A DNA stretch of 64,000 bases from positions 128,001 to 192,000 of the forward strand of contig CAVSHR010000004.1 of the NCBI GenBank assembly GCA_963727625.1. The letters run 5' to 3'. Position numbers and translations under genes: made by a program. The notes under the pieces were generated by a model, which made no database searches, was not told the origin of the DNA, and was given only the letters and a program-made list of their open reading frames with translations. Within the stretch, counting starts at the first letter, position 1. The number at the start of each line of letters is the position of its first letter. The DNA comes from an uncultured delta proteobacterium (lineage in GTDB: Bacteria > Desulfobacterota > Binatia > UBA9968). This document shows positions 1 to 64,000 of this stretch, in pieces.

Positions 1-576
1 ACCTTCTATTTAGGTCTGGCTGGCATCGCCGTTATCGCTGTACTCATCCGTTGGGATTTAGGGAATTCAGTGATCACAAATGCTCAGCTCCAGGATCTCG
101 GAAAGCTCCTTCTCGGGTTCAACTTGACCTATGTAGCCATGGTCTGGGCTCAATACATTGTAATCTGGTATGGCAATCTACCGGAAGAAACCCAATTCAT
201 CATTCTTCGGGTTTGGGAAATGCCGTGGGCGCCTCTCTCGTGGGCGGTGCTGGTTATGAGTGTGCTGATTCCGTTTTTGGTTTTTTTAAGCCAGCGGGCA
301 AAGCAGGTGCCATGGGTCATATTTCTGGTAGGCATACTGATTCTCGCGGGGTTGTGGCTGGAGCGGTATGTGCTGGTCGTGCCCTCCTTGTGGAAACGAG
401 GAGGCGCTCCCTTTGGTTGGATCGAAGTGGGAATAACCTTGGGATTTTTGGGTGGCGTCGGGTTGAGCTTTGTTTTCTTTTTGCAAAACTTTCCAGTTGT
501 CCCATTCCATCGACCCTTATTTCTTTCTGAATCCGAACAAGAAAATAAGGTTGTTGAGAATCCTTCCGGAGCATAA
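1..576 (+). CDS. Alternative complex III ActF-like (NrfD-like) membrane subunit, 5' part outside the window
   Basis: Frame is open from base 1. DLGKLLLGF...WAQYIVIWYGNLPEE and WLERYVLVVP match the ActF C-terminal half, and a cytochrome c gene follows. Confidence 0.75.
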   Translation, partial: TFYLGLAGIAVIAVLIRWDLGNSVITNAQLQDLGKLLLGFNLTYVAMVWAQYIVIWYGNLPEETQFIILRVWEMPWAPLSWAVLVMSVLIPFLVFLSQRAKQVPWVIFLVGILILAGLWLERYVLVVPSLWKRGGAPFGWIEVGITLGFLGGVGLSFVFFLQNFPVVPFHRPLFLSESEQENKVVENPSGA

Positions 577-580
577 AATC

Positions 581-1156
581 ATGCATTCCCGCCAAACCGA
601 TATTGCAGACGGATCGGTATCGCGACGCCGCGGTAGCCGAAAGAATTCGAGAACTCGCACGACGAAGCACTTGGGACTGTATTTCCTGGGCGTATTAAGC
701 CTCCTGTTCATGGAGTTTAATCTTGCCTATGGCTGGCCATGGAGCACCGACATGAGTAATCAACCGTCTGTTAGACCTCAGGAAGGGCCGCGAGTTCCGC
801 CGATGCATTCTATCCCAACGCAGGGCAAAGAAGCGGTCATCGACCGGGTTGCGGCTGGAAAGAAATTGCAGAACCCAATAAAGGCGACAAAGACATCCAT
901 AGAAAACGGCAAGCGTTTGTTTCAGATTTACTGCGCGTCTTGCCACGGACCCGAAGCTAAGGGAAATGGCCCGGTTGCCAAAAAATTTGTCCCTCCGCCC
1001 AACTTGACATTAGAGGTGTTTCGTAAACGGCCGGATGGATTTATCTACGAAACCATAAGAAGTGGAGGTCCGATCATGCCAAGTCAGGGGGTAGCACTTC
1101 TCCCAAAGGAACGTTGGGACATCGTCAACTATTTACGGGTTCTTCAGCAACGATAA
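581..1156 (+). CDS. Monoheme cytochrome c, ActE-like
   Basis: CASCH heme motif, N-terminal TM segment, DMSNQPSVRPQE motif and MP...ERWDIVNYLR C-terminus. ATG 581 lies just after the previous stop. Confidence 0.8.
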   Translation: MHSRQTDIADGSVSRRRGSRKNSRTRTTKHLGLYFLGVLSLLFMEFNLAYGWPWSTDMSNQPSVRPQEGPRVPPMHSIPTQGKEAVIDRVAAGKKLQNPIKATKTSIENGKRLFQIYCASCHGPEAKGNGPVAKKFVPPPNLTLEVFRKRPDGFIYETIRSGGPIMPSQGVALLPKERWDIVNYLRVLQQR

Positions 1157-1479
1157 CGTGCGAAAAAGCGAAACCGCGGAATTCCACATGTAGATTGATG
1201 GTTCGCACGGTTCTTTCCGAATAGACCATAACGCTTGTGCGGGACGTAATTGCGTGATGCCAATGTCAAATATTGAATGGCAAGGCAGCACGCAGTCTAC
1301 CGACCCGGATAATTTCCGGTCCCGGGTCTGTGATACCGTGATCGATGAGTTAAAGAGGTTGGCTAATTCATTGGCGTAAGTTCGCATAGTTCAGCTCAAC
1401 GCTACTGCGGCCAGCAGCGGCGTTGCCGGGTTCTTGGGTGCTGAGATTTCCATTTTGGATGGCATGGTGTTAACGCGGA

Positions 1480-1740
1480 TTGGAGACTTACCCATGGCAA
1501 CGCGCCTTTATTCGAACTCACCGTGGCTTTTCATTAATGCTTAGCAAGGTGCAGATCTCGATCTCACTTGATATTTTGGTTCCGGTGATCGCCGGAATTG
1601 TTGTAGTCGTGCGCTATTTGTCAGCGCGCTCGAGATCGAAGCCGTCTGAAGGTACGTTGGAAAATCTCAAACGGCGCTTGGCGCGAGGAAAAATTCTAAA
1701 CGCCGGATTCTAGGAAATTAGGATGGATCTAGATTTGGAA
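1480..1740 (+). pseudogene. Degenerate SHOCT-domain membrane protein
   Basis: TM segment followed by LENLKRRLARGKI...F*EIRMDL, which resembles SHOCT (LEILKERYARGEI..EEFEE) with a premature TAG. Confidence 0.4.
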
Positions 1741-1964
1741 CGCGATACTGACCTACTAGCCGGCTTCGATATCCCGCGGCTTCCCGTATCGATGACTCAC
1801 GCTCCGGAAAATTGTCGAAGAATTAGAAGGCGTTCCCGAACAGCTCCGCAAAGCTCCAATGCTTTTGGCCCGGACGAAACTAGATTTCGATAGAGTTTAA
1901 CTATTTTTTCAACAGCGACGGTAACACGCGCAAGGAAGTTATAGGTATTTTGTTTGGAGGGTAG

Positions 1965-2183
1965 ATGGCGATCTTCGAATCGTTGGCGCAAACGTTGAAA
2001 AAGTTGGCGGTAGGTGATCGGGTCAAGGTTACACTTCGGCCGGAATTGGGACGTTTTCCCAATCCGGTTGAAGGTCATATCACGGAAAAGGATGACGCCG
2101 GAAATTTTTTGCTGGAATCAGGTGGGAGGGATGTTAAAGTCGGCGCCGGCGAGATCCTATCCATTACTAAAATGTCGAGCTAA
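1965..2183 (+). CDS. Small hypothetical protein (possible SH3/Sm-like barrel)
   Basis: GGAGG RBS before the ATG; 72 aa with beta-rich composition. Confidence 0.7.
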   Translation: MAIFESLAQTLKKLAVGDRVKVTLRPELGRFPNPVEGHITEKDDAGNFLLESGGRDVKVGAGEILSITKMSS

Positions 2184-2207
2184 CTCTACGTTCAAACGTT
2201 GTCTCTC

Positions 2208-2438
2208 ATGGCTTCCTGTCAGCACGTCAATTTGGAGCTCTTGCCGATTCGAAAGCGAACCATGCGCTGCCGCCGTTGTCATTTGACCATGGATGGCGCC
2301 GAGCTCGGGGACGGCCATTGTCCCGAGTGTTTCGAAACAACAGGTGTGCGCCGCTATGATTTCGAACAGCTCGACAGCGGCGGAGACGTGGTCACCTATC
2401 GGTGCGAGGAATGCGGCGCGATCATCAAATGTTCCTAA
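2208..2438 (+). CDS. Small zinc-ribbon protein
   Basis: CxH, CRRC, CPEC and CEEC motifs in 76 aa. Confidence 0.75.
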   Translation: MASCQHVNLELLPIRKRTMRCRRCHLTMDGAELGDGHCPECFETTGVRRYDFEQLDSGGDVVTYRCEECGAIIKCS

Positions 2439-2599
2439 AGCGTCGCGACCCCTTGTTCCTGTGCTGAATTGCAATTTCCAGCGCGTGGAAGCCACGCTCC
2501 GAATTCGAGATAGCCTAAAAAATACGCCGGGTTAGAAGGCTGCCGGTGTGGCTGTCAAGCAGGTAACCTTGGCTTGGGAAAGGAACTTCAGTTGCCGTT

Positions 2600-3718
2600 C
2601 TACAACCAAGCCCGGTACATCACTTCCAGGACTTGCCGGGCGACAGCGGGACCATCCATGCCTCTCGCGTGAAGCTCGGCGCAGCAAATTCGCCGGCAAA
2701 AGGCGATGACGGCTTGATTGATGATCATGGCTTTGCCATTCATTGTCGCGTGGCCCGACATACGGCCGTGGCGCAGGAAAACCGTTTCTTCGGGATGATA
2801 GATTAGATCGCAAAAGCCGGTCTGGATTGGAATCGCCTCGACCCGCCGCATAGAAACACGCTGGTTCGATTCGATGTCGCTCTGCGCCGCCTGCCGCCAG
2901 CGGTTTTCGAAATCAACTAGGCCAAACTCACCTTCGGGGAATGACGGTGGATGAGCCGGCGCTAAAGCCGAGTAGGGTTCGAGCAGCGTGGCCATGCCAT
3001 TTGCAAGCCGGCGGATACCGCCCTGGCCTTTGGTCGTGCAGTTGACGATCAGAACAGTTTCCGACGCCCGCTCGATTAAGCCTTCTTCCGTGATCGCCGC
3101 TGCCTGGCCCCCGGCTTTGCAGATTTCCTCCGCGAGTGCGATCGCGTGATCGACCGTCCGGTTGCATATAAACAATTTACCGCCCTCGATCAAGTCGGCA
3201 ACGTGGAAGCCCACGGCTCGGGCTGAACCGCCTGCGCCGAGGAGCAATACGTTGGCTGCCTTTAGCGAGGCCACGAAGGGCCGATCCTGATCCGGCTGTG
3301 GGTTAAGAATGCTTTCGATGAAACCTTCGCCGTCAGTGTTGTAGCCGATCAGTGTCCCATTCGATTCTCGAACGACGGTGTTTACCGCCCCGATGCGCAC
3401 TGCGCCGGGATCGATGTCATCGAGAAAATCCATCACCCGAACTTTATGCGGCACGGTGACGTTTGCACCCAGGAACCGGTCGGAGTCCTTGAGCGCTCCG
3501 ACGAGGTCAGCAAGCATGGTGTCACCGACGTCGAAGGCCAAATAAGTCGCATCCATCCCCAGATGAGCGAACGCGGCGTTCCACAGGGCAGGGCTTTTTG
3601 AATAATGAGACGGGGCGTCGCCGATGATTCCGGCAAAGCGGTTTTCACCGAGGGCGGTAGCCGTGATCGAATTGGATACGCACCGACGAATGGTTTCGAT
3701 GTCTTGCTGAGGTGCCAT
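2600..3718 (-). CDS. aroE: Shikimate dehydrogenase
   Basis: SKSP, GANVTVPHK, GAVNT, GYNTDG, LLGAGGSARA and DLIY motifs. Confidence 0.9.
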   Translation of the reverse strand: MAPQQDIETIRRCVSNSITATALGENRFAGIIGDAPSHYSKSPALWNAAFAHLGMDATYLAFDVGDTMLADLVGALKDSDRFLGANVTVPHKVRVMDFLDDIDPGAVRIGAVNTVVRESNGTLIGYNTDGEGFIESILNPQPDQDRPFVASLKAANVLLLGAGGSARAVGFHVADLIEGGKLFICNRTVDHAIALAEEICKAGGQAAAITEEGLIERASETVLIVNCTTKGQGGIRRLANGMATLLEPYSALAPAHPPSFPEGEFGLVDFENRWRQAAQSDIESNQRVSMRRVEAIPIQTGFCDLIYHPEETVFLRHGRMSGHATMNGKAMIINQAVIAFCRRICCAELHARGMDGPAVARQVLEVMYRAWL

Positions 3719-3784
3719 AGCCGAGTTGAATTACCGTGGCATGGCGGAAAAGATTTGGCAACTATAGAGAAAGCTTGGTACGAC

Positions 3785-5224
3785 TCAGGCAGCTTTCTTG
3801 ATGGAGAACTTGCCGTCGGAGAACATCAGCATGGTATTGCGTTGGTCGACGATGGATTCCATGACGACGCCCCGCCCCCAGAGTTGCTGGACATACTTCA
3901 AAGTTCTTTCGGCGTAATCGAGCTGGAGATCGCGGCCGTCGTGATAATGCTTGAGCAACAACGTGCGGTTGTTGAGATAGTCGGAGTCCTCAACTTTAAT
4001 GACCGGTATCGTCGCGGTCCCGACGTTTTGGATCAGAGTTTCTTTGATCTGGCGCCAGTTATCTTCGTCGGCGACGCGGCTGACCACCTGGTCGTTGCCC
4101 CGGGTCTTGTATTCAAAGAGATTGAGCTCCCGGATCAGCTCTTCGGTCAAGTAACGGCGTAAAAACGAGGCGTCCCGCTCCACGTCGCGCACTTCAAATA
4201 ATTTGTCCATTCCGCTCTTCCGGCGCGGGCCGAATTCCGCGATTTCCGCCGCCGTCGGATTGTCCCAGCGTTTTTGGATATCCTCCCAAACTTTCATGCC
4301 GACATGGTAGGGGTTCAAATCGCCGGCAGAGGGGCGGAGCACTTGGGTGTGGCGGATGATGAACTCCATGTGCAAGCCTTGGGGCAGTTCCAACGCTTCG
4401 ACGATGCGCTTGTGCCAAAAACTGGCCCAGCCTTCGTTCATAATCTTTGTCTCTATTTGCGGCACGAAGTATTGCGCCTGCTTGTGAATGATCGTCAACA
4501 AGTCCTTTTCCCATTCGGACAACTGCGGGTTGTGGTCGCGGATGAAAATTAAGAGGTCCTCATCCGGGTAAAGCGGGACTTTGTTGAAATTCGGCGCGGG
4601 GGGCTCCTTGCGTCGGTGTATGGCGCTGAACGGATCGGCTGGGGGCTCGAATTCCGAAATTTTCATTTCGAGCTCTTCCTCGGCGGTCGGTTTTTTAATC
4701 GCCAAGTTGCGCCGGCACTGCAACGACAGCGCGTGCGCCGCGTCGAGCACCGCTTCGACTTTTTCCAAACCGATGCTGGGATCCTCGACGTAATGACGCA
4801 CGCGATTGGCTTGGTTTTTGAAAGTCTCGATGGTGAATTCGGCGCGGGTGGAACGGAAGGTAAAATTGTTCTTGAAAAAATCGTTGTGGCCATAGACATG
4901 GGCCATCGTCAAGATTTGCAAGGCGAGGCTGTTGTCGCGCATGAGATAGGCGATCGAGGGATTGGAGTTGATGACCATTTCATAGGGCAAACCGCTCACA
5001 CCGTACTCGTAGAGCGTTTTCAATTTTTCGAAGTTCTTGCCGTAGGACCAGTGCGGGTAGTGGGACGGCATGCCGGAGTAAACCATATAGGAAAGCATGT
5101 CGTCGTGATCGCAAATTTCAAATTCTTGGGGAAAGGGGTCGAGGCCGAGGCGCTCGACGAGCGCGAGGATTTTGTCGTTCCAGCGCTCGAGATCTGCGAG
5201 GGTATAATCCACCGACATCTGCAA
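3785..5224 (-). CDS. spoVR: SpoVR/YcgB family protein
   Basis: HWSYGK, YEMVINSNP, AHVYGHNDFFKNN and TKIMNEGWASFWH motifs; operon context. Confidence 0.95.
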   Translation of the reverse strand: MQMSVDYTLADLERWNDKILALVERLGLDPFPQEFEICDHDDMLSYMVYSGMPSHYPHWSYGKNFEKLKTLYEYGVSGLPYEMVINSNPSIAYLMRDNSLALQILTMAHVYGHNDFFKNNFTFRSTRAEFTIETFKNQANRVRHYVEDPSIGLEKVEAVLDAAHALSLQCRRNLAIKKPTAEEELEMKISEFEPPADPFSAIHRRKEPPAPNFNKVPLYPDEDLLIFIRDHNPQLSEWEKDLLTIIHKQAQYFVPQIETKIMNEGWASFWHKRIVEALELPQGLHMEFIIRHTQVLRPSAGDLNPYHVGMKVWEDIQKRWDNPTAAEIAEFGPRRKSGMDKLFEVRDVERDASFLRRYLTEELIRELNLFEYKTRGNDQVVSRVADEDNWRQIKETLIQNVGTATIPVIKVEDSDYLNNRTLLLKHYHDGRDLQLDYAERTLKYVQQLWGRGVVMESIVDQRNTMLMFSDGKFSIKKAA

Positions 5225-5226
5225 AT

Positions 5227-6411
5227 TTAAGCGGCGTCTTCGCGCGCGCGATCCTTGCTCAAAAATATTTTAAACGAGGTCCAAATGTCTTCTTTCTTTT
5301 GGATCAACACCGTCTGAAAGTTGCTTTCCTGGATCTGCGAGAAAAAAGTGACCATGCTGCTGCCGTAATAACCGGCGCCGAGCGGCTTGATTTCGCCGTA
5401 GCCGAACAGGTTTGCCGTGCGGGCAAGCTCCTGCGCGGCCTTGAGAGCGGCCTCATTGTCGGATTCGAAGTTGTCGCCGTCGGAGCAATGAAACACGTAA
5501 ACATTCCAGAGCGCGGGGTGGTAGCGTGCTTCGATGATTTCCAGCGCTTTGTTGTATCCTGAAGAAATGAACGTGCCTCCGGACTCGCCCTTGTGAAAAA
5601 ATTCCTCTTCGCTCACTTCGCGGGCCTCTGTGTGATGGGCGATGAAGACGATTTCGACGTTTTGATAACGGGTGCAAAGGAACTGGTACAAGAGAAAGAA
5701 AAAACTGCGCGCCAAATATTTTTTCATGGTGTCCATGGAGCCGGAGGTGTCCATGATGCAAAGCACCACGGCGTTGGATTCGTTGCGCGTGTCGGTGACC
5801 GTGTGATGATAGCGCAGATCGTCCTGATGAAAGGGAAAACGTCGCCCCGGCGCGACGCCGGGGGATTGCTGCCTGAGCGTGGCCTTTTTGCGCTTGACCC
5901 GCGAGCGGGCGGTGCGTTTTTTGTCCAGACGCACGCGGATTCCCTTGCGGCGAAAGCCTTTTTGGCGAAAAAGTCGCTCGATCTCGATTTGACGCAAGCG
6001 TTTGCGCTCGATGTCGGGCAGTTCGAGATCCTCGAACATCAGCTCGACCAGCTCGTCGAGGCTTACGTCGGTTTCATAGTAATCGACGCCGGGACGGTCG
6101 CCTGCCTGCCGCCCCGATTTTCCCTCTTTGCCTTGGCCTACCACATCCCCGGGCTTAGGATCGCCGTCGCCACCCTCGCCGACGCCGGGAGCGTTCTCGC
6201 CATAGATGAAGCGGTACTCCTTGATGCCGCGGATCGGAACTTTGATGATTCGGTTGCGATCTTTGCCGATAATCGACTCTTCGGCGATGATGTCGGCGAT
6301 ATTATCGCGGATTGCTTCGCGAATCTTTTGCCGATGGCGCAGTCGGTCACCGGCGCTACGATCGCTGCGCTGTGCCGACGATGGGTTGTACGGGCGAAAA
6401 ATGGTAGTCAA
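5227..6411 (-). CDS. yeaH: YeaH/YhbH (DUF444, vWA-like) protein
   Basis: CIMDTSGSM, FIAHHTEA, GESGGT and SDGDN motifs; lies between prkA and spoVR. Confidence 0.93.
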   Translation of the reverse strand: MTTIFRPYNPSSAQRSDRSAGDRLRHRQKIREAIRDNIADIIAEESIIGKDRNRIIKVPIRGIKEYRFIYGENAPGVGEGGDGDPKPGDVVGQGKEGKSGRQAGDRPGVDYYETDVSLDELVELMFEDLELPDIERKRLRQIEIERLFRQKGFRRKGIRVRLDKKRTARSRVKRKKATLRQQSPGVAPGRRFPFHQDDLRYHHTVTDTRNESNAVVLCIMDTSGSMDTMKKYLARSFFFLLYQFLCTRYQNVEIVFIAHHTEAREVSEEEFFHKGESGGTFISSGYNKALEIIEARYHPALWNVYVFHCSDGDNFESDNEAALKAAQELARTANLFGYGEIKPLGAGYYGSSMVTFFSQIQESNFQTVLIQKKEDIWTSFKIFLSKDRAREDAA

Positions 6412-6450
6412 ATCGACACCTACGATCTTATTTCGGGATCCGACTTCCGG

Positions 6451-8385
6451 TTAATCCTTCCATAAATTATTAGCGGCGTACTTGAGCGCTACATCGACGC
6501 AGCTTGGGCAGTAACCGTGCTCGAGCAGGTTTTTGACCATGGCGTCGTATTTCTCGGACTGCTCTTCATCGCGCATGCGCGCTTTGGTAATCACCCGGCT
6601 CAGGTCACGAACGGAAGTGCTTAGTTTTTTCTCGATCGCTTCCTTCAGCGGTTCGTAACTTCGATAGTCGATTTTCTCGGCGCGCCGGTTGGCGGCCCAC
6701 AGATAGGCGATCACTTCCTGGCGAAAACCGTCCGCCGCCGAGCCGATGATCGCAATCTGTTCTTCGATGGACTTCATGAAGCCTTCGTCGGGCGCCAGCT
6801 CTTCTTTGGTGTTGCGGTCTTTGACTTTGCTCTTGTTGACGTAGGCCTCGGCGTGGTCGAGATAGTTTTGGAACAGCGCTTCGGCCTGTTCTTGATAGGA
6901 GTAGACGAAGGCGCGGGTGATCTCTTTTTCGAGGACCTCCAGATATTCCTTGTGCAGCGTATCCTGGAGGAATTCGAGATGCTGTTTGCGCGTGTCGTCG
7001 GAAAGATCGGCTTCCTTGACCATGTTGATCAAAGCCTCGCGGACGTTGATTGCGTTAATGCAGTTGCCTGCCGTGTTGTCTGACAAAGCGTTGTCCAATG
7101 CCTTCATAATGAAGCGGGTGGAAATACCGGTCATGCCTTCCCGTTTGCTGCTGTCGCGCAACTCCTGGACGTCGACTTTTTTCGCCCGGCCTTTCTCAAC
7201 CACTTCCTCGCCGTTGTAGAGCTTGAGTTTGGTCATCAGATCGCACTTGTTGGTTGGCTCTAGCCGGGACAGGATCGCGAACATCGAGGCGATTTCCAAC
7301 GTGTGCGGCGCGACGTGCGCGCGAAAGTCGGAATTGCGGATGATCTTCTGATAAATTTTGACTTCCTCGGACAATCTCAGGTTGTACGGCACCCGCACCA
7401 CGACGATGCGGTCAAGAATGGCTTCGTTGGTGTGGTCCGCCTTAAACTTTTGCCACTCCGCTTCGTTGGAGTGAGCGACGATCACGGTGTCGACGTAAAC
7501 CAGTCCGTGGCGTCCCGGCGCCGGCACCACCTTTTCCTGAGTCGCGGTGATCATGCAGTGCAGATATTCGATCTCGTTCTTAAAGACTTCGATGAACTCG
7601 ACCATGCCCCGATTGCCGATGTTGAGCGCGCCGTTCAGTTCGAGCACGCGCGGGTCCCCCTCGGAATATAAGTCGAGCTTGGAAATATCTTCGCTGCCGA
7701 TCAATACCGAGGTGTCCTGGTTGTTCGGATCCACGGGCGGCACTACGCCGATGCCCACTCGAGCCCGTTTGGAAAACTCCACGGTGACCACGGGAAACTC
7801 TTCATATTTACCGGCATACTCTTGAGTCAGCTTGTACCGGCAGACGGGACAGAGGTCGCCCTCGATGTGGACGCCGAGCATTTTCTCGAACTCCTTGCGC
7901 AGATGGCGCGGAATAAGATGCAAGGGATCCTCAAACATCGGACAACCTTCGATGGCATAGAACGGCTCGCTTTCCTCCAGGCCGCGATGCAGCTTTTCCA
8001 CCAGCGAACTTTTGCCTGAGCCGACTGGACCCATGAGATAGAGTACCTGGCGGCTCTCTTCGCCCTTCAGCGAGGCGGCGTGAAAATAACGGACGATCTG
8101 GGAAACGGTTTTCTCAATGCCGAAGAATTCGTCGGCGAAGAAGTTAAAGAGCTTGATGGATTCGTCTTTGTAGAGCCTTTTGACGCGGGGATCGTTGTTC
8201 TCGTGGATATCGCCCACGCCGGCTTTCATGATCACATCGTACATGCGCGCATGGGCCAGCTTGGTAGTCGTCGGGTCGGCCTTGACTTTTTCCAGATACC
8301 CCAGCAGGTTGCCACGCCAAGAACGCGTTAGGTGCGAGTCCCGATCCTTCTTGATCAGTTGTTCGATTTCCTTGTTATGGTCCAT
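6451..8385 (-). CDS. prkA: PrkA/YeaG AAA+ serine protein kinase
   Basis: Walker A GPVGSGKS, NRGMVEFIEVFK, AHSNEAEW and NEAILDR; GGAGG RBS. Confidence 0.95.
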   Translation of the reverse strand: MDHNKEIEQLIKKDRDSHLTRSWRGNLLGYLEKVKADPTTTKLAHARMYDVIMKAGVGDIHENNDPRVKRLYKDESIKLFNFFADEFFGIEKTVSQIVRYFHAASLKGEESRQVLYLMGPVGSGKSSLVEKLHRGLEESEPFYAIEGCPMFEDPLHLIPRHLRKEFEKMLGVHIEGDLCPVCRYKLTQEYAGKYEEFPVVTVEFSKRARVGIGVVPPVDPNNQDTSVLIGSEDISKLDLYSEGDPRVLELNGALNIGNRGMVEFIEVFKNEIEYLHCMITATQEKVVPAPGRHGLVYVDTVIVAHSNEAEWQKFKADHTNEAILDRIVVVRVPYNLRLSEEVKIYQKIIRNSDFRAHVAPHTLEIASMFAILSRLEPTNKCDLMTKLKLYNGEEVVEKGRAKKVDVQELRDSSKREGMTGISTRFIMKALDNALSDNTAGNCINAINVREALINMVKEADLSDDTRKQHLEFLQDTLHKEYLEVLEKEITRAFVYSYQEQAEALFQNYLDHAEAYVNKSKVKDRNTKEELAPDEGFMKSIEEQIAIIGSAADGFRQEVIAYLWAANRRAEKIDYRSYEPLKEAIEKKLSTSVRDLSRVITKARMRDEEQSEKYDAMVKNLLEHGYCPSCVDVALKYAANNLWKD

Positions 8386-8538
8386 TCCGGCAGCCTCCCT
8401 TGTTCTTGTTCCTACCGATAATAATTGGTGCGCACGCGCCTTTAGGTCGGCAATTCAAACCCACGAACAATGGCAGCGAAAGGTTAAAGCTGGATAAATG
8501 GTGCAAAGCTGGCGAGGATGCTATTTTAAACTCTTGTA

Positions 8539-8625
8539 TCACGTCGCGAATGAAAAACCACCAATCGCAGAGCCTGTGACGAGATCGGATGGGGGCGGGA
8601 CGGGGGAGTATTTTACAGCTTGCAT
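8539..8625 (-). CDS. Candidate 28-aa leader/small peptide MQAVKYSPVPPPSDLVTGSAIGGFSFAT upstream of prkA
   Basis: AAGGAGGT Shine-Dalgarno closely before ATG 8625; same strand as prkA; no homology evidence. Confidence 0.35.
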   Translation of the reverse strand: MQAVKYSPVPPPSDLVTGSAIGGFSFAT

Positions 8626-8886
8626 GCGACCTCCTTTTCACTTTTTGCTGGTGGGCCAGCCATGCGGCTCTTACTCGTTAGACGCCCGAAGGCGAGATGC
8701 TATTCACCTTCTAAACATTTGATTGTATTGCAACGCAAATCGGCACTGTTGTCAAGGTAATTCGGTGTCATCACCCGGCCGGTGCGGGATGAAAATATCC
8801 TGTGTGATTATCTTCCGAAGCGTTGTCTGTTAGAATGGACATAAGGCGCCACCTGCGTGGGAATGCGGGAAGAGACGACAGAGATC

Positions 8887-9411
8887 ATGCGACAAGAAGC
8901 ACTACAAATCGAAGCGGGCATACGATGGTACGCCGTCCGTACCAAGGTCAATCGGGAAAAGGATGTCGAGAAACGGTTCACCGATCTCAAGATTGAGGTC
9001 TTTCTTCCATGGATGCGCACGCGGCGGCGCATCGGAAGCCGGCATCACTGGGTGTTGGCACCGCTGTTTCCCGGCTATATTTTTTGCCATCTGGATATGG
9101 TGGCCTCCGGTAAGGCGGCGCGCTACGCACCGGGTGTGAAGGACTTCCTCACTTTCGGCAGCCGTATCGCGGAAGTGGGCGAGGATATCATCGCGGCCTT
9201 GAAAGAGCGCTGTCCGGGAGGCGTTGCCGAGATCGACCCGCTGAACGCCAAACCGGGCGAGGTCGTGCGCATCAACGAGGGGCCGTTCTCCGGCCTGGAG
9301 GCGATTTTCCAGAGCACCCTCAAAGGCAGCGAACGAGTCGCCGTCTTGCTCGATATTCTCGGCCGCCAAACCCGCATCGTGTTGCCCCGTGAAACCATCG
9401 CCAAGTTATAA
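8887..9411 (+). CDS. RfaH/UpxY-like NusG paralog (transcription antitermination factor)
   Basis: NGN domain (WYAVRTK...PLFPGYIF) plus KOW domain (GEVVRINEGPFSGLEAIF...ERVAVLLDILGR). Confidence 0.85.
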   Translation: MRQEALQIEAGIRWYAVRTKVNREKDVEKRFTDLKIEVFLPWMRTRRRIGSRHHWVLAPLFPGYIFCHLDMVASGKAARYAPGVKDFLTFGSRIAEVGEDIIAALKERCPGGVAEIDPLNAKPGEVVRINEGPFSGLEAIFQSTLKGSERVAVLLDILGRQTRIVLPRETIAKL

Positions 9412-9593
9412 AGTCAGCCAACCGCGATAAATTTGAGCGCGCTGTCGATCCCGCCCGTCCGTGACGGCCCTCGACGCGCTGCGGTTCCGAACGCGTGATA
9501 CAAGGTTTTTGCGGCCACCGCGTTTCTTGACAGTGTTCGTCCCGCCTTGATAAATGCCGTTGCATCCGAGTTGATCTTGCGAGGGGGAAACCT

Positions 9594-12077
9594 ATGGGCG
9601 ACCGAACCTGGCAGAGTCGGCTAATTTTCCTTGTCCCGGGGTTGTGTGTCCTTGTCCTGGTCGGACAGACATTTCTTTTCACCGGTCGCTGGTTGAGCGA
9701 GCCCTTTCCCGGTTTTTTTGTTTATAAAAACTTGACGGTGGGGCCGTATTACGCGCCGGGGTGGACTGGCGCCGGAACGGGTTTGCGCTCGCTGGACCAG
9801 ATCGCCCGTATCGACGGGCGACAGGTGCGCAAGCGCGCGGAGCTTTATGATACAGTCCACCGCGCCCCCGCGGGCTCGCTGTTTCGATACCAGGTGCGGC
9901 GCGATGGTCAGACCATGGAATTGACGATCCCGTCGATGAACTTCGGCTTGCGTGATTGGTTTCTGAGCTTCGGCCTCTATACCGTGATCGGTCTGGCCTT
10001 TCTACTCATCGGCATGGCGCCCTATTTCTACCGGGCTTCGGCTGCCGTGGCGCTGCCGTTAGGATTTATGGTCTTGATGGTCTTCGTTTGGTTTCAAACC
10101 ACCTTTGATTTTGTGACCGATGGCGTGCTGCCCAAGGAGTTGCGCATCTTCGCGTTGACGTTGACGCCGAGCGCGGCGATTCACTTGGCGTTGCTGCTTA
10201 AGAACATGAACCTCGCGCCATCAGTCAGACCTTTTTCTCTTGCGGCCATCTACGGAATCGGCGCGGTTCTCGGAACGCTCAACAGCCTGACATTTTTTGC
10301 GGCGCCGCGAATTTGGCTCCCGATCTATCGCAGCGCCTATATTTTTGTTTGCATCGGCGCCGTAACGTTTCTCTGGATTGTCGGCCAATCCTTGCGCCGC
10401 GCCCAATCCGGTCTTGATCGCTCGCGCCTGCGCGTGATGTTCGTCGGCGCCTTGGTCGGATTTTTGGTTCCCGCAATGATGACCGTGGTAGCCAGTGTGT
10501 TCGACTTGCCGATTCCATTTAATGTCGCTTTGATACCGACGATCATGTTCCCCATATCCATCGCCTACGCATTGTTGAAATACAGCTTGTTCGACCTAGG
10601 CAATGCCTTGAAAGTCGCGGTGAGCCGCTTCGGCCTGTTCGCTTTGTTGATCGCCATCTATTCGGTCGTGGCGTTCCTAATGGCGCCGTGGGCCGGTCAG
10701 TATGCCAAAGACCCGCTCGTGCCGGTCTTCTTCTCGATTCTCGTCGTGGCGATTTTTAATCCACTGCTACGCTCGCTGGAGCGCGTCGTTGATCGGTACA
10801 TTTATAGGCAGGCCTATGATCCCGCCAAGGTTCAAAGCGAAGTTAGTCTGTTTCTTCGCACCCTCGACGACGCGCCGGCCTTAGCAGAAGGATTTATCCA
10901 GCGGATCACCCGGCCGTTGGGGATCGCCGAGGCCTGCGTGTTGTATCGCGCCAAAAACATGAACGAGTTTTTAACCGGGTCGACCCGGTCCTCATCACCA
11001 ATGGCCGTTACCGTTGCCGGAGCATACGACGCGGTTGCTGAACTGCTGGAGCGCGCCACCGATCGGGGCATTTCGCCCGGCGAAGTGACGACCAGCCCGC
11101 GCTATCGAGACAAAAAAGAGCAGTTTCTAGCGATATTCGATCAATGCAAAGCGGCGTTTTTTATACCGATGGTCTATATGCGCGAAGTACGGGGCGTGGT
11201 CTGTTGCGGCGCCAAACGCTCGGGCCAGGAATACAGCGGCGAGGATCTGCGCCTCTTGGTGACGTTGACCGACCAGCTGGCTCTGTCATTGGAAAACGGC
11301 CGGCTCTACCAGGAGTCGGTTGAGGCGCGGCAAAAGGCCGAGGCGAGCAACAAAAGGCTGCTCGAGATGGATCGCATCAAGAAAGATTTTGTCGCGAATA
11401 TTTGCCACGAGTTGCGCACTCCGGTCAGCACGATCATCGGTTACAGCGAAGTTCTCAGCGATCCAGGGTTTACGGGCGATCCGCGGGAAATGCTCAACCG
11501 CCTGGTCAATAACGGCCAGGAGCTGTCGAAGCTGATGGACAATCTGATGAATTTTTCGCGGATGGAGACGGACGGGCCCGCGGCCCAATTTGAGCTCGTC
11601 AAGCTCAAGGAAATCTTGACCGCCCTGGAGCTGATGACCCAGCGGCTTATTCGCGAGCGGCCGATTCAATTTGGGATTCATCTAGACGCCGCGGTGGATA
11701 CCATTGAAAGCGACGGCCAAAAGCTTCAGCAAATCCTGGTTCAGCTCTTGACCAACGCGCTCAAGTTTACCGAGAAAGGGCGCATCGAGCTGTCGATCCG
11801 CATGCGCGGCGACGCCGGTCGCGACCTTTTGGAAATCGCCGTCGCCGATACCGGCATCGGCATCAAACGCGAAGACCAGGAAATAATCTTCGACGATTTT
11901 CGCCAACTCGAAGATTCTTCGACACGGCGGTACGGCGGCACCGGTCTCGGACTCGGCTTATGTAAGAAACTGGCCGCTGCCCTGGGCGGCGAAATCCAGG
12001 TGGCCAGCGAATACGGCGTCGGCAGCGTGTTCAGCTTGCTCTTGCCGATCCGGATGGGGGAAATCGCCGCGGCGTGA
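9594..12077 (+). CDS. Membrane sensor histidine kinase (PDZ-like, multi-TM, GAF, HisKA, HATPase)
   Basis: H-box ICHELRTP, N-box LLTNALKFT, G boxes DTGIGI and GGTGLGL; PDZ-like GLRSLDQIARIDG; GAF-like segment ending LALSLENGRLY. Confidence 0.92.
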   Translation: MGDRTWQSRLIFLVPGLCVLVLVGQTFLFTGRWLSEPFPGFFVYKNLTVGPYYAPGWTGAGTGLRSLDQIARIDGRQVRKRAELYDTVHRAPAGSLFRYQVRRDGQTMELTIPSMNFGLRDWFLSFGLYTVIGLAFLLIGMAPYFYRASAAVALPLGFMVLMVFVWFQTTFDFVTDGVLPKELRIFALTLTPSAAIHLALLLKNMNLAPSVRPFSLAAIYGIGAVLGTLNSLTFFAAPRIWLPIYRSAYIFVCIGAVTFLWIVGQSLRRAQSGLDRSRLRVMFVGALVGFLVPAMMTVVASVFDLPIPFNVALIPTIMFPISIAYALLKYSLFDLGNALKVAVSRFGLFALLIAIYSVVAFLMAPWAGQYAKDPLVPVFFSILVVAIFNPLLRSLERVVDRYIYRQAYDPAKVQSEVSLFLRTLDDAPALAEGFIQRITRPLGIAEACVLYRAKNMNEFLTGSTRSSSPMAVTVAGAYDAVAELLERATDRGISPGEVTTSPRYRDKKEQFLAIFDQCKAAFFIPMVYMREVRGVVCCGAKRSGQEYSGEDLRLLVTLTDQLALSLENGRLYQESVEARQKAEASNKRLLEMDRIKKDFVANICHELRTPVSTIIGYSEVLSDPGFTGDPREMLNRLVNNGQELSKLMDNLMNFSRMETDGPAAQFELVKLKEILTALELMTQRLIRERPIQFGIHLDAAVDTIESDGQKLQQILVQLLTNALKFTEKGRIELSIRMRGDAGRDLLEIAVADTGIGIKREDQEIIFDDFRQLEDSSTRRYGGTGLGLGLCKKLAAALGGEIQVASEYGVGSVFSLLLPIRMGEIAAA

Positions 12078-12165
12078 CGGCGCTAGTTTAGGCAAGGTTC
12101 TCCCTATAATTTTATCCGAGAGCTGTGCTAGGGTACCGGCAGTTTTTCAAGGGAAGGACGTTGAG

Positions 12166-12363
12166 ATGATGCCGCAATTGCGCCAGTTGGTGATCGCCGC
12201 CGAAGATCCGAAGCGCAGCAATGAAGAGATGCAAGCGCGGGAGGAGAAGGCCGGGGTACGTCGGGGCACGGCGCGGCCGGCGCGCATTCCGTTCGCCGAG
12301 TACCGTACCCACGACCCGGAAGGCAACGGCATCGATATCTCGCAGAAGGGGTGGAAAGTCTAA
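12166..12363 (+). pseudogene. Internally deleted VOC/glyoxalase gene
   Basis: N-terminus LRQLVIAAEDP is joined in frame to C-terminus PFAEYRTHDPEGNGIDISQKGW; only 65 aa. Confidence 0.6.
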
Positions 12364-12370
12364 AGCCAGG

Positions 12371-12402
12371 GGTTCCAATCGTTCAAATCGTTCAAGCCGA
12401 TC
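12371..12402. repeat. 32-bp repeat built from 9-mers (GTTCMAATC-like), left arm of an inverted pair
   Basis: GGTTCCAATCGTTCAAATCGTTCAAGCCGATC matches the reverse complement of 13215-13246 at 28/32. Confidence 0.8.
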
Positions 12403-12462
12403 AAAACGTTGCTTAATCCGTATTAGATTGCTGGAAAGCTTTCAACCATAGGTAATCTCGAA

Positions 12463-13116
12463 ATGGCGGTTAATAGCGAAGAGTTTTTGCAAGAAATATT
12501 AGCGCCGGTGCAGGAGTTTTGCCGAACGCTCGACGCCAATCCGCCGGCCTACAGCTATATCCCATTACGCACGGACGCAGAGCGCATCCGCGTGATGCAG
12601 AGCCGACTGTACAATGAGTTGCGCGCGGCTGATCTTTTTGGCACGTGGCTCAAGACCACGCCGGAGCTGGATGTCAAAGCGACGATGGCGGAGTCGGCCC
12701 ATGAAGAGATGGTCCACGCGCAGCTCTTGTCCAAGCGCATTCGCGATCTCGGCGCCGAGCCTTTTGACTACAAGCCGCTGCCGGCGCAAATTGCCATGTT
12801 CAACGCCATGGAAGGGCTCAATGATACATGCGAACGTGTCGCCGGTTTGTCTCTGGCGGGGGAAACCGTGGCCAATTACCTTATTCAAATGTGCCTTAAA
12901 TCCACGGATGTGCCGGAGTGGATCAAGCAGCCCTATCGAAAGATCACCGAAGACGAAGAAGGGCATGGCAGGGTGCCGCAGCACTTCCTCAAGCTCTACG
13001 CCAATACGGAAGACCGCCAGGACCGCGTGCGCCGCGCCGTGGCGATGCGCATGGTGCTGTTCCGCGAGTATCTCGCCAGTCTGGATCGCTGGTCGATGGG
13101 CAAAGATCGCTGGTAA
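12463..13116 (+). CDS. Ferritin-like diiron-carboxylate protein
   Basis: E...EEMVH and E...EDEEGH ligand pattern. Confidence 0.8.
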   Translation: MAVNSEEFLQEILAPVQEFCRTLDANPPAYSYIPLRTDAERIRVMQSRLYNELRAADLFGTWLKTTPELDVKATMAESAHEEMVHAQLLSKRIRDLGAEPFDYKPLPAQIAMFNAMEGLNDTCERVAGLSLAGETVANYLIQMCLKSTDVPEWIKQPYRKITEDEEGHGRVPQHFLKLYANTEDRQDRVRRAVAMRMVLFREYLASLDRWSMGKDRW

Positions 13117-13214
13117 GCGTTCCGGTCATTCGACACACCGGAACCGTCACTCAGCGGGCTCCACGGCATGCTATTCGGGGCAGAGTCTAGTCCATTTGGC
13201 TTTATCAATGTCCG

Positions 13215-13246
13215 GATCGGTTTGAACGTCTGGAACGATTGGAACC
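13215..13246. repeat. 32-bp repeat, right arm of the inverted pair
   Basis: GATCGGTTTGAACGTCTGGAACGATTGGAACC is the reverse complement of 12371-12402 with 4 mismatches. Confidence 0.8.
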
Positions 13247-13320
13247 GTTGCCAGGCAGATTCCCTTGAAGCGTGGCGGCGAATTTCGCTATATCGAACTG
13301 AAACCTTTTTGGAGGGCAGA

Positions 13321-14256
13321 ATGAAAATCCTATTCTTCGATGACTTCAAGTTAGGTGTCCTGAGCGGCGACACCGTAGTCGACCTCTGGTCCCTGGTTCA
13401 GGAGATTCCCCACACCGGGCCGCATAATCTCATCGGCGGCTTGATCGAGCGGTTCGGTGAATATCGGGCAGGGCTGGAAAAAGCTGCGGCGAGCGGAAAG
13501 GGAGTTCCGCTCAAAAATGTGCGCATCCGTCCGCCGCTGCCGCGGCCAGTCAACATCGACTGCATGGCGGTGAATTATATGGAAGACGGCACGCGCAAAG
13601 AGCCGGCGCCGATCAATGCATTCCACAAGTCGCCCGGCTGTGTTATCGGCGACAACGACACCATGGTGCTGCCCGATGTGCCGGCGACGATCTTCGAGGG
13701 AGAAGCAGAGATTGCGGTGGTGATCGGTAAACGAGCCGCCAACGTGCCCGCGGCCCAGGCGATGGAGCATGTGTTCGGTTATATGAACTTCATCGACGGC
13801 TCGGCGCGCGGTCTGCCGCCGTCGGGCAATACTTTTTATCAGATGAAGTCGCGCGAGACCTTCGCGCCGATGGGTCCGTTCCTCGTGACCTCCGATGAGA
13901 TCAAAGACCCGCATAACCTGCAAGTGCAGCTATGGAACAACGGCACACTGATGCAAAACTACAACAGCAGCGACATGGCGCATAAGATCCCGCGCTGCAT
14001 CGAGTGGATCTCCTCGATTCATCCGCTCGAGCCCGGCGACGTGCTCGCTTGTGGGACCAATCATCGCGGCTTGAATCCATTTCAGGACGGCGATTTTATC
14101 GAGCTCGAGACCAAACCCCTCGGGCGATTACGCGTGCAGATCCGCGACGATCTCAAACGCACCTGGGCCAGGGAGACGCGATTACAGCGACAGGAGAAAG
14201 GGCTGGAAGGGCACACGCCGCAGCTTACCGGGAAGTATGCGAAGACAACCGGGTAG
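13321..14256 (+). CDS. Fumarylacetoacetate hydrolase family protein
   Basis: FEGEAEIAVVIGK, D-G-SAR, KSRETFAPMGP and LEPGDVLACGT; GGAGG RBS before ATG 13321. Confidence 0.92.
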   Translation: MKILFFDDFKLGVLSGDTVVDLWSLVQEIPHTGPHNLIGGLIERFGEYRAGLEKAAASGKGVPLKNVRIRPPLPRPVNIDCMAVNYMEDGTRKEPAPINAFHKSPGCVIGDNDTMVLPDVPATIFEGEAEIAVVIGKRAANVPAAQAMEHVFGYMNFIDGSARGLPPSGNTFYQMKSRETFAPMGPFLVTSDEIKDPHNLQVQLWNNGTLMQNYNSSDMAHKIPRCIEWISSIHPLEPGDVLACGTNHRGLNPFQDGDFIELETKPLGRLRVQIRDDLKRTWARETRLQRQEKGLEGHTPQLTGKYAKTTG

Positions 14257-14266
14257 ACCAGTCGGA

Positions 14267-14294
14267 TTGGAGCGCTGGAGCATTGGAGGGTTGG
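14267..14294. repeat. Intergenic 8-mer tandem repeat (YTGGAGSR-like)
   Basis: TTGGAGCG CTGGAGCA TTGGAGGG TTGG immediately after the FAH stop. Confidence 0.5.
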
Positions 14295-14351
14295 TTCATA
14301 CCGAGAGGCGGGACCGCGAGTCCAAGTGAAACCTTTTGTTTGGAGGTGACC

Positions 14352-14879
14352 ATGGCGGCAGTAACCGGGCTCGGGCATGTCGGCATCTACGTGCGTGACT
14401 TGGAACGGATGGTCGCGTTTTATCGCGACACGCTCGGTATGCGCATCACGAAGCAGAATTGGCGCGCCGGGATTGTCTTCTTGAGCGCTGATCCCGCCGC
14501 CGATCACGAGATCGCGCTTTTTCGCGGGCGCCCGGACGACGCAGATTCCCGCTTGATCAATCAGATTTCGCTGCGCGTCGCGACGCTCGACGATCTCCGC
14601 GCGATGCATCGGCGATTGCTAGCCGCAGGCCTGCGCATCGATGCCCTGGTCAATCACGTGAGCGCGCTCGGCTGTTATTATTTCGATCCGGAGGGCAATC
14701 GCTCGGAAGTGTTTTGGGTGACGGGGAGAGCCTGCTGGGTTCCGATCGCGCACCTGATCGACATCGAGCAGCCGGACGAGGCGGTTTTGGCCGAAATCGA
14801 TAAACTCTGGGAGCGGCTGCGTCACGTCGGCATGGGTGAGCGGATGGCCAACGAGCCGGCGTCGCTTCAGCTCGATTAA
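14352..14879 (+). CDS. VOC family protein (glyoxalase/extradiol dioxygenase-like)
   Basis: LGHVGIYVRDL...FY, DHEIAL and YYFDPEGNRSEV; GGAGG RBS. Confidence 0.88.
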   Translation: MAAVTGLGHVGIYVRDLERMVAFYRDTLGMRITKQNWRAGIVFLSADPAADHEIALFRGRPDDADSRLINQISLRVATLDDLRAMHRRLLAAGLRIDALVNHVSALGCYYFDPEGNRSEVFWVTGRACWVPIAHLIDIEQPDEAVLAEIDKLWERLRHVGMGERMANEPASLQLD

Positions 14880-14965
14880 AAATTCCCAGAACAGGCAGCT
14901 CATAGCTCCTCAGCGATGAGTCTGTTCCTCGGGTGACACTGGAATCCAAAGCATCGGAGGTTTTT

Positions 14966-15667
14966 ATGGCTCAACAAGAAATTGCATTGGTCGTCGGTTC
15001 AGGCCCGGGGCTCAGCGCCTCGTTGGCCCGGTTGTTCAAAAAAGAGGGAATGTCGGTCGCCGTCGCTGCGCGCGAGATCAAGAAACTGGACGGCTTGGTC
15101 AAAGAAATCGACGGGCGGGCTTATCCCTGCAACGCCAGCGTGCCCGAAGACGTGGAGCAGTTATTCAATTCGGTCAGCAAGGATATCGGCGCGCCTAATC
15201 TCGTAGTCTATAACGCCAGCGGAAGAGTACGCGGGCCGCTGGCCGAGCTCGATCCCGAAGAGGTGCGCAAGACCATTATGATCACTTGCTACGGCGGTTT
15301 TCTGGTGGGGCAGGCGGCGGCTAAACGAATGCTTCAGGCCGGCGGCGGGACGATCCTTTTCACCGGTGCGTCCGCGAGCGTCAAGGGATACGCCAATTCG
15401 GCCGCATTCGCCATGGGCAAGATGGGATTGACCGGACTGGTGCAGAGCATGGCGCGGGAGCTGCAGCCGCAAAATATTCACGTGGCTCAGGTGGTCATCG
15501 ACGGCGGCATTCACAACCCGGCGCGCGCCGAGAGGAACACGGCGCGGGGACCTGACGGCACGCTTGCTCCCGACGCCATCGCAGAGACCTATCTTCATTT
15601 GCATCGCCAGCACCGCAGCTCCTGGGCGTCGCAGATTGAACTGCGCCCCTGGTGCGAGAAATTTTAG
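14966..15667 (+). CDS. Short-chain dehydrogenase/reductase
   Basis: GSGPGLS, YNAS, TGASAS and FAMGK; GGAGG RBS. Confidence 0.9.
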   Translation: MAQQEIALVVGSGPGLSASLARLFKKEGMSVAVAAREIKKLDGLVKEIDGRAYPCNASVPEDVEQLFNSVSKDIGAPNLVVYNASGRVRGPLAELDPEEVRKTIMITCYGGFLVGQAAAKRMLQAGGGTILFTGASASVKGYANSAAFAMGKMGLTGLVQSMARELQPQNIHVAQVVIDGGIHNPARAERNTARGPDGTLAPDAIAETYLHLHRQHRSSWASQIELRPWCEKF

Positions 15668-15885
15668 CCCGCGCGAGGGTCGATATAGGTCGTTTGACGT
15701 CGGTCTCGCTGCATTTCGGTGCGTGAAGAAATGTCATCGACCTTGGTCCGTCCCGCAACCGGAGGTTGCGGCCGTGTTGTGCAAGTTCAAGCGCTATTCT
15801 ACTATTCAGTTGATCCTGTTGGCAGGTAGAGACGATTACCAACGACCCAATGATTAGAGTCAAGGCACAGGGCGACTGACAAACA

Positions 15886-16809
15886 ATGGCCAGTTTTCAG
15901 GCCAAATTGGTTCGATCCAAGTTTCGAATGCTAGTCGCAATCCTTACCGGTGTCGCGGCATTGATCGGCGGCGGTTGTAATCTCGTGCTCGAGCCGATCG
16001 AGCAGCGTTTCCTGTTTCGTCCCTGGAGTGCAGACCCGGCGCAGCTTTCGTTGGTTGCGTCGCGCGGCAACGGTATCGAAGAAGTGCACCTCAAAACACC
16101 GGACGGCGTGACCCTGCACGGCTGGCTCAAGCATCCCGAAGCGGCACGGGCCGGTGGACGTTTTCCCTTGGTGATCGTCTTGGGTGGCGTGCGCCGCGAA
16201 ACTTCTTGGCTGATCGATCGCGCCGGCAAGTCCGAGCGCTGGGGCTGGCTGTTCGTCAATTACCGCGGCTTTGGTCTTTCCGAAGGCGAGCCCTCCGAGC
16301 GAGTCATCTTAAAAGACACAAGGCTTATTTACGACTACGCTGCCGCACGGCCCGACGTGGATGCTTCGAGCATCGTTGTGCTCGGCCGCAGCCTTGGCAC
16401 CTATTTCACCGTCGCTCTCGCGAAAACACGCCGCCTGCACGGCGCAATCCTCGCCACCCCGTTCGACAGTTTCGCCGCGCTCGGCGAAGAACGTTATCCG
16501 TGGCTGCCGGTCGGACTGATCCTTGGTGGGCGCTACGACGCCGCGGCAATGGCGCCGAAAATCAATATACCGGCGCTTTTTATTCTAGCCGAAAACGACA
16601 GCGTCACGCCGGTCAAAAACGGAGAGGCGCTTGCTCGTGCCTGGGGCGGGCCGCAACACACCGTCAGGCTCGCGGGGGCGCGACACTATGGGATCGAGCG
16701 GAGCGATGAGTTCTGGAACGCAGTCGGGGATTTCCTGCTCGAGATCGAGTCGAGCCCCCCACCGCTTAACGGACATGTATTGGACGCCGCCGCGCGGGCT
16801 GGCGAGTAG
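15886..16809 (+). CDS. Alpha/beta hydrolase (ABHD13/Bem46-like)
   Basis: NYRGFGLSEGEPSE, nucleophile GRSLG, and Asp (ENDSV) and His (ARHY) triad candidates. Confidence 0.85.
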   Translation: MASFQAKLVRSKFRMLVAILTGVAALIGGGCNLVLEPIEQRFLFRPWSADPAQLSLVASRGNGIEEVHLKTPDGVTLHGWLKHPEAARAGGRFPLVIVLGGVRRETSWLIDRAGKSERWGWLFVNYRGFGLSEGEPSERVILKDTRLIYDYAAARPDVDASSIVVLGRSLGTYFTVALAKTRRLHGAILATPFDSFAALGEERYPWLPVGLILGGRYDAAAMAPKINIPALFILAENDSVTPVKNGEALARAWGGPQHTVRLAGARHYGIERSDEFWNAVGDFLLEIESSPPPLNGHVLDAAARAGE

Positions 16810-16929
16810 CCTAAACTTTCCGAGTTATTTTTTCGAGTTGCCAATCGCGGGTGTGCGATGAAGCTGCGTTTCTGATTTTATCGCGCGTCAATAACCTTTC
16901 ATTTCAGATTCAATGTTGATTCTGGTCTC

Positions 16930-17835
16930 TTGAAGATCATTGTACTGCGCGATTCCTGGCGTTCCCATCCACTGGCGTGGATCCACCGCGCCGAGACTCA
17001 ATCCATGTTTTTCGAGCTGTGTGATGCCGGACACAACCTCAACCTGATGCGATTCAGGGGTAAGCCGGTCGCGAACCCGTCCGCCGATGCGATTCTTCTC
17101 CGACTTTCGGATCCGATCATGCGCGCGGCCGTCCAAGCATTCACCTGCGCCGGCGTGCCGTTCGTAGTGCCGAGCGCGGCTGTGTTCGAACGGTGTTTCG
17201 ATAAATACGAAGCGTATCGAATAACTGATGCCGGCGGCATCGAGTGCCCGAAGACCGCGCTTGGGAGCGACCCGGACGCTGTCGCATTTCCGTTAGTGCT
17301 CAAACCCCGGCTTGGTTCCGATTCGATCGGTATAAAGCTCTGGAAAAAGGCGCCGCTTCCGGCGCGGCTTCGAAACGATGGCTACGTCGTACAGCGGCAG
17401 GTGCGGGGCGCGGAGTTGACCGTCGCCGTATTTCGCGATCGTGCGGGTATGCCGTTGCGCATCTTTGTGCCGGAAGGAATGCCGTATTCGGTCACTCGCA
17501 AATATCTATGGCGCCCGGCACCTGCGGCGGTTACCGACAATTCCCTGGCAGAGCGGGTGCGTAGCTCGGCGCTCACGCTCGCCGGGCTCTTGGGTGTCGA
17601 TTGGGGCGCGCGCGTCGACTTGATTCACGACGCTGTATCCGACCGGCTGTACTTTCTCGAATGCGATGTTGCGCCCCTCGTCGGCGCAGGGTCGGCGTTT
17701 GCCGCCAGCTTCCGGGCGGCTGGGGTCGACCGTGCGGAACAGTTGCGGATGTTGGTGAGCGAAATCCCGAGTAGCGTGAGCTCGATGGAAATGCGGCTCA
17801 CAATCGGAAAGAGTAAACCGGGAACTTACCCATAA
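16930..17835 (+). CDS. ATP-grasp protein (D-Ala-D-Ala ligase-like)
   Basis: CFDKY, FPLVLKPRLGSDSIG, ELTVAV, ARVD and YFLE motifs. Confidence 0.75.
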   Translation: MKIIVLRDSWRSHPLAWIHRAETQSMFFELCDAGHNLNLMRFRGKPVANPSADAILLRLSDPIMRAAVQAFTCAGVPFVVPSAAVFERCFDKYEAYRITDAGGIECPKTALGSDPDAVAFPLVLKPRLGSDSIGIKLWKKAPLPARLRNDGYVVQRQVRGAELTVAVFRDRAGMPLRIFVPEGMPYSVTRKYLWRPAPAAVTDNSLAERVRSSALTLAGLLGVDWGARVDLIHDAVSDRLYFLECDVAPLVGAGSAFAASFRAAGVDRAEQLRMLVSEIPSSVSSMEMRLTIGKSKPGTYP

Positions 17836-18627
17836 ATGACTCCAGACGATCCGAATGCGAACGCACGATGTGGCCGGAACTCTATGCTTAATTCTCGCCT
17901 ACCTTTGCTATCACTTTTTTTCCTAATAGTGCTCGCGTGGTTTTGGCCCGTGAGACCCTTGGCCGCAAGTGGCCCAGCCGATAGCGCATATCGCCAAGGA
18001 GGGTTGGAAAGGTTCGAACGCGGCTTGGCGAGAGTCCAACCTCTATTGACGCGCTACGGTTATGGCGCAGTAACGGTGGCCATTTTGGTGGAAGGGATGG
18101 GGATCCCCGCGCCCGGGCAGACTTTGCTTATTGCCAGCGCGTTAGAAGCGGCCGGCGGTAGAATGCATATCGCTTGGATACTGATGCTCGCAACCCTAGC
18201 GGCATTCATCGGAAACAGCATCGGGTACGCCATCGGGCGTTGGGGCGGCCACGCTGTGCTTCGTAAGCTCAATGTCTATCTGGAGCGTCAGGGTCGCCTC
18301 GAAGATCTCTTTAGGCGGCGCGGCGGTATCGTCGTCTTGCTCGCCCGCTTTGTCGACGGTCTGAGACAGATGAACGGCATCGCCGCGGGTATCTTGCGAA
18401 TGCCCTGGTGGGCGTTTGCGGCGTACAACGTCGCCGGCGCGATCCTTTGGACATTCGCTTGGGGCCTTGGCGCCTACTATCTGGAACGTGATATTCACAT
18501 GCTCGCGGGATTGTTTCAGCGGCATCATCGAATTTTGTACATGCTTGCGAGCGCAGCGTTGCTCTTGCTGGTCATTTACTTACTGCGACGTGGAAAGTCG
18601 CAAGAACCAGGAGAAAGAGATGCTTGA
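17836..18627 (+). CDS. DedA family membrane protein
   Basis: EGMGIPAPGQ, GNSIGYAIGRWGG, ARFVDGLR and AG..RMPW. Confidence 0.9.
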   Translation: MTPDDPNANARCGRNSMLNSRLPLLSLFFLIVLAWFWPVRPLAASGPADSAYRQGGLERFERGLARVQPLLTRYGYGAVTVAILVEGMGIPAPGQTLLIASALEAAGGRMHIAWILMLATLAAFIGNSIGYAIGRWGGHAVLRKLNVYLERQGRLEDLFRRRGGIVVLLARFVDGLRQMNGIAAGILRMPWWAFAAYNVAGAILWTFAWGLGAYYLERDIHMLAGLFQRHHRILYMLASAALLLLVIYLLRRGKSQEPGERDA

Positions 18628-18960
18628 ACTCTACCATGGGACAACTTCGGTCTGTGCGTAAAAAGGTAAGGCTGAGTCTGGCTGAAAAGGGGTTGGAGTG
18701 GCAGGGCCGGATCTTTCGCTCGCGGACATCGCTGCGACCCCTACATGACGTGGCTCGAAATGCTGCGGTTGTCCCCCATGTGGGACAAAAGGCCCGGGGA
18801 CGCCAAATGGTGGGAGCGCATCAAGGCTCGGCCGTCCTATGAAAGCGCAATCACGAAATGGTTGCGATCCCAGGACATCGCGCGCTACGAGAAAATGGCC
18901 GATCCGTGGGGCGACGTGCGCAGAAACCTGGTGGCGGTGGAAGCGGGCGGGGCAAACTGA
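18620..18960 (+). pseudogene. Glutathione S-transferase pseudogene (stop/frameshift plus internal deletion)
   Basis: MLELYHGTTSVCA* then, in a shifted frame, KVRLSLAEKGLEW, jumping directly to the C-terminal SLADIAATPYMTWLE...WWERIKARPSY. Confidence 0.75.
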
Positions 18961-18988
18961 GCCCAGCGCGGTCGTGTGCGTACCGCGA

Positions 18989-19711
18989 CTAGCTTTCTTC
19001 CAACTCCGGATAACGCCGAAAAATACCGGACTGATTGAACGGCAAACGCCGCGGAGATGACAAGTAAGCGGCGAGTCGGGGGCGCGCCATGACGCGATCG
19101 TGGAGTGCGATCAGGCGCGGATATTGCGGTTCGAGTTGCGCCATCGTGCGCGGGAAGGCATAGCGCAATCCCTCGATGATCTGAAATAACGACAGATCGA
19201 CGTACGAAGCTTTCTTGCCGAGGACGAAAGCGGCGCCTTTGGGGTTTCGCTTCAAGATTCTTTCGAAATAGCCGAGAAATTTGGGTATGCGGTTCGCTCT
19301 GAAATGGGCGGCGCGCTTTTTGGCTTCGGCGGCCTGTTCTTCGTAGTAGAGAACGTTGGCGATCGGATGGTGCGTCTGGCCGGTTTCGTACAGCCAATCG
19401 GCGACCGTCAATTGCAGCTGATTCGCCCACACCCGGCTCGCTTCAGCTTTCGGCACCAGACCGAGCCGCGGCGCAAGAAACTGGAGAATATTCGCGGTCT
19501 GTGAGATCAGAAACTTGCCGGCCCTCAGGATGGGCGGGGCGTAGGGCGGATGGTCCAGCGACGGGGATTCCATGAATTTTATGATGCCCGGCCGGCCGAA
19601 GTTTGGATCGCGTGCCACGTCGACGTAGTCCGCATCGGCATCTTCGAGTGCCAGACGGATGAATTCGCCTCGGCCTTGGATCAACGGTTGGTAGTAAAGT
19701 TCGTATCGCAT
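18989..19711 (-). CDS. Glutathione S-transferase family protein
   Basis: QGRGEFIRLALE, APPIL, SQTANIL and SYVDLSLFQ. Confidence 0.9.
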   Translation of the reverse strand: MRYELYYQPLIQGRGEFIRLALEDADADYVDVARDPNFGRPGIIKFMESPSLDHPPYAPPILRAGKFLISQTANILQFLAPRLGLVPKAEASRVWANQLQLTVADWLYETGQTHHPIANVLYYEEQAAEAKKRAAHFRANRIPKFLGYFERILKRNPKGAAFVLGKKASYVDLSLFQIIEGLRYAFPRTMAQLEPQYPRLIALHDRVMARPRLAAYLSSPRRLPFNQSGIFRRYPELEES

Positions 19712-19909
19712 AACGGTCCTCCTGAAATCGACAGGCGATCATCGTCAGCTCTGTATACCCGATGACGGGGCTTAAAAAAACCGCGTTGTGGCGCTGTTGG
19801 TGGTTCACTTTCGCGTTATCGCTAGCAACAGATCCGGGCAGTGCTTTGCTATTTCGCCTTGACGGGATTAAAGCAAATCGTCTAGCTTTGCGTTAGAAGG
19901 AGAACGCGC

Positions 19910-20752
19910 ATGACCAAGAAAAAAGAATACAGCTGCGTGCTGGTGAAAACCGACAACGAAGGCATCACCTGGATCACGTTCAATCGGCCGGAGAAGCGCA
20001 ACGCGATGAGCCCGACGCTGCACAGCGAGATGGAGGAAATCCTGTTCGGCTTGGAGACCGACGAAGAAACCAAAGTCATCGTGCTCACCGGCGCGGGCAA
20101 CAGCTGGAGCGCGGGAATGGATCTGAAGCAGTATTTCCGCGAGACCGATAAGGACCCGGTGGCGCGCTTCCGTGCAGCGACGGCGCACCGGCGCTGGGCG
20201 ACGGAGTTGCTCAACTGGTCGCGCAAGCCGTCGATCGCCATGGTCAACGGCTACTGTTACGGCGGAGCATTCGTATCCCTGGCGGCATGCGACATCGTCA
20301 TCGCGGCGGAGGATGCGACCTTCGGTCTATCGGAGGTCAATTGGGGCATCATTCCAGGGGGCAATGTGAGCAAAGTCTTCGGCGACATGGTGTCGCACCG
20401 CAACGCATTGTTTTATGCCATGACCGGGCGCACCATCGACGGCCGCAAGGCGGTGGAATTGGGCATCGCGACGTTGTCGGTGCCGGCGGACCAATTGCGC
20501 GAGGAAACCGTGACCATCGCGCGCGAGCTGATGGCGAAGGCGCCGATGGTGCTGGCTTATACCAAACAAGCGATCCGCGCCGTGCGCGGCATGGACATGG
20601 ACCAAGCCTACGAATATCTGGGCGCGAAGAGCATGGCGCTGCGCGCGGCCGACCCTGAACAGACGCGGGCGCGCGGCATGCGCGAATTTCTCGACGAGAA
20701 AAAATTTCGCCCCGGACTGGGACCGGTTAAACGGCCGGCGGGCGAAAAGTGA
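19910..20752 (+). CDS. ech: p-Hydroxycinnamoyl-CoA hydratase/lyase (feruloyl-CoA hydratase-lyase)
   Basis: NRPEKRNAMSP, SAGMDLKQYFRE, FGLSEVNWGIIPGG and RPGL are typical of the HCHL crotonase subfamily. Confidence 0.85.
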   Translation: MTKKKEYSCVLVKTDNEGITWITFNRPEKRNAMSPTLHSEMEEILFGLETDEETKVIVLTGAGNSWSAGMDLKQYFRETDKDPVARFRAATAHRRWATELLNWSRKPSIAMVNGYCYGGAFVSLAACDIVIAAEDATFGLSEVNWGIIPGGNVSKVFGDMVSHRNALFYAMTGRTIDGRKAVELGIATLSVPADQLREETVTIARELMAKAPMVLAYTKQAIRAVRGMDMDQAYEYLGAKSMALRAADPEQTRARGMREFLDEKKFRPGLGPVKRPAGEK

Positions 20753-20803
20753 AACGCGCTTTTTCCATTAACGGCCGTAAAAAACGATCAGAGGGAGACT
20801 CGC

Positions 20804-21733
20804 TTGTCGGAACACGATGCAAATTTAACAAAAGTCGGTTTTGTCGGACTCGGTACCATCGGCGCCGTCATTGCGCGACATCTTCGCGACGCAGGTTATC
20901 CTTTGGTCGTGCACGACATTCGCTCGGAGGCTACGGACGCGTTGGTCGGTCAGGGAGCGAAACCTGTGGAATCGCCGGTGGAAGTAGCGCGCGATTGCCC
21001 GGTAATGTTTACTTCGCTTCCAGGTCCCCCCGAGGTCGAAAAAGTCGCACTTGGTAACGACGGCCTGCTACACGGGATTCGTGATGGCAGCGTCTACGTC
21101 GACCTTTCGAGCAGCAGTGCGAATCTTATCAAACAAATCAGCAGCGAGTTTCGCCCACGCGGGGCTCGGGTCATGGACGCCCCGCTCATCGTCGGCAAGA
21201 ACGGGGTCGCCAACAAAAGCCTGCAAGTCTTGGCCTCGGGCGATGCGGACATGTTCTCGGCTGTGCAGCCGCTTTTAAATTGCTTCGCGGACAATGTTGT
21301 CTACACCGGGGAGTTGGGAACGGGTACGGTGATCAAGTTGGCGCATAATTTGGTGCGCCGGGGCATTGGACTGGCGATCGGCGAAGGTCTTGTACTCGGC
21401 GCCAAGGCAGGCGTGGCTCCTCAACGGCTGTGGGAATGTATGCATTGGGGCTTGGATGCGCAGCTCCATCAGTTGTTGAAGACTTTCTCGGACACGGTAT
21501 TTAAGGGAAATTACCAAGCCCCCGCCAGCTTTGACATCGGACTGTCGCGCAAAGACGTCGGCTTGGCGACCGAGCTCGGCAGAACGTACGACGTTCCCAT
21601 GCCCATCGCAGCTTTGGTCGAGCAAATGATGATCCGCGCGGTCAACCGCGGCTGGTCCAAACAAGGGACCGCGTCGTTGTTTCGCCTCCAAGAAGAGGCC
21701 GCGGGAATCGAAGTGCGAACGCCAGCGAATTGA
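20804..21733 (+). CDS. Beta-hydroxyacid dehydrogenase (3-hydroxyisobutyrate dehydrogenase family)
   Basis: GFVGLGTIG, FTSLPGP, MDAP, KLAHN and KDVGLA. Confidence 0.9.
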   Translation: MSEHDANLTKVGFVGLGTIGAVIARHLRDAGYPLVVHDIRSEATDALVGQGAKPVESPVEVARDCPVMFTSLPGPPEVEKVALGNDGLLHGIRDGSVYVDLSSSSANLIKQISSEFRPRGARVMDAPLIVGKNGVANKSLQVLASGDADMFSAVQPLLNCFADNVVYTGELGTGTVIKLAHNLVRRGIGLAIGEGLVLGAKAGVAPQRLWECMHWGLDAQLHQLLKTFSDTVFKGNYQAPASFDIGLSRKDVGLATELGRTYDVPMPIAALVEQMMIRAVNRGWSKQGTASLFRLQEEAAGIEVRTPAN

Positions 21734-22038
21734 AGTGTGGCGACTTATCGCTTTCTGGCAAATGGGGAACTTGGATGGATCATCAGCTTCAGGGTAAGAA
21801 GGCGATCGGAATCGGCGCCAGCTAGCGTGATCCGCTATCTGGGCAGCGCCATGGATAGGCATTATTAACCATTGATCCCGCGTTCTTTTAGCTCTCACGG
21901 TTAGTGACGTGGCAACAGTACTCGATCCGTCATTGGCACGAGGCATTGTGCGAGTCGGTATTCTCGCTTTCGGATGTCACTGCGCGGTTGTTTTAGGATC
22001 TGATCGCGTTAAATTAATCGAAATAAAATGGTGGTATT

Positions 22039-23229
22039 TTGCGTCGAGTTACTCTAACAGTCATCGCCTGTTTGGCTTTCTCCGGCTTGCTTTACGGTTT
22101 GGGTTTGCCGCCGTTTCGTAAGAGTGCGTCGGTCGATAGCCAACCGGCGCGAAAAGGCAGTCCGGTTCTCGCTGTGGAAGTGGGCGAAGTTCGACGCGGC
22201 AGCGTCGAAGAGCAGATCAGCGCCGTGGGTTCGTTAATAGCGCGCCGTACGGTCGACGTGGCACCAAAAATCAGCGGTCGAGTCGAGCGAGTGCTCGTCC
22301 AGGTCGGCGACCGCGTTAAGCGCGGCCAGTTGATTGCGCAACTGGATGCGCGCGCGCTCGAAGAGGAGGTGAGGGAGGCCGAAGCCGGGATCAAGGTTGC
22401 CGAGGCGACTTTAAAAGGCAAGCAGGCCGAGTTGGTCGATCTCTCAAGAAAGGTGGAAAGAGCCAAACGCTTGTTCGAAAAGCGCTTCGTGTCGCGCCAA
22501 GAGCTGGACACCTTGGACTCGGAGCGCAACGCAGCGGCGGCCCAAGTGGACCTGGCACGGGCGCAGATCGTTCAGGTAAAGGCCCGCTTGGCAAACACAA
22601 AACTGCAACTCAGCGAGGCGCAGCTCAAAGCGCCGTTTTCCGCCTTCGTCGATAAACGGCTGGTCGATCCCGGCGCGATGGTGAGTTCCGGTACGCCGAT
22701 CGCCGGTCTCGTTGATATCAACCGCGTTAAAGTCATTATTCCGGTGGTCGAAAAAACTTATCCAAAAATTTCCGTCGGCCAAAGGGTGATCGTTACCTGC
22801 GACGCTTTCAGCGGTCAGCGCTTCGAAGGAAAAGTGGTGCGGCTGGCGCCGGTGTTGAGCCAAGAGACGCGCACCGGCGAGGTGGAAATCGAAGTCGATA
22901 ATCCGAACGCTCAGCTCAAACCCGGAATGTTCGCCAGGGTCGAAATCACCATCGGCCAACGCCGCGACGTGTTGCTGGTGCCGGAAGGAGCGCTGGTGAA
23001 AACGCCTTCGGGACATGGAGTTTTTCGCGTAGAAGTAAGGAACGACGACCGGGCGAAAGTCCAGCTCGTTCCGGTGGTTCCCGGCTCCAGCCGGCACGGC
23101 CAAATCGAGGTTCGCGGCGGGGTAAGGGCGGGGGATCGAGTGGTTACCCTTGGGGTCAATCTGCTCAAAGACGGTCAAAATATCCGAGTGACCAGAGGAA
23201 AGCCGCGAGGAGCGCGCCGTGAGTCTTAG
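22039..23229 (+). CDS. RND efflux periplasmic adaptor subunit
   Basis: Lipoyl-like VAPKISGRV..GDRVKRGQ, coiled-coil hairpin and LKPGMFARV. Confidence 0.92.
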   Translation: MRRVTLTVIACLAFSGLLYGLGLPPFRKSASVDSQPARKGSPVLAVEVGEVRRGSVEEQISAVGSLIARRTVDVAPKISGRVERVLVQVGDRVKRGQLIAQLDARALEEEVREAEAGIKVAEATLKGKQAELVDLSRKVERAKRLFEKRFVSRQELDTLDSERNAAAAQVDLARAQIVQVKARLANTKLQLSEAQLKAPFSAFVDKRLVDPGAMVSSGTPIAGLVDINRVKVIIPVVEKTYPKISVGQRVIVTCDAFSGQRFEGKVVRLAPVLSQETRTGEVEIEVDNPNAQLKPGMFARVEITIGQRRDVLLVPEGALVKTPSGHGVFRVEVRNDDRAKVQLVPVVPGSSRHGQIEVRGGVRAGDRVVTLGVNLLKDGQNIRVTRGKPRGARRES

Positions 23230-26200
23230 CCAGATGGCCGTGCGCCGGCCAGTGACAACCTATATGGCCGTGCTCATCGTGCTGATCCTCGGCGCGGTTG
23301 CGATTTTAAAAATTCCCGTCGAGCTCATGCCCGAGATCACTTTTCCCACGGTCACGGTCAATACCCGGTACGAAAACGTTAGCCCGGGCGAAATCGAGAC
23401 GTTGATCACCGAGCCGGTAGAAAAGGCGGTTAGCTCGGTGGCCGGGATCGAAGAAGTCAGCTCGGTTTCGGTGGAAGGGCGCAGCCAAGTGCGCGTGAGC
23501 TTCGTTTGGGGCACGGACCTCGACAGCGCGGTCAGCGACCTGCGCGAGAAACTCGACGGTATTCGCGACGATCTGCCGCGCGATGCCAAAGCTCCGGCGA
23601 TCTCGAAGTACGACGTTAACGCGTCGCCGATCATGTTCATCGGCATCGCCGGCGATATGGACGATGTTTCTCTACGGACCTTGGTGGAGAATCAGATTCG
23701 CTACCGGCTCGAGCGCGTCGCCGGCGTGGCTTCAGCGGAGATCCGCGGCGGTCTGGAGCGGGAAATTCATGTCGATCTTTTCCTCGACAAACTGCGCGCG
23801 CTGAATATCTCGCCGGCGGAAATCGAGCGCGCGCTGAGCGCCGAAAACGTCGACCTCCCGGCCGGCCATATCGATCGGGCGCATATGGAACTGACGGTGC
23901 GCACGCTTGGCCAGTTCACCGATTTGGAGCAGATGCGCAGTATGGTCGTGGCGCTGCGCCGGGGTACGCCGATTTATTTGCGCGATCTGGCGAGGGTGGA
24001 AGATTCGTTCCGAGAGATCGACCATGTGGTGCGCATCAACGGCCGTGGCGCGGTGATCGTGTCGCTGCTCAAGCAGCCCAACGCCAACACCGTGGAAGTC
24101 GTCGACCGCGTGAGCCGCGAGATTGACCAGATCAACCGGGATTTTCCGCAGATCGAGATCAGGTCGCTCAGAGAAAACGCCAGCTACATCCGCCGGGCAA
24201 TCAATAACGTGACCCGTTCCGCGCTGCTCGGCAGCGCTCTCGCCGTCGCGATCTTGCTGTTGTTCCTGCGCAGCCTGCGCAGCACAGTGGTCGTCGCCGT
24301 GGCGATCCCGGTCTCCATTGTGGCGACCTTCGCGCTGATGTTCTTCGAAGGCTTCACGATCAACATCATGTCCTTTGGCGGCCTGGCCCTTGGCGTCGGC
24401 ATGCTGGTCGACAACTCCATCGTGGTGCTGGAAAATATCTTCCGGCATCGCGATCAAGGCAAAGATCGCGGCGCTGCGGTGTACCACGGCACCCGTGAAG
24501 TGACCGGCGCCATTGTCGCCTCGACGCTCACCACCGTCGTGGTGTTTTTGCCGCTGCTGTTTATCCCCGGCACCGCCGGGGAGCTCTTCAAGCAGCTTGC
24601 CTGGGTCATCTTTTTTTCTCTGATGGTTTCTTTGCTTGTGGCGCTTACCCTGGTGCCGGTGATGTCCTATCAGCTGATGGGTCTGCCTGGACGGGGCGAT
24701 ATTGGCGCGATACGGAAATGCGCCGCCGCCGCGAAAGCGATGATGGACGGGCTGGAACAAGGCTACCGGGCGCTGCTGATACGTGCTCTCGACAATAAAG
24801 CTCTGTTGTTTTTTGTCGCGGCGATCCTTTTCTTCGGCAGTCTATTGCTTCTCTCCGAAGTGGGCACTGAATTTATGCCCAAAGCGGACGAGGGCGAGGT
24901 GCAAATTCTCGCGGAAATGGGCGAAGGCACGAAAATCAGCGCCATGGATACGGCCTTCGCCAAGATCGAGGCGATCGTCAAACGACAGGTGCCCGAGGCG
25001 CAAAACCTGTTCGTTCATTTCGGTCAGTTCGGCGGCCGGGCCCGCGGCAAGAATCAAGGCCATGTGCATATCTGGCTCGGCCCGAAAAAAGAGCGGCACC
25101 GCTCCGATGAAGACATCGCTCGGGATTTGCGCCGCCGGGTGAATGCGGTTGCCGGCGTAGTCGCGCGGGTGCGGGCGCGATCCGGACTCTTCGTGTTCCG
25201 CCGTCTCGGCCTTGCCGGGGATGACAATCTCGAGGTCAACCTGCGCGGTCATGACTTGATCGCCGCCCAGCGCATCGCCGGCGAGATCAAATCCCATATG
25301 GAGCAAGTCGTCGGCATCAGCGGCGTGCGCATCAACCGCCAGGGCGGACAGCCCGAGCTCGGCGTTCATATCGATCGCGAAAAAGCCGCGGCGTTGGGGA
25401 TTCCGGTAACGACGATCGCGCAAACCGTGAAAACCGCGTTGGTCGGCACGCGCGCGACGCTTTATCGCGACGGCGGCGACGAGTTCGACGTGCTGGTGCG
25501 TCTGGCCGAACGCGACCGGCTCACGCAGCAGGCGGTTTTGGATATCACGGTGCCGACGCCGTCGGGTAAATCGGTGGCATTGCGAAATCTCATCAGGCTC
25601 GAGGAGCGCAAAGGCCCGACGGAAATCCACCGGCTCAATCAGGAACGCATCATTTCACTGTCCGGAGAAGTGACCGGACGGGACATGGGCGCCGTCATTC
25701 AGGATCTGCAAGCACGGCTGCGCTCGGTAAAGTTACCGGCGGATTTTTCATTGGACGTTGGCGGCGACTATCATGAGCAGCGCGAAGCCTTTCGCGAGCT
25801 GCGGTGGGGACTGCTATTGGCGGTTGTCTTGGTTTATATGGTGATGGCGGCGCAATTCGAATCGCTGCGCGATCCCCTGCTGATCATGTTTTCTCTGCCG
25901 CTGGCGACGGTGGGGATCCTGATCTCGCTGTGGGTCACCAGCTCGACGATCAACGTCAACTCTTTCATCGGCATCATTTTGCTTACCGGCATCGTCGTTA
26001 ACAACGCCATCGTCCTGGTGGATTACATCAACTTGAAGATCCGCGAGGATGGGCTCGACGTGCGCGAGGCGGTCATCACCGGCTCTACAGCCCGCCTGCG
26101 GCCGGTGCTGATGACGACCTTGACCACGGTATTGGCGATGGTGCCGCTCGCTTTGGCTGCCGGCGAGGGCGGTGAGGTGCAAGCGCCTCTGGCGCGGGTG

Positions 26201-26347
26201 GTGATTGGCGGTTTGACCAGCTCGACGCTGATCACGCTGGTTTTCATTCCCGCGCTTTATGCCGCGGCGCGCCAATGGAAAGGCGTCAAAGCTTGGCAGA
26301 GCGGGCGCTCGTTGATCTACGGCAGCAGCCGCATCGCCAACAAATAG
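23219..26347 (+). CDS. RND efflux permease (AcrB/MdtBC-like)
   Basis: 1042 aa; GMLVDNSIVVLENI, GIVVNNAIVLVD and RLRPVLMTTLTT. Confidence 0.95.
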   Translation: MSLSQMAVRRPVTTYMAVLIVLILGAVAILKIPVELMPEITFPTVTVNTRYENVSPGEIETLITEPVEKAVSSVAGIEEVSSVSVEGRSQVRVSFVWGTDLDSAVSDLREKLDGIRDDLPRDAKAPAISKYDVNASPIMFIGIAGDMDDVSLRTLVENQIRYRLERVAGVASAEIRGGLEREIHVDLFLDKLRALNISPAEIERALSAENVDLPAGHIDRAHMELTVRTLGQFTDLEQMRSMVVALRRGTPIYLRDLARVEDSFREIDHVVRINGRGAVIVSLLKQPNANTVEVVDRVSREIDQINRDFPQIEIRSLRENASYIRRAINNVTRSALLGSALAVAILLLFLRSLRSTVVVAVAIPVSIVATFALMFFEGFTINIMSFGGLALGVGMLVDNSIVVLENIFRHRDQGKDRGAAVYHGTREVTGAIVASTLTTVVVFLPLLFIPGTAGELFKQLAWVIFFSLMVSLLVALTLVPVMSYQLMGLPGRGDIGAIRKCAAAAKAMMDGLEQGYRALLIRALDNKALLFFVAAILFFGSLLLLSEVGTEFMPKADEGEVQILAEMGEGTKISAMDTAFAKIEAIVKRQVPEAQNLFVHFGQFGGRARGKNQGHVHIWLGPKKERHRSDEDIARDLRRRVNAVAGVVARVRARSGLFVFRRLGLAGDDNLEVNLRGHDLIAAQRIAGEIKSHMEQVVGISGVRINRQGGQPELGVHIDREKAAALGIPVTTIAQTVKTALVGTRATLYRDGGDEFDVLVRLAERDRLTQQAVLDITVPTPSGKSVALRNLIRLEERKGPTEIHRLNQERIISLSGEVTGRDMGAVIQDLQARLRSVKLPADFSLDVGGDYHEQREAFRELRWGLLLAVVLVYMVMAAQFESLRDPLLIMFSLPLATVGILISLWVTSSTINVNSFIGIILLTGIVVNNAIVLVDYINLKIREDGLDVREAVITGSTARLRPVLMTTLTTVLAMVPLALAAGEGGEVQAPLARVVIGGLTSSTLITLVFIPALYAAARQWKGVKAWQSGRSLIYGSSRIANK

Positions 26348-26656
26348 CCGAATCTGATCGTCTTCACGGGATCACTGCCGTGGTTACCAGCGGGCTGGCT
26401 TTTTCATTCACAAACGATACAAATGATTGCGCAAGGGCCGCCGCTTCGGTTGAATTCTCTGAATTGTCATTGCGCCACGAGACCGGTTTCGTTCTTCTTA
26501 CGAAACCGGTAGCTCCGAGCGAAGGACGATTTCCATCGGGGGGGCTTGCCAGAGCTTATTTAAATACGCTATCAGGGAAAGTCGCGCTCTCCAGCTGATT
26601 ACCGACGGCGGGACGTGAGACCGCAGAGGCGCGAGAACTTCAGGGGGAGGTATCCA

Positions 26657-28516
26657 GTGAAAACATCGACTGCCAAACAAAGGAACGAAATGAACGATCG
26701 GCCAAACAAAATCGCTCAAATAGACCGGCCTCAAGCGCTGGGTAAACCGCAGATGAAGTGGGGCAGCGACGTGGTTGCCGAGGTCATGCGCCGGCTCAAT
26801 CTCAAATATATCGCGCTGGTGCCCGGCGCCAGCTACCGCGGCTTTCACGACAGCATTGTCAACTATCTCGGCAACGAAAACCCGCAGATGGTGATTTGCC
26901 TGCACGAAGAGCATGCGGTATCAATCGCGGACGGCTACGGCAAGGTAACCGAAGCGCCGATGGCGGTGGCGCTGCATGCCAACGTTGGTTTGATGCACGC
27001 GGCCATGCCGATTTTCAACGCCTGGTGCGACCGCACGCCGATGATCATCTTCGGCGCCACCGGCCCGGTGGACGCGCACCGCCGCCGCCCCTGGATAGAC
27101 TGGATTCATACGGCGAAAGATCAGGCGTCGATTATTCGCGATTACACAAAATGGGACGATCAGCCGGCCTCGCCGCAAGCGGCGGTGGAATCGGTTCTGC
27201 GGGCCAATCAGATCACGCGGAGCGCGCCCTACGGTCCGGTTTACATCTGCCTTGACGCCGGACTCCAGGAAGCGCCGTTGAGCGAAGAGATTTCAATTCC
27301 CCAGGCGGCGCGTTTCGCGCCGGCGCTCTCGCCCGCCGTGCCGCGAGTCTCTCTGCAGAAAGCGATCAAAGCCATCGAGCAGTCGAGATTTCCGCTGATT
27401 CTCGCCGGCCGCGTTTCGCGCAAGCAACAGGATTGGGACAACCGCGTGCGCTTCGCCGAGGCGATCGGCGCGGCCGTGTTGAGCAGCAGCAACGATCCCT
27501 CGGCGTTCCCGACCACCCATCCACTCCATCTCGCCGCCCCTTGCTTGCGCCCGAGCGCCAACGCTGCGGCGCTGATCAAGCAGGCCGATCTAATCATCAG
27601 CCTTGACTGGCTCGATCTCGCCGGCGTTTTACGTCTGAGCCTCGGTGCGGCTCAGACCCAGAATCCTGCGGACAAGACCATTCTTCATTGCTCCGTCGAC
27701 AGCATTCGCACCAACGGCTGGAGCATGGATCATCAGGCGCTCGCCGCGGTGGATATTCCGATCTTCGCCGAACCGGATCAGTTCGTCGCGCAAATGATCG
27801 AAGAGATGGGCGTCAAGAAGAGCCGTAAAATCAAATTTCGCCCCGAGATGAAAAGGCTCTTGCATTGGAACCATGCGCTCAAGGGCAAATCGGCACCGAC
27901 GCGCGGCAAACCGATGTCGATGTGGGACATGGCGATGACCGTGCGTGAATTCGCCAAGGGAAAGCCCGTGACCTTCGCTCGGCTGCCGATCGGATGGCCG
28001 GGAGAGGCGTACGAGTTCGACGGACCGCTTTCGTTCATGGGCAACGACGGTGGTGGCGCGGTCGGTACCGGGCCGGGGCATACCATCGGCGCCGCGTTGG
28101 CGCTCAAGGATAGCGGCCGGCTCACCATCGGCGTCATCGGCGACGGCGATTATCTGATGGGCGCCAACGCGCTCTGGAGCGCGTCGCACTTCGAGATTCC
28201 GGTGATGATCGTGGTCGCCGATAACCGCTCCTATTACAACGACGAGATGCACCAGGAGCGGGTGGCGCAAATGCGCAACCGGCCGACGCAAAACCGCTGG
28301 ATCGGCCAGCAGATCGATCAACCGCGAGTCGATTTGGTCGCAATGGCACGCGCCCAGGGTTTTGACAGCGAGCCTCCGGTGTCGAATTCCGAGGCACTGG
28401 CCAAGGCGCTCAAAAAAGGCGCCGAAGTTGTAGCCAAGGGCGGGCGCTATTTCATCGACTCACTGGTAACACCCGGTTACGCCGACGCCGGCCCCGATCA
28501 GCGGTCGGGCGGATAG
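26657..28516 (+). CDS. Thiamine pyrophosphate-binding enzyme (ALS/benzoylformate decarboxylase-like)
   Basis: PGASYRG, LHEEHAV and GDGD...DNRSY ThDP motif; GGAGG RBS before GTG 26657. Confidence 0.9.
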   Translation: MKTSTAKQRNEMNDRPNKIAQIDRPQALGKPQMKWGSDVVAEVMRRLNLKYIALVPGASYRGFHDSIVNYLGNENPQMVICLHEEHAVSIADGYGKVTEAPMAVALHANVGLMHAAMPIFNAWCDRTPMIIFGATGPVDAHRRRPWIDWIHTAKDQASIIRDYTKWDDQPASPQAAVESVLRANQITRSAPYGPVYICLDAGLQEAPLSEEISIPQAARFAPALSPAVPRVSLQKAIKAIEQSRFPLILAGRVSRKQQDWDNRVRFAEAIGAAVLSSSNDPSAFPTTHPLHLAAPCLRPSANAAALIKQADLIISLDWLDLAGVLRLSLGAAQTQNPADKTILHCSVDSIRTNGWSMDHQALAAVDIPIFAEPDQFVAQMIEEMGVKKSRKIKFRPEMKRLLHWNHALKGKSAPTRGKPMSMWDMAMTVREFAKGKPVTFARLPIGWPGEAYEFDGPLSFMGNDGGGAVGTGPGHTIGAALALKDSGRLTIGVIGDGDYLMGANALWSASHFEIPVMIVVADNRSYYNDEMHQERVAQMRNRPTQNRWIGQQIDQPRVDLVAMARAQGFDSEPPVSNSEALAKALKKGAEVVAKGGRYFIDSLVTPGYADAGPDQRSGG

Positions 28517-28772
28517 CCGGGCAGCCGCCCGCTTTCTTGGTTCTGCGACTCTTGAAATTAGAAGAGGGATCTGGCGCCTGTTTACGAATAGGAAAAGAAA
28601 GGTCGCCAGTCCCTCACTCTATCTTAAAGGTTCTCCTTTCGCTGCAATCATCCTTACCCGGTTTTTCCAACTCCTGAAACAAAATCACCCCCGATATTGT
28701 GGCGCCTTTCCGTTTAGTTTACTCTAAACCTACCGCGAAGTTTTTATCGGGGATCGCAAACGAGGGGACGCG

Positions 28773-29432
28773 ATGAAGCTCAGAATCATTTTAAGTTTTA
28801 TCACTCTTTTGACTCTCTGCTTGGCCACTTCGAAGGTTCACGCCGCGATGCAAGACGACGTCGACCGGGCGGTAGGCATCATCGAACGCTTCGAGGAGAT
28901 ACCCGAGAAGTCGATCCCTCCATGGGTGATGCGCGACGCAAAAGGGTTGGCGATTCTGACTATCACTAAAGCTGGATTCATCCTGAGCGGTAGGGGCGGC
29001 ACCGGAATTGTAATTGCGCGTACGGATAACGGCTGGAGTGGTCCGTCGGCGATCGGTTCGGGAGGGATAGGGGTCGGATTTCAGGCCGGCGTGCAGGTCT
29101 CCGAATACGTGATTATTCTCAATTCTCAAGAAGCCGTCAAGGCGTTTTCCAAAGGTAGCAACGTAACTCTGGGTGGGAATCTCAGCGCGGCGATCGGTCC
29201 GGTCGGGCGCTCCGCGGAAGCCGGGGCGGCGCCCCAGGCGGCGATCTATACATATAGCAGGAGCCAGGGGATTTTTGCCGGGATCTCTTTAGAAGGAACG
29301 GTCATTGCAACGCGCTACCAAGCCAACGAGGAGTACTACGGCAAACCGGTTTACACCAGCGATATCCTTACCGGCGCGGCCAAGCCGCCGGCGGGCGCGC
29401 AGAAATTGATCGATGCCCTGAAGAAATTCTGA
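28773..29432 (+). CDS. Ysc84/SYLF lipid-binding domain protein, secreted
   Basis: Signal peptide; KAGFILSGRGGTG, WSGPSAI and YSRSQGIFAGISLEG. Confidence 0.9.
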   Translation: MKLRIILSFITLLTLCLATSKVHAAMQDDVDRAVGIIERFEEIPEKSIPPWVMRDAKGLAILTITKAGFILSGRGGTGIVIARTDNGWSGPSAIGSGGIGVGFQAGVQVSEYVIILNSQEAVKAFSKGSNVTLGGNLSAAIGPVGRSAEAGAAPQAAIYTYSRSQGIFAGISLEGTVIATRYQANEEYYGKPVYTSDILTGAAKPPAGAQKLIDALKKF

Positions 29433-29943
29433 AGATCGATTACGCTGAGACATCCTTGCAAGCCTCCATGACTCAAGGCCATGAGTGATGGTAAAAATTC
29501 CGCGGTCGAGTGGCGCTTTACGACTCGATCTGGCCAACGATTCAGCAGGTTCCCAGACGTTACTTGCATGTCTAAAAGTCACTGACCGCTTGTCAGCGAG
29601 ATTGCCATTGAGAATATCTCGATCGATGGCGTTGGTGAGCCCCGGCGGCATGCTGTACATCGAGACACCGCCCAATCGCATCTGCACCACCCTCAAATGA
29701 AGATATTGACCGATGGGAAGGAGCTGGGTTTCTCCGCGCCCGCCACAGGCTTAAAATAACTACCGGGCAGGAGACCAAGAAACGTCGTTAAGCTCACGTC
29801 AACCTCTGGCTGAATGAATCCGAATTCGAAGGCAAACGATTGTCTGGACCGTTTCATCGCAAAAACGCCGATGAGTCGATTGACGACGATCCGCAAGAAT
29901 CACAGCCCTTTTCTTGGTTGCCAATTTTCGCTAATGCTGGCCC

Positions 29944-30615
29944 ATGGCAAAAAAATTCACTGTACAATTACGGAGACGCTCGCAGCGCATCTGGCGGGCG
30001 ATCGAAGGCCATGCGTTCTTGCGCGAGCTCCATGCCGGCACCTTGCCGATGAATCGTTTCAGCTATTTTATCCTGCAGGACTACGTCTACCTACTCGACT
30101 TCGCGCAGGTGCTGTGCCTAGGTGGGTCCAAGTCCCCCGATCTCAAAATCCTCGAATTATTTTGCCGCCATGCGCTCGGCGCAGTGGAAGTCGAGCGCAG
30201 CTTCCATGCCGGCTTCGGCAAGAGCTTGGGATTGTCGGGGCAACAATTGGACGCCGTTCCGAAGGGCCCGATTACTCAAGCGTATATTGCCCACCTGCAA
30301 TCGGTGGCGCGAGGCGGCAGTCTCGCCGAGTTGGTCGCCGCGGTGCTTCCCTGTTACTGGATCTACGGCGAAATCGGCCGGCGCCTGTACCGCAACCGCC
30401 CGCGCAAGCCGAAGATTTATCGCGAGTGGATCGAGACCTACGCATCGGAATCCTTTTGGCGGCCGGTGCGCGAGCAAATTCAATTGATGGACAGGCTCGG
30501 CGCCGCTGCCAGCGGCAACGAGAAGAAGCGTCTGACCGAACATTTCATTGTGAGCAGCCGCTACGAATTCATGTTCTGGGACCAGGCCTATCGAGTGGAA
30601 AGTTGGCCGGTCTGA
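29944..30615 (+). CDS. tenA: Thiaminase II
   Basis: ILQDYVYL, LPCYWIYGEI (catalytic Cys), WIETY and YEFMFWD. Confidence 0.9.
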   Translation: MAKKFTVQLRRRSQRIWRAIEGHAFLRELHAGTLPMNRFSYFILQDYVYLLDFAQVLCLGGSKSPDLKILELFCRHALGAVEVERSFHAGFGKSLGLSGQQLDAVPKGPITQAYIAHLQSVARGGSLAELVAAVLPCYWIYGEIGRRLYRNRPRKPKIYREWIETYASESFWRPVREQIQLMDRLGAAASGNEKKRLTEHFIVSSRYEFMFWDQAYRVESWPV

Positions 30616-31136
30616 ATTCTCGCCTTTGCCAAAGAATGCGGTTAAGGAATCGCCCTAGGAACGAGGCTGCGGCGCGGAGAGTTGCGTTTGTGCCTTGTTT
30701 TCGAGCTTCTGCGATGCCAGCAGAATCTCATCTCGGCACTTGATGAGATTCCGGCCAAAGATATTGGGTTTGCTTGTACTCTTGGGTTCCGATAAACTAT
30801 TTTTAGGTCCTGCCTTGATCCTACTGGCGCGCAAGAGGTCGGAGACCGGTTTACAGACTCCTAACGGCATGGACGTCGGCGTGGCTTAAACGCCGAAAGA
30901 TTCCCGGTCTTGCCCAATCATCCCTCTTCCAAGATCCGCAGGCTTTCACTGGCTTGTTTGAAGCGGGGGAGTGATCCATCCACTATTCGTAATCGCCGTA
31001 CCCTGTTAGATTGCCCCGGGGTGACAAGAAATTCGGGACCAAATCCAATGCCGTCTTCGAAAAGGAGACACGATCGAAGGCAACATCGGGGACAATTCCA
31101 GCCGGTAACTGCAGCAACCTTTTGACGTTTTTGCAG

Positions 31137-31463
31137 ATGAAACAAACGCAAAGGAAATCAATGATGGAGTTGGCCAAACGGTTATTTGTCGGAATCAAAA
31201 TCTCGAAGAGTCTGCAACGGGAGTTGGATACCCCAACACCCGGGACCCATCACTACCTCGACGGGGGCGACCATCTCGACGATCTCCAGGTTATCAATTT
31301 AGGAGACCATAGAATCATCGGCAGATATATCGAAGACGGTTGTCCGGCGCAGGCCATCACCGAAGTCGGCCGGAATGTGTGTAGGGTCGTGAAATTGATG
31401 AGCCGTGGACGCATCGAGGAAAACGAGGTTCATATTTACTCGGGTGAAGCCTCCGCGCATTAA
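31137..31463 (+). CDS. Hypothetical protein
   Basis: Protein-like ORF whose stop abuts the next ATG; start uncertain. Confidence 0.6.
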   Translation: MKQTQRKSMMELAKRLFVGIKISKSLQRELDTPTPGTHHYLDGGDHLDDLQVINLGDHRIIGRYIEDGCPAQAITEVGRNVCRVVKLMSRGRIEENEVHIYSGEASAH

Positions 31464-31940
31464 ATGGCCGAGGCTCGTTTCGTTCCCTTGGAGATGTATA
31501 GAATGGATACGATCAATATCAGTTTACGAGACGGTACATTGGTGCGCCATAAGAAGAAGGGATATGAAGGCAGGATTCAAGGGACGACTGGAATCAAAAC
31601 CTGCTTCACGAGAGGCGGTGATTTGTTGGGAGTACCGTCGACCAGGGAGACTTTTCAGTACCGTGTAGTAGTCGTTGGCCAGTCGATGCGACTCATCGCG
31701 CCGATTGAAGATCTAGAAATTCTCGAGGCTTCCGCGGAAATTATATGTATTCGTTGCAACAAATCCTTTCGCACCAATCCGGGTGTGGCGGGAAAAGTCG
31801 GCGGGCGTTGCGCGTGCGGCGGATGGATCTGTCCTCTCTGTCTAGGATGCCAAGCGGATGACGCTGTCAAACTAAAGGTGAAGTCCTGCGTAACCCAGCG
31901 CAAACGAATGCAGAAAAAACTCGCCAATGAAAGGAAATAG
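31464..31940 (+). CDS. Hypothetical protein with SH3-like N-terminus and Cys-rich zinc finger
   Basis: VRHKKKGYEGRI...; CIRC, CACG, CPLCLGC and a further Cys. Confidence 0.7.
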   Translation: MAEARFVPLEMYRMDTINISLRDGTLVRHKKKGYEGRIQGTTGIKTCFTRGGDLLGVPSTRETFQYRVVVVGQSMRLIAPIEDLEILEASAEIICIRCNKSFRTNPGVAGKVGGRCACGGWICPLCLGCQADDAVKLKVKSCVTQRKRMQKKLANERK

Positions 31941-32099
31941 ACTGCCCCAAAACCAGCCATCCAATTGCCGTCGATAATCGTCACTTTTAGACGCCAACTG
32001 CCTTCTATATATTTCTTTTCCGGACCGGCCATCTTCGAAGCGAAGCGGACGCAGGTGATCGTTCTCATGGAGAAGTCGCCCCGAAGTCGGCAGAGGATT

Positions 32100-34844
32100 T
32101 TAGTGCGACGGTTTCGCCGGGTTTTGCCGCATGGTTTTTTCCATCGCTTCCATCTCGATACCAAAGTTTCGCCAGTCGCCTTTCCGTAGCGCATCGAAGG
32201 CACGCCGGTAATGATCGAGTGTTTCAGCGTTGGTTGCCGCGGGCTGCGGCTTGGCGGCGCCGGCAGCAGCGTCCCGTGACGCCGCGGCGGTTGCGACGGC
32301 GGGCGTTTTTCCGCCTTGGCCCGCCAGTGCGGCGAGAAGGCTCGGGACGTCGGTGCTCATAACAACGCGGTCGCCGGCTGTCGCAATGAAACGCTTTAGC
32401 TCGGGTAACTGGCGGCTTTCCGCGCTCAAATAAAGCGGCTCGACATAGAGTATCGTGTCGTCGATGGGGATCACCAGAAGATTTCCTCGGATCACCCGCG
32501 ATCCGGTCTGGTTCCACAGCGAGAGCTGCTGCGAGATCGTCGTGTCTTGGTCGATCCGTGCTTCGATCTGCGCAGGCCCGTAAATCAATTTCTCTTTGGA
32601 GAACGCATACTCGATCACCTTGCCGTAATTCGGACCGTCGCAACGCGCGGCTAACCAGGCGATCATGTTGTCGCGGTTGCGCGGCACCATCGGCAGCATC
32701 AAAATGAATTCCTCTCTGGACTCGCCCGGCAGGCGCATGATCGTGTAGTAGGGCTGCATGGTGATCTGCTGGCCGCCGTAATTCTCCCTCGGAAAACTCC
32801 ACAGATCTTCTTTGTTGTAGAATACCTCAGGATCGGTCATGTGATAGGTCCCGTAAACGCTTGCTTGCACCGCAAAAAGATCCTCCGGATAGCGGATGTG
32901 TTGACGTAAGGCAGCCGGCATGGATTCAATCGGCTCGAACAGCGAGGGGAAAATTTTCTGGTAGGTCAACAGGATAGGATCCGTCGGATCGGCGACATAA
33001 AAGACCGGATTGCCGTCATAAGCGTCAATCGCGATCTTCACCGAATTGCGAATGTAGTTGATGCCGCTGTTCTGATTGGGACGCGAATAGGGTAGCGAGC
33101 TGCTGACCGTGTAGGCATCCTGCAGCCAGACCAGGCGTCCATCGCTGATCACCAAGTAAGGATCGTGATCGAGCAGCAAAAACGGCGCTATACGCTGGAT
33201 CCGCTCCTGGATAATCCGGCGAAACAGAATCTTGCTCGAAGCGGTTATGTTGTCGGTTATCAGCAGCTTGAGATCGCTAAAAGACCAGGCGAATAAAACG
33301 CGTCGCCAAAGGCTGCCCAGCGAAACACCGTCGCGGCCCTGGTAGATGTTATAGACATTCTCCTGTCCCTTGGCGTAGTCGAATTCCTTGGTGTCGCCGC
33401 CCACCACGATGTGATTCGTGGTCTTCTCGCCGAAATAGATCTGCGGGCGCTCGATGCCCAGCTCGGCCGGCGCGGTTGGCGGAATATCTTTGAGCAAAAA
33501 CACCGGTAATCCTTCCTCATCGAATAGGTTCACCGGATTCATAGCCAGGCCGTAGCCGTGGGTAAACTTGAAATGCTGATTGATCCAGGTTTGTGCTTCT
33601 GCGGGCAGCTTCGACTGGTTTAGCTCGCGAGCTGATAACATGACTTGGCGGTAATTGCCGTCGATCACATAGCGATCGACGTCAATATCGTTGAAATCGT
33701 AGTATAACCGAATCTCTTGAAGTTGACGGTAGGTATCCAACAGCGGCCGGGGATCCCACCAGCGGATGTTCTGGATCGTGGCAGCGTTAGCGTCGATCAC
33801 TTCCGGCGTAAGCTTGCCTTTGGCCGGAAAGGGCGCGCGGCTTATGTTATCGAGGCGGAATCCATAACGGGTGAGCGCGATGTGATCGGCAATGTAGGGA
33901 GTCTCCAGGCGCAGCTCATCGGGCTTGACCCAATAGCTTTTGAATACTCCCGGTATGATCGTTGTCGCCAAGGATGCGGCAAAAAACAGCACCACTGCGG
34001 CCGCGGGTAAACGGATGGCACGTTTGCGCATATTGACGATGCAAGCCAGCGCGGCTAAAAGCGAGACGCCCGCCATAATCGACAGCAGTGGCATGCGGAG
34101 ATGAACGTCCGTGTAAGCCGCGCCGAAGATCAAGCCTTGATCGCTGGTCAGCAAATCGTAACGCTGCAGCCAATAACCCCACGTCTTGATGAGAAAAAAG
34201 GCGGCGAGCAATCCAGAAAAATGACTCATGGCGTTGGCGGACAACGCGGGAAACTGTCCTTGCTGGAATTCGACATCACCGCGCAGAGTGTAGACGAGCC
34301 CGGCGAGCGCGGCGCTCAAAAAGACGATCAATAACGCCCAGTCACGAATTACACCGTAGGCCGGGAGCGTAAAAACATAAAATCCTAAATCGTAACCGAA
34401 CAATGGGTCAGTCTTTCCGAACGGCGCGGCATGGAGCCACTTTAAGAAAATCTCCCAATTATTCGCTTGGGCGAAACCAACGAAGACGCCAATCGCCAAT
34501 GCGCTGGCTATCAAAATCAGCCGCCAGGGAAAATTGCCAAGCGACAATTCAATGATTTCGGGAACACCTTCCGCGTTGGGACGAATGACCTTGAAGCCTC
34601 TGGTCGGCCTGATTTTGGCCGAAGTCGTGCCTGCGGCCATGAAGCCGTTGAGCAAGAGAATGGCCGCTGTCAGCACGGCGACGCCGCCGAAGACGGCGAG
34701 CGAGGTAAACCAAACCGTGGTGAATACTTTGTCAAATCCCAGCGAATCGAACCACAACCAGTCGACCAGGAAACGGCTCAACACCAGGATGGCGATCACC
34801 AAAGCGACAAATGCCGCGGCGAAAATGCGAAGGGTTTTTTTCAT
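32100..34844 (-). CDS. UPF0182 family membrane protein
   Basis: DWLWF, DPLFGYDLGFY, IRWWD, DIDVDRY, NYIRNSVK and GNLLVIP motifs. Confidence 0.95.
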   Translation of the reverse strand: MKKTLRIFAAAFVALVIAILVLSRFLVDWLWFDSLGFDKVFTTVWFTSLAVFGGVAVLTAAILLLNGFMAAGTTSAKIRPTRGFKVIRPNAEGVPEIIELSLGNFPWRLILIASALAIGVFVGFAQANNWEIFLKWLHAAPFGKTDPLFGYDLGFYVFTLPAYGVIRDWALLIVFLSAALAGLVYTLRGDVEFQQGQFPALSANAMSHFSGLLAAFFLIKTWGYWLQRYDLLTSDQGLIFGAAYTDVHLRMPLLSIMAGVSLLAALACIVNMRKRAIRLPAAAVVLFFAASLATTIIPGVFKSYWVKPDELRLETPYIADHIALTRYGFRLDNISRAPFPAKGKLTPEVIDANAATIQNIRWWDPRPLLDTYRQLQEIRLYYDFNDIDVDRYVIDGNYRQVMLSARELNQSKLPAEAQTWINQHFKFTHGYGLAMNPVNLFDEEGLPVFLLKDIPPTAPAELGIERPQIYFGEKTTNHIVVGGDTKEFDYAKGQENVYNIYQGRDGVSLGSLWRRVLFAWSFSDLKLLITDNITASSKILFRRIIQERIQRIAPFLLLDHDPYLVISDGRLVWLQDAYTVSSSLPYSRPNQNSGINYIRNSVKIAIDAYDGNPVFYVADPTDPILLTYQKIFPSLFEPIESMPAALRQHIRYPEDLFAVQASVYGTYHMTDPEVFYNKEDLWSFPRENYGGQQITMQPYYTIMRLPGESREEFILMLPMVPRNRDNMIAWLAARCDGPNYGKVIEYAFSKEKLIYGPAQIEARIDQDTTISQQLSLWNQTGSRVIRGNLLVIPIDDTILYVEPLYLSAESRQLPELKRFIATAGDRVVMSTDVPSLLAALAGQGGKTPAVATAAASRDAAAGAAKPQPAATNAETLDHYRRAFDALRKGDWRNFGIEMEAMEKTMRQNPAKPSH

Positions 34845-34956
34845 GACGTCAGTGACTCTGTGCAGAACAGCAACCTCAAACTATCTTATCGCTCGGCCTC
34901 TTGCCAGAGCAAGCAGTGGATTTTTATCGGCGGAATGATTTAGATTCGGTCTTACT

Positions 34957-35931
34957 ATGAGCGAAAAATGGCAGGTTAAGAAGACGGGTCCGGGTTTGGC
35001 GATCGAAGAGATGATCGCAGCCATGCTCGGGGATGATTTTACGGTTGTGGAGTTCAATCCAACCCAAACACTAGCGGAACAAGTCGATAGGGCAAATGTT
35101 TTTCTGGTGCGCAGCGCCCCGGTGACACGCCAAGTGATTGCCGCGGCGCCGCAGCTGCGCTTGATTCAGCGGCCGGGCTTGCACGTAGAAGGGGTGGATC
35201 TTGATTTTGCCGCCGCGCGCGGCATCCCGGTCTGCAATGTGCCGGCTTCGCTCACCCACGGCGGCGAGGACGTCGCCGAACATGTCATGTTTCTCGCCCT
35301 GGCCTTGGCCAAGCGATACCGTGAAGCCCTGGTCTCGCTCGGAGCGCGGCGCATCGGCCAGCCCAGCACTCATGTTCTGCGCGGGAAGGTATTGGGGCTG
35401 GTTGGTATGGGTCGCACAGCCAAGGCAGTGGTGCCGATGGCGCGCGGCCTCGGCATGCGCGTCTGGGCAATCAAACGCGACGTGACCGAGGGCATGCGCG
35501 AGGCGCTGGGGTTGGAGTACTTAGAGACGATGGCTCATCTGCCGCAACTCGTGCGCGAGAGCGATTTCCTATCCTTGCACGTGCCACTGAATAAGCAAAC
35601 CGAAGGCCTATTCGGCGCGACTGAATTCGCGCTGATGAAGCCGAGCGCCTTCTTGATTAACGTCGCTCGCGGGCGGGTGGTGGACCGCGCCGCCCTGCTG
35701 GCGGCGCTGCGCGAGCGGCGACTGGCCGGCGCTGGGTTGGATGTCTACTGGAATGAGCCTATCGATCCTGAGGATTCACTGCTGAGTTTGCCTAACGTCA
35801 TCGCTACACCCCATGTGGCGAATATGACTGCGGAGAGCATCGAGACCATCGCACGGGTATCTGCGGAAAACATTCGCCGGGTCCAGGCGGGACTGGCGCC
35901 GTTGCACCAGGTCGGCAACACTCATTCCTGA
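34957..35931 (+). CDS. D-isomer-specific 2-hydroxyacid dehydrogenase
   Basis: GLVGMGR, LINVARG, AGLDVY..EP and TPHVA. Confidence 0.92.
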   Translation: MSEKWQVKKTGPGLAIEEMIAAMLGDDFTVVEFNPTQTLAEQVDRANVFLVRSAPVTRQVIAAAPQLRLIQRPGLHVEGVDLDFAAARGIPVCNVPASLTHGGEDVAEHVMFLALALAKRYREALVSLGARRIGQPSTHVLRGKVLGLVGMGRTAKAVVPMARGLGMRVWAIKRDVTEGMREALGLEYLETMAHLPQLVRESDFLSLHVPLNKQTEGLFGATEFALMKPSAFLINVARGRVVDRAALLAALRERRLAGAGLDVYWNEPIDPEDSLLSLPNVIATPHVANMTAESIETIARVSAENIRRVQAGLAPLHQVGNTHS

Positions 35932-36081
35932 TCGTTACCGCGAAAACAACGGCAGGAGAGCAGAGGCTTGACTTGCCGGAGAGATTTTCCCAGCTTCAGT
36001 GCGGTCACCGACGCCAGCGAAAAATCGGCGAAGAAAACAGCGGTGCTTAGAGCCGAATAGAAATTGACCGCGCTTTGGGCT

Positions 36082-36390
36082 TCAGCTCTCTTGCTTGGCG
36101 TAGTCGCAACGCGGGCAAACCGGGGGCGAGTTTGCTGACAATACCGGCCAGCCGCAATCCTTGCAGTACTCAATTGGCTCACCCAGCATGCCGCGAACCA
36201 GCGAGCCGCAGCGCCTGCCGCCGCACGGGCCGGTGCCGACGCCGGTGCGTCTGCTCACCTGTTCAAAGGTTTTCGCGCCGGCCTGAATGGCTTTGGCCAC
36301 GGTGCCTTTGCGAATTTTATTGCACAGGCAGGCCGGTTTAAGGTTTTCAATGACCGCCTGCTCTCGGGCTTTGCGTTGTAGTTCGTCGAT
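36082..36390 (-). CDS. BFD-like [2Fe-2S] protein with C-terminal zinc ribbon; probable non-canonical start
   Basis: The frame extends upstream of the track's GTG 36300 to give ACLCNKIRKG...TGVGTGPCGGRRC plus CKDC and CPRC. No ATG/GTG/TTG lies upstream of the CLC; ATC at 36390 follows AAGGATAGG. Confidence 0.75.
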   Translation of the reverse strand: MDELQRKAREQAVIENLKPACLCNKIRKGTVAKAIQAGAKTFEQVSRRTGVGTGPCGGRRCGSLVRGMLGEPIEYCKDCGWPVLSANSPPVCPRCDYAKQES

Positions 36391-36450
36391 GGCGAAGCAC
36401 CTATCCTTTGCTGTAAATCCTCAGTAATTCTAACACAAATTTTCGAGAAA

Positions 36451-37443
36451 CTAGTGATTGACGCCAACGACAAGCGAAGATGTAAGTGGTGCCGGTAACG
36501 CGACCTCGCGCACCTGAGTTAAACCGGCCCGCTCAAGCCAGCCCTTAATCTCGGCGTAACTGTAACACCGCCCGCCCTCGGTGGTGAGCAACATCAGCAT
36601 GCTAAATATCGCGCCTACCGGTGGCTGAACGCGGCTCTCGTCGAGGATGTGATCCTTGATGACGAGTTGTCCCGATGGCTTGAGCCGCTTTGCCAGCTTG
36701 GCGATCAGCAGCTCATTCTTCTCGTGGTTTTCGCCGTGGATAATGTTGGATAAAAAAATTGCGTCGTAATTGCCCGGGATCGGATCGCGGCGATAATCGC
36801 CGGCGACCAGTTCTATCCGCTCGGTCAGGCCGGCCTCGCGCACGTATCCCTCCGTGATCGCCAAAGTTCCCGGCAAGTCGAAAATCGTAGCGCGCAACTC
36901 GTTAAAACGCCGGCACAGGGCGATCGGATAGGTCGCGGGGCCCGACCCGACATCAAGCAGAGTGCGGACCTCGCGCCATTCGAGGGCGTCAATAAGGAAA
37001 TCCGCGTCGCCGCGCGCCTTGACCAGCGAATCCATGGCTTCGACAAAGATCTTAGTCTCGCGCCGATCGTCTTGGTACATATTGGCGGGCCGCACCGCCA
37101 TTCCGGTGCGAATGGCCTCCGGCAGCTGTTCCCAGCAGCTCCACAAAGCCGATTCAAAGCGAATCATGCCGCCGACGTATTGCGCTGAGCGTTGGATCAG
37201 ATAAGTGTTCGCGTCTGCAGAAAGGGAAAACAATTCGCCCTGTTTGTGCAGCAGTTCCAGCGCGCTCAGGGCGTTCAGCAGCAACTCTGTGGCTCTGAAT
37301 TCGAGGTTTAATTGTCCGGCGATATTGGCCGCGGGGAGGGCCGCGCCATCCAAGGCCTCGAAAACTTTCAATTCCAGGGCGGTTTGCACGATGCGCGCTT
37401 GCACATGGCCGCTCGCCAGGCTCATCAGTTGATAGAAGCTCAT
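36451..37443 (-). CDS. SAM-dependent O-methyltransferase with dimerisation domain
   Basis: LLDVGSGP, FDLP, AGDY and LSNIIH. Confidence 0.9.
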   Translation of the reverse strand: MSFYQLMSLASGHVQARIVQTALELKVFEALDGAALPAANIAGQLNLEFRATELLLNALSALELLHKQGELFSLSADANTYLIQRSAQYVGGMIRFESALWSCWEQLPEAIRTGMAVRPANMYQDDRRETKIFVEAMDSLVKARGDADFLIDALEWREVRTLLDVGSGPATYPIALCRRFNELRATIFDLPGTLAITEGYVREAGLTERIELVAGDYRRDPIPGNYDAIFLSNIIHGENHEKNELLIAKLAKRLKPSGQLVIKDHILDESRVQPPVGAIFSMLMLLTTEGGRCYSYAEIKGWLERAGLTQVREVALPAPLTSSLVVGVNH

Positions 37444-38045
37444 GCTGATTTAGCGGTGTGGCCTGGACCTTGGGCGCGGGGATTCTGGCCGGCGTTCGTA
37501 GCTCATCGGATCAAGAAAAATTTCTCCCTTCGTCAGACTGAGTAAGAGCACTAAATCGAGGTTTTAGTACGGATGAGGAAAGGAGATCAAGGATTTAGTT
37601 CACGAGCGATCGGGAGTGGAGCAGAGGTCAAAATCAACTCGGCGATTTTCAAACCACGCGAGCAGCTTTTCGACGCCGGCCTACAAGTTCAAGCGGATAC
37701 TGAACCTCAGCTGGAGGTCAAAGGCTTGATTGCCGCACTCTATGAGCGGCCTAGCCGCCTATTTGCGGGGGATCTGGTCCATGCAGCGAAGCTTAAATGG
37801 CAAAAGGGCCGAAGACCGAGGTCGCCCTCATGTTTCGCGCAATTCAGACAAATTTTGCTCCTCATTGCAGGACGATAGCCAGAGTTTTCACGCAGTCGGA
37901 CACTCGAAATGACAACTTAGGGGTCTGTCGTCCCGAACCAAAAGAGCGATCTAGCCGAAACTGAGCCATTACCGGTGCCGACGGCTTTTCTGGCTGCTCT
38001 CGATTTGCTAGATTACGAATAGAAATTTCAGTTATGTGAGGGCCT

Positions 38046-38516
38046 ATGGAATCACTGACTCGGCGGCGTTTTAATATTATGGTTGTGTCCGTTTTGCTTT
38101 TGTACCCCTGGAATGACGTTTATGCGCAGGCAAAACCCGCCGTGCAAGCCATCACGGTTTACAAGACACCGACTTGAGGCTGCTGCGATGGCTGGGTCAG
38201 CCATCTGCAAAAAAACGGTTTCAAAGTTGAAAAGAAAATCCTCTTCGGCAAAAGCTTTACCGATTTCAAGCGCAAGCACGGCGTGCCGGAAAGGTTTTAC
38301 GCATGTCACACCGCGCTGATCGGCGGCTACGTGATCGAGGGGCATGTGCCGGTCGATTTGATTTATAAACTTCTAAAAGAGAAACCGGCGGTGGTCGGTT
38401 TGGTTGTGCCGGGCATGCCTGCGGGCTCGCCGGGGATGGAAGACGGCCGGACGGAACCTTATGAAGTTTTGACTTTCGATAAGAACGGGCGCACAACGGT
38501 GTACGCGAAACGGTAG
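38046..38516 (+). CDS. DUF411 (CopG-like) metal-binding protein, predicted selenoprotein (UGA codon 44, UGCC motif)
   Basis: Continuous frame MESLTRRRF...VYKTPT-TGA-GCCDGW...CHTA...EGHVP...VPGMPAGSPGME. TGA 38175-38177 sits at the first Cys of the YKxPxCGCC motif, and a SECIS-like hairpin follows. Confidence 0.85.
38184..38209 (+). promoter_or_regulatory. Candidate bacterial SECIS element
   Basis: Perfect 8-bp stem GATGGCTG/CAGCCATC with a GGT loop starting 18 nt after the UGA, extended by TGC/GCA with a bulged T. Confidence 0.7.
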
Positions 38517-38537
38517 AAACAAGGACGTGTCGGCGTA

Positions 38538-39560
38538 ATGGAGTATGAATCAGTGAAAATCAAATCCTGCGCGATATTAATGAGTCGCTTAATGGTGTGC
38601 GCGTTGTTTTTCGCCTTGGTCTCAACCTCGTTCGCTCAGGAAAAGAAAAATATTCGGATGGTCTTCGTCAGCCTCGCCTGGAACAGCGAGATCCCGTTCC
38701 GGGTTGCGAAGGTACGCGGGTTCTTCAAGCAGCAAGGGCTCCAGGTCGAGCCTATTTTGATCCGTGGTGGACCGGCCGCGATCGCTGCGCTCGTTTCCGG
38801 CCAAGTCGACTTCGCGGCCATCGGCGGGGCGCAGGCGGTGTTCCGCAGTCGGGCGCGCGGCCTGGAATTGTCGATCATCGGCTGTACCTCGAGCACGACG
38901 AATTACATTCTGCTCGGCGACAAGCAGACGCGAACGGTGGAAGAGCTCAAGGGAAAGACGATCGGGGTTACGGGAGCGGGCACTTACTCCGAATTCGCCG
39001 TAAGGACCTTTCTGAAGAAACACAACATCAACCCGGATAAGGACGTGGTTTTGCGTGCCATCGGTGGCACGGTGTTACGCGCGGCGGCGATGGAGAAGGG
39101 GCTCATCGCGGCGGCGCCGTTTTCCACCGAGGACGGCGTGCGGCTCATCAAAGCAGGCTATTCGGTAATCAGCAACATGAGCGAGTCCTTGGGCATTCCG
39201 CAGAATATCTTGGTGACACGCAGCGAAGTTTTGGAAAAATATCCCGAGAGTACAAAGCGAATGCTCAAAGCGTATATTCAAGGGATCAACCTCGCCAAGT
39301 TCAACAAGAAGGAAGCGATCAAAGCGGGCTACGAATCGGGCTTGAAGGGAGATCCTGAGATCGTCAGCGCGGCCTGGGATCTCTACTCGCCGGGACTGAC
39401 GTCGGATCTGTCCATCGCGACGGCCGGACTGCAGCAGATGCTCGACGAGGACATTCGCACGGGTTTGGTGGATAAGTCTTTTACCCTCGACCGAGTGGTC
39501 AACGACCGGATTCTCAAGATCGCGCAGCAGGAGCTCAGAGCCGAAGGCCGGATCAAGTAA
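38538..39560 (+). CDS. ABC transporter substrate-binding protein (NitT/TauT, SsuA/THI5-like)
   Basis: Signal peptide; GFFKQQGLQVEPI, AALVSGQVDF and ELKGKTIGV. Confidence 0.9.
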   Translation: MEYESVKIKSCAILMSRLMVCALFFALVSTSFAQEKKNIRMVFVSLAWNSEIPFRVAKVRGFFKQQGLQVEPILIRGGPAAIAALVSGQVDFAAIGGAQAVFRSRARGLELSIIGCTSSTTNYILLGDKQTRTVEELKGKTIGVTGAGTYSEFAVRTFLKKHNINPDKDVVLRAIGGTVLRAAAMEKGLIAAAPFSTEDGVRLIKAGYSVISNMSESLGIPQNILVTRSEVLEKYPESTKRMLKAYIQGINLAKFNKKEAIKAGYESGLKGDPEIVSAAWDLYSPGLTSDLSIATAGLQQMLDEDIRTGLVDKSFTLDRVVNDRILKIAQQELRAEGRIK

Positions 39561-39562
39561 GC

Positions 39563-39991
39563 ATGACGGTCAATCAAACGGAGACTGAGGCAACGCCGGA
39601 AGTCGCGTTGCGACAGGTGAGTACGGAACCCGATCGAGTAAAGCGGTTTTGGAGCATTGCTTGGGTTGTCGAGAACAAAGGGGCCCATACACTGGAAATT
39701 TTCGCCGTGCGTTTACCGCACGGCCAGTTCAAGTCGGAGGAACATCGGTTCGAGCCCGCGCTGAAGCTGGCAGCAGGACAAAGCGATGAGTTTAAGACCC
39801 TGGTGCGGTGCGACGAGCCAGCCGGACTCGTCACTGAAAATGCTTTCGTCATTTTTTCAGTAATCTGGTCAGAGCAGGCGTGGCGCATCTTCGTGCGGAT
39901 TCGCGTCGTGGTCAATTCTGAAGGCGAGCCTGTGACGGTGACCGAATCGGTCACGACTCAGATGGCCGGATTCTCGGGCGTGACAGCGTAG
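39563..39991 (+). CDS. Hypothetical protein (beta-rich, possibly Ig-like)
   Basis: Starts 2 nt after the SBP stop; 142 aa with alternating hydrophobic strands. Confidence 0.7.
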   Translation: MTVNQTETEATPEVALRQVSTEPDRVKRFWSIAWVVENKGAHTLEIFAVRLPHGQFKSEEHRFEPALKLAAGQSDEFKTLVRCDEPAGLVTENAFVIFSVIWSEQAWRIFVRIRVVVNSEGEPVTVTESVTTQMAGFSGVTA

Positions 39992-40017
39992 AGTGAACGC
40001 TTTCGAGGAATACTGAA

Positions 40018-40239
40018 GTGGCCGATAAAGAAAAAGATCTTTACATCCTCAAGCGCATGCGCGGTTGACACAGCAACTGAGGCCTCGGCTTCGAAGAGAC
40101 CACGGGGATGGTCTCCAACACGGTCAAGATGGATCAGAAAAAAGTGGTCGCCGCGCTCAAGCGTCTAAAGGCGAACCATAACGATGATCCGGAATATAAA
40201 AAGCTGCGTAAAGACTTGCCGAAAGAGTGGCCGATTTAA
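40018..40239 (+). CDS. Candidate 73-aa protein with two in-frame UGA codons (GUHSNUG), a putative double selenoprotein
   Basis: GAGGA RBS 8 nt before GTG. Reads MADKEKDLYILKRMRG-U-HSN-U-GLGFEETTGMVSNTVKMDQKKVVAALKRLKANHNDDPEYKKLRKDLPKEWPI-TAA with UGAs at 40066 and 40078; a hairpin follows. Confidence 0.65.
40096..40115 (+). promoter_or_regulatory. Candidate bacterial SECIS element
   Basis: Perfect 7-bp stem GAGACCA/TGGTCTC with loop CGGGGA. The spacer to the loop is 22 nt from the second UGA and 34 nt from the first. Confidence 0.55.
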
Positions 40240-40244
40240 ATTAA

Positions 40245-40326
40245 CGTCTAGCGTCTAGAGTTTAGGGGTCTAGGGTTGCAAATCGAATGCCGAAGATACC
40301 CGGCACTAAACCCCAGGCTTCCAAAC
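40245..40326. repeat. 7-mer tandem repeats (NGTYTAG) with a degenerate inverted copy between convergent genes
   Basis: CGTCTAG CGTCTAG AGTTTAG G GGTCTAG ... CTAAACC CCAGGCT TCCAAAC. Confidence 0.5.
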
Positions 40327-41082
40327 TTATCTACGCAACTTGACCGTCGGCTGGCGCAGATTCAGATCCTTCACACCGCCCCAGAACTCCCGTTTGCCGG
40401 TCATCGCCTGCACGTGGCCGTCCCATTCCAGGGTGAACGCGGTCAAACCGAGCTTCACCGCGGCGCGGACCTTGTTTTGCGTTGCTTCGTCGGTCGCCAA
40501 TTGCCTGATCGCGTCGATTTGGCGGCTGCCGTGGCCTTCGTCTTGGGCCGCGTGAAGCTTGTAGGTCTCGGCAGCGCGCGGCGTAAAGCCGTAGTGGCCG
40601 GTGAGCTCGCGATAGACCTTTTCGGAGATTTTTCCGGCGCCGCCGAGCTGGCTTTCGACGAAGGCGAGCATGGCGACGCCTTCGAGGGCGGAGCGGCGCT
40701 GGCAGCAGCCGATGATCATTTCGATGGCCGCGAGCGTTCCCGGCGCCGGTTCGGCGTTGTCCGCTTCGACGCGAGAAATGCCGCCTTCTTCGAGAAACTG
40801 GAGCATAATGTCCATGTGCGTGCGTTTGCCGCCGAGCTCTTCCATAAAATTTTCCAGCACCGTGTCCATTACGGTGTATTCCTTAGCCGACACGGCGTTC
40901 ACCGCCATGTAGCCGAAGAAGATCGGATTGGTGCGCACGCGCAGATAATGCTGCACTTCGCCGAGAATGATTTGCTCGCGCGTCCAGCAGTGCTTGATGA
41001 TGCCGTCGAACCAGGGATGCTGCTCCATCGGCACCTCCGCCGCGTCCCTCCAAAGCTGATCGATAAATTCATCGGGTGACAT
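40327..41082 (-). CDS. PqqC/CADD-like heme-oxygenase-like diiron oxidase
   Basis: HPW, ENFMEELGGKRTH, ES and LHAAQDEGH metal-ligand pattern. Confidence 0.8.
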   Translation of the reverse strand: MSPDEFIDQLWRDAAEVPMEQHPWFDGIIKHCWTREQIILGEVQHYLRVRTNPIFFGYMAVNAVSAKEYTVMDTVLENFMEELGGKRTHMDIMLQFLEEGGISRVEADNAEPAPGTLAAIEMIIGCCQRRSALEGVAMLAFVESQLGGAGKISEKVYRELTGHYGFTPRAAETYKLHAAQDEGHGSRQIDAIRQLATDEATQNKVRAAVKLGLTAFTLEWDGHVQAMTGKREFWGGVKDLNLRQPTVKLRR

Positions 41083-41327
41083 GAGCTACCGTCTAGCGCA
41101 AGCAACCGATAATGTCCATCGGACAGGTGCGCCGTTTGTCATTTCACCCTGCGACCGGGGCTCTTTGTTAAGCGAGGAAAGCGCTTGACCGGCGCGTAGA
41201 GCCAATTTATGAAGCATAGTTGACGGCTGAGCGGGCAAATTGCCCGGTCTGTGTTGCGGTTATCGCGGCTGATCTGCCATGCCCGCCAAGGCGTCTCGCA
41301 ATTTATCAAAAGAAAAAAAGAGTAGCG

Positions 41328-42212
41328 ATGATTGACTCTAAGCTCAGCCTGAACGATGGTCGGCAAATTCCGCAACTTGGCCTGGGTGTGTGGCGAATTC
41401 CCGCCGGCAAGAAATGCGAAGGGGCCGTGCTCACGGCTTTCGACGCCGGTTATCGCCATATCGACACGGCGTCCTTTTACGGCAACGAGGAAAGCGTCGG
41501 CGCCGCGGTCCGGGCGAGCGGTATCCGCCGGGAGGAAATTTTCATAACCACGAAATTGTGGAACAGCGATCACTCGAGCCCTGAGCGCGCTCTTGAAGCG
41601 AGCCTGCGCAAGCTCAAGTTGGAGTATGTCGACCTCTACTTGATCCACTATCCGGTGCCGCAGCGCCTGCGCAGCTGGCACGCCTTCGAAAAATTGCAAC
41701 AGCAGGGCAAGATACGCTCGATCGGCGTCAGCAATTTCACCATAAGACATTTGACTGAGCTGCTCGCTGAGACGGAGACCGTGCCTGCCGTCAATCAAGT
41801 CGAATTTCACCCCTATTTGTATCAGCGAGAGCTATTGGATTACTGCGTTGCCCGAGGGATCGTCGTCGAGGCCTACTGTCCGTTGACCCAGGGAGAGCGG
41901 TTGAATGAGCGGAAGCTAATTGCCGTCGCCAGGAAATACCCTCAAGGTTCGGCACAGCCTACCCGCCGTCGCACGAAGTTTCCCTTTATGCCCGGTGCCT
42001 CCCGCAACGATGAAACCAAGTCGCCGGCGCAAATCCTGATTCGCTGGGGGCTGCAGCATAATCTGGTCGTCATCCCGAAGTCGGCCAATCCCACCCGCAT
42101 CCGCGAGAACGCGGATGTTTTTGATTTTGAAATCAGCGACGAAGATATGAAGACTTTGGATGGTTTTAATGAAAACCTGCGCACCTGCTGGGACTCGACC
42201 CATGCGCCGTGA
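41328..42212 (+). CDS. Aldo/keto reductase (DkgA-like)
   Basis: GLGVW, GYRHIDTASFY, TTKLW, DLYLIH, IGVSNF and IPKS. Confidence 0.93.
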   Translation: MIDSKLSLNDGRQIPQLGLGVWRIPAGKKCEGAVLTAFDAGYRHIDTASFYGNEESVGAAVRASGIRREEIFITTKLWNSDHSSPERALEASLRKLKLEYVDLYLIHYPVPQRLRSWHAFEKLQQQGKIRSIGVSNFTIRHLTELLAETETVPAVNQVEFHPYLYQRELLDYCVARGIVVEAYCPLTQGERLNERKLIAVARKYPQGSAQPTRRRTKFPFMPGASRNDETKSPAQILIRWGLQHNLVVIPKSANPTRIRENADVFDFEISDEDMKTLDGFNENLRTCWDSTHAP

Positions 42213-42248
42213 CACGCTAATGCGAGAATCGGTTGCGGAGAAAAATGA

Positions 42249-42503
42249 ATGGAATTCGTAAGCCAGATTTTAGCCAAGCTGCTTATATGTGTCGGCATTA
42301 TGATCACTGCGGTCAGCTGTGTTTTAGGTTCCGTGGTCGGGTCGGGTGCAGGGGGCGTGCCGCTGATCGGTTTAGCTTTCATCATCGGCGGCGCCGTGCT
42401 CTGGAATAAAACGTCAACGAAGCTTTGCCCCGCCTGCGCCGAACGGGTGAAATCTCAAGCGCGCAAATGCCGGCACTGCGGCGCGGAGCTTGTCACCTAT
42501 TGA
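42249..42503 (+). CDS. Small membrane protein with zinc ribbon
   Basis: Two TM segments plus CPACAE...ARKCRHCG. Confidence 0.75.
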   Translation: MEFVSQILAKLLICVGIMITAVSCVLGSVVGSGAGGVPLIGLAFIIGGAVLWNKTSTKLCPACAERVKSQARKCRHCGAELVTY

Positions 42504-42548
42504 CCTTGACCCGTGCGCTACGGTATGGCGTCGCGTCACTGACGTTGA

Positions 42549-44576
42549 TCATTTCCAGCTGATGCCCCGGGGGACTGGAAGGTGCAAACCGCGATCGAAG
42601 AGTCCGTAAAAAAATCCCCACGCGACCACGGCCAGGATGAGGCTGATCGCCCACCGTTCCCGGGCACCCAGCTTGAGATAAAGGAACGTTCCCAGGAGTG
42701 CGGTCAAGTTAAAGCCCAAAACCCACACGCTTACGAAAAGACCGATAATCCAGCTTCCCATAGCCAGCGCGCGGCGCTGGGCAACGACGAGGCGGCTCGC
42801 GTCTGCTTTCACGACCGCGCCGCGCGACCGAAGAGTTTTGTAAAATTCGCTCGCGAACACGATTAAGCTCAGGCCGAGGCCTATGATCCCAATCAACCGG
42901 GGAAAAAAGGCGGCCCTCGGAAATTCGACTCCGAAACCGAAAAATCCCTCGCGAACGACGTAAAGAAACACGGCGGCAAGGGCGAGAGCGAACAGCGCAG
43001 GGTAGACAGGACTACGCAAAATAATCTCAAGCTCGACATCGGCAACGATGTTGCCTTTGCCTTTTTGCTTGCGGGCCTGGTAGATGGAATAGGCGAAAGC
43101 CGCGATGATCAAAAATCCGATGACAAGCACTCCGGGATGAAGTAGCCAGCCGGCGCCATAGGCCGAACTGGCGATGAAGAAATTCGCCTCGACGATATGG
43201 CCCAACACGAGTCCGAGCAGAAGTGGTGGCCGGGGCCACTTGAACTGAACCATCAGCCAACCCAAAGCGCCGAAGAATAGAACCAGTGCGATGTCGCCAA
43301 TGTCGTTTTTCTCGGTAAACCCTCCCATAAAAACCAGCAGCAGGATAAAGGGAACGAGATAGGTTCCCTTGATGTAGGTGATTTTGACCAGTTGGCCAAG
43401 AAACAAAAAGCAAACCGCTACGGTGATGATGTTGGCGATGACGATAAGCCAGACAAAAGAAAAGGTCAGCGTGAGGAATTTTTCCGGATCGAGCATATCG
43501 GGACCCGGCGTGATGCCTTGGATAATAAACGCTCCCAACAAGATCGCCATGGAAACACTTCCCGGCACACCGAAAGCGATCGTGGGAATTAAGGAGCCGC
43601 CTTCTTTGGAATTGTTCGCCGCTCCGGGTCCCAGCACCCCTTCCACGGCGCCTTTGCCGAAGCGATCTTTATCGGGCGAGCTTTGCACGGCGTGAGCGTA
43701 GGCTACCCACTGGGCGGCGCCTCCTCCCAGGCCGGGTAAAAGCCCGATGTAGGCGCCGATGGCGCTGCAGCGCAGCACCAGCCAGCCGTGGTGAAAAGTG
43801 TCTTTGACTCCCTGCATCACGCCGCCGATCTTTTCGACCTTGTCCCGGGCGATGCTGGTTCCCTGGACTGCAAGATCAACGATTTCCGGGATCGCAAAAA
43901 GCCCCACAGTAACGACGACCAGCGATATGCCGTCCCAGAAAAACAACGAGGCGTCCTCGCCGATAATCGACTCCAACGTAAAACGCGGCACCGAAGCAAC
44001 GGGGTCAAGGCCGATGGTGGCGAGAATAAGTCCGAAAGCTCCCGCCGTGATGCCTTTCAAGATATTGCTTCCGCTCACCGACGCTACAAAGGTGATCCCC
44101 AGGATCGCCAGCATGAAAAACTCTGCCGCCCCGATCGAGAGCACGAGCGGCTGGACAATGGGGATGGCCAGCGCGAGCAGTAAGGCCCCGAAGACCGCGC
44201 CGATAAGAGAGCTCATGAGCGCGGCTCCGAGGGCGCGCCCAGCTTCGCCTTTCTTCGCCATCGCGTGCCCGTCGACGACTGTGGCAGCAGTCGTTCCCTC
44301 ACCGGGGACACCGAATAATACCGAGGTGATATCTCCCGTTGTTGCCGTGACCGCGTTGGAACCTAATAGAAAGGCGAACGCCGAGAAGGGATCCATCTGA
44401 TAAATGAAGGGAAGCATTAAGGCGAGAGTTGCCGCTCCCCCGAGGCCCGGCAAGATGCCGACCCAGAACCCAATGAAAATCCCCACGAGCATGAAAGAGA
44501 AGGCGTTCACGCCCGCGGGGGCTATGGGTAGGATTGCAACGAGCCCTTGGAAAAGGGCATCAAAATAACCCAACAA
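42549..44576 (-). CDS. tctA: Tripartite tricarboxylate transporter TctA with fused TctB-like C-terminus
   Basis: GILPGLGG, GVPGE, AANNSKEGGSLIPT and PGP; about 170 extra C-terminal residues with 4 TMs, a FFP motif and the ending F..GLHLPVPRG. Confidence 0.9.
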   Translation of the reverse strand: MLGYFDALFQGLVAILPIAPAGVNAFSFMLVGIFIGFWVGILPGLGGAATLALMLPFIYQMDPFSAFAFLLGSNAVTATTGDITSVLFGVPGEGTTAATVVDGHAMAKKGEAGRALGAALMSSLIGAVFGALLLALAIPIVQPLVLSIGAAEFFMLAILGITFVASVSGSNILKGITAGAFGLILATIGLDPVASVPRFTLESIIGEDASLFFWDGISLVVVTVGLFAIPEIVDLAVQGTSIARDKVEKIGGVMQGVKDTFHHGWLVLRCSAIGAYIGLLPGLGGGAAQWVAYAHAVQSSPDKDRFGKGAVEGVLGPGAANNSKEGGSLIPTIAFGVPGSVSMAILLGAFIIQGITPGPDMLDPEKFLTLTFSFVWLIVIANIITVAVCFLFLGQLVKITYIKGTYLVPFILLLVFMGGFTEKNDIGDIALVLFFGALGWLMVQFKWPRPPLLLGLVLGHIVEANFFIASSAYGAGWLLHPGVLVIGFLIIAAFAYSIYQARKQKGKGNIVADVELEIILRSPVYPALFALALAAVFLYVVREGFFGFGVEFPRAAFFPRLIGIIGLGLSLIVFASEFYKTLRSRGAVVKADASRLVVAQRRALAMGSWIIGLFVSVWVLGFNLTALLGTFLYLKLGARERWAISLILAVVAWGFFYGLFDRGLHLPVPRGISWK

Positions 44577-44578
44577 GA

Positions 44579-45628
44579 CTAATTCTTTCGCCCGATCATG
44601 GTCTTCAGCTTTTCGACCGCCGAAGCCGGAGTGTTGACGACTTCTTCCACGTACTTTGCGACATCCTCACCGGAGGTAAAACCGATATCCAGCTTGCCTT
44701 TCTTGGCCTCGGCTAAAAATTCCGGATCCTCCATCGTTTTCTTGAGACTCTCGCGAAGCAGTCCGACCCTGTCTTTAGTCACCTTTGGCGGCGCCACCAC
44801 GGGACGGAAAAATACGTAGGGGTTAAGCCATGCCTTGAACGCAGCCAGATCGGACGGGTCTTTGATCCGCGCTGAAATTTGCGGAATTTGTTTGGTCTCG
44901 GGGTCGGGATGCTTACCTTGGATGGCGAAGGGGATCAGCCGCTTCTCGCCTTTGTCATTGAGCATGGCACGCGCTGTCGTCCGGATTGACTCCCAAGTCC
45001 AGCAGGCCCCATCGATTTCCCTTCGCTGCATCGCCACCCGGACCGCGGAAGTGCCTCCATAACCGCGAACGACATTGATTGGGGCATTGAACAAGCCAAT
45101 CAGCAATTTGGGCAGGTCATCAGTCGTAGAACCCGGTCCGGTGGAGCCGAATCGAAGCTCTTTTTTGGAATTCACCACGTCGTTCAGGGTATTGAGTCCC
45201 GTAAAACCCATGATCACACAAGTCGGAGTGCCTTCGCTCATTGAGCCGAGCCAGTGGAATTTCCTGGAGTCGAAGCGAATCCCTTTTTCCCCCAACGCCT
45301 GTTGCGTGACCAAACCGCCGCCGAACACGCCCAACGTTGTTCCGTCGGGCTCGGCGCGGTTAAAAACATAATTTGCCGCGCGCAGGCTTCCGGCGCCGTC
45401 CATGTTCTCGACCACGACGGTGGGATTGCCCGGAATGTGTTTCCCCAGATGGCGGCTCACCGCTCGGGTATAAACGTCATAACCGCCGCCCACCCGGTAT
45501 CCCACAATGATGCGAATCACTTTATCCTTGTAAAAGTCCTGGGCGGCGGCACCAGGTAAGTAACCTGCAATAAAGACTGCAATTGTAGCGGCCGTGGTTA
45601 GCAAAAAATTTTTTGGTCGCTTTATCAT
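44579..45628 (-). CDS. tctC: Tripartite tricarboxylate transporter substrate-binding protein (TctC/Bug)
   Basis: GGGYD..R...HIPGNP..VVENMDGAG, GYGG and DPEFLAEA. Confidence 0.9.
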   Translation of the reverse strand: MIKRPKNFLLTTAATIAVFIAGYLPGAAAQDFYKDKVIRIIVGYRVGGGYDVYTRAVSRHLGKHIPGNPTVVVENMDGAGSLRAANYVFNRAEPDGTTLGVFGGGLVTQQALGEKGIRFDSRKFHWLGSMSEGTPTCVIMGFTGLNTLNDVVNSKKELRFGSTGPGSTTDDLPKLLIGLFNAPINVVRGYGGTSAVRVAMQRREIDGACWTWESIRTTARAMLNDKGEKRLIPFAIQGKHPDPETKQIPQISARIKDPSDLAAFKAWLNPYVFFRPVVAPPKVTKDRVGLLRESLKKTMEDPEFLAEAKKGKLDIGFTSGEDVAKYVEEVVNTPASAVEKLKTMIGRKN

Positions 45629-45716
45629 TTTCTCTCCTCTCTGTTTATCTCTGGTCGTCCGATTCACGACTTCGTAACCCACTAAAAACTGCTTAGCAAA
45701 ATATTCAAGGCGAAAC

Positions 45717-45731
45717 GCAATCGTTGTGCCA
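45717..45731 (-). promoter_or_regulatory. Sigma54 -24/-12 promoter of the tctC-tctA operon
   Basis: Minus strand TGGCAC-AACGA-TTGC matches TGGCAC-N5-TTGC exactly, about 90 nt upstream of the tctC start. Confidence 0.75.
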
Positions 45732-45839
45732 TGGAATTAGGGCAGATTTTACGGCTAAAAACAGATTTTCCTTCTTAAATTTGCGAACCGGGCCGGAATC
45801 TATTTTCAAGAGTAGGAACTTTTTCGACGGGAATTAATG

Positions 45840-45965
45840 TGAGCTAACCTCGGTTTGACGGACACCTTAGAGAAGGGACAAATAACCTTAAGGAGGTGTT
45901 CGATGACCAAGCGCAGGAAATACACGTCTGAGTTTAAACGAGAAGCAGTGCGGCTGATGGCGAGT
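45840..45965 (+). mobile_element. IS3-family left end and truncated orfA
   Basis: TGAGCTAACCTCGGTTTGACGGACACC terminus, AAGGAGG RBS and MTKRRKYTSEFKREAVRLM. Confidence 0.8.
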
Positions 45966-46232
45966 TCATTGAATGACGGAATCGCGTCTGAAATGCTTCG
46001 GCGGCACTAAGAAAATTTCGCTATCATTTTCAAGCGGGAACGTCCTACCCGTTTTGGGACAGAGCGCATTGTGCCATCGAATAGCCTTCACCTGTGGTGG
46101 GACAGAACGCCCATGAAATAACTCAGCGATGCTTTGCTTTTGGTCTGGACCTTCCTCGATGTGAAGCCTCAATAGAACCGGATGATCGCGGCCGCAATTC
46201 TTGCAACGAACAGAAATATCGTAAGCAGGCAT
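45966..46232 (-). CDS. Small hypothetical metal-binding protein
   Basis: GGAGG RBS; CKNC..H and CPKT motifs. Confidence 0.7.
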   Translation of the reverse strand: MPAYDISVRCKNCGRDHPVLLRLHIEEGPDQKQSIAELFHGRSVPPQVKAIRWHNALCPKTGRTFPLENDSEIFLVPPKHFRRDSVIQ

Positions 46233-46759
46233 GGGACCTCCTATCTCCTACAAGACTCATATCGCCGAGTCCGGTTCTTACGCAAGCCCCCCTTTTTTGA
46301 GTAGATCCGTTGGGGAACAAGCACTCATCCACAACAATACGGGCAAGCTCCAGGGCGAACCCCGCCGCACGCTATTTCAACCCCGTTAAATCGTGGAACC
46401 TCAAAGCGGACAACCGGCAGGGTGAAAGCAAGACGCCGCCGCCGCAACCCGCTCATTGAAGTTTGTTCCCGCCGGCCTCTATCAGAATATGACCAAGCTA
46501 ATCCACCAGGGAAATGAGGCTGATGAAACATCGGTTTCGTGTCTTTGCTCCATAGATGGATTGCGGATTTTAATCTTTATCACTCAAAGACCCCAAGCTC
46601 ACAAATGTGGATTTCTTCATTGACGCCGCCAACCACCTGAAGTAAAAGTCAGATCAGTCGCTGTTGTGTTCGCTTGGTAGCGCTCTTGCGGATTCAAGTT
46701 GTGTTTTTCCGGGGCGCACAAAAAGTTATAGCAATCGCTACGGGATAAAGGAGGCGCGC

Positions 46760-47809
46760 ATGAACAAAATAGTATTGGCTGCGGTCGCGTTCGTAAGCGG
46801 AATCGGTTCTCTTTGTAGTTTTCCGAATTCCGTTACGGCGGACGATTTTTACAAGGGCAGTACGATTCGCTTTGTCGTGGGCTATGCCGCGGGAGGTGGC
46901 TATGATCTCGCGACTCGCTTGGTAAGCAGGCATATCGGTAAACACATTCCCGGAAATCCTTCCGTCGTAGTGGAAAACATGACCGGTGCTGGGAGCCTTA
47001 TCGCCGCCAATTATACCTACAAGGGCGCCAAAGCTGACGGTTTGACAGTGGGGATTTGGAACGGGGCGTTTGTTTTGCGCCAGGCGCTTGGCGACAAAGC
47101 AGTGAGACTGGACGGACGGAAGCTCGGCTGGCTCGGCGCACCCACCAAAGGAACGCCGGTCTGCGCGATCATGGCCCACACCGGCCTTAAGTCTTTCGAG
47201 GACATTCTTAATTCAAAGAAGAGGATTAAAATGGGGGCAACCCGGGCGGGTTCCACTTACGACGACCTGCCAAAAATCCTAAACAAGACGGTGAATACCA
47301 AGTTCGACGTCATCAGCGGTTACACGGGGACTGGGACGATCTCAGTCGCCCTGCGGTCAAGGGAGGTGGACGGGGCCTGTCAGACTTGGGAGTCGATGCG
47401 AACAACCATGAGGGTCTTGCTCAACGGGAAAGGTGAAAACGAAATGATACCTTTCTTGATTCATAGCAGGTGGGAAGACCCAGAAGTTAAGGACGTGCCG
47501 CTCATTCCTGAAATTATCAAAGGCAAAGATAATCTCGCGATGTACCGGGCATGGGTCGCCACCTACGAGTTTCAGCGTCCCTTCAGCGTGCCGCCCGGCA
47601 CCCCAAAGGAACGGTTAAGCATACTGCGTAAGGCGTTTGCGGCGACCATGAAGGATCCTGAATTCTTGTCCGAGGCCAAGAAGTCAAAATTGGATGTGAC
47701 GTATGTAACGCCTGAGCAGATAGCGGACTATGTCGAACAAATCATGACGATGACGCCCAAGGCGAAGGCGAGTCTTCAATTCCTTGTTAGGAAGTCAAAA
47801 AAGCAATAA
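46760..47809 (+). CDS. tctC: Orphan TctC/Bug substrate-binding protein
   Basis: AAGGAGG RBS; GGGYD...HIPGNPSVVVENMTGAG; clear paralog of 44579-45628. Confidence 0.9.
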   Translation: MNKIVLAAVAFVSGIGSLCSFPNSVTADDFYKGSTIRFVVGYAAGGGYDLATRLVSRHIGKHIPGNPSVVVENMTGAGSLIAANYTYKGAKADGLTVGIWNGAFVLRQALGDKAVRLDGRKLGWLGAPTKGTPVCAIMAHTGLKSFEDILNSKKRIKMGATRAGSTYDDLPKILNKTVNTKFDVISGYTGTGTISVALRSREVDGACQTWESMRTTMRVLLNGKGENEMIPFLIHSRWEDPEVKDVPLIPEIIKGKDNLAMYRAWVATYEFQRPFSVPPGTPKERLSILRKAFAATMKDPEFLSEAKKSKLDVTYVTPEQIADYVEQIMTMTPKAKASLQFLVRKSKKQ

Positions 47810-47829
47810 GGGAACTACCGAGCCGGCGG

Positions 47830-48089
47830 GGTGGATTAACCAGGGTCGCACTGGCGTGTGAACCCGCCGGACATCGGAATGAGCTCGACGCCATACCCTT
47901 CGGCGCGGAAGTAGCCCAATTTTTGCGCCAAGATCAACGGGTAAGAAGCGGATTCGATTCCTTGTAGTCTGATGCGCAAGGGCGTGAGGTTATCGGCAGA
48001 AGCCGCAGCGCAAAGAGCTTTGCCGGAATGGCAGCGATAAACAAGGAGAAGGTCATTGCAACCACAACCACCGACCGCGATCGTGCCAT
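47830..48089 (-). pseudogene. Remnant of an ABC substrate-binding protein gene
   Basis: Signal-peptide-like start and LAQKLGYFRAEGYGVELIPM, broken by stops and frameshifts. Confidence 0.55.
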
Positions 48090-48273
48090 TCTCGGTTCTC
48101 GATACGCCAGTGCCATCCTAGGATTCGACGCCGAAATCATTGACCGGGCGACATCGAGAGTTGTAATTCAGTCTCACACAGGGAGCGGAACAATCGCGGG
48201 CTTTGAACGGCTTGAAAAAAGCAAAGGAGTCCGCAATTCAAACGATCGAACCACGACAACGGCGGGAACAGTG

Positions 48274-48380
48274 ATGAAGAACGGCTTAAAGATCATCGAT
48301 TCCGATATACATATCATGGAGCCCGTCGACCTTTGGGAAAAATACCTGGAGCCGCGTTTCAAAGATCGCGGCCCGCGCGG
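48274..48380 (+). pseudogene. Amidohydrolase N-terminal fragment
   Basis: MKNGLKIIDSDIHIMEPVDLWEKYL (amidohydrolase_2 DxDxH motif), truncated. Confidence 0.75.
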
Positions 48381-48506
48381 TTGGAGAACTAAAACGGACT
48401 TGCCCGACCAGGAGGCAAAAAGCTAAAACAACCCTGTCTCGGACGCTCTCCGTTGGCCGGTTTTTGGGGTGACCACTAATGGCCGGTTTTGAAGTGACCA
48501 TTGAGG
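48370..48506 (+). mobile_element. IS21-family right end (istB tail plus terminal repeats)
   Basis: GPRGWRTKTDLP resembles an IstB C-terminus; two copies of TGGCCGGTTTT(T)GRRGTGACCA at 48454 and 48480. Confidence 0.65.
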
Positions 48507-49042
48507 GACAATTTCTATGAAAGATGCCCGTGCGTTGGCTGACATTGGATCGAAGCTGTCGAGTCCAGCTCTTATTTTGGCTGCAATCGAAATGTAACGT
48601 CGTACAGTTCAATCCTGCGACAAAAATTTGTCCCAAGAGTCTTGTGTCCTTGCTTTACGTGCCTCGACTCCGGTGATGTTGCGCCCACTAGATTCGGAAC
48701 ACTGGATGAGTGGCTACTGAGACCCGTCCCCAACTCCGCATATAATCCGAAGCCCTCGCTTTTTTTTTAGTTTATTTCATCTTCCCATAATATCTTGTCA
48801 CAGATAAATTAAGAGCGAGCCTTGGTAAAAATTTGGCAGGAAAACTCTGGACCTCATGTAATCCTGCTCAGTAGTGAGCAAGGGGAAGAAAAATAGGGGT
48901 GGACCTCCGAGATCGTCCAGCGCATGAGGCGGCGGCGAAAACGCTTATGCAGGTCACCGAGGTGGTCAAAAAGGTGCCGGGGCGCAACTCCCCGGCACCT
49001 TCGACCTATGCAGACAAAAAACAATCCACTAACCGCGAAATT

Positions 49043-50008
49043 TCAACAACCGCCGACGCATTTCCCATTGCGGTTAAATCGCATCTCAACGCCGCTTAAG
49101 GGCACATGCACGTCGATCATTCGGTCGACAAGACCGATGAATCTTGCCGTCTTGGTTCCAGGCTGAACCACTCCGCCGGAGGTGGCCGCTTCGTTCGCGT
49201 GCGAAGGGATCACGGAGTTGGGCTTGACGAGTTTGTTTATTGCGAAGGCGGCTTCTTCAGGACCCGTGCTGAAAACATCGCCGATATTGATCACGGCCAG
49301 CTTAGCACCGTATTGCTGCCGAACGACCGTTTCCATATCGGATACTACGCCGGTGTCACCGGACAGATACACGACCAGGCCGTTAGAGAACTTAATGATA
49401 TAGCCCTCTTCGGGACCGACATAGGCTGTAAGGCCGTCAGCGGGAGGGTTTGTAAGAAACACGGCGGACACACCATTGCTGTGTAGGGCGCGCACCGTGG
49501 CAAACGTGACACCATTGATCGTTATCTTTCCGCCGGGACGCAGGGTTGTGGCTTGGTTGGCCGCTCCCCCCGCAGCCGAAATCTTGGCATTCAGGAAAGC
49601 AGGCATCTCCCCGCCTACGAGTACTGTGGAACCTTTTGCGGCCGCGATTTCGGCGAAGTTGGAATTGGGAGTCTTGTCGACCGTGGCGGTGTTGTCGCCG
49701 CAGGCCCCGGGATTAACCGTAGGAATCGCTTTATCGCCGATATGGTCGACGTGGACATGGGAAAGCAGCATGACGTCGATAACGTCCAGCCTTGTATCCG
49801 ACCCTCCCGTTACCGTGCGACCGGGATCGTAAAGGATCCTTAACCCGTTTGGATCCTCGAATATCAGTGCCCGATCGTTCCGGCAAAATTCTCCATCATT
49901 GCTACCGAGGGGTGTAATACGCACCTGATTCTGTGCCCACGCCGAAGACCATCCGAGAAACAGAAAGCTGGCAACAAGAACGGCATACATTGCACATCTT
50001 GGCTTCAT
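49043..50008 (-). CDS. Secreted metallo-beta-lactamase-fold hydrolase
   Basis: Signal peptide; HVHVDH, HSN, SGDTG and IPSH; GGAGG RBS. Confidence 0.88.
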   Translation of the reverse strand: MKPRCAMYAVLVASFLFLGWSSAWAQNQVRITPLGSNDGEFCRNDRALIFEDPNGLRILYDPGRTVTGGSDTRLDVIDVMLLSHVHVDHIGDKAIPTVNPGACGDNTATVDKTPNSNFAEIAAAKGSTVLVGGEMPAFLNAKISAAGGAANQATTLRPGGKITINGVTFATVRALHSNGVSAVFLTNPPADGLTAYVGPEEGYIIKFSNGLVVYLSGDTGVVSDMETVVRQQYGAKLAVINIGDVFSTGPEEAAFAINKLVKPNSVIPSHANEAATSGGVVQPGTKTARFIGLVDRMIDVHVPLSGVEMRFNRNGKCVGGC

Positions 50009-50390
50009 CGCTTATTCCTCCCTTTTCTAGCTTTTTGATTTGTGTCGATTTAACCGGAAAAGATCCGGTGCGGCGGGCTTCGAGCATGACCTGAAAATCG
50101 GAAAAGAAGAGCGGGTTTCACCTTTATCTCGCAAGCCAAATTTTGGAACGAAGGAAGAAAATACTAGAAACAGTTTAGAACATTTGTCGCATATCGAGAT
50201 ATTTTCGGACAGTCAAGTACGAAATATCGGTCGAATGGGACGATCGGCCGAGCTGCATCAGTGCGAAAATAAGTTCTTTGTCATTAAAAATCCGCGTATT
50301 TTGGGTAAAGTTCGCGTTAAAAAACGAAGTTCAACCAGCGGGGAGCTTCACAGCAACCTCGGGCCAGAGGTGATCAGGGGCGGGCCGGCG

Positions 50391-51071
50391 TCAACGCTTA
50401 ATCAGCCGGCCGAATGCACTCCGGGCTGTCGTTCGCGGCGAGTTGACCAGCGTCGAAACGTCGTGCGTTTCCATTAGCTCTGAGGGAAAGGGCTGTAAGT
50501 TCGCCGCAAGCATCATTGCAGAATTGACGGCGCATCTTGGATCGAGCCACTGTAATCCCATCTCCCTGTCATAGATCACCGGCATTCGGTTGTGGATCGG
50601 ACGTAGCAACGCGTTGGGCTCGCACGTGATGATTGTGAACGTGTAAAGCTCTTTGCCGCTCTCTCGGTCGCGCCAGAAATCCCACAGCCCCGCAAAGACA
50701 AAAGGCTCGCGCTTCTTGAGATGCACCCATACCGGCACCTTACGCTTGCCCTCCCTGCGCCATTCGTAAAATCCATCCGCTGGAATGACGCAACGCTTTG
50801 TGCCCACCAAACGCTTGAACGACGGCTTTTCAAGCAGGGTTTCGGCGCGGGCGTTAATCATGCGTTGACCGATTGACGGGTCTTGCGACCAAGACGGCAC
50901 GAGGCCCCATTTCATCAATTTGGCCTCGTTGCGGTCTTCATTGCGCAGGATCACCGGCACGTCCTGCGACGGCGCGATGTTGTAACGAGGTCGGAAGGAA
51001 AGATCACCTTGGAGGTTCCAGCGAACCTTTAGATCGCGAAAGCTGAATGTTGCGGTGAAGCGACCACACAT
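50391..51071 (-). CDS. SOS response-associated peptidase (SRAP, YedK/HMCES), with apparent frameshift in the last codons
   Basis: MCGRF, RYNIAPSQ, WGLVP, INARAET, DGFYEW and IHNRMP. Confidence 0.92.
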   Translation of the reverse strand: MCGRFTATFSFRDLKVRWNLQGDLSFRPRYNIAPSQDVPVILRNEDRNEAKLMKWGLVPSWSQDPSIGQRMINARAETLLEKPSFKRLVGTKRCVIPADGFYEWRREGKRKVPVWVHLKKREPFVFAGLWDFWRDRESGKELYTFTIITCEPNALLRPIHNRMPVIYDREMGLQWLDPRCAVNSAMMLAANLQPFPSELMETHDVSTLVNSPRTTARSAFGRLIKR

Positions 51072-51126
51072 ACGATTGGACTACTCCCGATCCATACGCG
51101 TAGCTGAACTGTCGAGATCGTTCATT

Positions 51127-51903
51127 TTATTCTGGATCGTTATCCATTTGTTCCCCTTCTACATCACACGTCACAAAGCCCTTGGAGAAAGCTTCATATT
51201 CCCGACAAAAGGTAATCCAATGCGAGTGACCAAAAACATCGTCGTACCAAGATTTTCCATGAACGCGAATAATCCGTTTTCCGGAGAGAATCTCATTTAA
51301 GATCGACTCCGTCAGAGTAATCGAATCTACAGTAAGACGTGGGTGTCCTTCAGTTCGAATCATGGTTTTGCCAAGAGGTTCTCGCTTGTCGAAAGAATGA
51401 CTAGGAGGGCGCGCCTGGTTTGTGAGGAAGGTTTCAGCACCGCCGTTAATGGTAGAGTTAACGGCAGGAGTTCGACCAGTGTTCACAGATTCTACTTGAA
51501 TTTTAATTATCTTTCCTACCTCAAACTGCTCGAAGTCGGTCTTCCCTGGCAGTACCCACGCACGCTGGGAAATTCTAGCCTGTCGCTCGGACACAGCGTT
51601 GGCTTCCTGTGCCGTGCGTACAACATCCCTCGTAGCACACCATTGAAACAAAGTTATTGTGGCATAAGCGATGACGGCCAATAACGTGAAACTCTCAACG
51701 CGGAATCTCCGAAATTCAAGCTTCTGTGTTTCTGCTTGATTAGCGATGTAGGTACTTATAGCGGTTTGTAAAACTTGCGTTTCACCGTGCAATGCTTCAA
51801 TAATCTGATTGTAGCTCTCATCGCGGGTGTCAGTGTTGCGCGTGATCTCCGCAGGTATTCGTTTAAAGCAAGCGATGAGTTGTTTGATAAGTTTTTGTAT
51901 CAT
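51127..51903 (-). CDS. Hypothetical single-TM protein
   Basis: 258-aa low-GC ORF with one TM, QRAWV, N.G.TPA and Y.DVFG motifs. Confidence 0.65.
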   Translation of the reverse strand: MIQKLIKQLIACFKRIPAEITRNTDTRDESYNQIIEALHGETQVLQTAISTYIANQAETQKLEFRRFRVESFTLLAVIAYATITLFQWCATRDVVRTAQEANAVSERQARISQRAWVLPGKTDFEQFEVGKIIKIQVESVNTGRTPAVNSTINGGAETFLTNQARPPSHSFDKREPLGKTMIRTEGHPRLTVDSITLTESILNEILSGKRIIRVHGKSWYDDVFGHSHWITFCREYEAFSKGFVTCDVEGEQMDNDPE

Positions 51904-52499
51904 ACAAAAATCATCATATTACACACAAAGCGTTTTGTCATAGGACCGAGTTTCTCGCCATAGATTCTTATCGACGATTAGCAGTGGAAATTTCTGAGGC
52001 GAAATATACGGTACTAAGCGTGGACTCCGTCCCCCGCGCTCTATGAGTTCCTGAAAGCATCAATCCGATCAGGGCAACGAAAAATTGCGAGGCTACAGTC
52101 GCCGTTTACTTGGACCAAGTCCGGGAAGGCACGCGGGCTCCTTTGCTGGCACTGAACACTGCTTTGAGGAAGATTGGAGACAATCCAGAATTTGTGAGGA
52201 AGATGGCAGAGTATTTGGAGCGACAGCCCCTGGACCGGCTGCGGGAGAGTTTGGGCAATGCTGACAAGGCCATTTTACCCACGACGGAAGAAATGAATGA
52301 ATTCAATGAGTTGCATGGGCAATTCGCTTTCTTCTCTGGGAGTGAAAAACACGAAATTCCTCAATGAAATCAAACGTGGGCAAGTGGGTAATATGCCTAT
52401 ATAAGAAAAAGAGACCGCCCAACCCAAGTTCGGTGGTCAGTCGGGCTAGGGGCTCACGGCCCCTGCGCCCGTAGGGCCTAGCGATTCGACCAAAGCCGT

Positions 52500-52971
52500 G
52501 GGAAGGCGAAAAAGGAGTTCGCTGAGCGGTACGAGATACGGTGAGATTTTTGGGCGAAGCTACTTGAATATGCGAAGACTAAAACGAGACTTCATGGTGG
52601 AATTTCACCGAGGGGTTATCACTGGCTCGGAACAGCTGCAGGCAAACGAGCCCTTAGTTATAATTATGTAGTTATGGGAACACGAATCGAGCGTCAAACT
52701 CTATATCGATCGCGGAAAGGACCGCGACTCGGAAAATAAAGCAATATTCGATTCGTTGCACGCGAAGAAAAACGAGATCGAGAAATCTTTTCGAGACACT
52801 TCAGAGTCGGAGCGTCTCGACAGTAAAAGAGCCTCGCGCATCAGGAAAACTGTCAATCGTGGTGGCTGGAAAGATCCCGAAAAATGGTCGGATGTTTAGT
52901 CCGCGACGGTTGACGCGATGATACGGTTAGAAAAGGCCCTGAAGCCGTACATTCAAATGCTTGACGCTTGA
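52500..52971 (+). pseudogene. DUF4268-domain gene remnant
   Basis: FWAKLL...SYNYVV / VKLYIDRG...NKAIFDSL...ERLDSKRASRI...VDAMIRLEKAL with internal stops and a frameshift. Confidence 0.7.
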
Positions 52972-53058
52972 CCTTAACAATAGCAAAAGCGAGCCCCATT
53001 AGCCGTAAAAGGCGAAGACAGGCGAAAAAGCGGGTCTAAACTGAGCCGGAAATGTAGA
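52972..53058 (+). other. Degenerate attC-like site
   Basis: CCTTAAC directly after the DUF4268 stop, ending CTGAGCCGGAAATGTAGA (degenerate GTTAGR). Confidence 0.35.
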
Positions 53059-53093
53059 AATCGTAAATCATCGTGCTCACCTCCCCGACTTTG

Positions 53094-53591
53094 CTAGAGG
53101 TGGCCCCATTCGGAGCCATTCCGCGCCAGCGGCCTGATGCTGCGCTCGTACGCCCATTCGATCATAGCCGGATCACGAGCAGAATCGGTACACAAAACAC
53201 GTGGGTTTGGCTTGATACCGACCCGACCGAGATCTAGGGGATCCGCATCCCAGCACGTCTGCACAGTCACGTTGCCGGTTCGCAACCCGTCACTATGTCC
53301 TCGGCACGCGGTCAATAGATCTTCCAGGTCAGCGGGTGGCAGCTCGAAGACCAACCCAGCTAAAGCCTGCGCAAATTTGGCTGCTCGATTGCCGTGTTCG
53401 TAGTCAGATTCGTTGTTTAGCCTCCTGGAGTCATGCAAGAAGGCGAATAGCTCAACGACCTGAGTGTTGGCCCCGGTCGTTTCCGCGAGGCGCAGACCAT
53501 TCACACGCACCCGCGCCCAATGTGGCGCACCATGTAGCCCTTTCCAACTCAAGGCAAATTGCTTGCGGATAATTTGGATTAGTTCATTCAT
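53094..53591 (-). CDS. HD-domain phosphohydrolase-like protein
   Basis: HGAPHWARV, FLHDSRR, HG and CWDAD.LDLGRVG. Confidence 0.85.
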   Translation of the reverse strand: MNELIQIIRKQFALSWKGLHGAPHWARVRVNGLRLAETTGANTQVVELFAFLHDSRRLNNESDYEHGNRAAKFAQALAGLVFELPPADLEDLLTACRGHSDGLRTGNVTVQTCWDADPLDLGRVGIKPNPRVLCTDSARDPAMIEWAYERSIRPLARNGSEWGHL

Positions 53592-53610
53592 GCTTCCTCT
53601 AACGTTTTCG

Positions 53611-53943
53611 CTATCTCCGCCAGTCACACAGCAAACAAACATCCGGTTTTCGCTCTTTTGCTGCTTCCGCCTCGCCTCGTGCTCGTATCCGTGCCGCCTC
53701 TAGGTCTGTCTGTGCGCGTTCTCTTGCTTGTCGCAACTTGGCTTCATTCTGCCGCCATTGCTCGTCCGCAATCTCAGCTCTTCGTATCCTTTCAGCTTCT
53801 CGTTTGTCATTCTCTTTATTTTCCTCTACCTGGGCTTTTGGCGTCACATCCACCCCAATGCGAGTGTCTTGCCCATAAGCTGAAACCGTTACAACCACTA
53901 CTGCTGCCAACGCTAATCCAATGAGTTTAGCTAACTGATTCAT
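53611..53943 (-). CDS. Secreted coiled-coil hypothetical protein
   Basis: Signal peptide and charged helix; GGAGG RBS; overlaps the upstream stop. Confidence 0.55.
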   Translation of the reverse strand: MNQLAKLIGLALAAVVVVTVSAYGQDTRIGVDVTPKAQVEENKENDKREAERIRRAEIADEQWRQNEAKLRQARERAQTDLEAARIRARGEAEAAKERKPDVCLLCDWRR

Positions 53944-54101
53944 TCGCCTTCCTCCTGCGCCTTGTGCTCCAGCATTCGTTGGACCCTGGCCCGGCTTTGC
54001 TCCAGCTCAACGTCTGCTAATTCTGCTGCCTCCTCTGTGCTGTGCAAGGTGGCGGTATCGCAACGTACAATCACCGAAATTGCCTTAGCAAGAACTGCCA
54101 T
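53940..54101 (-). CDS. Short hypothetical, possibly a chimeric fragment
   Basis: 53-aa ORF starting just after an attC-like ATTAGGG. Confidence 0.35.
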   Translation of the reverse strand: MAVLAKAISVIVRCDTATLHSTEEAAELADVELEQSRARVQRMLEHKAQEEGE

Positions 54102-54275
54102 GTTACCCCCTAATCTCCCTGTCGGTACTGGTAAGGACCGCAAAAGGCGTGCCGCAGATAGAGCCCCTCCGTGGGCTTAGAAGTGCCGACGATTCTCATT
54201 CGGGCAGGGTCGATCTGTCAAAATCTGGTAATTTGGCACGTCATGGCATTGTCCTTTCGCGAGCTTTCGTCAGCA

Positions 54276-54420
54276 CTAAATTATCCTTGCTCGCTTCAAG
54301 ACTCGTTCAGATAAACCCGTTTTTTCAACCACTTGTTTTAACATTTTGCCCTCTTCTAATAATTTTTTGGCCGTTCTCAATGCTTCCTTCCGTTTGCCAG
54401 TGCGCAGTTTTTTAAAATAA
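54276..54420 (-). pseudogene. C-terminal remnant of an Rpn/PD-(D/E)xK-type gene
   Basis: GKRKEALRTAKKLLEEG...VVEKTGLSE resembles the HTH-like tail of Rpn-family proteins. Confidence 0.45.
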
Positions 54421-54752
54421 CCAGTTTCGAGTCTCCGCGTGTTATTGAAAGTATTCCTGCATTTCGCTCGCAGCCCCCTGTGCACCGCTGGCGAGACCGA
54501 AGGTCAAGTCATCGCCGGTGACGGTGGAAGTTATCCAATTTCCCTTTCTCCTCGACACCGCTCCAACTCATGAATCCTAGTTTCGGCCATTGCCCTTGAT
54601 CAGGATCTCCGAACTAGTTTAGACTGCGCGAAGTTTTTAAAAAGTACAATCAGACCGGCTAATAACAATCCCGTTTGCGTGTAGGTAGCATTTTTGATCT
54701 GGGTCATACGGGTATTTGATCGGCGGTCGCGTAAAAACCTCAATTAACCTTT

Positions 54753-55319
54753 ATGCTTTCCCAGATTCCCGAACCTGGACAAATCGTAATAGTTAGACAC
54801 CGTCCATTCACGGTGGTTGACGTTCAGGCATCACAGCTGCCAGCACCTTCTCATCTAAACGACAAGCAAAACAAACAGCATTTGGTGCGTTTGTCTTCTG
54901 TCGAGGACGAGGGTCTCGGCGAAGAGCTCGATGTCGTTTGGGAGTTAGAGCTGGGCGCCACGTGTTTAGAAAAAGCCAAGCTTCCGAAATTGGAAGGTTT
55001 TGATCCACCTAAATATTTCGATGCGTTCCTGGACGCGGTGAGATGGGGGTCGGTTTCTTCTGCCGATGATAAGGCACTTCAGGCGCCGTTTCGAAGCGGC
55101 ATTGATGTGGATGATTACCAACTCGATCCTGTGGTGCGTGCTCTTTCCATGCCGCGGGTTAACTTGCTCGTGGCCGATGACGTTGGTCTCGGCAAAACTA
55201 TCGAAGCTGGGTTGGTCGCCCAAGAGCTTATCCTCCGCCATCGAGCACGGACCATATTGATTGTTTGCCCGGCATCGATTCAGGTGCAGAGAATTGACTC
55301 AGGGGTCAGACTTTTATAA
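54753..55319 (+). pseudogene. drmD: DISARM SNF2 helicase DrmD, N-terminal fragment
   Basis: PEPGQIV.VR, LSSVEDEGLGEEL.VVWELE, AFLDAVRWG, QAPFRSGI..DDYQLDP and PRVNLLVADDVGLGKTIEAG; cut after IVCPAS. Confidence 0.85.
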
Positions 55320-55357
55320 ATTGACTATCTCGATCCACCTTGATATGGGAATGCATC

Positions 55358-55790
55358 ATGGCGCGCCGGCCGAGAGTATTTGCCGCAGGGATTCTGTATC
55401 ATGTGATTGTGCGCGGCAACCAGCGGCAGAAGATTTTCACCTCCGACGGCGATTATCAGGCCTATACCGAACGACTGGCGCGGTATCGCAAGAAATACGA
55501 CTACAAGTTGCACGCCTACTGTTTGATGCCCAATCACGTTCATTTGCTGGTTGAGAGTTCCCATCACCCTCTAGCGAAACTCATGCAAGGGCTGCAACAA
55601 TCCTACAGCCAATATTTCAATCTTAAACACCGCAAGACCGGACACGTATTTGAAGGGCGCTACAAGGCGATCCTCTGCCAGAAAGACCAGTATCTGCTTC
55701 AGCTGATCCGTTATATACATCTCAATCCGGTGCGCGCCGGCATGGTCAGGAGTCCGGAGCGCTATCGTTACTCAGGGGATCACGCGTATC
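55358..55790 (+). mobile_element. REP-associated/IS200-like tyrosine (HUH) transposase, truncated
   Basis: YHVIVRGN, AYCLMPNHVHLL, GHVFEGRY and RYIHLNPVRAG; upstream REP-like TGACTCAGGGGTCAGAC at about 55295. Confidence 0.85.
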
Positions 55791-56611
55791 TACTGACCGA
55801 TTTCACGGAACGTACCCACCCAATATCAACGAAGGGACCCACCCAATTTCAGTGAAGGGACCCACCCAATATCAGGTGGTCCCCATGGATTTCTGAGCGA
55901 AGCGGCGAGCGGTGGTAAGTTGGCCGGCTGGAGGAGGATCCAGTTGATGGCCAAAGAAAGGACCAGCGTTCGTATGCAAACTCAAATCAAGATCATGTCG
56001 GCACAGGGGCACTCGATTCGCAGTATCGCCCGTGTGCTGAGGCTTTCACGCCGAACCGTACGGAAGTATTTGGAGCTGGCAGCAGAGCCGCCCAGTGAGA
56101 ACAGCGGTTGGGAGGAGAAGATAGACTGGGACTCTGTGCGCCAGGAAGTCTACGGCAAAGGGACCACGGTCAAACAGATCGGGCAGGAGGTGGCCCCCGA
56201 AATCGCCTATGTAAAGTTCTGGCGGGCGTTTCGGGAACAGGCCGGCCGCCAGGCCTCCCCGCAACAAGTTACTATTAGGCTTAATCACAAGCCGGCGGAA
56301 AAAACCCAGGTCGATTTCTGCGACGGTGTTTTCATCACTGAGCGAGAAAGCGGCAAGAAAACCCTCACACAGTTTTTCTTGGGCGTGTTGCCGTTCAGTT
56401 CGTACACCTTCGGGGAGTTTGTTCTCGATCAGAAGCTTGGCACTTTCATCGGGGTCCAGAGCCGCATGTTCGCTTACTTTGGCGGGGTCACCCCCTATCT
56501 GGTGGTGGACAATCTCAAGAGCGGTGTCCACAAGGCCGATCTGTATGATCCCGACGTTAATCCGACCTACTGTGATTTTGCCAATCACATGGGCTTTGCG
56601 GTCTTGCCGGC
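55791..56611 (+). mobile_element. istA: IS21-family left end with truncated istA (ATG 55947)
   Basis: Three tandem 23-bp repeats at 55808-55876; HTH SIRSIARVLRLSRRTVRKY, QVDF, VVDNLKSGV and FANH.G; interrupted at 56612. Confidence 0.85.
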
Positions 56612-58102
56612 TAGCAGCCCGTGGTGAAAGTCGAGAATGAAGTGGGAGAGTGATGGAGAGTAGTCGACAGGAACGATAGATCGTGTAGAATTTTTTGCAT
56701 GGCGATGGGACAACGAAAACACGAAGAGCAGAGAGCGATGTGGGTGGGAGTGAGCGAGCTACCGAAGTCTGTGAGCCACCCGTTCTACGAGAAGCTCAAC
56801 GGGTTATTGGCCAAGCATGGGTTCGACGAGTTTGTCGAAGCGCAGTGCCGGGCGTTCTATGCCGAGAAGATGGGGCGGCCCAGTCTGGCGCCTGGACGAT
56901 ATTTCCGTTTTCTATTACTTGGCTACTTCGAATGCCTGGACTCTGAACGCGCCATGGCGTGGCGCGCGGCGGACTCCTCGGGAGTGCGATCGTTCCTTGA
57001 GCTGGGGCTGACCGAGTGTGCACCGGATCATTCGACGATATCGCGGACTCGGCGATTGATCGATTTGGAAACCCATCGGACGGTGTTCACATGGGTACTT
57101 CAGTGTCTGGGCATCGCCGGACTCATCAAAGGGAAAACGCTGGCGATCGATGCTACCACGCTCGAAGCGAACGCGGCCTTGCGCAGCATCGTGCGCCGCG
57201 ACACCGGGGAGAGCTATAACGAGTTTTTGACCAAGCTGGCTGAGGAATCCGGCATTGAGACCCCAACGCGAGCCGATCTGGCGAAGTTGGATCGCAAACG
57301 TAAGAAGAAAGGATCTAACCAGGACTGGGAACATCCGCATGACCCCGACGCACGGATCGCCAAGATGAAGGACGGACGGACCCATTTAGCGCACAAAGCC
57401 GAGCATGCCGTGGACCTGGAGACCGGTGCCATCGTGGCGGTCACGCTGCAGGAAGCCGATCAAGGCGACACGACCACGATCCAGACGACGCTGCCTGAGG
57501 CAATCGAGCAATTAGAAGCGGTGGCTGCGATCATCGACGACAAGGTGAAGATAGGCAAGGAAGTGGTCACCGACAAGGGCTATCACAGTAAGCAAACCGT
57601 GCTCGATATGCAGAACCTAGGACTGCGCACCTACATCAGTGAACCGGATCGCGGCCGGCAGCACTGGAAGGGTCAGCAGGCTGAGCGTGACGCGGTGTAT
57701 GCCAATCGGCGGCGCATTCGAGGCGAGCGTGGGCAGCTATTGATGCGGCAACGAGGTGAGTTGTTAGAGCGACCCAATGCGCATCTCTACGAGACCGGCG
57801 GCATGCGCCGGACTCATCTGCGCGGGCACGGCAATATTCTCAAACGGCTACTCGTGCACGTAGCGGCCTGCAATCTGGGCCTGTGGATGCGCACGTTGAC
57901 GGGAATTGGAACGCCACGCGGCCTACAGGGCCGTTTTGCCGCCGTACTGGCTATCTGTTTTACTCTGTGGGTGCTACTGCGCGACCAACTAACCGCTCAT
58001 CGGCGCCGAGGACTCGACCTGAGACTATTTGCGCTCCCAAGTCACCGCTTCGCCGCGATCCCATGCGTTTTGTAAAAATCGGACTTCTACCACGGGCTGC
58101 TA
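56612..58102 (+). mobile_element. Complete IS1182/IS5-like insertion sequence
   Basis: 21-bp terminal inverted repeats TAGCAGCCCGTGGTGAAAGTC / GACTTCTACCACGGGCTGCTA (2 mismatches) enclose one transposase gene. Confidence 0.88.
56699..58075 (+). CDS. DDE transposase (DUF772 plus DDE_Tnp_1 type)
   Basis: GRPS, PDHSTISR, IDATTLEANA, DPDA, TDKGY and LERPNAH. Confidence 0.9.
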   Translation: MAMGQRKHEEQRAMWVGVSELPKSVSHPFYEKLNGLLAKHGFDEFVEAQCRAFYAEKMGRPSLAPGRYFRFLLLGYFECLDSERAMAWRAADSSGVRSFLELGLTECAPDHSTISRTRRLIDLETHRTVFTWVLQCLGIAGLIKGKTLAIDATTLEANAALRSIVRRDTGESYNEFLTKLAEESGIETPTRADLAKLDRKRKKKGSNQDWEHPHDPDARIAKMKDGRTHLAHKAEHAVDLETGAIVAVTLQEADQGDTTTIQTTLPEAIEQLEAVAAIIDDKVKIGKEVVTDKGYHSKQTVLDMQNLGLRTYISEPDRGRQHWKGQQAERDAVYANRRRIRGERGQLLMRQRGELLERPNAHLYETGGMRRTHLRGHGNILKRLLVHVAACNLGLWMRTLTGIGTPRGLQGRFAAVLAICFTLWVLLRDQLTAHRRRGLDLRLFALPSHRFAAIPCVL

Positions 58103-58758
58103 AGCGGGGAACCCCGCAGGGCGGAGTGATCTCACCGTTGCTGGCCAATGTCTATCTGAACTTATTTGACCGGATGTTCCGTTCATACTGTCAGTCCACG
58201 GGCTTGGCGGCCGAACTTGTCCGCTATGCCGATGATTTTGTCATCTTGATGCGTGGCAGAGTGGAGCGGACCGGGGAAAAGGTCAAGCAGATGTTGGAGG
58301 AACTGGCGCTCAAGTTAAACGAAGACAAGACGCAAGTCTTGGATGCGCGCCAGCAGAGCTTTGAATTTCTCGGGTTTAGTTTTCAACGCCCGAGAAGTTC
58401 AAAGAGCGGCAAGATGATCGTTGTGGTTGAGCCCTCGCGGAAAAGCGAACAACGCTTTCGCGATGAAGTGCGCAGCTTAACAGCACGATGGACCCACTGT
58501 TTACCCCAGCAGCAGGTGGTCGAGAGGGTGAATCGGTATGTGCAGGGATGGGTAAATTACTTTCACCTGCACAACAGCACGCGAGTGTTTGCCCGCCAGC
58601 AGTTCTTCCTAGAGCAGCGTATGCGCAAGTACCTGCAAACGCGGCGGCAGCGTAAGGGCAATGGCATGATGCAATGGCCGGCATCCCGGCTCTATAAGGA
58701 GTTGGGACTATGTGCCATACCAGGCTATGCTCGTTATCGGCGAGTTCGTATGCCTTGA
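58102..58758 (+). pseudogene. Group II intron reverse transcriptase/maturase, 5'-truncated
   Basis: GTPQGGVISPLLANVYL, VRYADDFVI, LNEDKT, FEFLGF and GWVNYF (RT4-7 plus X domain); no endonuclease domain. Confidence 0.9.
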
Positions 58759-58774
58759 GATGAAGATGATCGGA

Positions 58775-58924
58775 AAGCCGTATGCGGAAGACCTGCAAGT
58801 ACGGTTTGATGAGGGGGAACAGGACTGCGTTCCAGGGACGATCCTAAACGGGCACGAAGTTGGAAACGACGGCTACAGCCAAGGATCCGCCTACGGAAGG
58901 TCGCGCCTGTTCTCTACACTCTAC
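58775..58924 (+). ncRNA. Group II intron domains V and VI (3' end)
   Basis: DV AAGCCGTATGCGGAAGACCTGCAAGTACGGTTT with AGC triad, then GATGAGGGG, a long DVI and the terminal ACTCTAC. Confidence 0.85.
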
Positions 58925-59320
58925 CCATCGGTTTTTCACAGGATTTCCCTAGCTCGCATCGCATCTTCTCCTCCATCGTATTTATCCGATGGCTGTAGTC
59001 TGTCAAATTCTGGCATCCTCTTTGGCAATGAAACCCGCAAGAAACGGTAGTGTCTGGCACAGATTTATCGGGCGCGGCCATTCGCCTGCCCAATGTGGCG
59101 TTTGATCATGCCTGCATCAAAGGCGTGATCGAGGCGGTGAACAACCTGTTCACCGGTGCGGCCACGGCCGAGTGCTCGCAGTCCTCGGCCGCTATGATCA
59201 CACAGACGTCCTGCCCCATGGACGCTGAATCGCATGGCTCGCCGCCTCTGTGAATCCTGTGTCTGCGTCAGTGCACAAGCACACCGCTTCTTTGCCCTCA
59301 CGCAGATTAGCCTGACAATG

Positions 59321-60901
59321 TCATTGATACAGCCGTACCTCTATCGTATAGCCGAAGTTCCGGTGTGGCCCCACAGCGAAACGCTGTTCCAAGGTGCTTC
59401 GTACGAGGCCGTGAGGGTCTTTTAAGTCGGCTCGGCGCATGATGAGCCATGCCCTGTCGTATCGATCCAATGTCGCGATGAGATCCGGCAAATGCTCGGC
59501 TGAAAACGACTGGGTTCCTTTGCCACCGGCAGGATATTTGGCAGGGACAACACGTACATGCATAGGGACCGGCTGCCGGTCCCTATAGTATTCGAACGGT
59601 ATACCCGTTGAGCCACCGACAATAATTACGATGTCATTCTGGCGAATACCATCCGCGACATATTTGACCACATCCCGCCAAGGTTCCTTGGAATGCAGTG
59701 TATAGAAGTTCATCGCCGATACAAGCCATATCGCTGTCAGGACAGTCGTGGCGATCGTTCGCAACCACGAACTTGATAACCATGTAATGCCCACAGCAAC
59801 GGCTAGATAATATGGTACCGTCACGCCAAGCACGAGGCGAGACAAAAAGATCGGACGATAGATATCGCTCAAAATTACAAGAGCGATGATCGGAATCACC
59901 AACGCCAATGTTAACATTAAGGCAATTCGCCATCTTCGCTCCATTAAGAGTTTCGCGAAACCGGCGGCAGCGAGGAGCGCCAAAAGGAAGTTTGGAATAG
60001 GCTGCCATCTGAACAAAGCGGGGAGACCAAATAGATGATGCAGCGAGAAACCGAATGTCTCCCATGTCAACGCTGGAATCCAGAAACTCGATGAAACCTT
60101 CTGAAATTGTAGTGATAGATAATAAAGGTACGGAATGCATAAAGTGGCGACTACGGCGGCGGCAAGTAAAACGTTACGCAGAAAGTCACGATCTGAGCGC
60201 AGTGTCACGATAATGTATGGTAGCAAAGCGAGAGCCAGGGCGGCGACATAGATGGCGGCCGTGTAGTGCATCCAGAGTGTGGTTGCAGTGCCGACGATCA
60301 AGGCCGACCATGCTCGGACTGCCCAGGGATGTTCAGCGGTCCGCTCGAGTTCCTCGTGGAAGACCTCAGTTCCGAGCCAAGGGCGGCGGGCATCGGCTGG
60401 AAAGCGCAAGAGGTGCGCGAGTCCAGCGAGTGCCAAGGCGAATCCAAGGACTTGCGCCGCATATGGCCGTGCTTCTTGGCTGTATTCGATTTGAACCGGC
60501 GACAGGGCGACAGCCAATGCGGCAATTGTTCCGACCCAATGCCCATTGCGTGTGCCGCCGACGTTGACGCCCAGCCAATACACGACGGGAACCGTCAATA
60601 CGCCGAACATCACGGAAAGGCTGCGGGCGGCACTTTCGCCGGTGCCAAAGATGGAAAGCCACAGTTTGAGTAATGTATAGTATAAGGGCGGGTTAGATTC
60701 GTAACGTGGTATATTGGTCCACAGTTCTAGGAAAGGATGTTGAGCGAACCAGACTGACCCAGTTTCGTCGATCCACAAGGAGAGGTGATCAATCTTGTAC
60801 AAGCGGAGCACGAACGCCCCAGAAATCAGAACGAGAATTACCAGGTGCCGTCGAGTAAAACTAGCGCCGCGTACATGCGCAGGGAGATAAATATTGGTCA
60901 T
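59321..60901 (-). CDS. GT-C glycosyltransferase (family 39/PMT/ArnT-like)
   Basis: SLWIDE, PPLYY.LL, ARSLS and YSQEARPY; multiple TMs; EPWR. Confidence 0.88.
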   Translation of the reverse strand: MTNIYLPAHVRGASFTRRHLVILVLISGAFVLRLYKIDHLSLWIDETGSVWFAQHPFLELWTNIPRYESNPPLYYTLLKLWLSIFGTGESAARSLSVMFGVLTVPVVYWLGVNVGGTRNGHWVGTIAALAVALSPVQIEYSQEARPYAAQVLGFALALAGLAHLLRFPADARRPWLGTEVFHEELERTAEHPWAVRAWSALIVGTATTLWMHYTAAIYVAALALALLPYIIVTLRSDRDFLRNVLLAAAVVATLCIPYLYYLSLQFQKVSSSFWIPALTWETFGFSLHHLFGLPALFRWQPIPNFLLALLAAAGFAKLLMERRWRIALMLTLALVIPIIALVILSDIYRPIFLSRLVLGVTVPYYLAVAVGITWLSSSWLRTIATTVLTAIWLVSAMNFYTLHSKEPWRDVVKYVADGIRQNDIVIIVGGSTGIPFEYYRDRQPVPMHVRVVPAKYPAGGKGTQSFSAEHLPDLIATLDRYDRAWLIMRRADLKDPHGLVRSTLEQRFAVGPHRNFGYTIEVRLYQ

Positions 60902-61425
60902 TGATAAAATTTAGCCTTTCCTAACGAATTCACCGTTCTGAGCCTATAAATTCAAATTGTCCGTTTGTACTTCGAGGTCCTGCCTCTCCGTCCTTTACAA
61001 CGCTCTATGGACGTGAGCTAAATCATCGCTGCGCCCGAAGGGGGTGTGCTCGACGCCACGCTGTTTGCGACCTCGGCCTCCGCGGTCCGCGACGCGGGCG
61101 TCTGGACCTTGAACGCGAGCTCGTCGAGCACAGCTCTATCAAGACCTGGGATGCTGCGACGATGGTTATTTTAAGTTCCTCGAGATGTTCTACAACAGCC
61201 GGTGCAGACACCACTCTCGAGATTATCCCATCCCTGTTGACTAAGAACGGCCGAGGACTGTTGCTTAACTTGCTGTCCGTTAAATCGAGGCTAGCTCAGC
61301 ATGTCCCTATAATTGCCGCAAATTCCTAGATCTTACCTCAATTCTAACAGCTAAGCATTTGATATTGCGCAAGCTTGTGTTTTTCCATTACATTGCGATA
61401 AGAGCAGGGCAGATACGCTAAAGCA

Positions 61426-62598
61426 ATGGATACAAAGGATAACAGGAAAGTTATAGCGCAGTTGGTGTCGCCTTATTTATTTCTAACCGGGAGTTGGATT
61501 TACAGCCAGATCACAAACGTTAATGGCTATTGCCAAATCGTATTGACCAATAGGACAGAACATTTGGATATTTTCCCGTTCGAACCCATTTTTGCATATG
61601 ACAGTTTGTCTATCCTGCAGAAGGTGTGGCTTCGGCTAATTGATAGCGGTGGGTTCAAAGATGTGTACAAAAACTCATATTTCAGCATTCTTAAGAGATA
61701 CGCCGTGTCCTTAATGCACTGTCATTTTGGGTATTGCGGAGTAGAGTTTTTGGGATTGAAAAATAAACTGCAATTGCCGCTGGTGACAAGTTTTTATGGA
61801 GCGGATATGTCCTTGTTGCCGCGAGACCCGATCTGGAGAGATAGAATGTCAGTGTTGTTTGACGAAGGAGATCTGTTTCTGGTTGAGGGCGCACAAATGA
61901 AGGCAGCGCTCGTTGAACTGGGCTGCCCGGAATCTCGACTCGTAGTACAACATCTCGGCGTCGATCTTGACGTCCTTCCGATGTTACCCCGACAAATGGG
62001 TGCGGACGGTATGATTCGCATTCTCGTTGCGGGAACGTTCCGAGAAAAAAAAGGTATCACGTATGCTCTCGAAGCTTTTGCCCGGGTGAGGCAGAAACAC
62101 AAAAACATCCGGCTTACTTTGATGGGCGACGCTAGCGACGCTCCGAGGGACCAGGCAGAAAAGCAAAGAATTTTTGAGGTGCTTGACACGCATAACCTTG
62201 GTGAATCCGTAACCTTGCTTGGGTTCCAACCGCATGCGGTGTTTCTTAAGGAGTTATTGAGACATCATCTCTTACTCAGTCCCAGCGTGTTAAGCAAGGA
62301 CGGCGATAGCGAAGGCGGTGCGCCGGTGAGCATTACGGAGGCTCAGGCAACCGGCATGCCTGTAGTCTCTACGTTCCATGCCGATATTCCCGAAGTGGTC
62401 GTCGACGGAAAAACTGGCTTGCTCAGCCCTGAACGTGATCTTGAAGCCTTGACCGACAACCTAGAATTTCTAGTAGCTCACCCAGAGGGTTGGGGAAAAA
62501 TGGGACAACAAGGCAGATCGCACATTGAGAATGAGTACGACGTTAAAATCCTCGCAAGAAAGCTTCAAACCTTATATTCAAGGGTATTGTCAACGTAG
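61426..62598 (+). CDS. GT4 glycosyltransferase, WcaL-like
   Basis: HCHFG, EKKG, DGDSEGG.P..ITEAQATGMPVVST.H..IPE. Confidence 0.9.
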   Translation: MDTKDNRKVIAQLVSPYLFLTGSWIYSQITNVNGYCQIVLTNRTEHLDIFPFEPIFAYDSLSILQKVWLRLIDSGGFKDVYKNSYFSILKRYAVSLMHCHFGYCGVEFLGLKNKLQLPLVTSFYGADMSLLPRDPIWRDRMSVLFDEGDLFLVEGAQMKAALVELGCPESRLVVQHLGVDLDVLPMLPRQMGADGMIRILVAGTFREKKGITYALEAFARVRQKHKNIRLTLMGDASDAPRDQAEKQRIFEVLDTHNLGESVTLLGFQPHAVFLKELLRHHLLLSPSVLSKDGDSEGGAPVSITEAQATGMPVVSTFHADIPEVVVDGKTGLLSPERDLEALTDNLEFLVAHPEGWGKMGQQGRSHIENEYDVKILARKLQTLYSRVLST

Positions 62599-62723
62599 AA
62601 GGGTTGAACAACGTTGGATTGGGTGCATGATTTCACAGCGAAGCGTTTAGGTTTGAGCAACAATCGTAATGGCGGTTTCACCTGGGAAGATATGCACCGA
62701 CGAGAGCGGACCAAGGGAAACGA

Positions 62724-63902
62724 ATGAAAGAAACAACTCGCAAGTCTTGCAATTACAAAAACGAGTTTTTGGTCTTCGGAAGTCCGGCCATCGAAGAAAC
62801 AGAGATTGACGAGGTCGTAGATACAATACGTTCGGGTTGGCTTGGAACGGGGCCGAAGGTTGACAGATTCGAATCCATGTTCAAGGAATATACGGGCGCT
62901 AAATATGCTATGGCCCTGAATTCGTGTACGGCGGGCTTGCATCTTTCGATGATTGTCGCCGGCATCAAGCATGGAGACGAAGTGATTACCACACCCATGA
63001 CTTTCTGCGCAACCGCGAATGCGATTATTCACGCGGGGGCAAAGCCTGTGTTCGTGGATGTCGATCGCAGTACGATGAATATAGATCCCAAACTCATTGA
63101 GCGGGCAGTGACCGCCCGAACCAGGGCTATCCTGCCCGTTCACATGGCTGGCCGTCCTTGCGAAATGGACGTTATCAGTGATATCGCCCGCCGCCACCGC
63201 CTCGCCGTTATCGAAGATGCCGCCCATTGCGTTGAGGGCACTTACAAAGGGAGAATAATAGGTAATATTGGCGACATCACGTGTTTCAGTTTTTACGTGA
63301 CTAAGAATGTCGTTACGGGCGAAGGTGGAATGGTAACAACCAACCATAAGGAGTGGGCGGAAAAACTCAAGATGTATGCCCTGCACGGAATGAGCCACGA
63401 TGCTTGGAAGCGCTATTCAGACGAAGGTTTCAAGCATTATCAAGTCGTATTTCCAGGGTTTAAATACAACATGATGGACATCCAGGCAGCCCTTGGGATT
63501 CATCAGCTGCGGCGAGTTGGAATCAATCACAGGCGGAGAGAGATTATTTGGAAGAAATACGATAAAGCGTTCGTTGGTCTTCCTGTCTGGACGCCTGCGC
63601 CCGCCGAGCCAAACACCACTCACGCGCGACATCTCTATACCCTCCTGATTGATTTAGACAAAATTAATAAGTCGCGTGACGAAGTGCAGAGGCGGTTGTT
63701 TGATATGAAAATCGGGACCGGCATTCATTTCACGGCTTTGCATTTGCACGAGTATTATCGAGAGACTTACGGGCTCAAACGGGGGGATTTTCCGAACGCT
63801 GAATTCATCTCCGATCGTACGCTTTCTCTGCCCCTCTCAGCAAAACTTGGCGACGAAGACGTGGAAAGAGTCATTAAGGCGGTCCGACAAGTTTTATCCT
63901 GA
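62724..63902 (+). CDS. DegT/DnrJ/EryC1/StrS nucleotide-sugar aminotransferase
   Basis: NSCTAGLH, IEDAAH, FSFYVTKNVVTGEGGM, GFKYNMMD and LSLPL. Confidence 0.95.
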   Translation: MKETTRKSCNYKNEFLVFGSPAIEETEIDEVVDTIRSGWLGTGPKVDRFESMFKEYTGAKYAMALNSCTAGLHLSMIVAGIKHGDEVITTPMTFCATANAIIHAGAKPVFVDVDRSTMNIDPKLIERAVTARTRAILPVHMAGRPCEMDVISDIARRHRLAVIEDAAHCVEGTYKGRIIGNIGDITCFSFYVTKNVVTGEGGMVTTNHKEWAEKLKMYALHGMSHDAWKRYSDEGFKHYQVVFPGFKYNMMDIQAALGIHQLRRVGINHRRREIIWKKYDKAFVGLPVWTPAPAEPNTTHARHLYTLLIDLDKINKSRDEVQRRLFDMKIGTGIHFTALHLHEYYRETYGLKRGDFPNAEFISDRTLSLPLSAKLGDEDVERVIKAVRQVLS

Positions 63903-64000
63903 TTCAAGGCGTCCTCAATAGCGCAGTCAAATGAATTAAAATCGCCTACAAGCCGACGTGGCCACGAGACCATAAAGGCGGGCTTCCCTCAAAATGAAAC

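Follow-up and report, generated by a model that had tools for sequence, protein, structure and literature searches.

CopG proteins are periplasmic and thioredoxin-like (PMC7558416), and CopG of Pseudomonas aeruginosa (6WIS/6WJE) is the only relative of the protein described here for which a structure has been solved. As reported in PMC7558416, CopG binds a tetranuclear copper cluster via a CxCC motif and two methionines, contributes to copper resistance under anaerobic conditions, and has been proposed to oxidise Cu(I) and to hand copper to cuproproteins. According to the same article, copA, cus or multicopper-oxidase genes are frequently found linked to CopG genes.

The other described systems to which the present gene can be compared are the Sec/Cys pairs, in which selenocysteine (Sec or U) occupies the position of a cysteine. 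Table 1 of PMC13188914 (2026), covering 119 prokaryotic selenoprotein families and subfamilies, contains such pairs for UxxC thioredoxin, DsbA-like proteins, the SO_0444 Cu/Zn efflux transporter (UxC) and the CopZ-family 2Fe-2S proteins. As examples of Sec serving as a metal ligand, that article names the Mo/W site of formate dehydrogenase and the Ni site of [NiFeSe] hydrogenase, together with some candidate mercury or arsenic proteins in which Sec would bind the metal. We found a gene that can be compared with both groups of proteins in a stretch of bacterial DNA of 64 kb (the whole of which is referred to as the window below). We regard its product, with high confidence, as a periplasmic CopG-type (DUF411) selenoprotein of the thioredoxin fold, in which the UGA at position 38175 is decoded as Sec. 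The gene, termed the Sec-CopG gene hereafter, and the features found within it are as follows.

38046..38516, + strand: Sec-CopG/DUF411 gene, whole, stop codon counted (read-through translation, 156 residues, U44)
38046..38132, + strand: predicted signal peptide M1-A29 (read from the sequence: RRR n-region, hydrophobic core, AQA and then K30)
38175..38177, + strand: in-frame TGA, putatively decoded as Sec, U44 (translation, relatives, alignment)
38175..38186, + strand: U-G-C-C, the equivalent of the CxCC copper-cluster motif in CopG (alignment to NCGCC of 6wis_A)
38184..38209, + strand: SECIS-like hairpin (folding, comparative data)
38304..38312, + strand: C87-H88-T89 motif (C87 and H88 invariant, T89 nearly invariant in the family alignment)
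38337..38351, + strand: E98-G-H-V-P102 motif (family alignment)
38409..38438, + strand: P122-GMPAGSPG-M131 motif with M124 and M131 (family alignment; role of the methionines as given in PMC7558416)

The reading frame starts with ATG at 38046 and ends with TAG at 38514-38516, and its sole interruption is the TGA at 38175-38177, which lies in the context VYKTPT-U-GCCDGW. The read-through product of 156 residues reads MESLTRRRFNIMVVSVLLLYPWNDVYAQA-KPAVQAITVYKTPT-U-GCCDGW... This translation agrees with a first-pass annotation of the same DNA, which had followed the frame from ATG 38046 through one TGA at 38175 and had named the motifs CHTA, EGHVP and PGMPxGSPGM; they were found at residues 87-90 (C87-A90), 98-102 and 122-131 (as PGMPAGSPGM), respectively. 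It had also remarked that the ORF track displays the C-terminal 77 aa alone. Under table 11, the ORF listing indeed contains just 38283..38516 in this frame, a 77-aa ORF with a GTG start.

Of the best 120 matches among database proteins, 118 begin past the TGA and extend over only 65-69% of the query. These shortened calls are 103-161 aa in length and are titled hypothetical or DUF411 proteins. A product initiated past the TGA possesses neither the signal peptide nor the U/CxCC motif, and the 118 best matches lacking the signal peptide and the metal motif thus indicate that the protein is systematically misannotated in metagenomes and MAGs. Selenoproteome counts would be too low for the lineage bearing the Sec-CopG gene. 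Two database records, P0063 and P0002, were considered as close full-length Cys forms and rejected, as they bear W and S at the site, respectively. We take P0063 as a gene call made under a code in which TGA is Trp, and P0002 is a metagenomic singleton nearly identical to the protein of G025 (Ser codon TCA is one change away from TGA).

The Pfam model of DUF411 (PF04214) matched the read-through protein with 85.8 bits against a cut-off of 27, and an NCBIfam scan of the same protein matched no family. Because the PF04214 model, with its 48 positions, spans only residues 86-131, we examined the Cys column against PDB 6WIS and homologues and not against the HMM. The 6wis_A sequence was aligned to residues 35-154 with an E value of 1.5e-27, placing residue 44 opposite the first C of NCGCC. 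TGC or TGT was found at the position of the TGA codon in 16 distinct homologues of other phyla, of which DNA sequences were fetched (Pseudomonadota, Chloroflexota and Myxococcota according to the record titles), as well as in L048, a Cys paralogue inside a related genome. After the removal of identical copies, namely L043 (= L047), L049-L052 (= L023, L025, L027 and L026) and L069 (= L068), 24 distinct Sec forms and 17 Cys forms were retained. In the alignment of the 41 sequences, column 44 is occupied by U in 24 and by C in 17, and the invariant columns are 44 (U/C), 46, 47, W50, C87, H88, E98, G99, H100, P102, M124 and M131. The TGA was thus confirmed to stand in the Cys column, as the first-pass annotation had read it, by 6wis_A and the 17 Cys forms instead of the DUF411 HMM that it had proposed to use.

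An AlphaFold model based on the 41-sequence alignment had a mean pLDDT of 86.5, and the mature part was mostly above 87. The model was superposed on CopG (6wis_A) with a TM score of 0.89 (target-normalised), an rmsd of 1.7 A and a sequence identity of 42%, and the next best structural matches were thioredoxins and glutaredoxins, all with E > 0.01. In this model, U44 sits between the strand of residues 34-40 and the helix of residues 48-56; in thioredoxin-fold proteins, the active-site motif lies between such a strand and helix. The predicted protein and CopG of P. aeruginosa share the PF04214 domain, the fold, the x-C-C, C-H-T, E-G-H-V-P and P-G-M-P-x-G-S-P-G-M motifs, and an N-terminal export signal (predicted in the Sec form). 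On the other hand, the first Cys of CxCC is replaced in the present gene by a TGA, read as Sec, and the mature protein would carry U-x-C-C where CopG carries C-x-C-C.

We searched 61 related genomes in six frames with the read-through protein and detected 27 matching places in 25 of them. Exactly one TGA was present in 25 of the 27 places (24 genomes), of which the identities to the query ranged from 79% down to 48%, and all of the TGA places read ...(T/V)VY-x-x-P-(T/G)-TGA-x-C-C... The two places without TGA are the Cys paralogue L048 and L046, a weak partial match of 33 residues in the unpublished genome G005, which was left out of the alignments. The genome counts for the TGA places and for selA (see below) take in the unpublished G005 and G035, and no other claim relies on these two genomes. 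Two families of the order are covered by the hits: TGA matches were detected in 21 of the 36 genomes of f1 besides the query's own and in two of the five genomes of f2, and the same search yielded no match in the 19 genomes of f3. The TGA is therefore not private to the query genome, a point on which the first-pass annotation had wished to see related genomes compared. In the query genome itself, the Sec-CopG gene was the only DUF411 match found by the six-frame search. A sample of 300 genomes from the rest of the phylum yielded no homologue to the same query in those searched, and thus provided no nearby Cys forms.

When the 24 Sec and 17 Cys forms were placed in a maximum-likelihood tree, of which the root is not fixed, all the Sec forms fell on one side of a branch with a support of 95/98. 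This topology fits a single conversion, and the Sec form seems to have a single origin in the ancestor of an order-level lineage, in which it has been retained since then. Nei-Gojobori estimates, pooled over all pairs of the 24 Sec forms, gave a dN/dS of 0.20 for the 10 codons preceding the TGA and 0.10 for the part that follows it, both of which are rough because dS is near saturation. To judge from these values, there is a clear deficit of nonsynonymous change on either side of the TGA, pointing to purifying selection; the first-pass annotation had suggested this very comparison.

The genes for Sec synthesis and insertion, which it had likewise recommended searching for, were all detected in the query genome. 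The selA (607.5 bits), selB (397.5 bits) and selD (377 bits) genes, each above the curated cut-off, are located side by side on contig C5 at 715112-719466 (loci L001, L002 and L010). A tRNA-Sec, also above the curated cut-off with 76.7 bits, was found on a contig other than that of the Sec-CopG gene, and a tRNA scan of the 64-kb window detected none. The selD gene is a selenoprotein gene too, as it contains one TGA at C5:718570 in the context AAG-U-AAK, the known Sec position of this protein. The best hairpin of selD has a GUC loop and is located approximately 33 nt from the UGA, further away than the CopG hairpin, and comparison of the loops and positions of the two hairpins revealed no clear common pattern. 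Among the 61 relatives, selA was detected above the cut-off in 56. As for the 24 genomes with the TGA form, 22 possess selA above the cut-off, and the remaining two, in which no such match was detected, are G001 (65% complete) and G027 (92% complete). Genome-wide reassignment of TGA was also considered and ruled out, since 716 of the 1783 open frames with 400 or more codons terminate in TGA, which makes it the most frequent of the three stops.

The SECIS-like hairpin of the Sec-CopG gene consists of an upper stem of eight perfect pairs, GATGGCTG (38187-38194) with CAGCCATC (38198-38205), an apical loop of GGT (38195-38197, the 18th to 20th bases past the TGA), and a lower stem of 3 bp (38184-38186 with 38207-38209) with a bulged T at 38206. 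The fold of 61 nt around it had an MFE of -21.3 kcal/mol with a z score of -3.38, and none of 200 dinucleotide shuffles was as stable. The energy of the hairpin is -12.5 kcal/mol bare and -17.2 kcal/mol in context. An Rfam search of positions 37900-38600 at E <= 10 returned no match. In the minimum-energy fold, the UGA and the next five bases pair with 38216-38223, forming an outer helix around the hairpin (38175-38223). When compared with the bacterial SECIS consensus of Zhang and Gladyshev, as presented in section 5 of PMC13188914, the element is alike in the 3-nt loop of GGU with G first, the upper stem of 8 bp, the 17 nt from UGA to loop, and its energy. The clade of Sec-CopG differs from that consensus in using two registers 4 nt apart (see below for the details).

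An uninterrupted stem of 5-9 bp was found in all 24 distinct Sec forms, with the loop starting 17-25 nt from the U of UGA, and in 23 of them a stem of at least 5 bp with G among the first two loop bases lies 16-21 nt past the UGA. The mean simple-hairpin dG was -8.6 kcal/mol for the Sec forms versus -4.1 kcal/mol for the 17 Cys forms, in which the best stems were mostly 4 bp and scattered in position, although the genomes from which they came look richer in G+C. Relative to synonymous recodings of the sequence's own peptide, the mean z score was -1.40 for the Sec forms, which are thus more stably folded than the recodings, and +0.07 for the Cys forms, which are not (Mann-Whitney p of 3e-4, a value overstated because the sequences are related). 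The loose bSECIS criteria, in our own implementation of the published ones, were passed by all 24 Sec forms but also by 11 of the 17 Cys forms, so that passing them proves little. Judged by stem length, position and energy, the candidate SECIS-like hairpin is confined to the Sec forms.

The gapless alignment of the region downstream of the UGA revealed a helix common to the clade, formed by columns 18-24 with columns 28-34, in which 87.6% of the cells pair. None of 500 shuffles matched the observed pairing or covariation, and the registers slid from this one all paired in 47% of the cells or fewer. The pair of columns 18 and 34 is C-G in 10 sequences, G-C in eight and another combination in five. 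Note that part of this helix coincides with the codons for a conserved W-V-x-H-L peptide, and that the related genomes are not independent samples. Columns 13-20 with 24-31, corresponding to the 8-bp stem of the present gene, pair in 58% of the cells, which is no better than in the shuffles. The 8-bp stem with a GGT loop at +18 described in the first-pass annotation is thus present in this gene, but the helix that the clade has in common is offset from it by 4 nt. We consider that the 8-bp stem is the solution of the subclade to which the present gene belongs, and that, as read from these two pairing patterns, the predicted hairpin has switched between two registers, which overlap and differ by 4 nt, with its G-first apical loop retained.

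Two explanations that dispense with Sec have to be weighed against the data above. Were the TGA a nonsense mutation or a sequencing error, the locus would be a pseudogene or would produce the C-terminal piece alone, and the 77-aa ORF obtained under table 11 and the 118 of the best 120 database matches that begin past the TGA are what one would cite for it. We hold this explanation to be barely credible, since the same codon is TGA in 25 of the 27 places across 24 genomes, the codons upstream of the TGA have a dN/dS of 0.20, and the post-TGA product would be devoid of both the signal peptide and the U/CxCC motif. The UGA could instead be read through without Sec-tRNA, either by a near-cognate tRNA inserting Trp or Cys or by local recoding independent of SelB. 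Such readthrough finds some room in the metagenomic singleton P0002, where Ser at the site implies that another residue has been tolerated at least once. We nevertheless regard it as quite improbable, as the genome possesses the full Sec machinery and uses the same recoding in selD, the codon falls in the Cys column as in a classic Sec/Cys pair, and the position and the G-first loop of the hairpin match those of the bacterial SECIS described in PMC13188914.

In sum of these points (the TGA in 25 of the 27 places, the Cys column, dN/dS, the Sec machinery and the hairpin), the view of the first-pass annotation that the gene encodes an exported selenoprotein and is not a pseudogene is strongly supported. 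We infer Sec insertion at codon 44: the UGA at 38175 would be read as Sec by the SelA/SelB/SelD/tRNA-Sec system of the cell, and the hairpin starting just past the UGA would assist the decoding.

The N-terminus up to the putative cleavage site is MESLTRRRFNIMVVSVLLLYPWNDVYAQA, followed by K. The pLDDT of the AlphaFold model is approximately 51-57 over residues 1-30. All of the assessable N-termini of the Sec forms begin with a short charged segment, which leads into a hydrophobic stretch and then a site of small residues (such as AQA, AQS or GQA). The first-pass annotation had read LTRRRF, the hydrophobic stretch and AQA as a Tat (twin-arginine) signal, a reading that our analyses do not support. 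Of the 20 N-termini that begin with ATG, only two contain RR (the present gene and L034), and with the longest possible start the count is three of 24. The Tat-signal models in Pfam and NCBIfam gave no match at E <= 0.01. The present gene reads T-R-R-R-F-N-I, as compared with the Tat motif S/T-R-R-x-F-L-K. As the twin arginine is not conserved among the orthologues, it is simpler, and more likely, to read the N-terminus as an ordinary signal peptide of the Sec pathway, and the protein would be exported via the general Sec route, with cleavage probably occurring between AQA and K.

Two genes follow Sec-CopG downstream in the same orientation.

38538..39560, + strand: gene for an SsuA/NMT1-like periplasmic substrate-binding protein, 21 nt past the Sec-CopG stop, conserved neighbour
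39563..39991, + strand: gene for a protein of 142 aa that matched no family, recurrently found near Sec-CopG

A divergent O-methyltransferase gene is located upstream. In 17 of the 25 Sec loci, an SsuA/NMT1-like gene in the same orientation comes after the Sec-CopG gene. The gene for the 142-aa protein was found downstream in eight of the 25, and in L034 and L037 it immediately follows Sec-CopG. In the Atlas, the look-alikes of this 142-aa protein belong to unnamed clusters from Binatota and Chloroflexota. A convergent CADD/haem-oxygenase-like gene (40327-41082, - strand) comes next in the present locus, as well as in L034 and L037. No gene for an ABC permease or ATPase is adjacent in the 64-kb window. 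In contrast to the CopG genes described in PMC7558416, which often lie beside copA, cus or multicopper-oxidase genes, the Sec-CopG gene has no copper gene next to it at the present locus or among the recurrent neighbour clusters, and none was found in the 1.5-kb flanks of seven loci (L028, L034, L037 and L042-L045). The only CopA-type ATPase above the cut-off in the genome is encoded approximately 47 kb upstream (C4:116766-118574), and the only multicopper-oxidase match approximately 59 kb upstream (C4:107083-107424). The two are 10 kb apart, on the same contig as the Sec-CopG gene and just outside the window.

With no copper gene adjacent, the role in copper handling rests on homology to one characterised protein. 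The residues corresponding to the copper ligands named in PMC7558416 are U-G-C-C, M124 and M131 in the present protein, and their columns are invariant in the 41 sequences. The invariance of all these ligands makes a copper site, in which a selenolate would replace one thiolate, the most likely reading. The selenolate may be a copper ligand or the redox-active residue of a site handling Cu(I)/Cu(II).

Alternatively, the protein may be a selenoprotein that performs thiol/selenol redox chemistry on a substrate other than copper, with a CopG-like cluster left unformed. This is conceivable for a thioredoxin-like fold in which U falls where the active-site motif is located, and most of the Sec/Cys pairs in Table 1 of PMC13188914 are redox motifs. 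Neither the missing cop, cus and multicopper-oxidase genes at the locus nor the neighbours that are conserved there, namely the SsuA-like protein, the 142-aa protein and the CADD/haem-oxygenase-like enzyme, point to copper. On the other hand, CxCC (with U or C first) and the two methionines M124 and M131, the cluster residues according to PMC7558416, are retained in 41 of 41 sequences, and the protein is 42% identical to CopG with an rmsd of 1.7 A. We therefore consider the non-copper reading unlikely, albeit one to be kept in mind.

Returning to the copper site with a selenolate, the protein is like the Sec/Cys pairs in Table 1 of PMC13188914 in that UGA replaces an active-site or ligand Cys, that Cys homologues occur in other lineages, that a bSECIS hairpin follows right after the UGA, and that the organism uses Sec. 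It is unlike them in its motif, U-x-C-C, and in belonging to a family, PF04214, that is unlisted in that table; DUF411, PF04214 and CopG are all absent there. A literature search found no paper that joins DUF411 with selenoproteins, and none relevant, as judged by title and abstract, for the combination of CopG, selenocysteine and copper. Nor did a term search of the main texts of the deep-Sep, BSepDB, GOS and ISME 2016 papers, of which the supplements could list the family, find DUF411, PF04214 or CopG. Sec-CopG is, in our judgement, a genuine selenoprotein, and apparently an uncatalogued one. More tentatively, and with confidence somewhat short of even, we propose that a natural selenolate-ligated copper cluster exists here, in which Cu-Se/S coordination would alter the affinity or the redox behaviour, that this protein serves as the only CopG of an order-level lineage labelled as Binatia, and that the family has been missed by the catalogues because gene callers shorten it. 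Only a few selenoproteins are believed to use Sec for metal binding, and Sec-CopG would add copper to the metals concerned. The Sec and Cys forms may also serve as a natural pair for probing the part of selenium in a thiolate-bridged copper cluster.

Two minor observations concern the relatives bearing the Sec form. The closest public relatives (L049-L052) are labelled as Candidatus Binatia, as uncultured delta proteobacterium and as Chloroflexota, the labels of these MAGs being in conflict with one another. The complete-looking genome G037 contains two identical copies of the Sec-CopG gene, L043 and L047, at approximately 3295253 and 4453754 on C1, which are thus about 1.16 Mb apart and in opposite orientation. 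The open frames upstream of L043 resemble, by eye only, a broken transposase, which suggests a duplication with a mobile element.

Follow-up and report, generated by a model that had tools for sequence, protein, structure and literature searches.

A known SelB/SECIS system for the insertion of selenocysteine (Sec) in bacteria is that of E. coli fdhF, and among eukaryotic selenoproteins SelL carries a UxxU diselenide motif. The locus described here resembles fdhF, and the selD gene of its own lineage, in having a coding-region hairpin shortly downstream of the UGA, an apical loop that is small and contains G, and a genome with selA, selB, and selC; it differs from both in that its two UGAs lie 12 nt apart, with hairpins at offsets of +12 and +30 from the first UGA and +18 from the second. 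It shares with SelL the placement of two Sec residues in one redox-type motif but has no homology to it. A 2026 review tabulates motifs and numbers of Sec residues for 119 selenoprotein families, and the predicted bacterial double-Sec families in that table include NF041115 metal-binding proteins (UxxU), an FmdB-family regulator (UxxU), Prx-like proteins (UxxU), and TsoB (UxxxxU) (PMC13188914). As tabulated there, these families and ours have in common two UGA-encoded Sec residues in one short bacterial motif, a Sec pair that aligns with Cys pairs in homologs, and the fact that they are known by computation only. Unlike them, our protein has a spacing of three residues within the motif, a predicted four-helix bundle instead of a Trx-like fold, a CADD-like oxidase as genomic context, and a pair of conserved hairpins side by side, with the second UGA inside the first one, and it has no sequence or HMM similarity to the tabulated families. 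The locus as a whole is best explained as a genuine gene that encodes a selenoprotein of 73 residues and four helices, both UGAs of the gene being very probably decoded as Sec by the host SelB and tRNA-Sec.

Coordinates are positions within the window, by which we mean the whole 64,000-nt stretch of DNA that was analyzed and not the feature under study. On the plus strand, a Shine-Dalgarno-like GAGGA (40005–40009) is followed, after an 8-nt spacer, by a GTG start at 40018, and the coding sequence (40018–40239; 73 sense codons) runs to a TAA stop at 40237–40239. The sequence can be read directly in this frame with no frameshift, and its sole in-frame stops are two TGAs: UGA1 at 40066–40068 (codon 17, Sec17), assigned from the sequence and its conservation, and UGA2 at 40078–40080 (codon 21, Sec21), which doubles as the first three bases of a hairpin discussed below. 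This gene structure had been put forward in a sequence-only reading of the same DNA, and when each element, from the GAGGA to the TAA, was read again the translation was identical. With translation table 11, the region yields solely a 43-residue open reading frame from ATG 40108, and most of the 215 database matches are public gene calls of a 43-residue or 51-residue hypothetical protein. Because the public annotation takes this form, a selenoprotein that is widespread in soil Binatia and Chloroflexota is absent from selenoproteome counts. The gene is conserved and misannotated, and we found no description of the family of small double-Sec proteins that it most likely encodes.

Homologs were sought by six-frame searches that read through stops. 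The gene is present in 31 of 41 related genomes, with exactly two TGAs in 31 of 32 match rows (the remaining row is a contig-end fragment), and in 100 of the 123 genomes of the organism's order, with two TGAs in 102 of 104 match rows (the other two are fragments). These counts, like those for the oxidase given below, include four unpublished genomes (G005, from which loci L016 and L042 derive, G476, G479, and G493); all four have a match to the small protein, and without them the order count is 96 of 119 and the conclusions are unchanged. An even draw of 401 genomes across the phylum returned the gene once, in the window's own genome, and none outside the order among the genomes searched. Of 80 loci from public genome contigs, 77 were parsed, of which 76 carry TGA/TGA and L179 carries TGC/TGA; a second public scan gave TGA/TGA in 45 of 46 parsed loci and TGT/TGT in the other (L304), with one of 47 unparsed; and a metagenome scan, which yielded at least 459 confirmed relatives, gave TGA/TGA in 79 of 80 loci with one unparsed, although these locus sets overlap and many hosts are related MAGs, so that the counts are not independent. 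Some loci were gathered by patterns that fix certain columns, and a looser protein-level anchor gave the same result. According to record titles, carriers are mostly Candidatus Binatia (or “delta proteobacterium”) and Chloroflexota, including Dehalococcoidia, Limnocylindria, and SAR202. Other taxon labels, on short contigs, may reflect binning errors.

Across 157 distinct sequences, TGA occupies the first position in 156 and the second in all 157, and this recurrence of two in-frame TGAs exceeds chance. In 30 of 31 related loci, translation can start 14–16 codons before the first TGA, at ATG (28 loci) or GTG (two), with a Shine-Dalgarno-like motif (L037 is without a full-length start), and GGAG, GAGG, or AAGGA precedes the start in most of the 31. 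Homologs that begin at ATG 40108 with no conservation upstream, an outcome that the sequence-only reading had named as damaging to its proposal, are therefore not what was found: the starts lie upstream and the N-terminal codons are conserved. In the same 157 sequences, G16 is conserved in 100% and N20 in 99%, and across codons 7–16 the residues are kept while the codons vary (entropy 0.8–2.0 bits). Coding conservation thus flanks the in-frame UGAs on both sides, as it does in selenoprotein genes.

The genome to which the window belongs (6.6 Mb) carries a selA match of 527 bits, a SelB winged-helix domain of 76 bits, a tRNA-Sec that scores 76.7 bits and exceeds the gathering score, and a selD that itself has one in-frame TGA; selA, selB, and selD are clustered on one contig (C5). 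The selA, selB, selC, and selD genes that bacterial selenoprotein genes require are therefore all present, and a lack of selABC, which the earlier reading had considered as a counterindication, does not apply. A Sec-type selD with one TGA occurs in 39 of the 41 genomes of the order that were compared. Further, one in-frame TGA is found in 15 of 25 AhpC-TSA (Prx-like) matches and in five of 13 CMD (AhpD-like) matches of this genome, which indicates a large selenoproteome in the host. A search for the formate dehydrogenase alpha subunit (TIGR01553) gave no match with a TGA, and hence no SECIS comparison, and a search for Rdx/SelW-like proteins gave no match. TGA is the commonest stop of frames of at least 500 codons in this genome (377 of 906) and is the terminal stop of the small gene itself in 34 of 79 metagenome loci; thus, TGA has not been reassigned.

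Two adjacent hairpins follow UGA1, as found with RNAalifold in 30 distinct sequences. The first, H1 (40078–40093, plus strand), pairs UGAGGC with GCUUCG in 6 bp around the 4-nt loop CUCG; it begins 12 nt after the U of UGA1 and holds UGA2 inside its stem. The second, H2 (40096–40115, plus strand), pairs GAGACCA with UGGUCUC in 7 bp around the 6-nt loop CGGGGA, can be read directly in the sequence as well as from RNAalifold, and begins at +30 from UGA1 and +18 from UGA2, with its loop 34 nt from the first and 22 nt from the second. H2 is the hairpin that the sequence-only reading had reported, and its position, stem, and distances were all recovered. That reading had suggested that one SECIS-like hairpin may serve both codons; H1, a second conserved hairpin, had been missed, and it offers an alternative with two SECIS elements that we consider somewhat more likely. 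A mini-hairpin around UGA1 (GCUG-ACA-CAGC) was also considered and was rejected, as 85.7% of its cells are paired and its covariation is not above that of shuffles.

In 138 distinct sequences, 99.8% of the pair cells hold standard pairs, as against 30–53% for slid registers; for H1 the paired fraction is 99.8% in one count and 96.7% in another to which Chloroflexota-type sequences were added, and for H2 it is 99.9%. All pair changes in the 138 sequences are one-sided, and the shuffle control is therefore uninformative there. When 36 Chloroflexota-type sequences are added, the apical pair of H1 switches between C-G (62), G-C (4), and U-A (3), giving seven double-sided changes, a number reached by none of 500 shuffles, with 17 unpaired cells; this is the one covarying pair of H1. 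In the Chloroflexota-type sequences residues 22–24 differ widely and the other five H1 pairs hold. The earlier reading had proposed a covariation analysis of its hairpin, and what this returned for H2 is conserved pairing and frozen synonymous sites in a stem that is invariant and hence offers no covariation.

The freezing of synonymous sites follows the stems of H1 and H2 exactly. Codons 22, 24, 25, 27, 28, 29, and 32 have entropies of 0–0.17 bits, and in codons 27, 28, 29, and 32 a single codon is used throughout the 157 distinct sequences wherever the consensus residue is kept. Equally conserved residues elsewhere in the protein (G16, L47, R49, Y60, R64, L67, and P68) have codon entropies of 0.8–2.4 bits, and intermediate values of 0.5–1.0 bits are found at codon 23 (H1 loop), codon 26 (an unpaired linker base), codon 30 (fifth base of the H2 loop), and codon 33 (the base just past H2). 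The sole bacterial Cys/Cys locus, L304, has lost three of six H1 pairs and has GTT at codon 32, which makes it the only sequence that keeps Val there without GTC, in what is a single case. The folding energy of the 76-nt stretch (z = −0.60) is by itself uninformative, and a permissive Rfam search of 39900–40350 gave two chance-level rows only (E 3.3 and 9.4).

For comparison, the selD of this lineage has a hairpin that begins at +30/31 from its UGA, shows covarying pairs (A-U to G-C, U-A to C-G), and has a GUN loop at +36. Hairpins after 20 other UGAs of the host genome were surveyed with a heuristic of our own that takes the best simple hairpin, for which covariation validation is confined to selD; it found a hairpin at 19 of the 20, and 17 of these 19 begin at +12 to +20. 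By this heuristic, the offsets of H1 and H2 fall within the range seen after other UGAs of the genome, and the surveyed loops include GUU, GGC, GGU, GGUC, and AGUU, with one CGGGA at +17. All 138 sequences have CGGGNA as the H2 loop, which together with the +18 offset makes H2 ordinary for UGA2, and on these sequence features it is a typical candidate SECIS for that codon. The H1 loop is CUCG in 87 of 138 mainly Binatia-type sequences. A G stands at one of its first two positions in 34 of the 36 Chloroflexota-type sequences but in only 32 of the 138. Thus, a 3' stem-loop with a small G-containing apical loop, a further feature of bacterial selenoprotein genes, is seen as H2 throughout and as H1 in part of the sequences only. 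The Binatia-type loop of H1 is unlike the loops of the surveyed SECIS candidates.

In an AlphaFold2 model with U represented as C (pLDDT 87.4, pTM 0.69), the small protein has four helices (residues 3–21, 25–35, 40–54, and 58–65), in agreement with the small helical protein that the sequence-only reading had expected. U17 and U21 are separated by one helical turn at the end of helix 1, so that their side chains face the same way, and if the model is correct they could form a diselenide or chelate a metal. The Sec motif has the consensus G-U-x-x-N-U-G. In an alignment of Sec and Cys forms, the Cys/Sec positions 17 and 21 are nearly invariant and F25, T28, M31, L47, R64, P68, and P72 are invariant.

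The sequence-only reading could not assign the protein to a known family, and the searches agree with this. The Sec form has no Pfam match at E ≤ 0.01 and no NCBIfam match at E ≤ 1, the Cys forms score above no curated Pfam or NCBIfam cut-off, and no entry in the 119-family table fits. Table 1 of the review has no U-x3-U family and none resembling the small protein (PMC13188914). The supplementary BSepDB, deep-Sep, and GOS lists may hold the family as an unnamed “hypothetical” entry. No such family is described in the passages compared from four other articles (PMC12013277, PMC1976440, PMC2398784, and PMC13326102), and full-text literature searches for Binatia selenoproteins, for UxxxU, and for selenocysteine together with heme oxygenase-like or diiron proteins returned nothing relevant. 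By structure, Foldseek gave nothing at E ≤ 0.001, the ESM Atlas had no match to the Cys form at or above 0.8, and VIA returned generic HTH-like rows only, the top row being a designed protein.

Two neighboring genes accompany the small gene. Upstream, a gene for a 142-residue protein of no family, up142 (39563–39991, plus strand), ends 26 nt before the Sec gene; it is adjacent in 30 of 31 related loci and was found in 75 of 77 and 45 of 46 loci of the public sets. Its model (pLDDT 92.1) has ApaG as the best match (Z 9.8, rmsd 3.1 over 108 residues); a beta sandwich of this generic ApaG-like kind gives no functional lead, and in the ESM Atlas up142 matches unnamed clusters only, plus a lead to DUF1573 at 0.80. 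Downstream, convergent with the Sec gene and not cotranscribed with it, lies a gene for a 251-residue CADD-like, heme-oxygenase-like di-metal oxidase (40327–41082, minus strand), assigned from matches to Pfam (Haem_oxygenas_2, 1.7e-16; TENA_THI-4, 8.9e-9) and PDB. It adjoins the Sec gene in 30 of 31, 70 of 77, and 41 of 46 loci, across which it is 60–92% identical; L304 has no oxidase gene within 4 kb. In the order as a whole, 97 genomes have both the small gene and the oxidase, 21 have neither, three have the small gene only, and two the oxidase only, a pattern of joint presence and absence to which MAG incompleteness contributes because the genes are neighbors. Complete or near-complete genomes (for instance, G026, G027, and G030) are without both genes, yet keep the Sec-type selD.

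The closest solved relatives of the oxidase are CADD (1rcw) and the 4-aminobenzoate (pABA) synthase (8va9) of Chlamydia, at E about 1e-10 over residues 6–202. Like CADD, it keeps the six di-metal ligand positions (E, H, E, H, D, H) as well as a Lys aligned to CADD Lys152; unlike CADD, it has a Phe aligned to Tyr27, the sacrificial residue of CADD. It scores 58.4 bits against the NCBIfam model for CADD (TIGR04305; cut-off 200). These comparisons suggest that the neighbor works like a heme-oxygenase-like di-metal oxidase and do not support membership in CADD proper. CADD is not known to have a small partner protein.

A related arrangement occurs in archaea. A profile search of 1.84 billion representatives, which returns mostly 43-residue truncated calls, also recovered full-length homologs of 60–133 residues with C-x3-C aligned to U17 and U21, the genes of which come mainly from Thermoplasmata and from a few other archaeal MAGs; the archaeal homologs are single open reading frames of 71–73 residues. 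There the Cys form lies ~20 nt upstream of a gene for a 298-residue TENA/heme-oxygenase-like protein, which has an N-terminal zf-C2H2_9 domain and matches PDB 4lqx at E = 1e-90, and this is followed by a Ta0938-family gene. Clustering places this arrangement in 55 of 59 loci, with Pfam assignments checked on one of them. Neither up142 nor the bacterial oxidase was found by tblastn at the archaeal loci, and BLASTP aligns the bacterial oxidase with the archaeal one over a segment of 50 residues only (E 1e-4). The link to the heme-oxygenase-like superfamily in both bacteria and archaea is the ground for proposing a partnership. Gene linkage and order suggest that the small protein works with the neighboring CADD-like oxidase, and from the linkage we tentatively propose a specific role, the likeliest one though at well below even odds, as its diselenol/dithiol partner in redox chemistry or metal handling.

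Several other explanations of these observations have to be weighed, and those that deny Sec at the UGAs fare worst. If both TGAs were true stops, the products of the locus would be a leader peptide of 16 codons and, from ATG 40108, an independent protein of 43 residues, with the hairpins serving regulation or translational coupling. The 43- or 51-residue products in public gene calls fit such an arrangement, as does the invariance of Met31, but residues are conserved in a single frame across and between the TGAs with the synonymous variation noted above, differences in N-terminal length come in whole codons, and Cys codons replace the TGAs in L179, in L304, and in the uninterrupted archaeal frames; we regard it as very unlikely. 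Still less credible is that the TGAs are read as some other amino acid, whether because the code is reassigned (to Trp or Gly) or through near-cognate suppression that needs no SECIS. Three database proteins (P0001-3) do show W at both sites, but they derive from JGI contigs of ~1 kb, and no TGG occurs at either site in any parsed locus of the public contig sets or in the 79 metagenome loci; the short contigs and the missing TGG indicate that the W forms are probably artefacts of gene calling under a table in which TGA is Trp. The use of TGA as the commonest long-frame stop and as the end of the small gene itself argues against reassignment, as do a complete Sec machinery and the fact that the genuine replacements are Cys codons (TGC/TGA in L179, TGT/TGT in L304). 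Trp or unrelated residues at these sites, which the earlier reading had also listed as evidence that would tell against it, are in this way accounted for, and the conserved TGA or Cys at positions 17 and 21, flanked by conservation, that it had predicted for homologs was found. Bacterial selenoprotein genes have homologs with Cys in place of UGA, and here these are L179, L304, and the archaeal and other C-x3-C forms. From the sequences compared, both UGAs are most likely read as Sec.

With Sec decoding as the preferred reading, structure within the coding RNA would direct it at both UGAs, and the choice that remains is which hairpin serves UGA1, as by spacing this codon fits either H1 (+12) or H2 (+30, as in selD). 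H2 alone might recruit SelB for both codons, with H1 acting as a collapsible spacer and not as a SelB site; folded H1 would then bring H2 about as near to UGA1 as it later is to UGA2. This is possible, at less than even probability, and it draws on the equality of the UGA1–H2 offset with that of the covariation-supported selD hairpin, on a UGA2–H2 offset within the common range, and on an H1 loop, CUCG in most Binatia-type sequences, without the G-rich start of other SECIS loops. Against it, +12 is the commonest offset class in the host genome by our heuristic, 34 of the 36 Chloroflexota-type sequences have an H1 loop with a G at its beginning, and a shared hairpin would need to swap its SelB for a second one in the space of three codons. 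Because of this last, kinetic consideration, which we infer, we prefer two tandem hairpins, H1 being a second SECIS-like hairpin that serves UGA1, a proposal to which we give about an even chance. With two hairpins, each UGA would meet its own preloaded SelB complex, with H1 coming apart on the advance of the ribosome to UGA2. The partnership with the oxidase has a competitor of its own, in which the protein is a small HTH DNA-binding regulator, its diselenol/dithiol pair senses redox state or metal, and it controls the oxidase gene instead of acting as a direct partner of the enzyme. The best natural fold matches in VIA are indeed HTH domains (SorC, sigma region 4, DeoR, and MntR) at Z 5.5–6.3, but such values are common for small helical bundles, Foldseek returned nothing at its threshold, and no HTH family matches by sequence, so that we consider a regulator unlikely.

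Joining the two preferred proposals, tandem hairpins and a direct partnership, gives a more speculative reading, which we consider improbable as a whole though worth stating: the protein would partner a heme-oxygenase-like di-metal oxidase, as the first such partner to depend on selenium, and would be made by way of two tandem SECIS hairpins from SelB-dependent UGAs 12 nt apart. Electrons or metal would pass from the diselenol (U-x3-U) mini-protein to a CADD-like enzyme in which the sacrificial Tyr has been lost, or the mini-protein would be the substrate of that enzyme, and the second UGA would be held in the first hairpin until the ribosome melts it, an arrangement that would be undescribed. 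The locus has an unusual decoding architecture that lends itself to experiment, and this compact gene offers a natural test of the limit on SECIS–UGA distance and of the use of one hairpin for two codons. The gene-level link to heme-oxygenase-like oxidases is consistent, with a Sec form beside a CADD-like protein in bacteria and a Cys form beside a TENA-like protein in archaea, and it points to an unrecognized small partner protein of this class of enzymes.

Two further database proteins (P0010 and P0133) depart from the family in the Sec segment, where they read “CAVDGAIE” and their relatives read “MRGURRNU”. This is exactly what the Sec segment of close relatives gives in the +1 frame, and the sequence on either side is in frame 0. 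The difference thus reflects a pair of one-base indels in homopolymer runs that compensate each other and may be either sequencing errors or genuine variants.

Variation at the Sec codons of the small gene is seen in two loci in different MAGs (L179:2512-2583 and L322:3528-3599), which have TGC and TGA, respectively, at codon 17 and otherwise encode identical predicted proteins. Both loci retain both hairpins, and, as judged from sequence, the pair shows a direct exchange between Cys and predicted Sec at the first site. A different kind of variant is found in the database proteins P0010 and P0133 (compare locus L146:4037-4108), in which the Sec segment lies in the +1 frame with frame-0 flanks on both sides, which implies a pair of single-base indels, located in homopolymer runs, that compensate for each other. 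This pair of indels would reflect either sequencing errors or a lineage in which both Sec codons have been lost.

The selenoproteome of the window's genome is large: a single in-frame TGA is present in 15 of the 25 matches to AhpC-TSA and in 5 of the 13 to CMD (AhpD-like). Hairpins 3' of these 20 UGAs, picked with a heuristic of our own, mostly start at +12 to +20. Outside the window, selA, selB and a Sec-containing selD are clustered (contig C5:715340-719466 of this genome; loci L001, L002, and L263). The UGA of selD is embedded in a mini-hairpin, GAGC-N6-GCUC, and a second, covarying hairpin with a GUN loop lies 3' of it, starting at +30/31.

Beside the small gene, on the minus strand, the CADD-like oxidase (40327-41082) retains the six metal-ligand positions and the Lys that corresponds to Lys152 of CADD in the alignment, but at the position of CADD Tyr27 it carries Phe. 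Its identity among Binatia and Chloroflexota loci is 60-92%, and the small protein is less conserved than the oxidase across these loci. In three genomes (G005, G473, and G492) the small gene is present twice, both times at full length, and in G473 a separate oxidase gene is found near each copy. On the other side, upstream of up142 (the gene preceding the small gene on the same strand), is a gene for an SsuA/NMT1-like substrate-binding protein (38538-39560, plus strand); tblastn matches to it, all upstream of up142 and on the same strand, occur in 16 of 31 related loci, with no match in many loci that are more distantly related. Two further open frames are without a family match: one of 101 aa (37573-37878, plus strand) and one of 223 aa (41139-41810, minus strand), the latter overlapping an opposite-strand aldo-keto reductase gene and probably not a gene.

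The archaeal homologs of the small protein belong to an operon conserved in MAG contigs L044-L102 (e.g., L047:5001-6432), in which the C-x3-C small protein is followed by a TENA/heme-oxygenase-like protein and then by a Ta0938-family Cys-rich protein. The TENA/heme-oxygenase-like protein has a C2H2 zinc finger at its N-terminus and is near-identical to PDB 4lqx.
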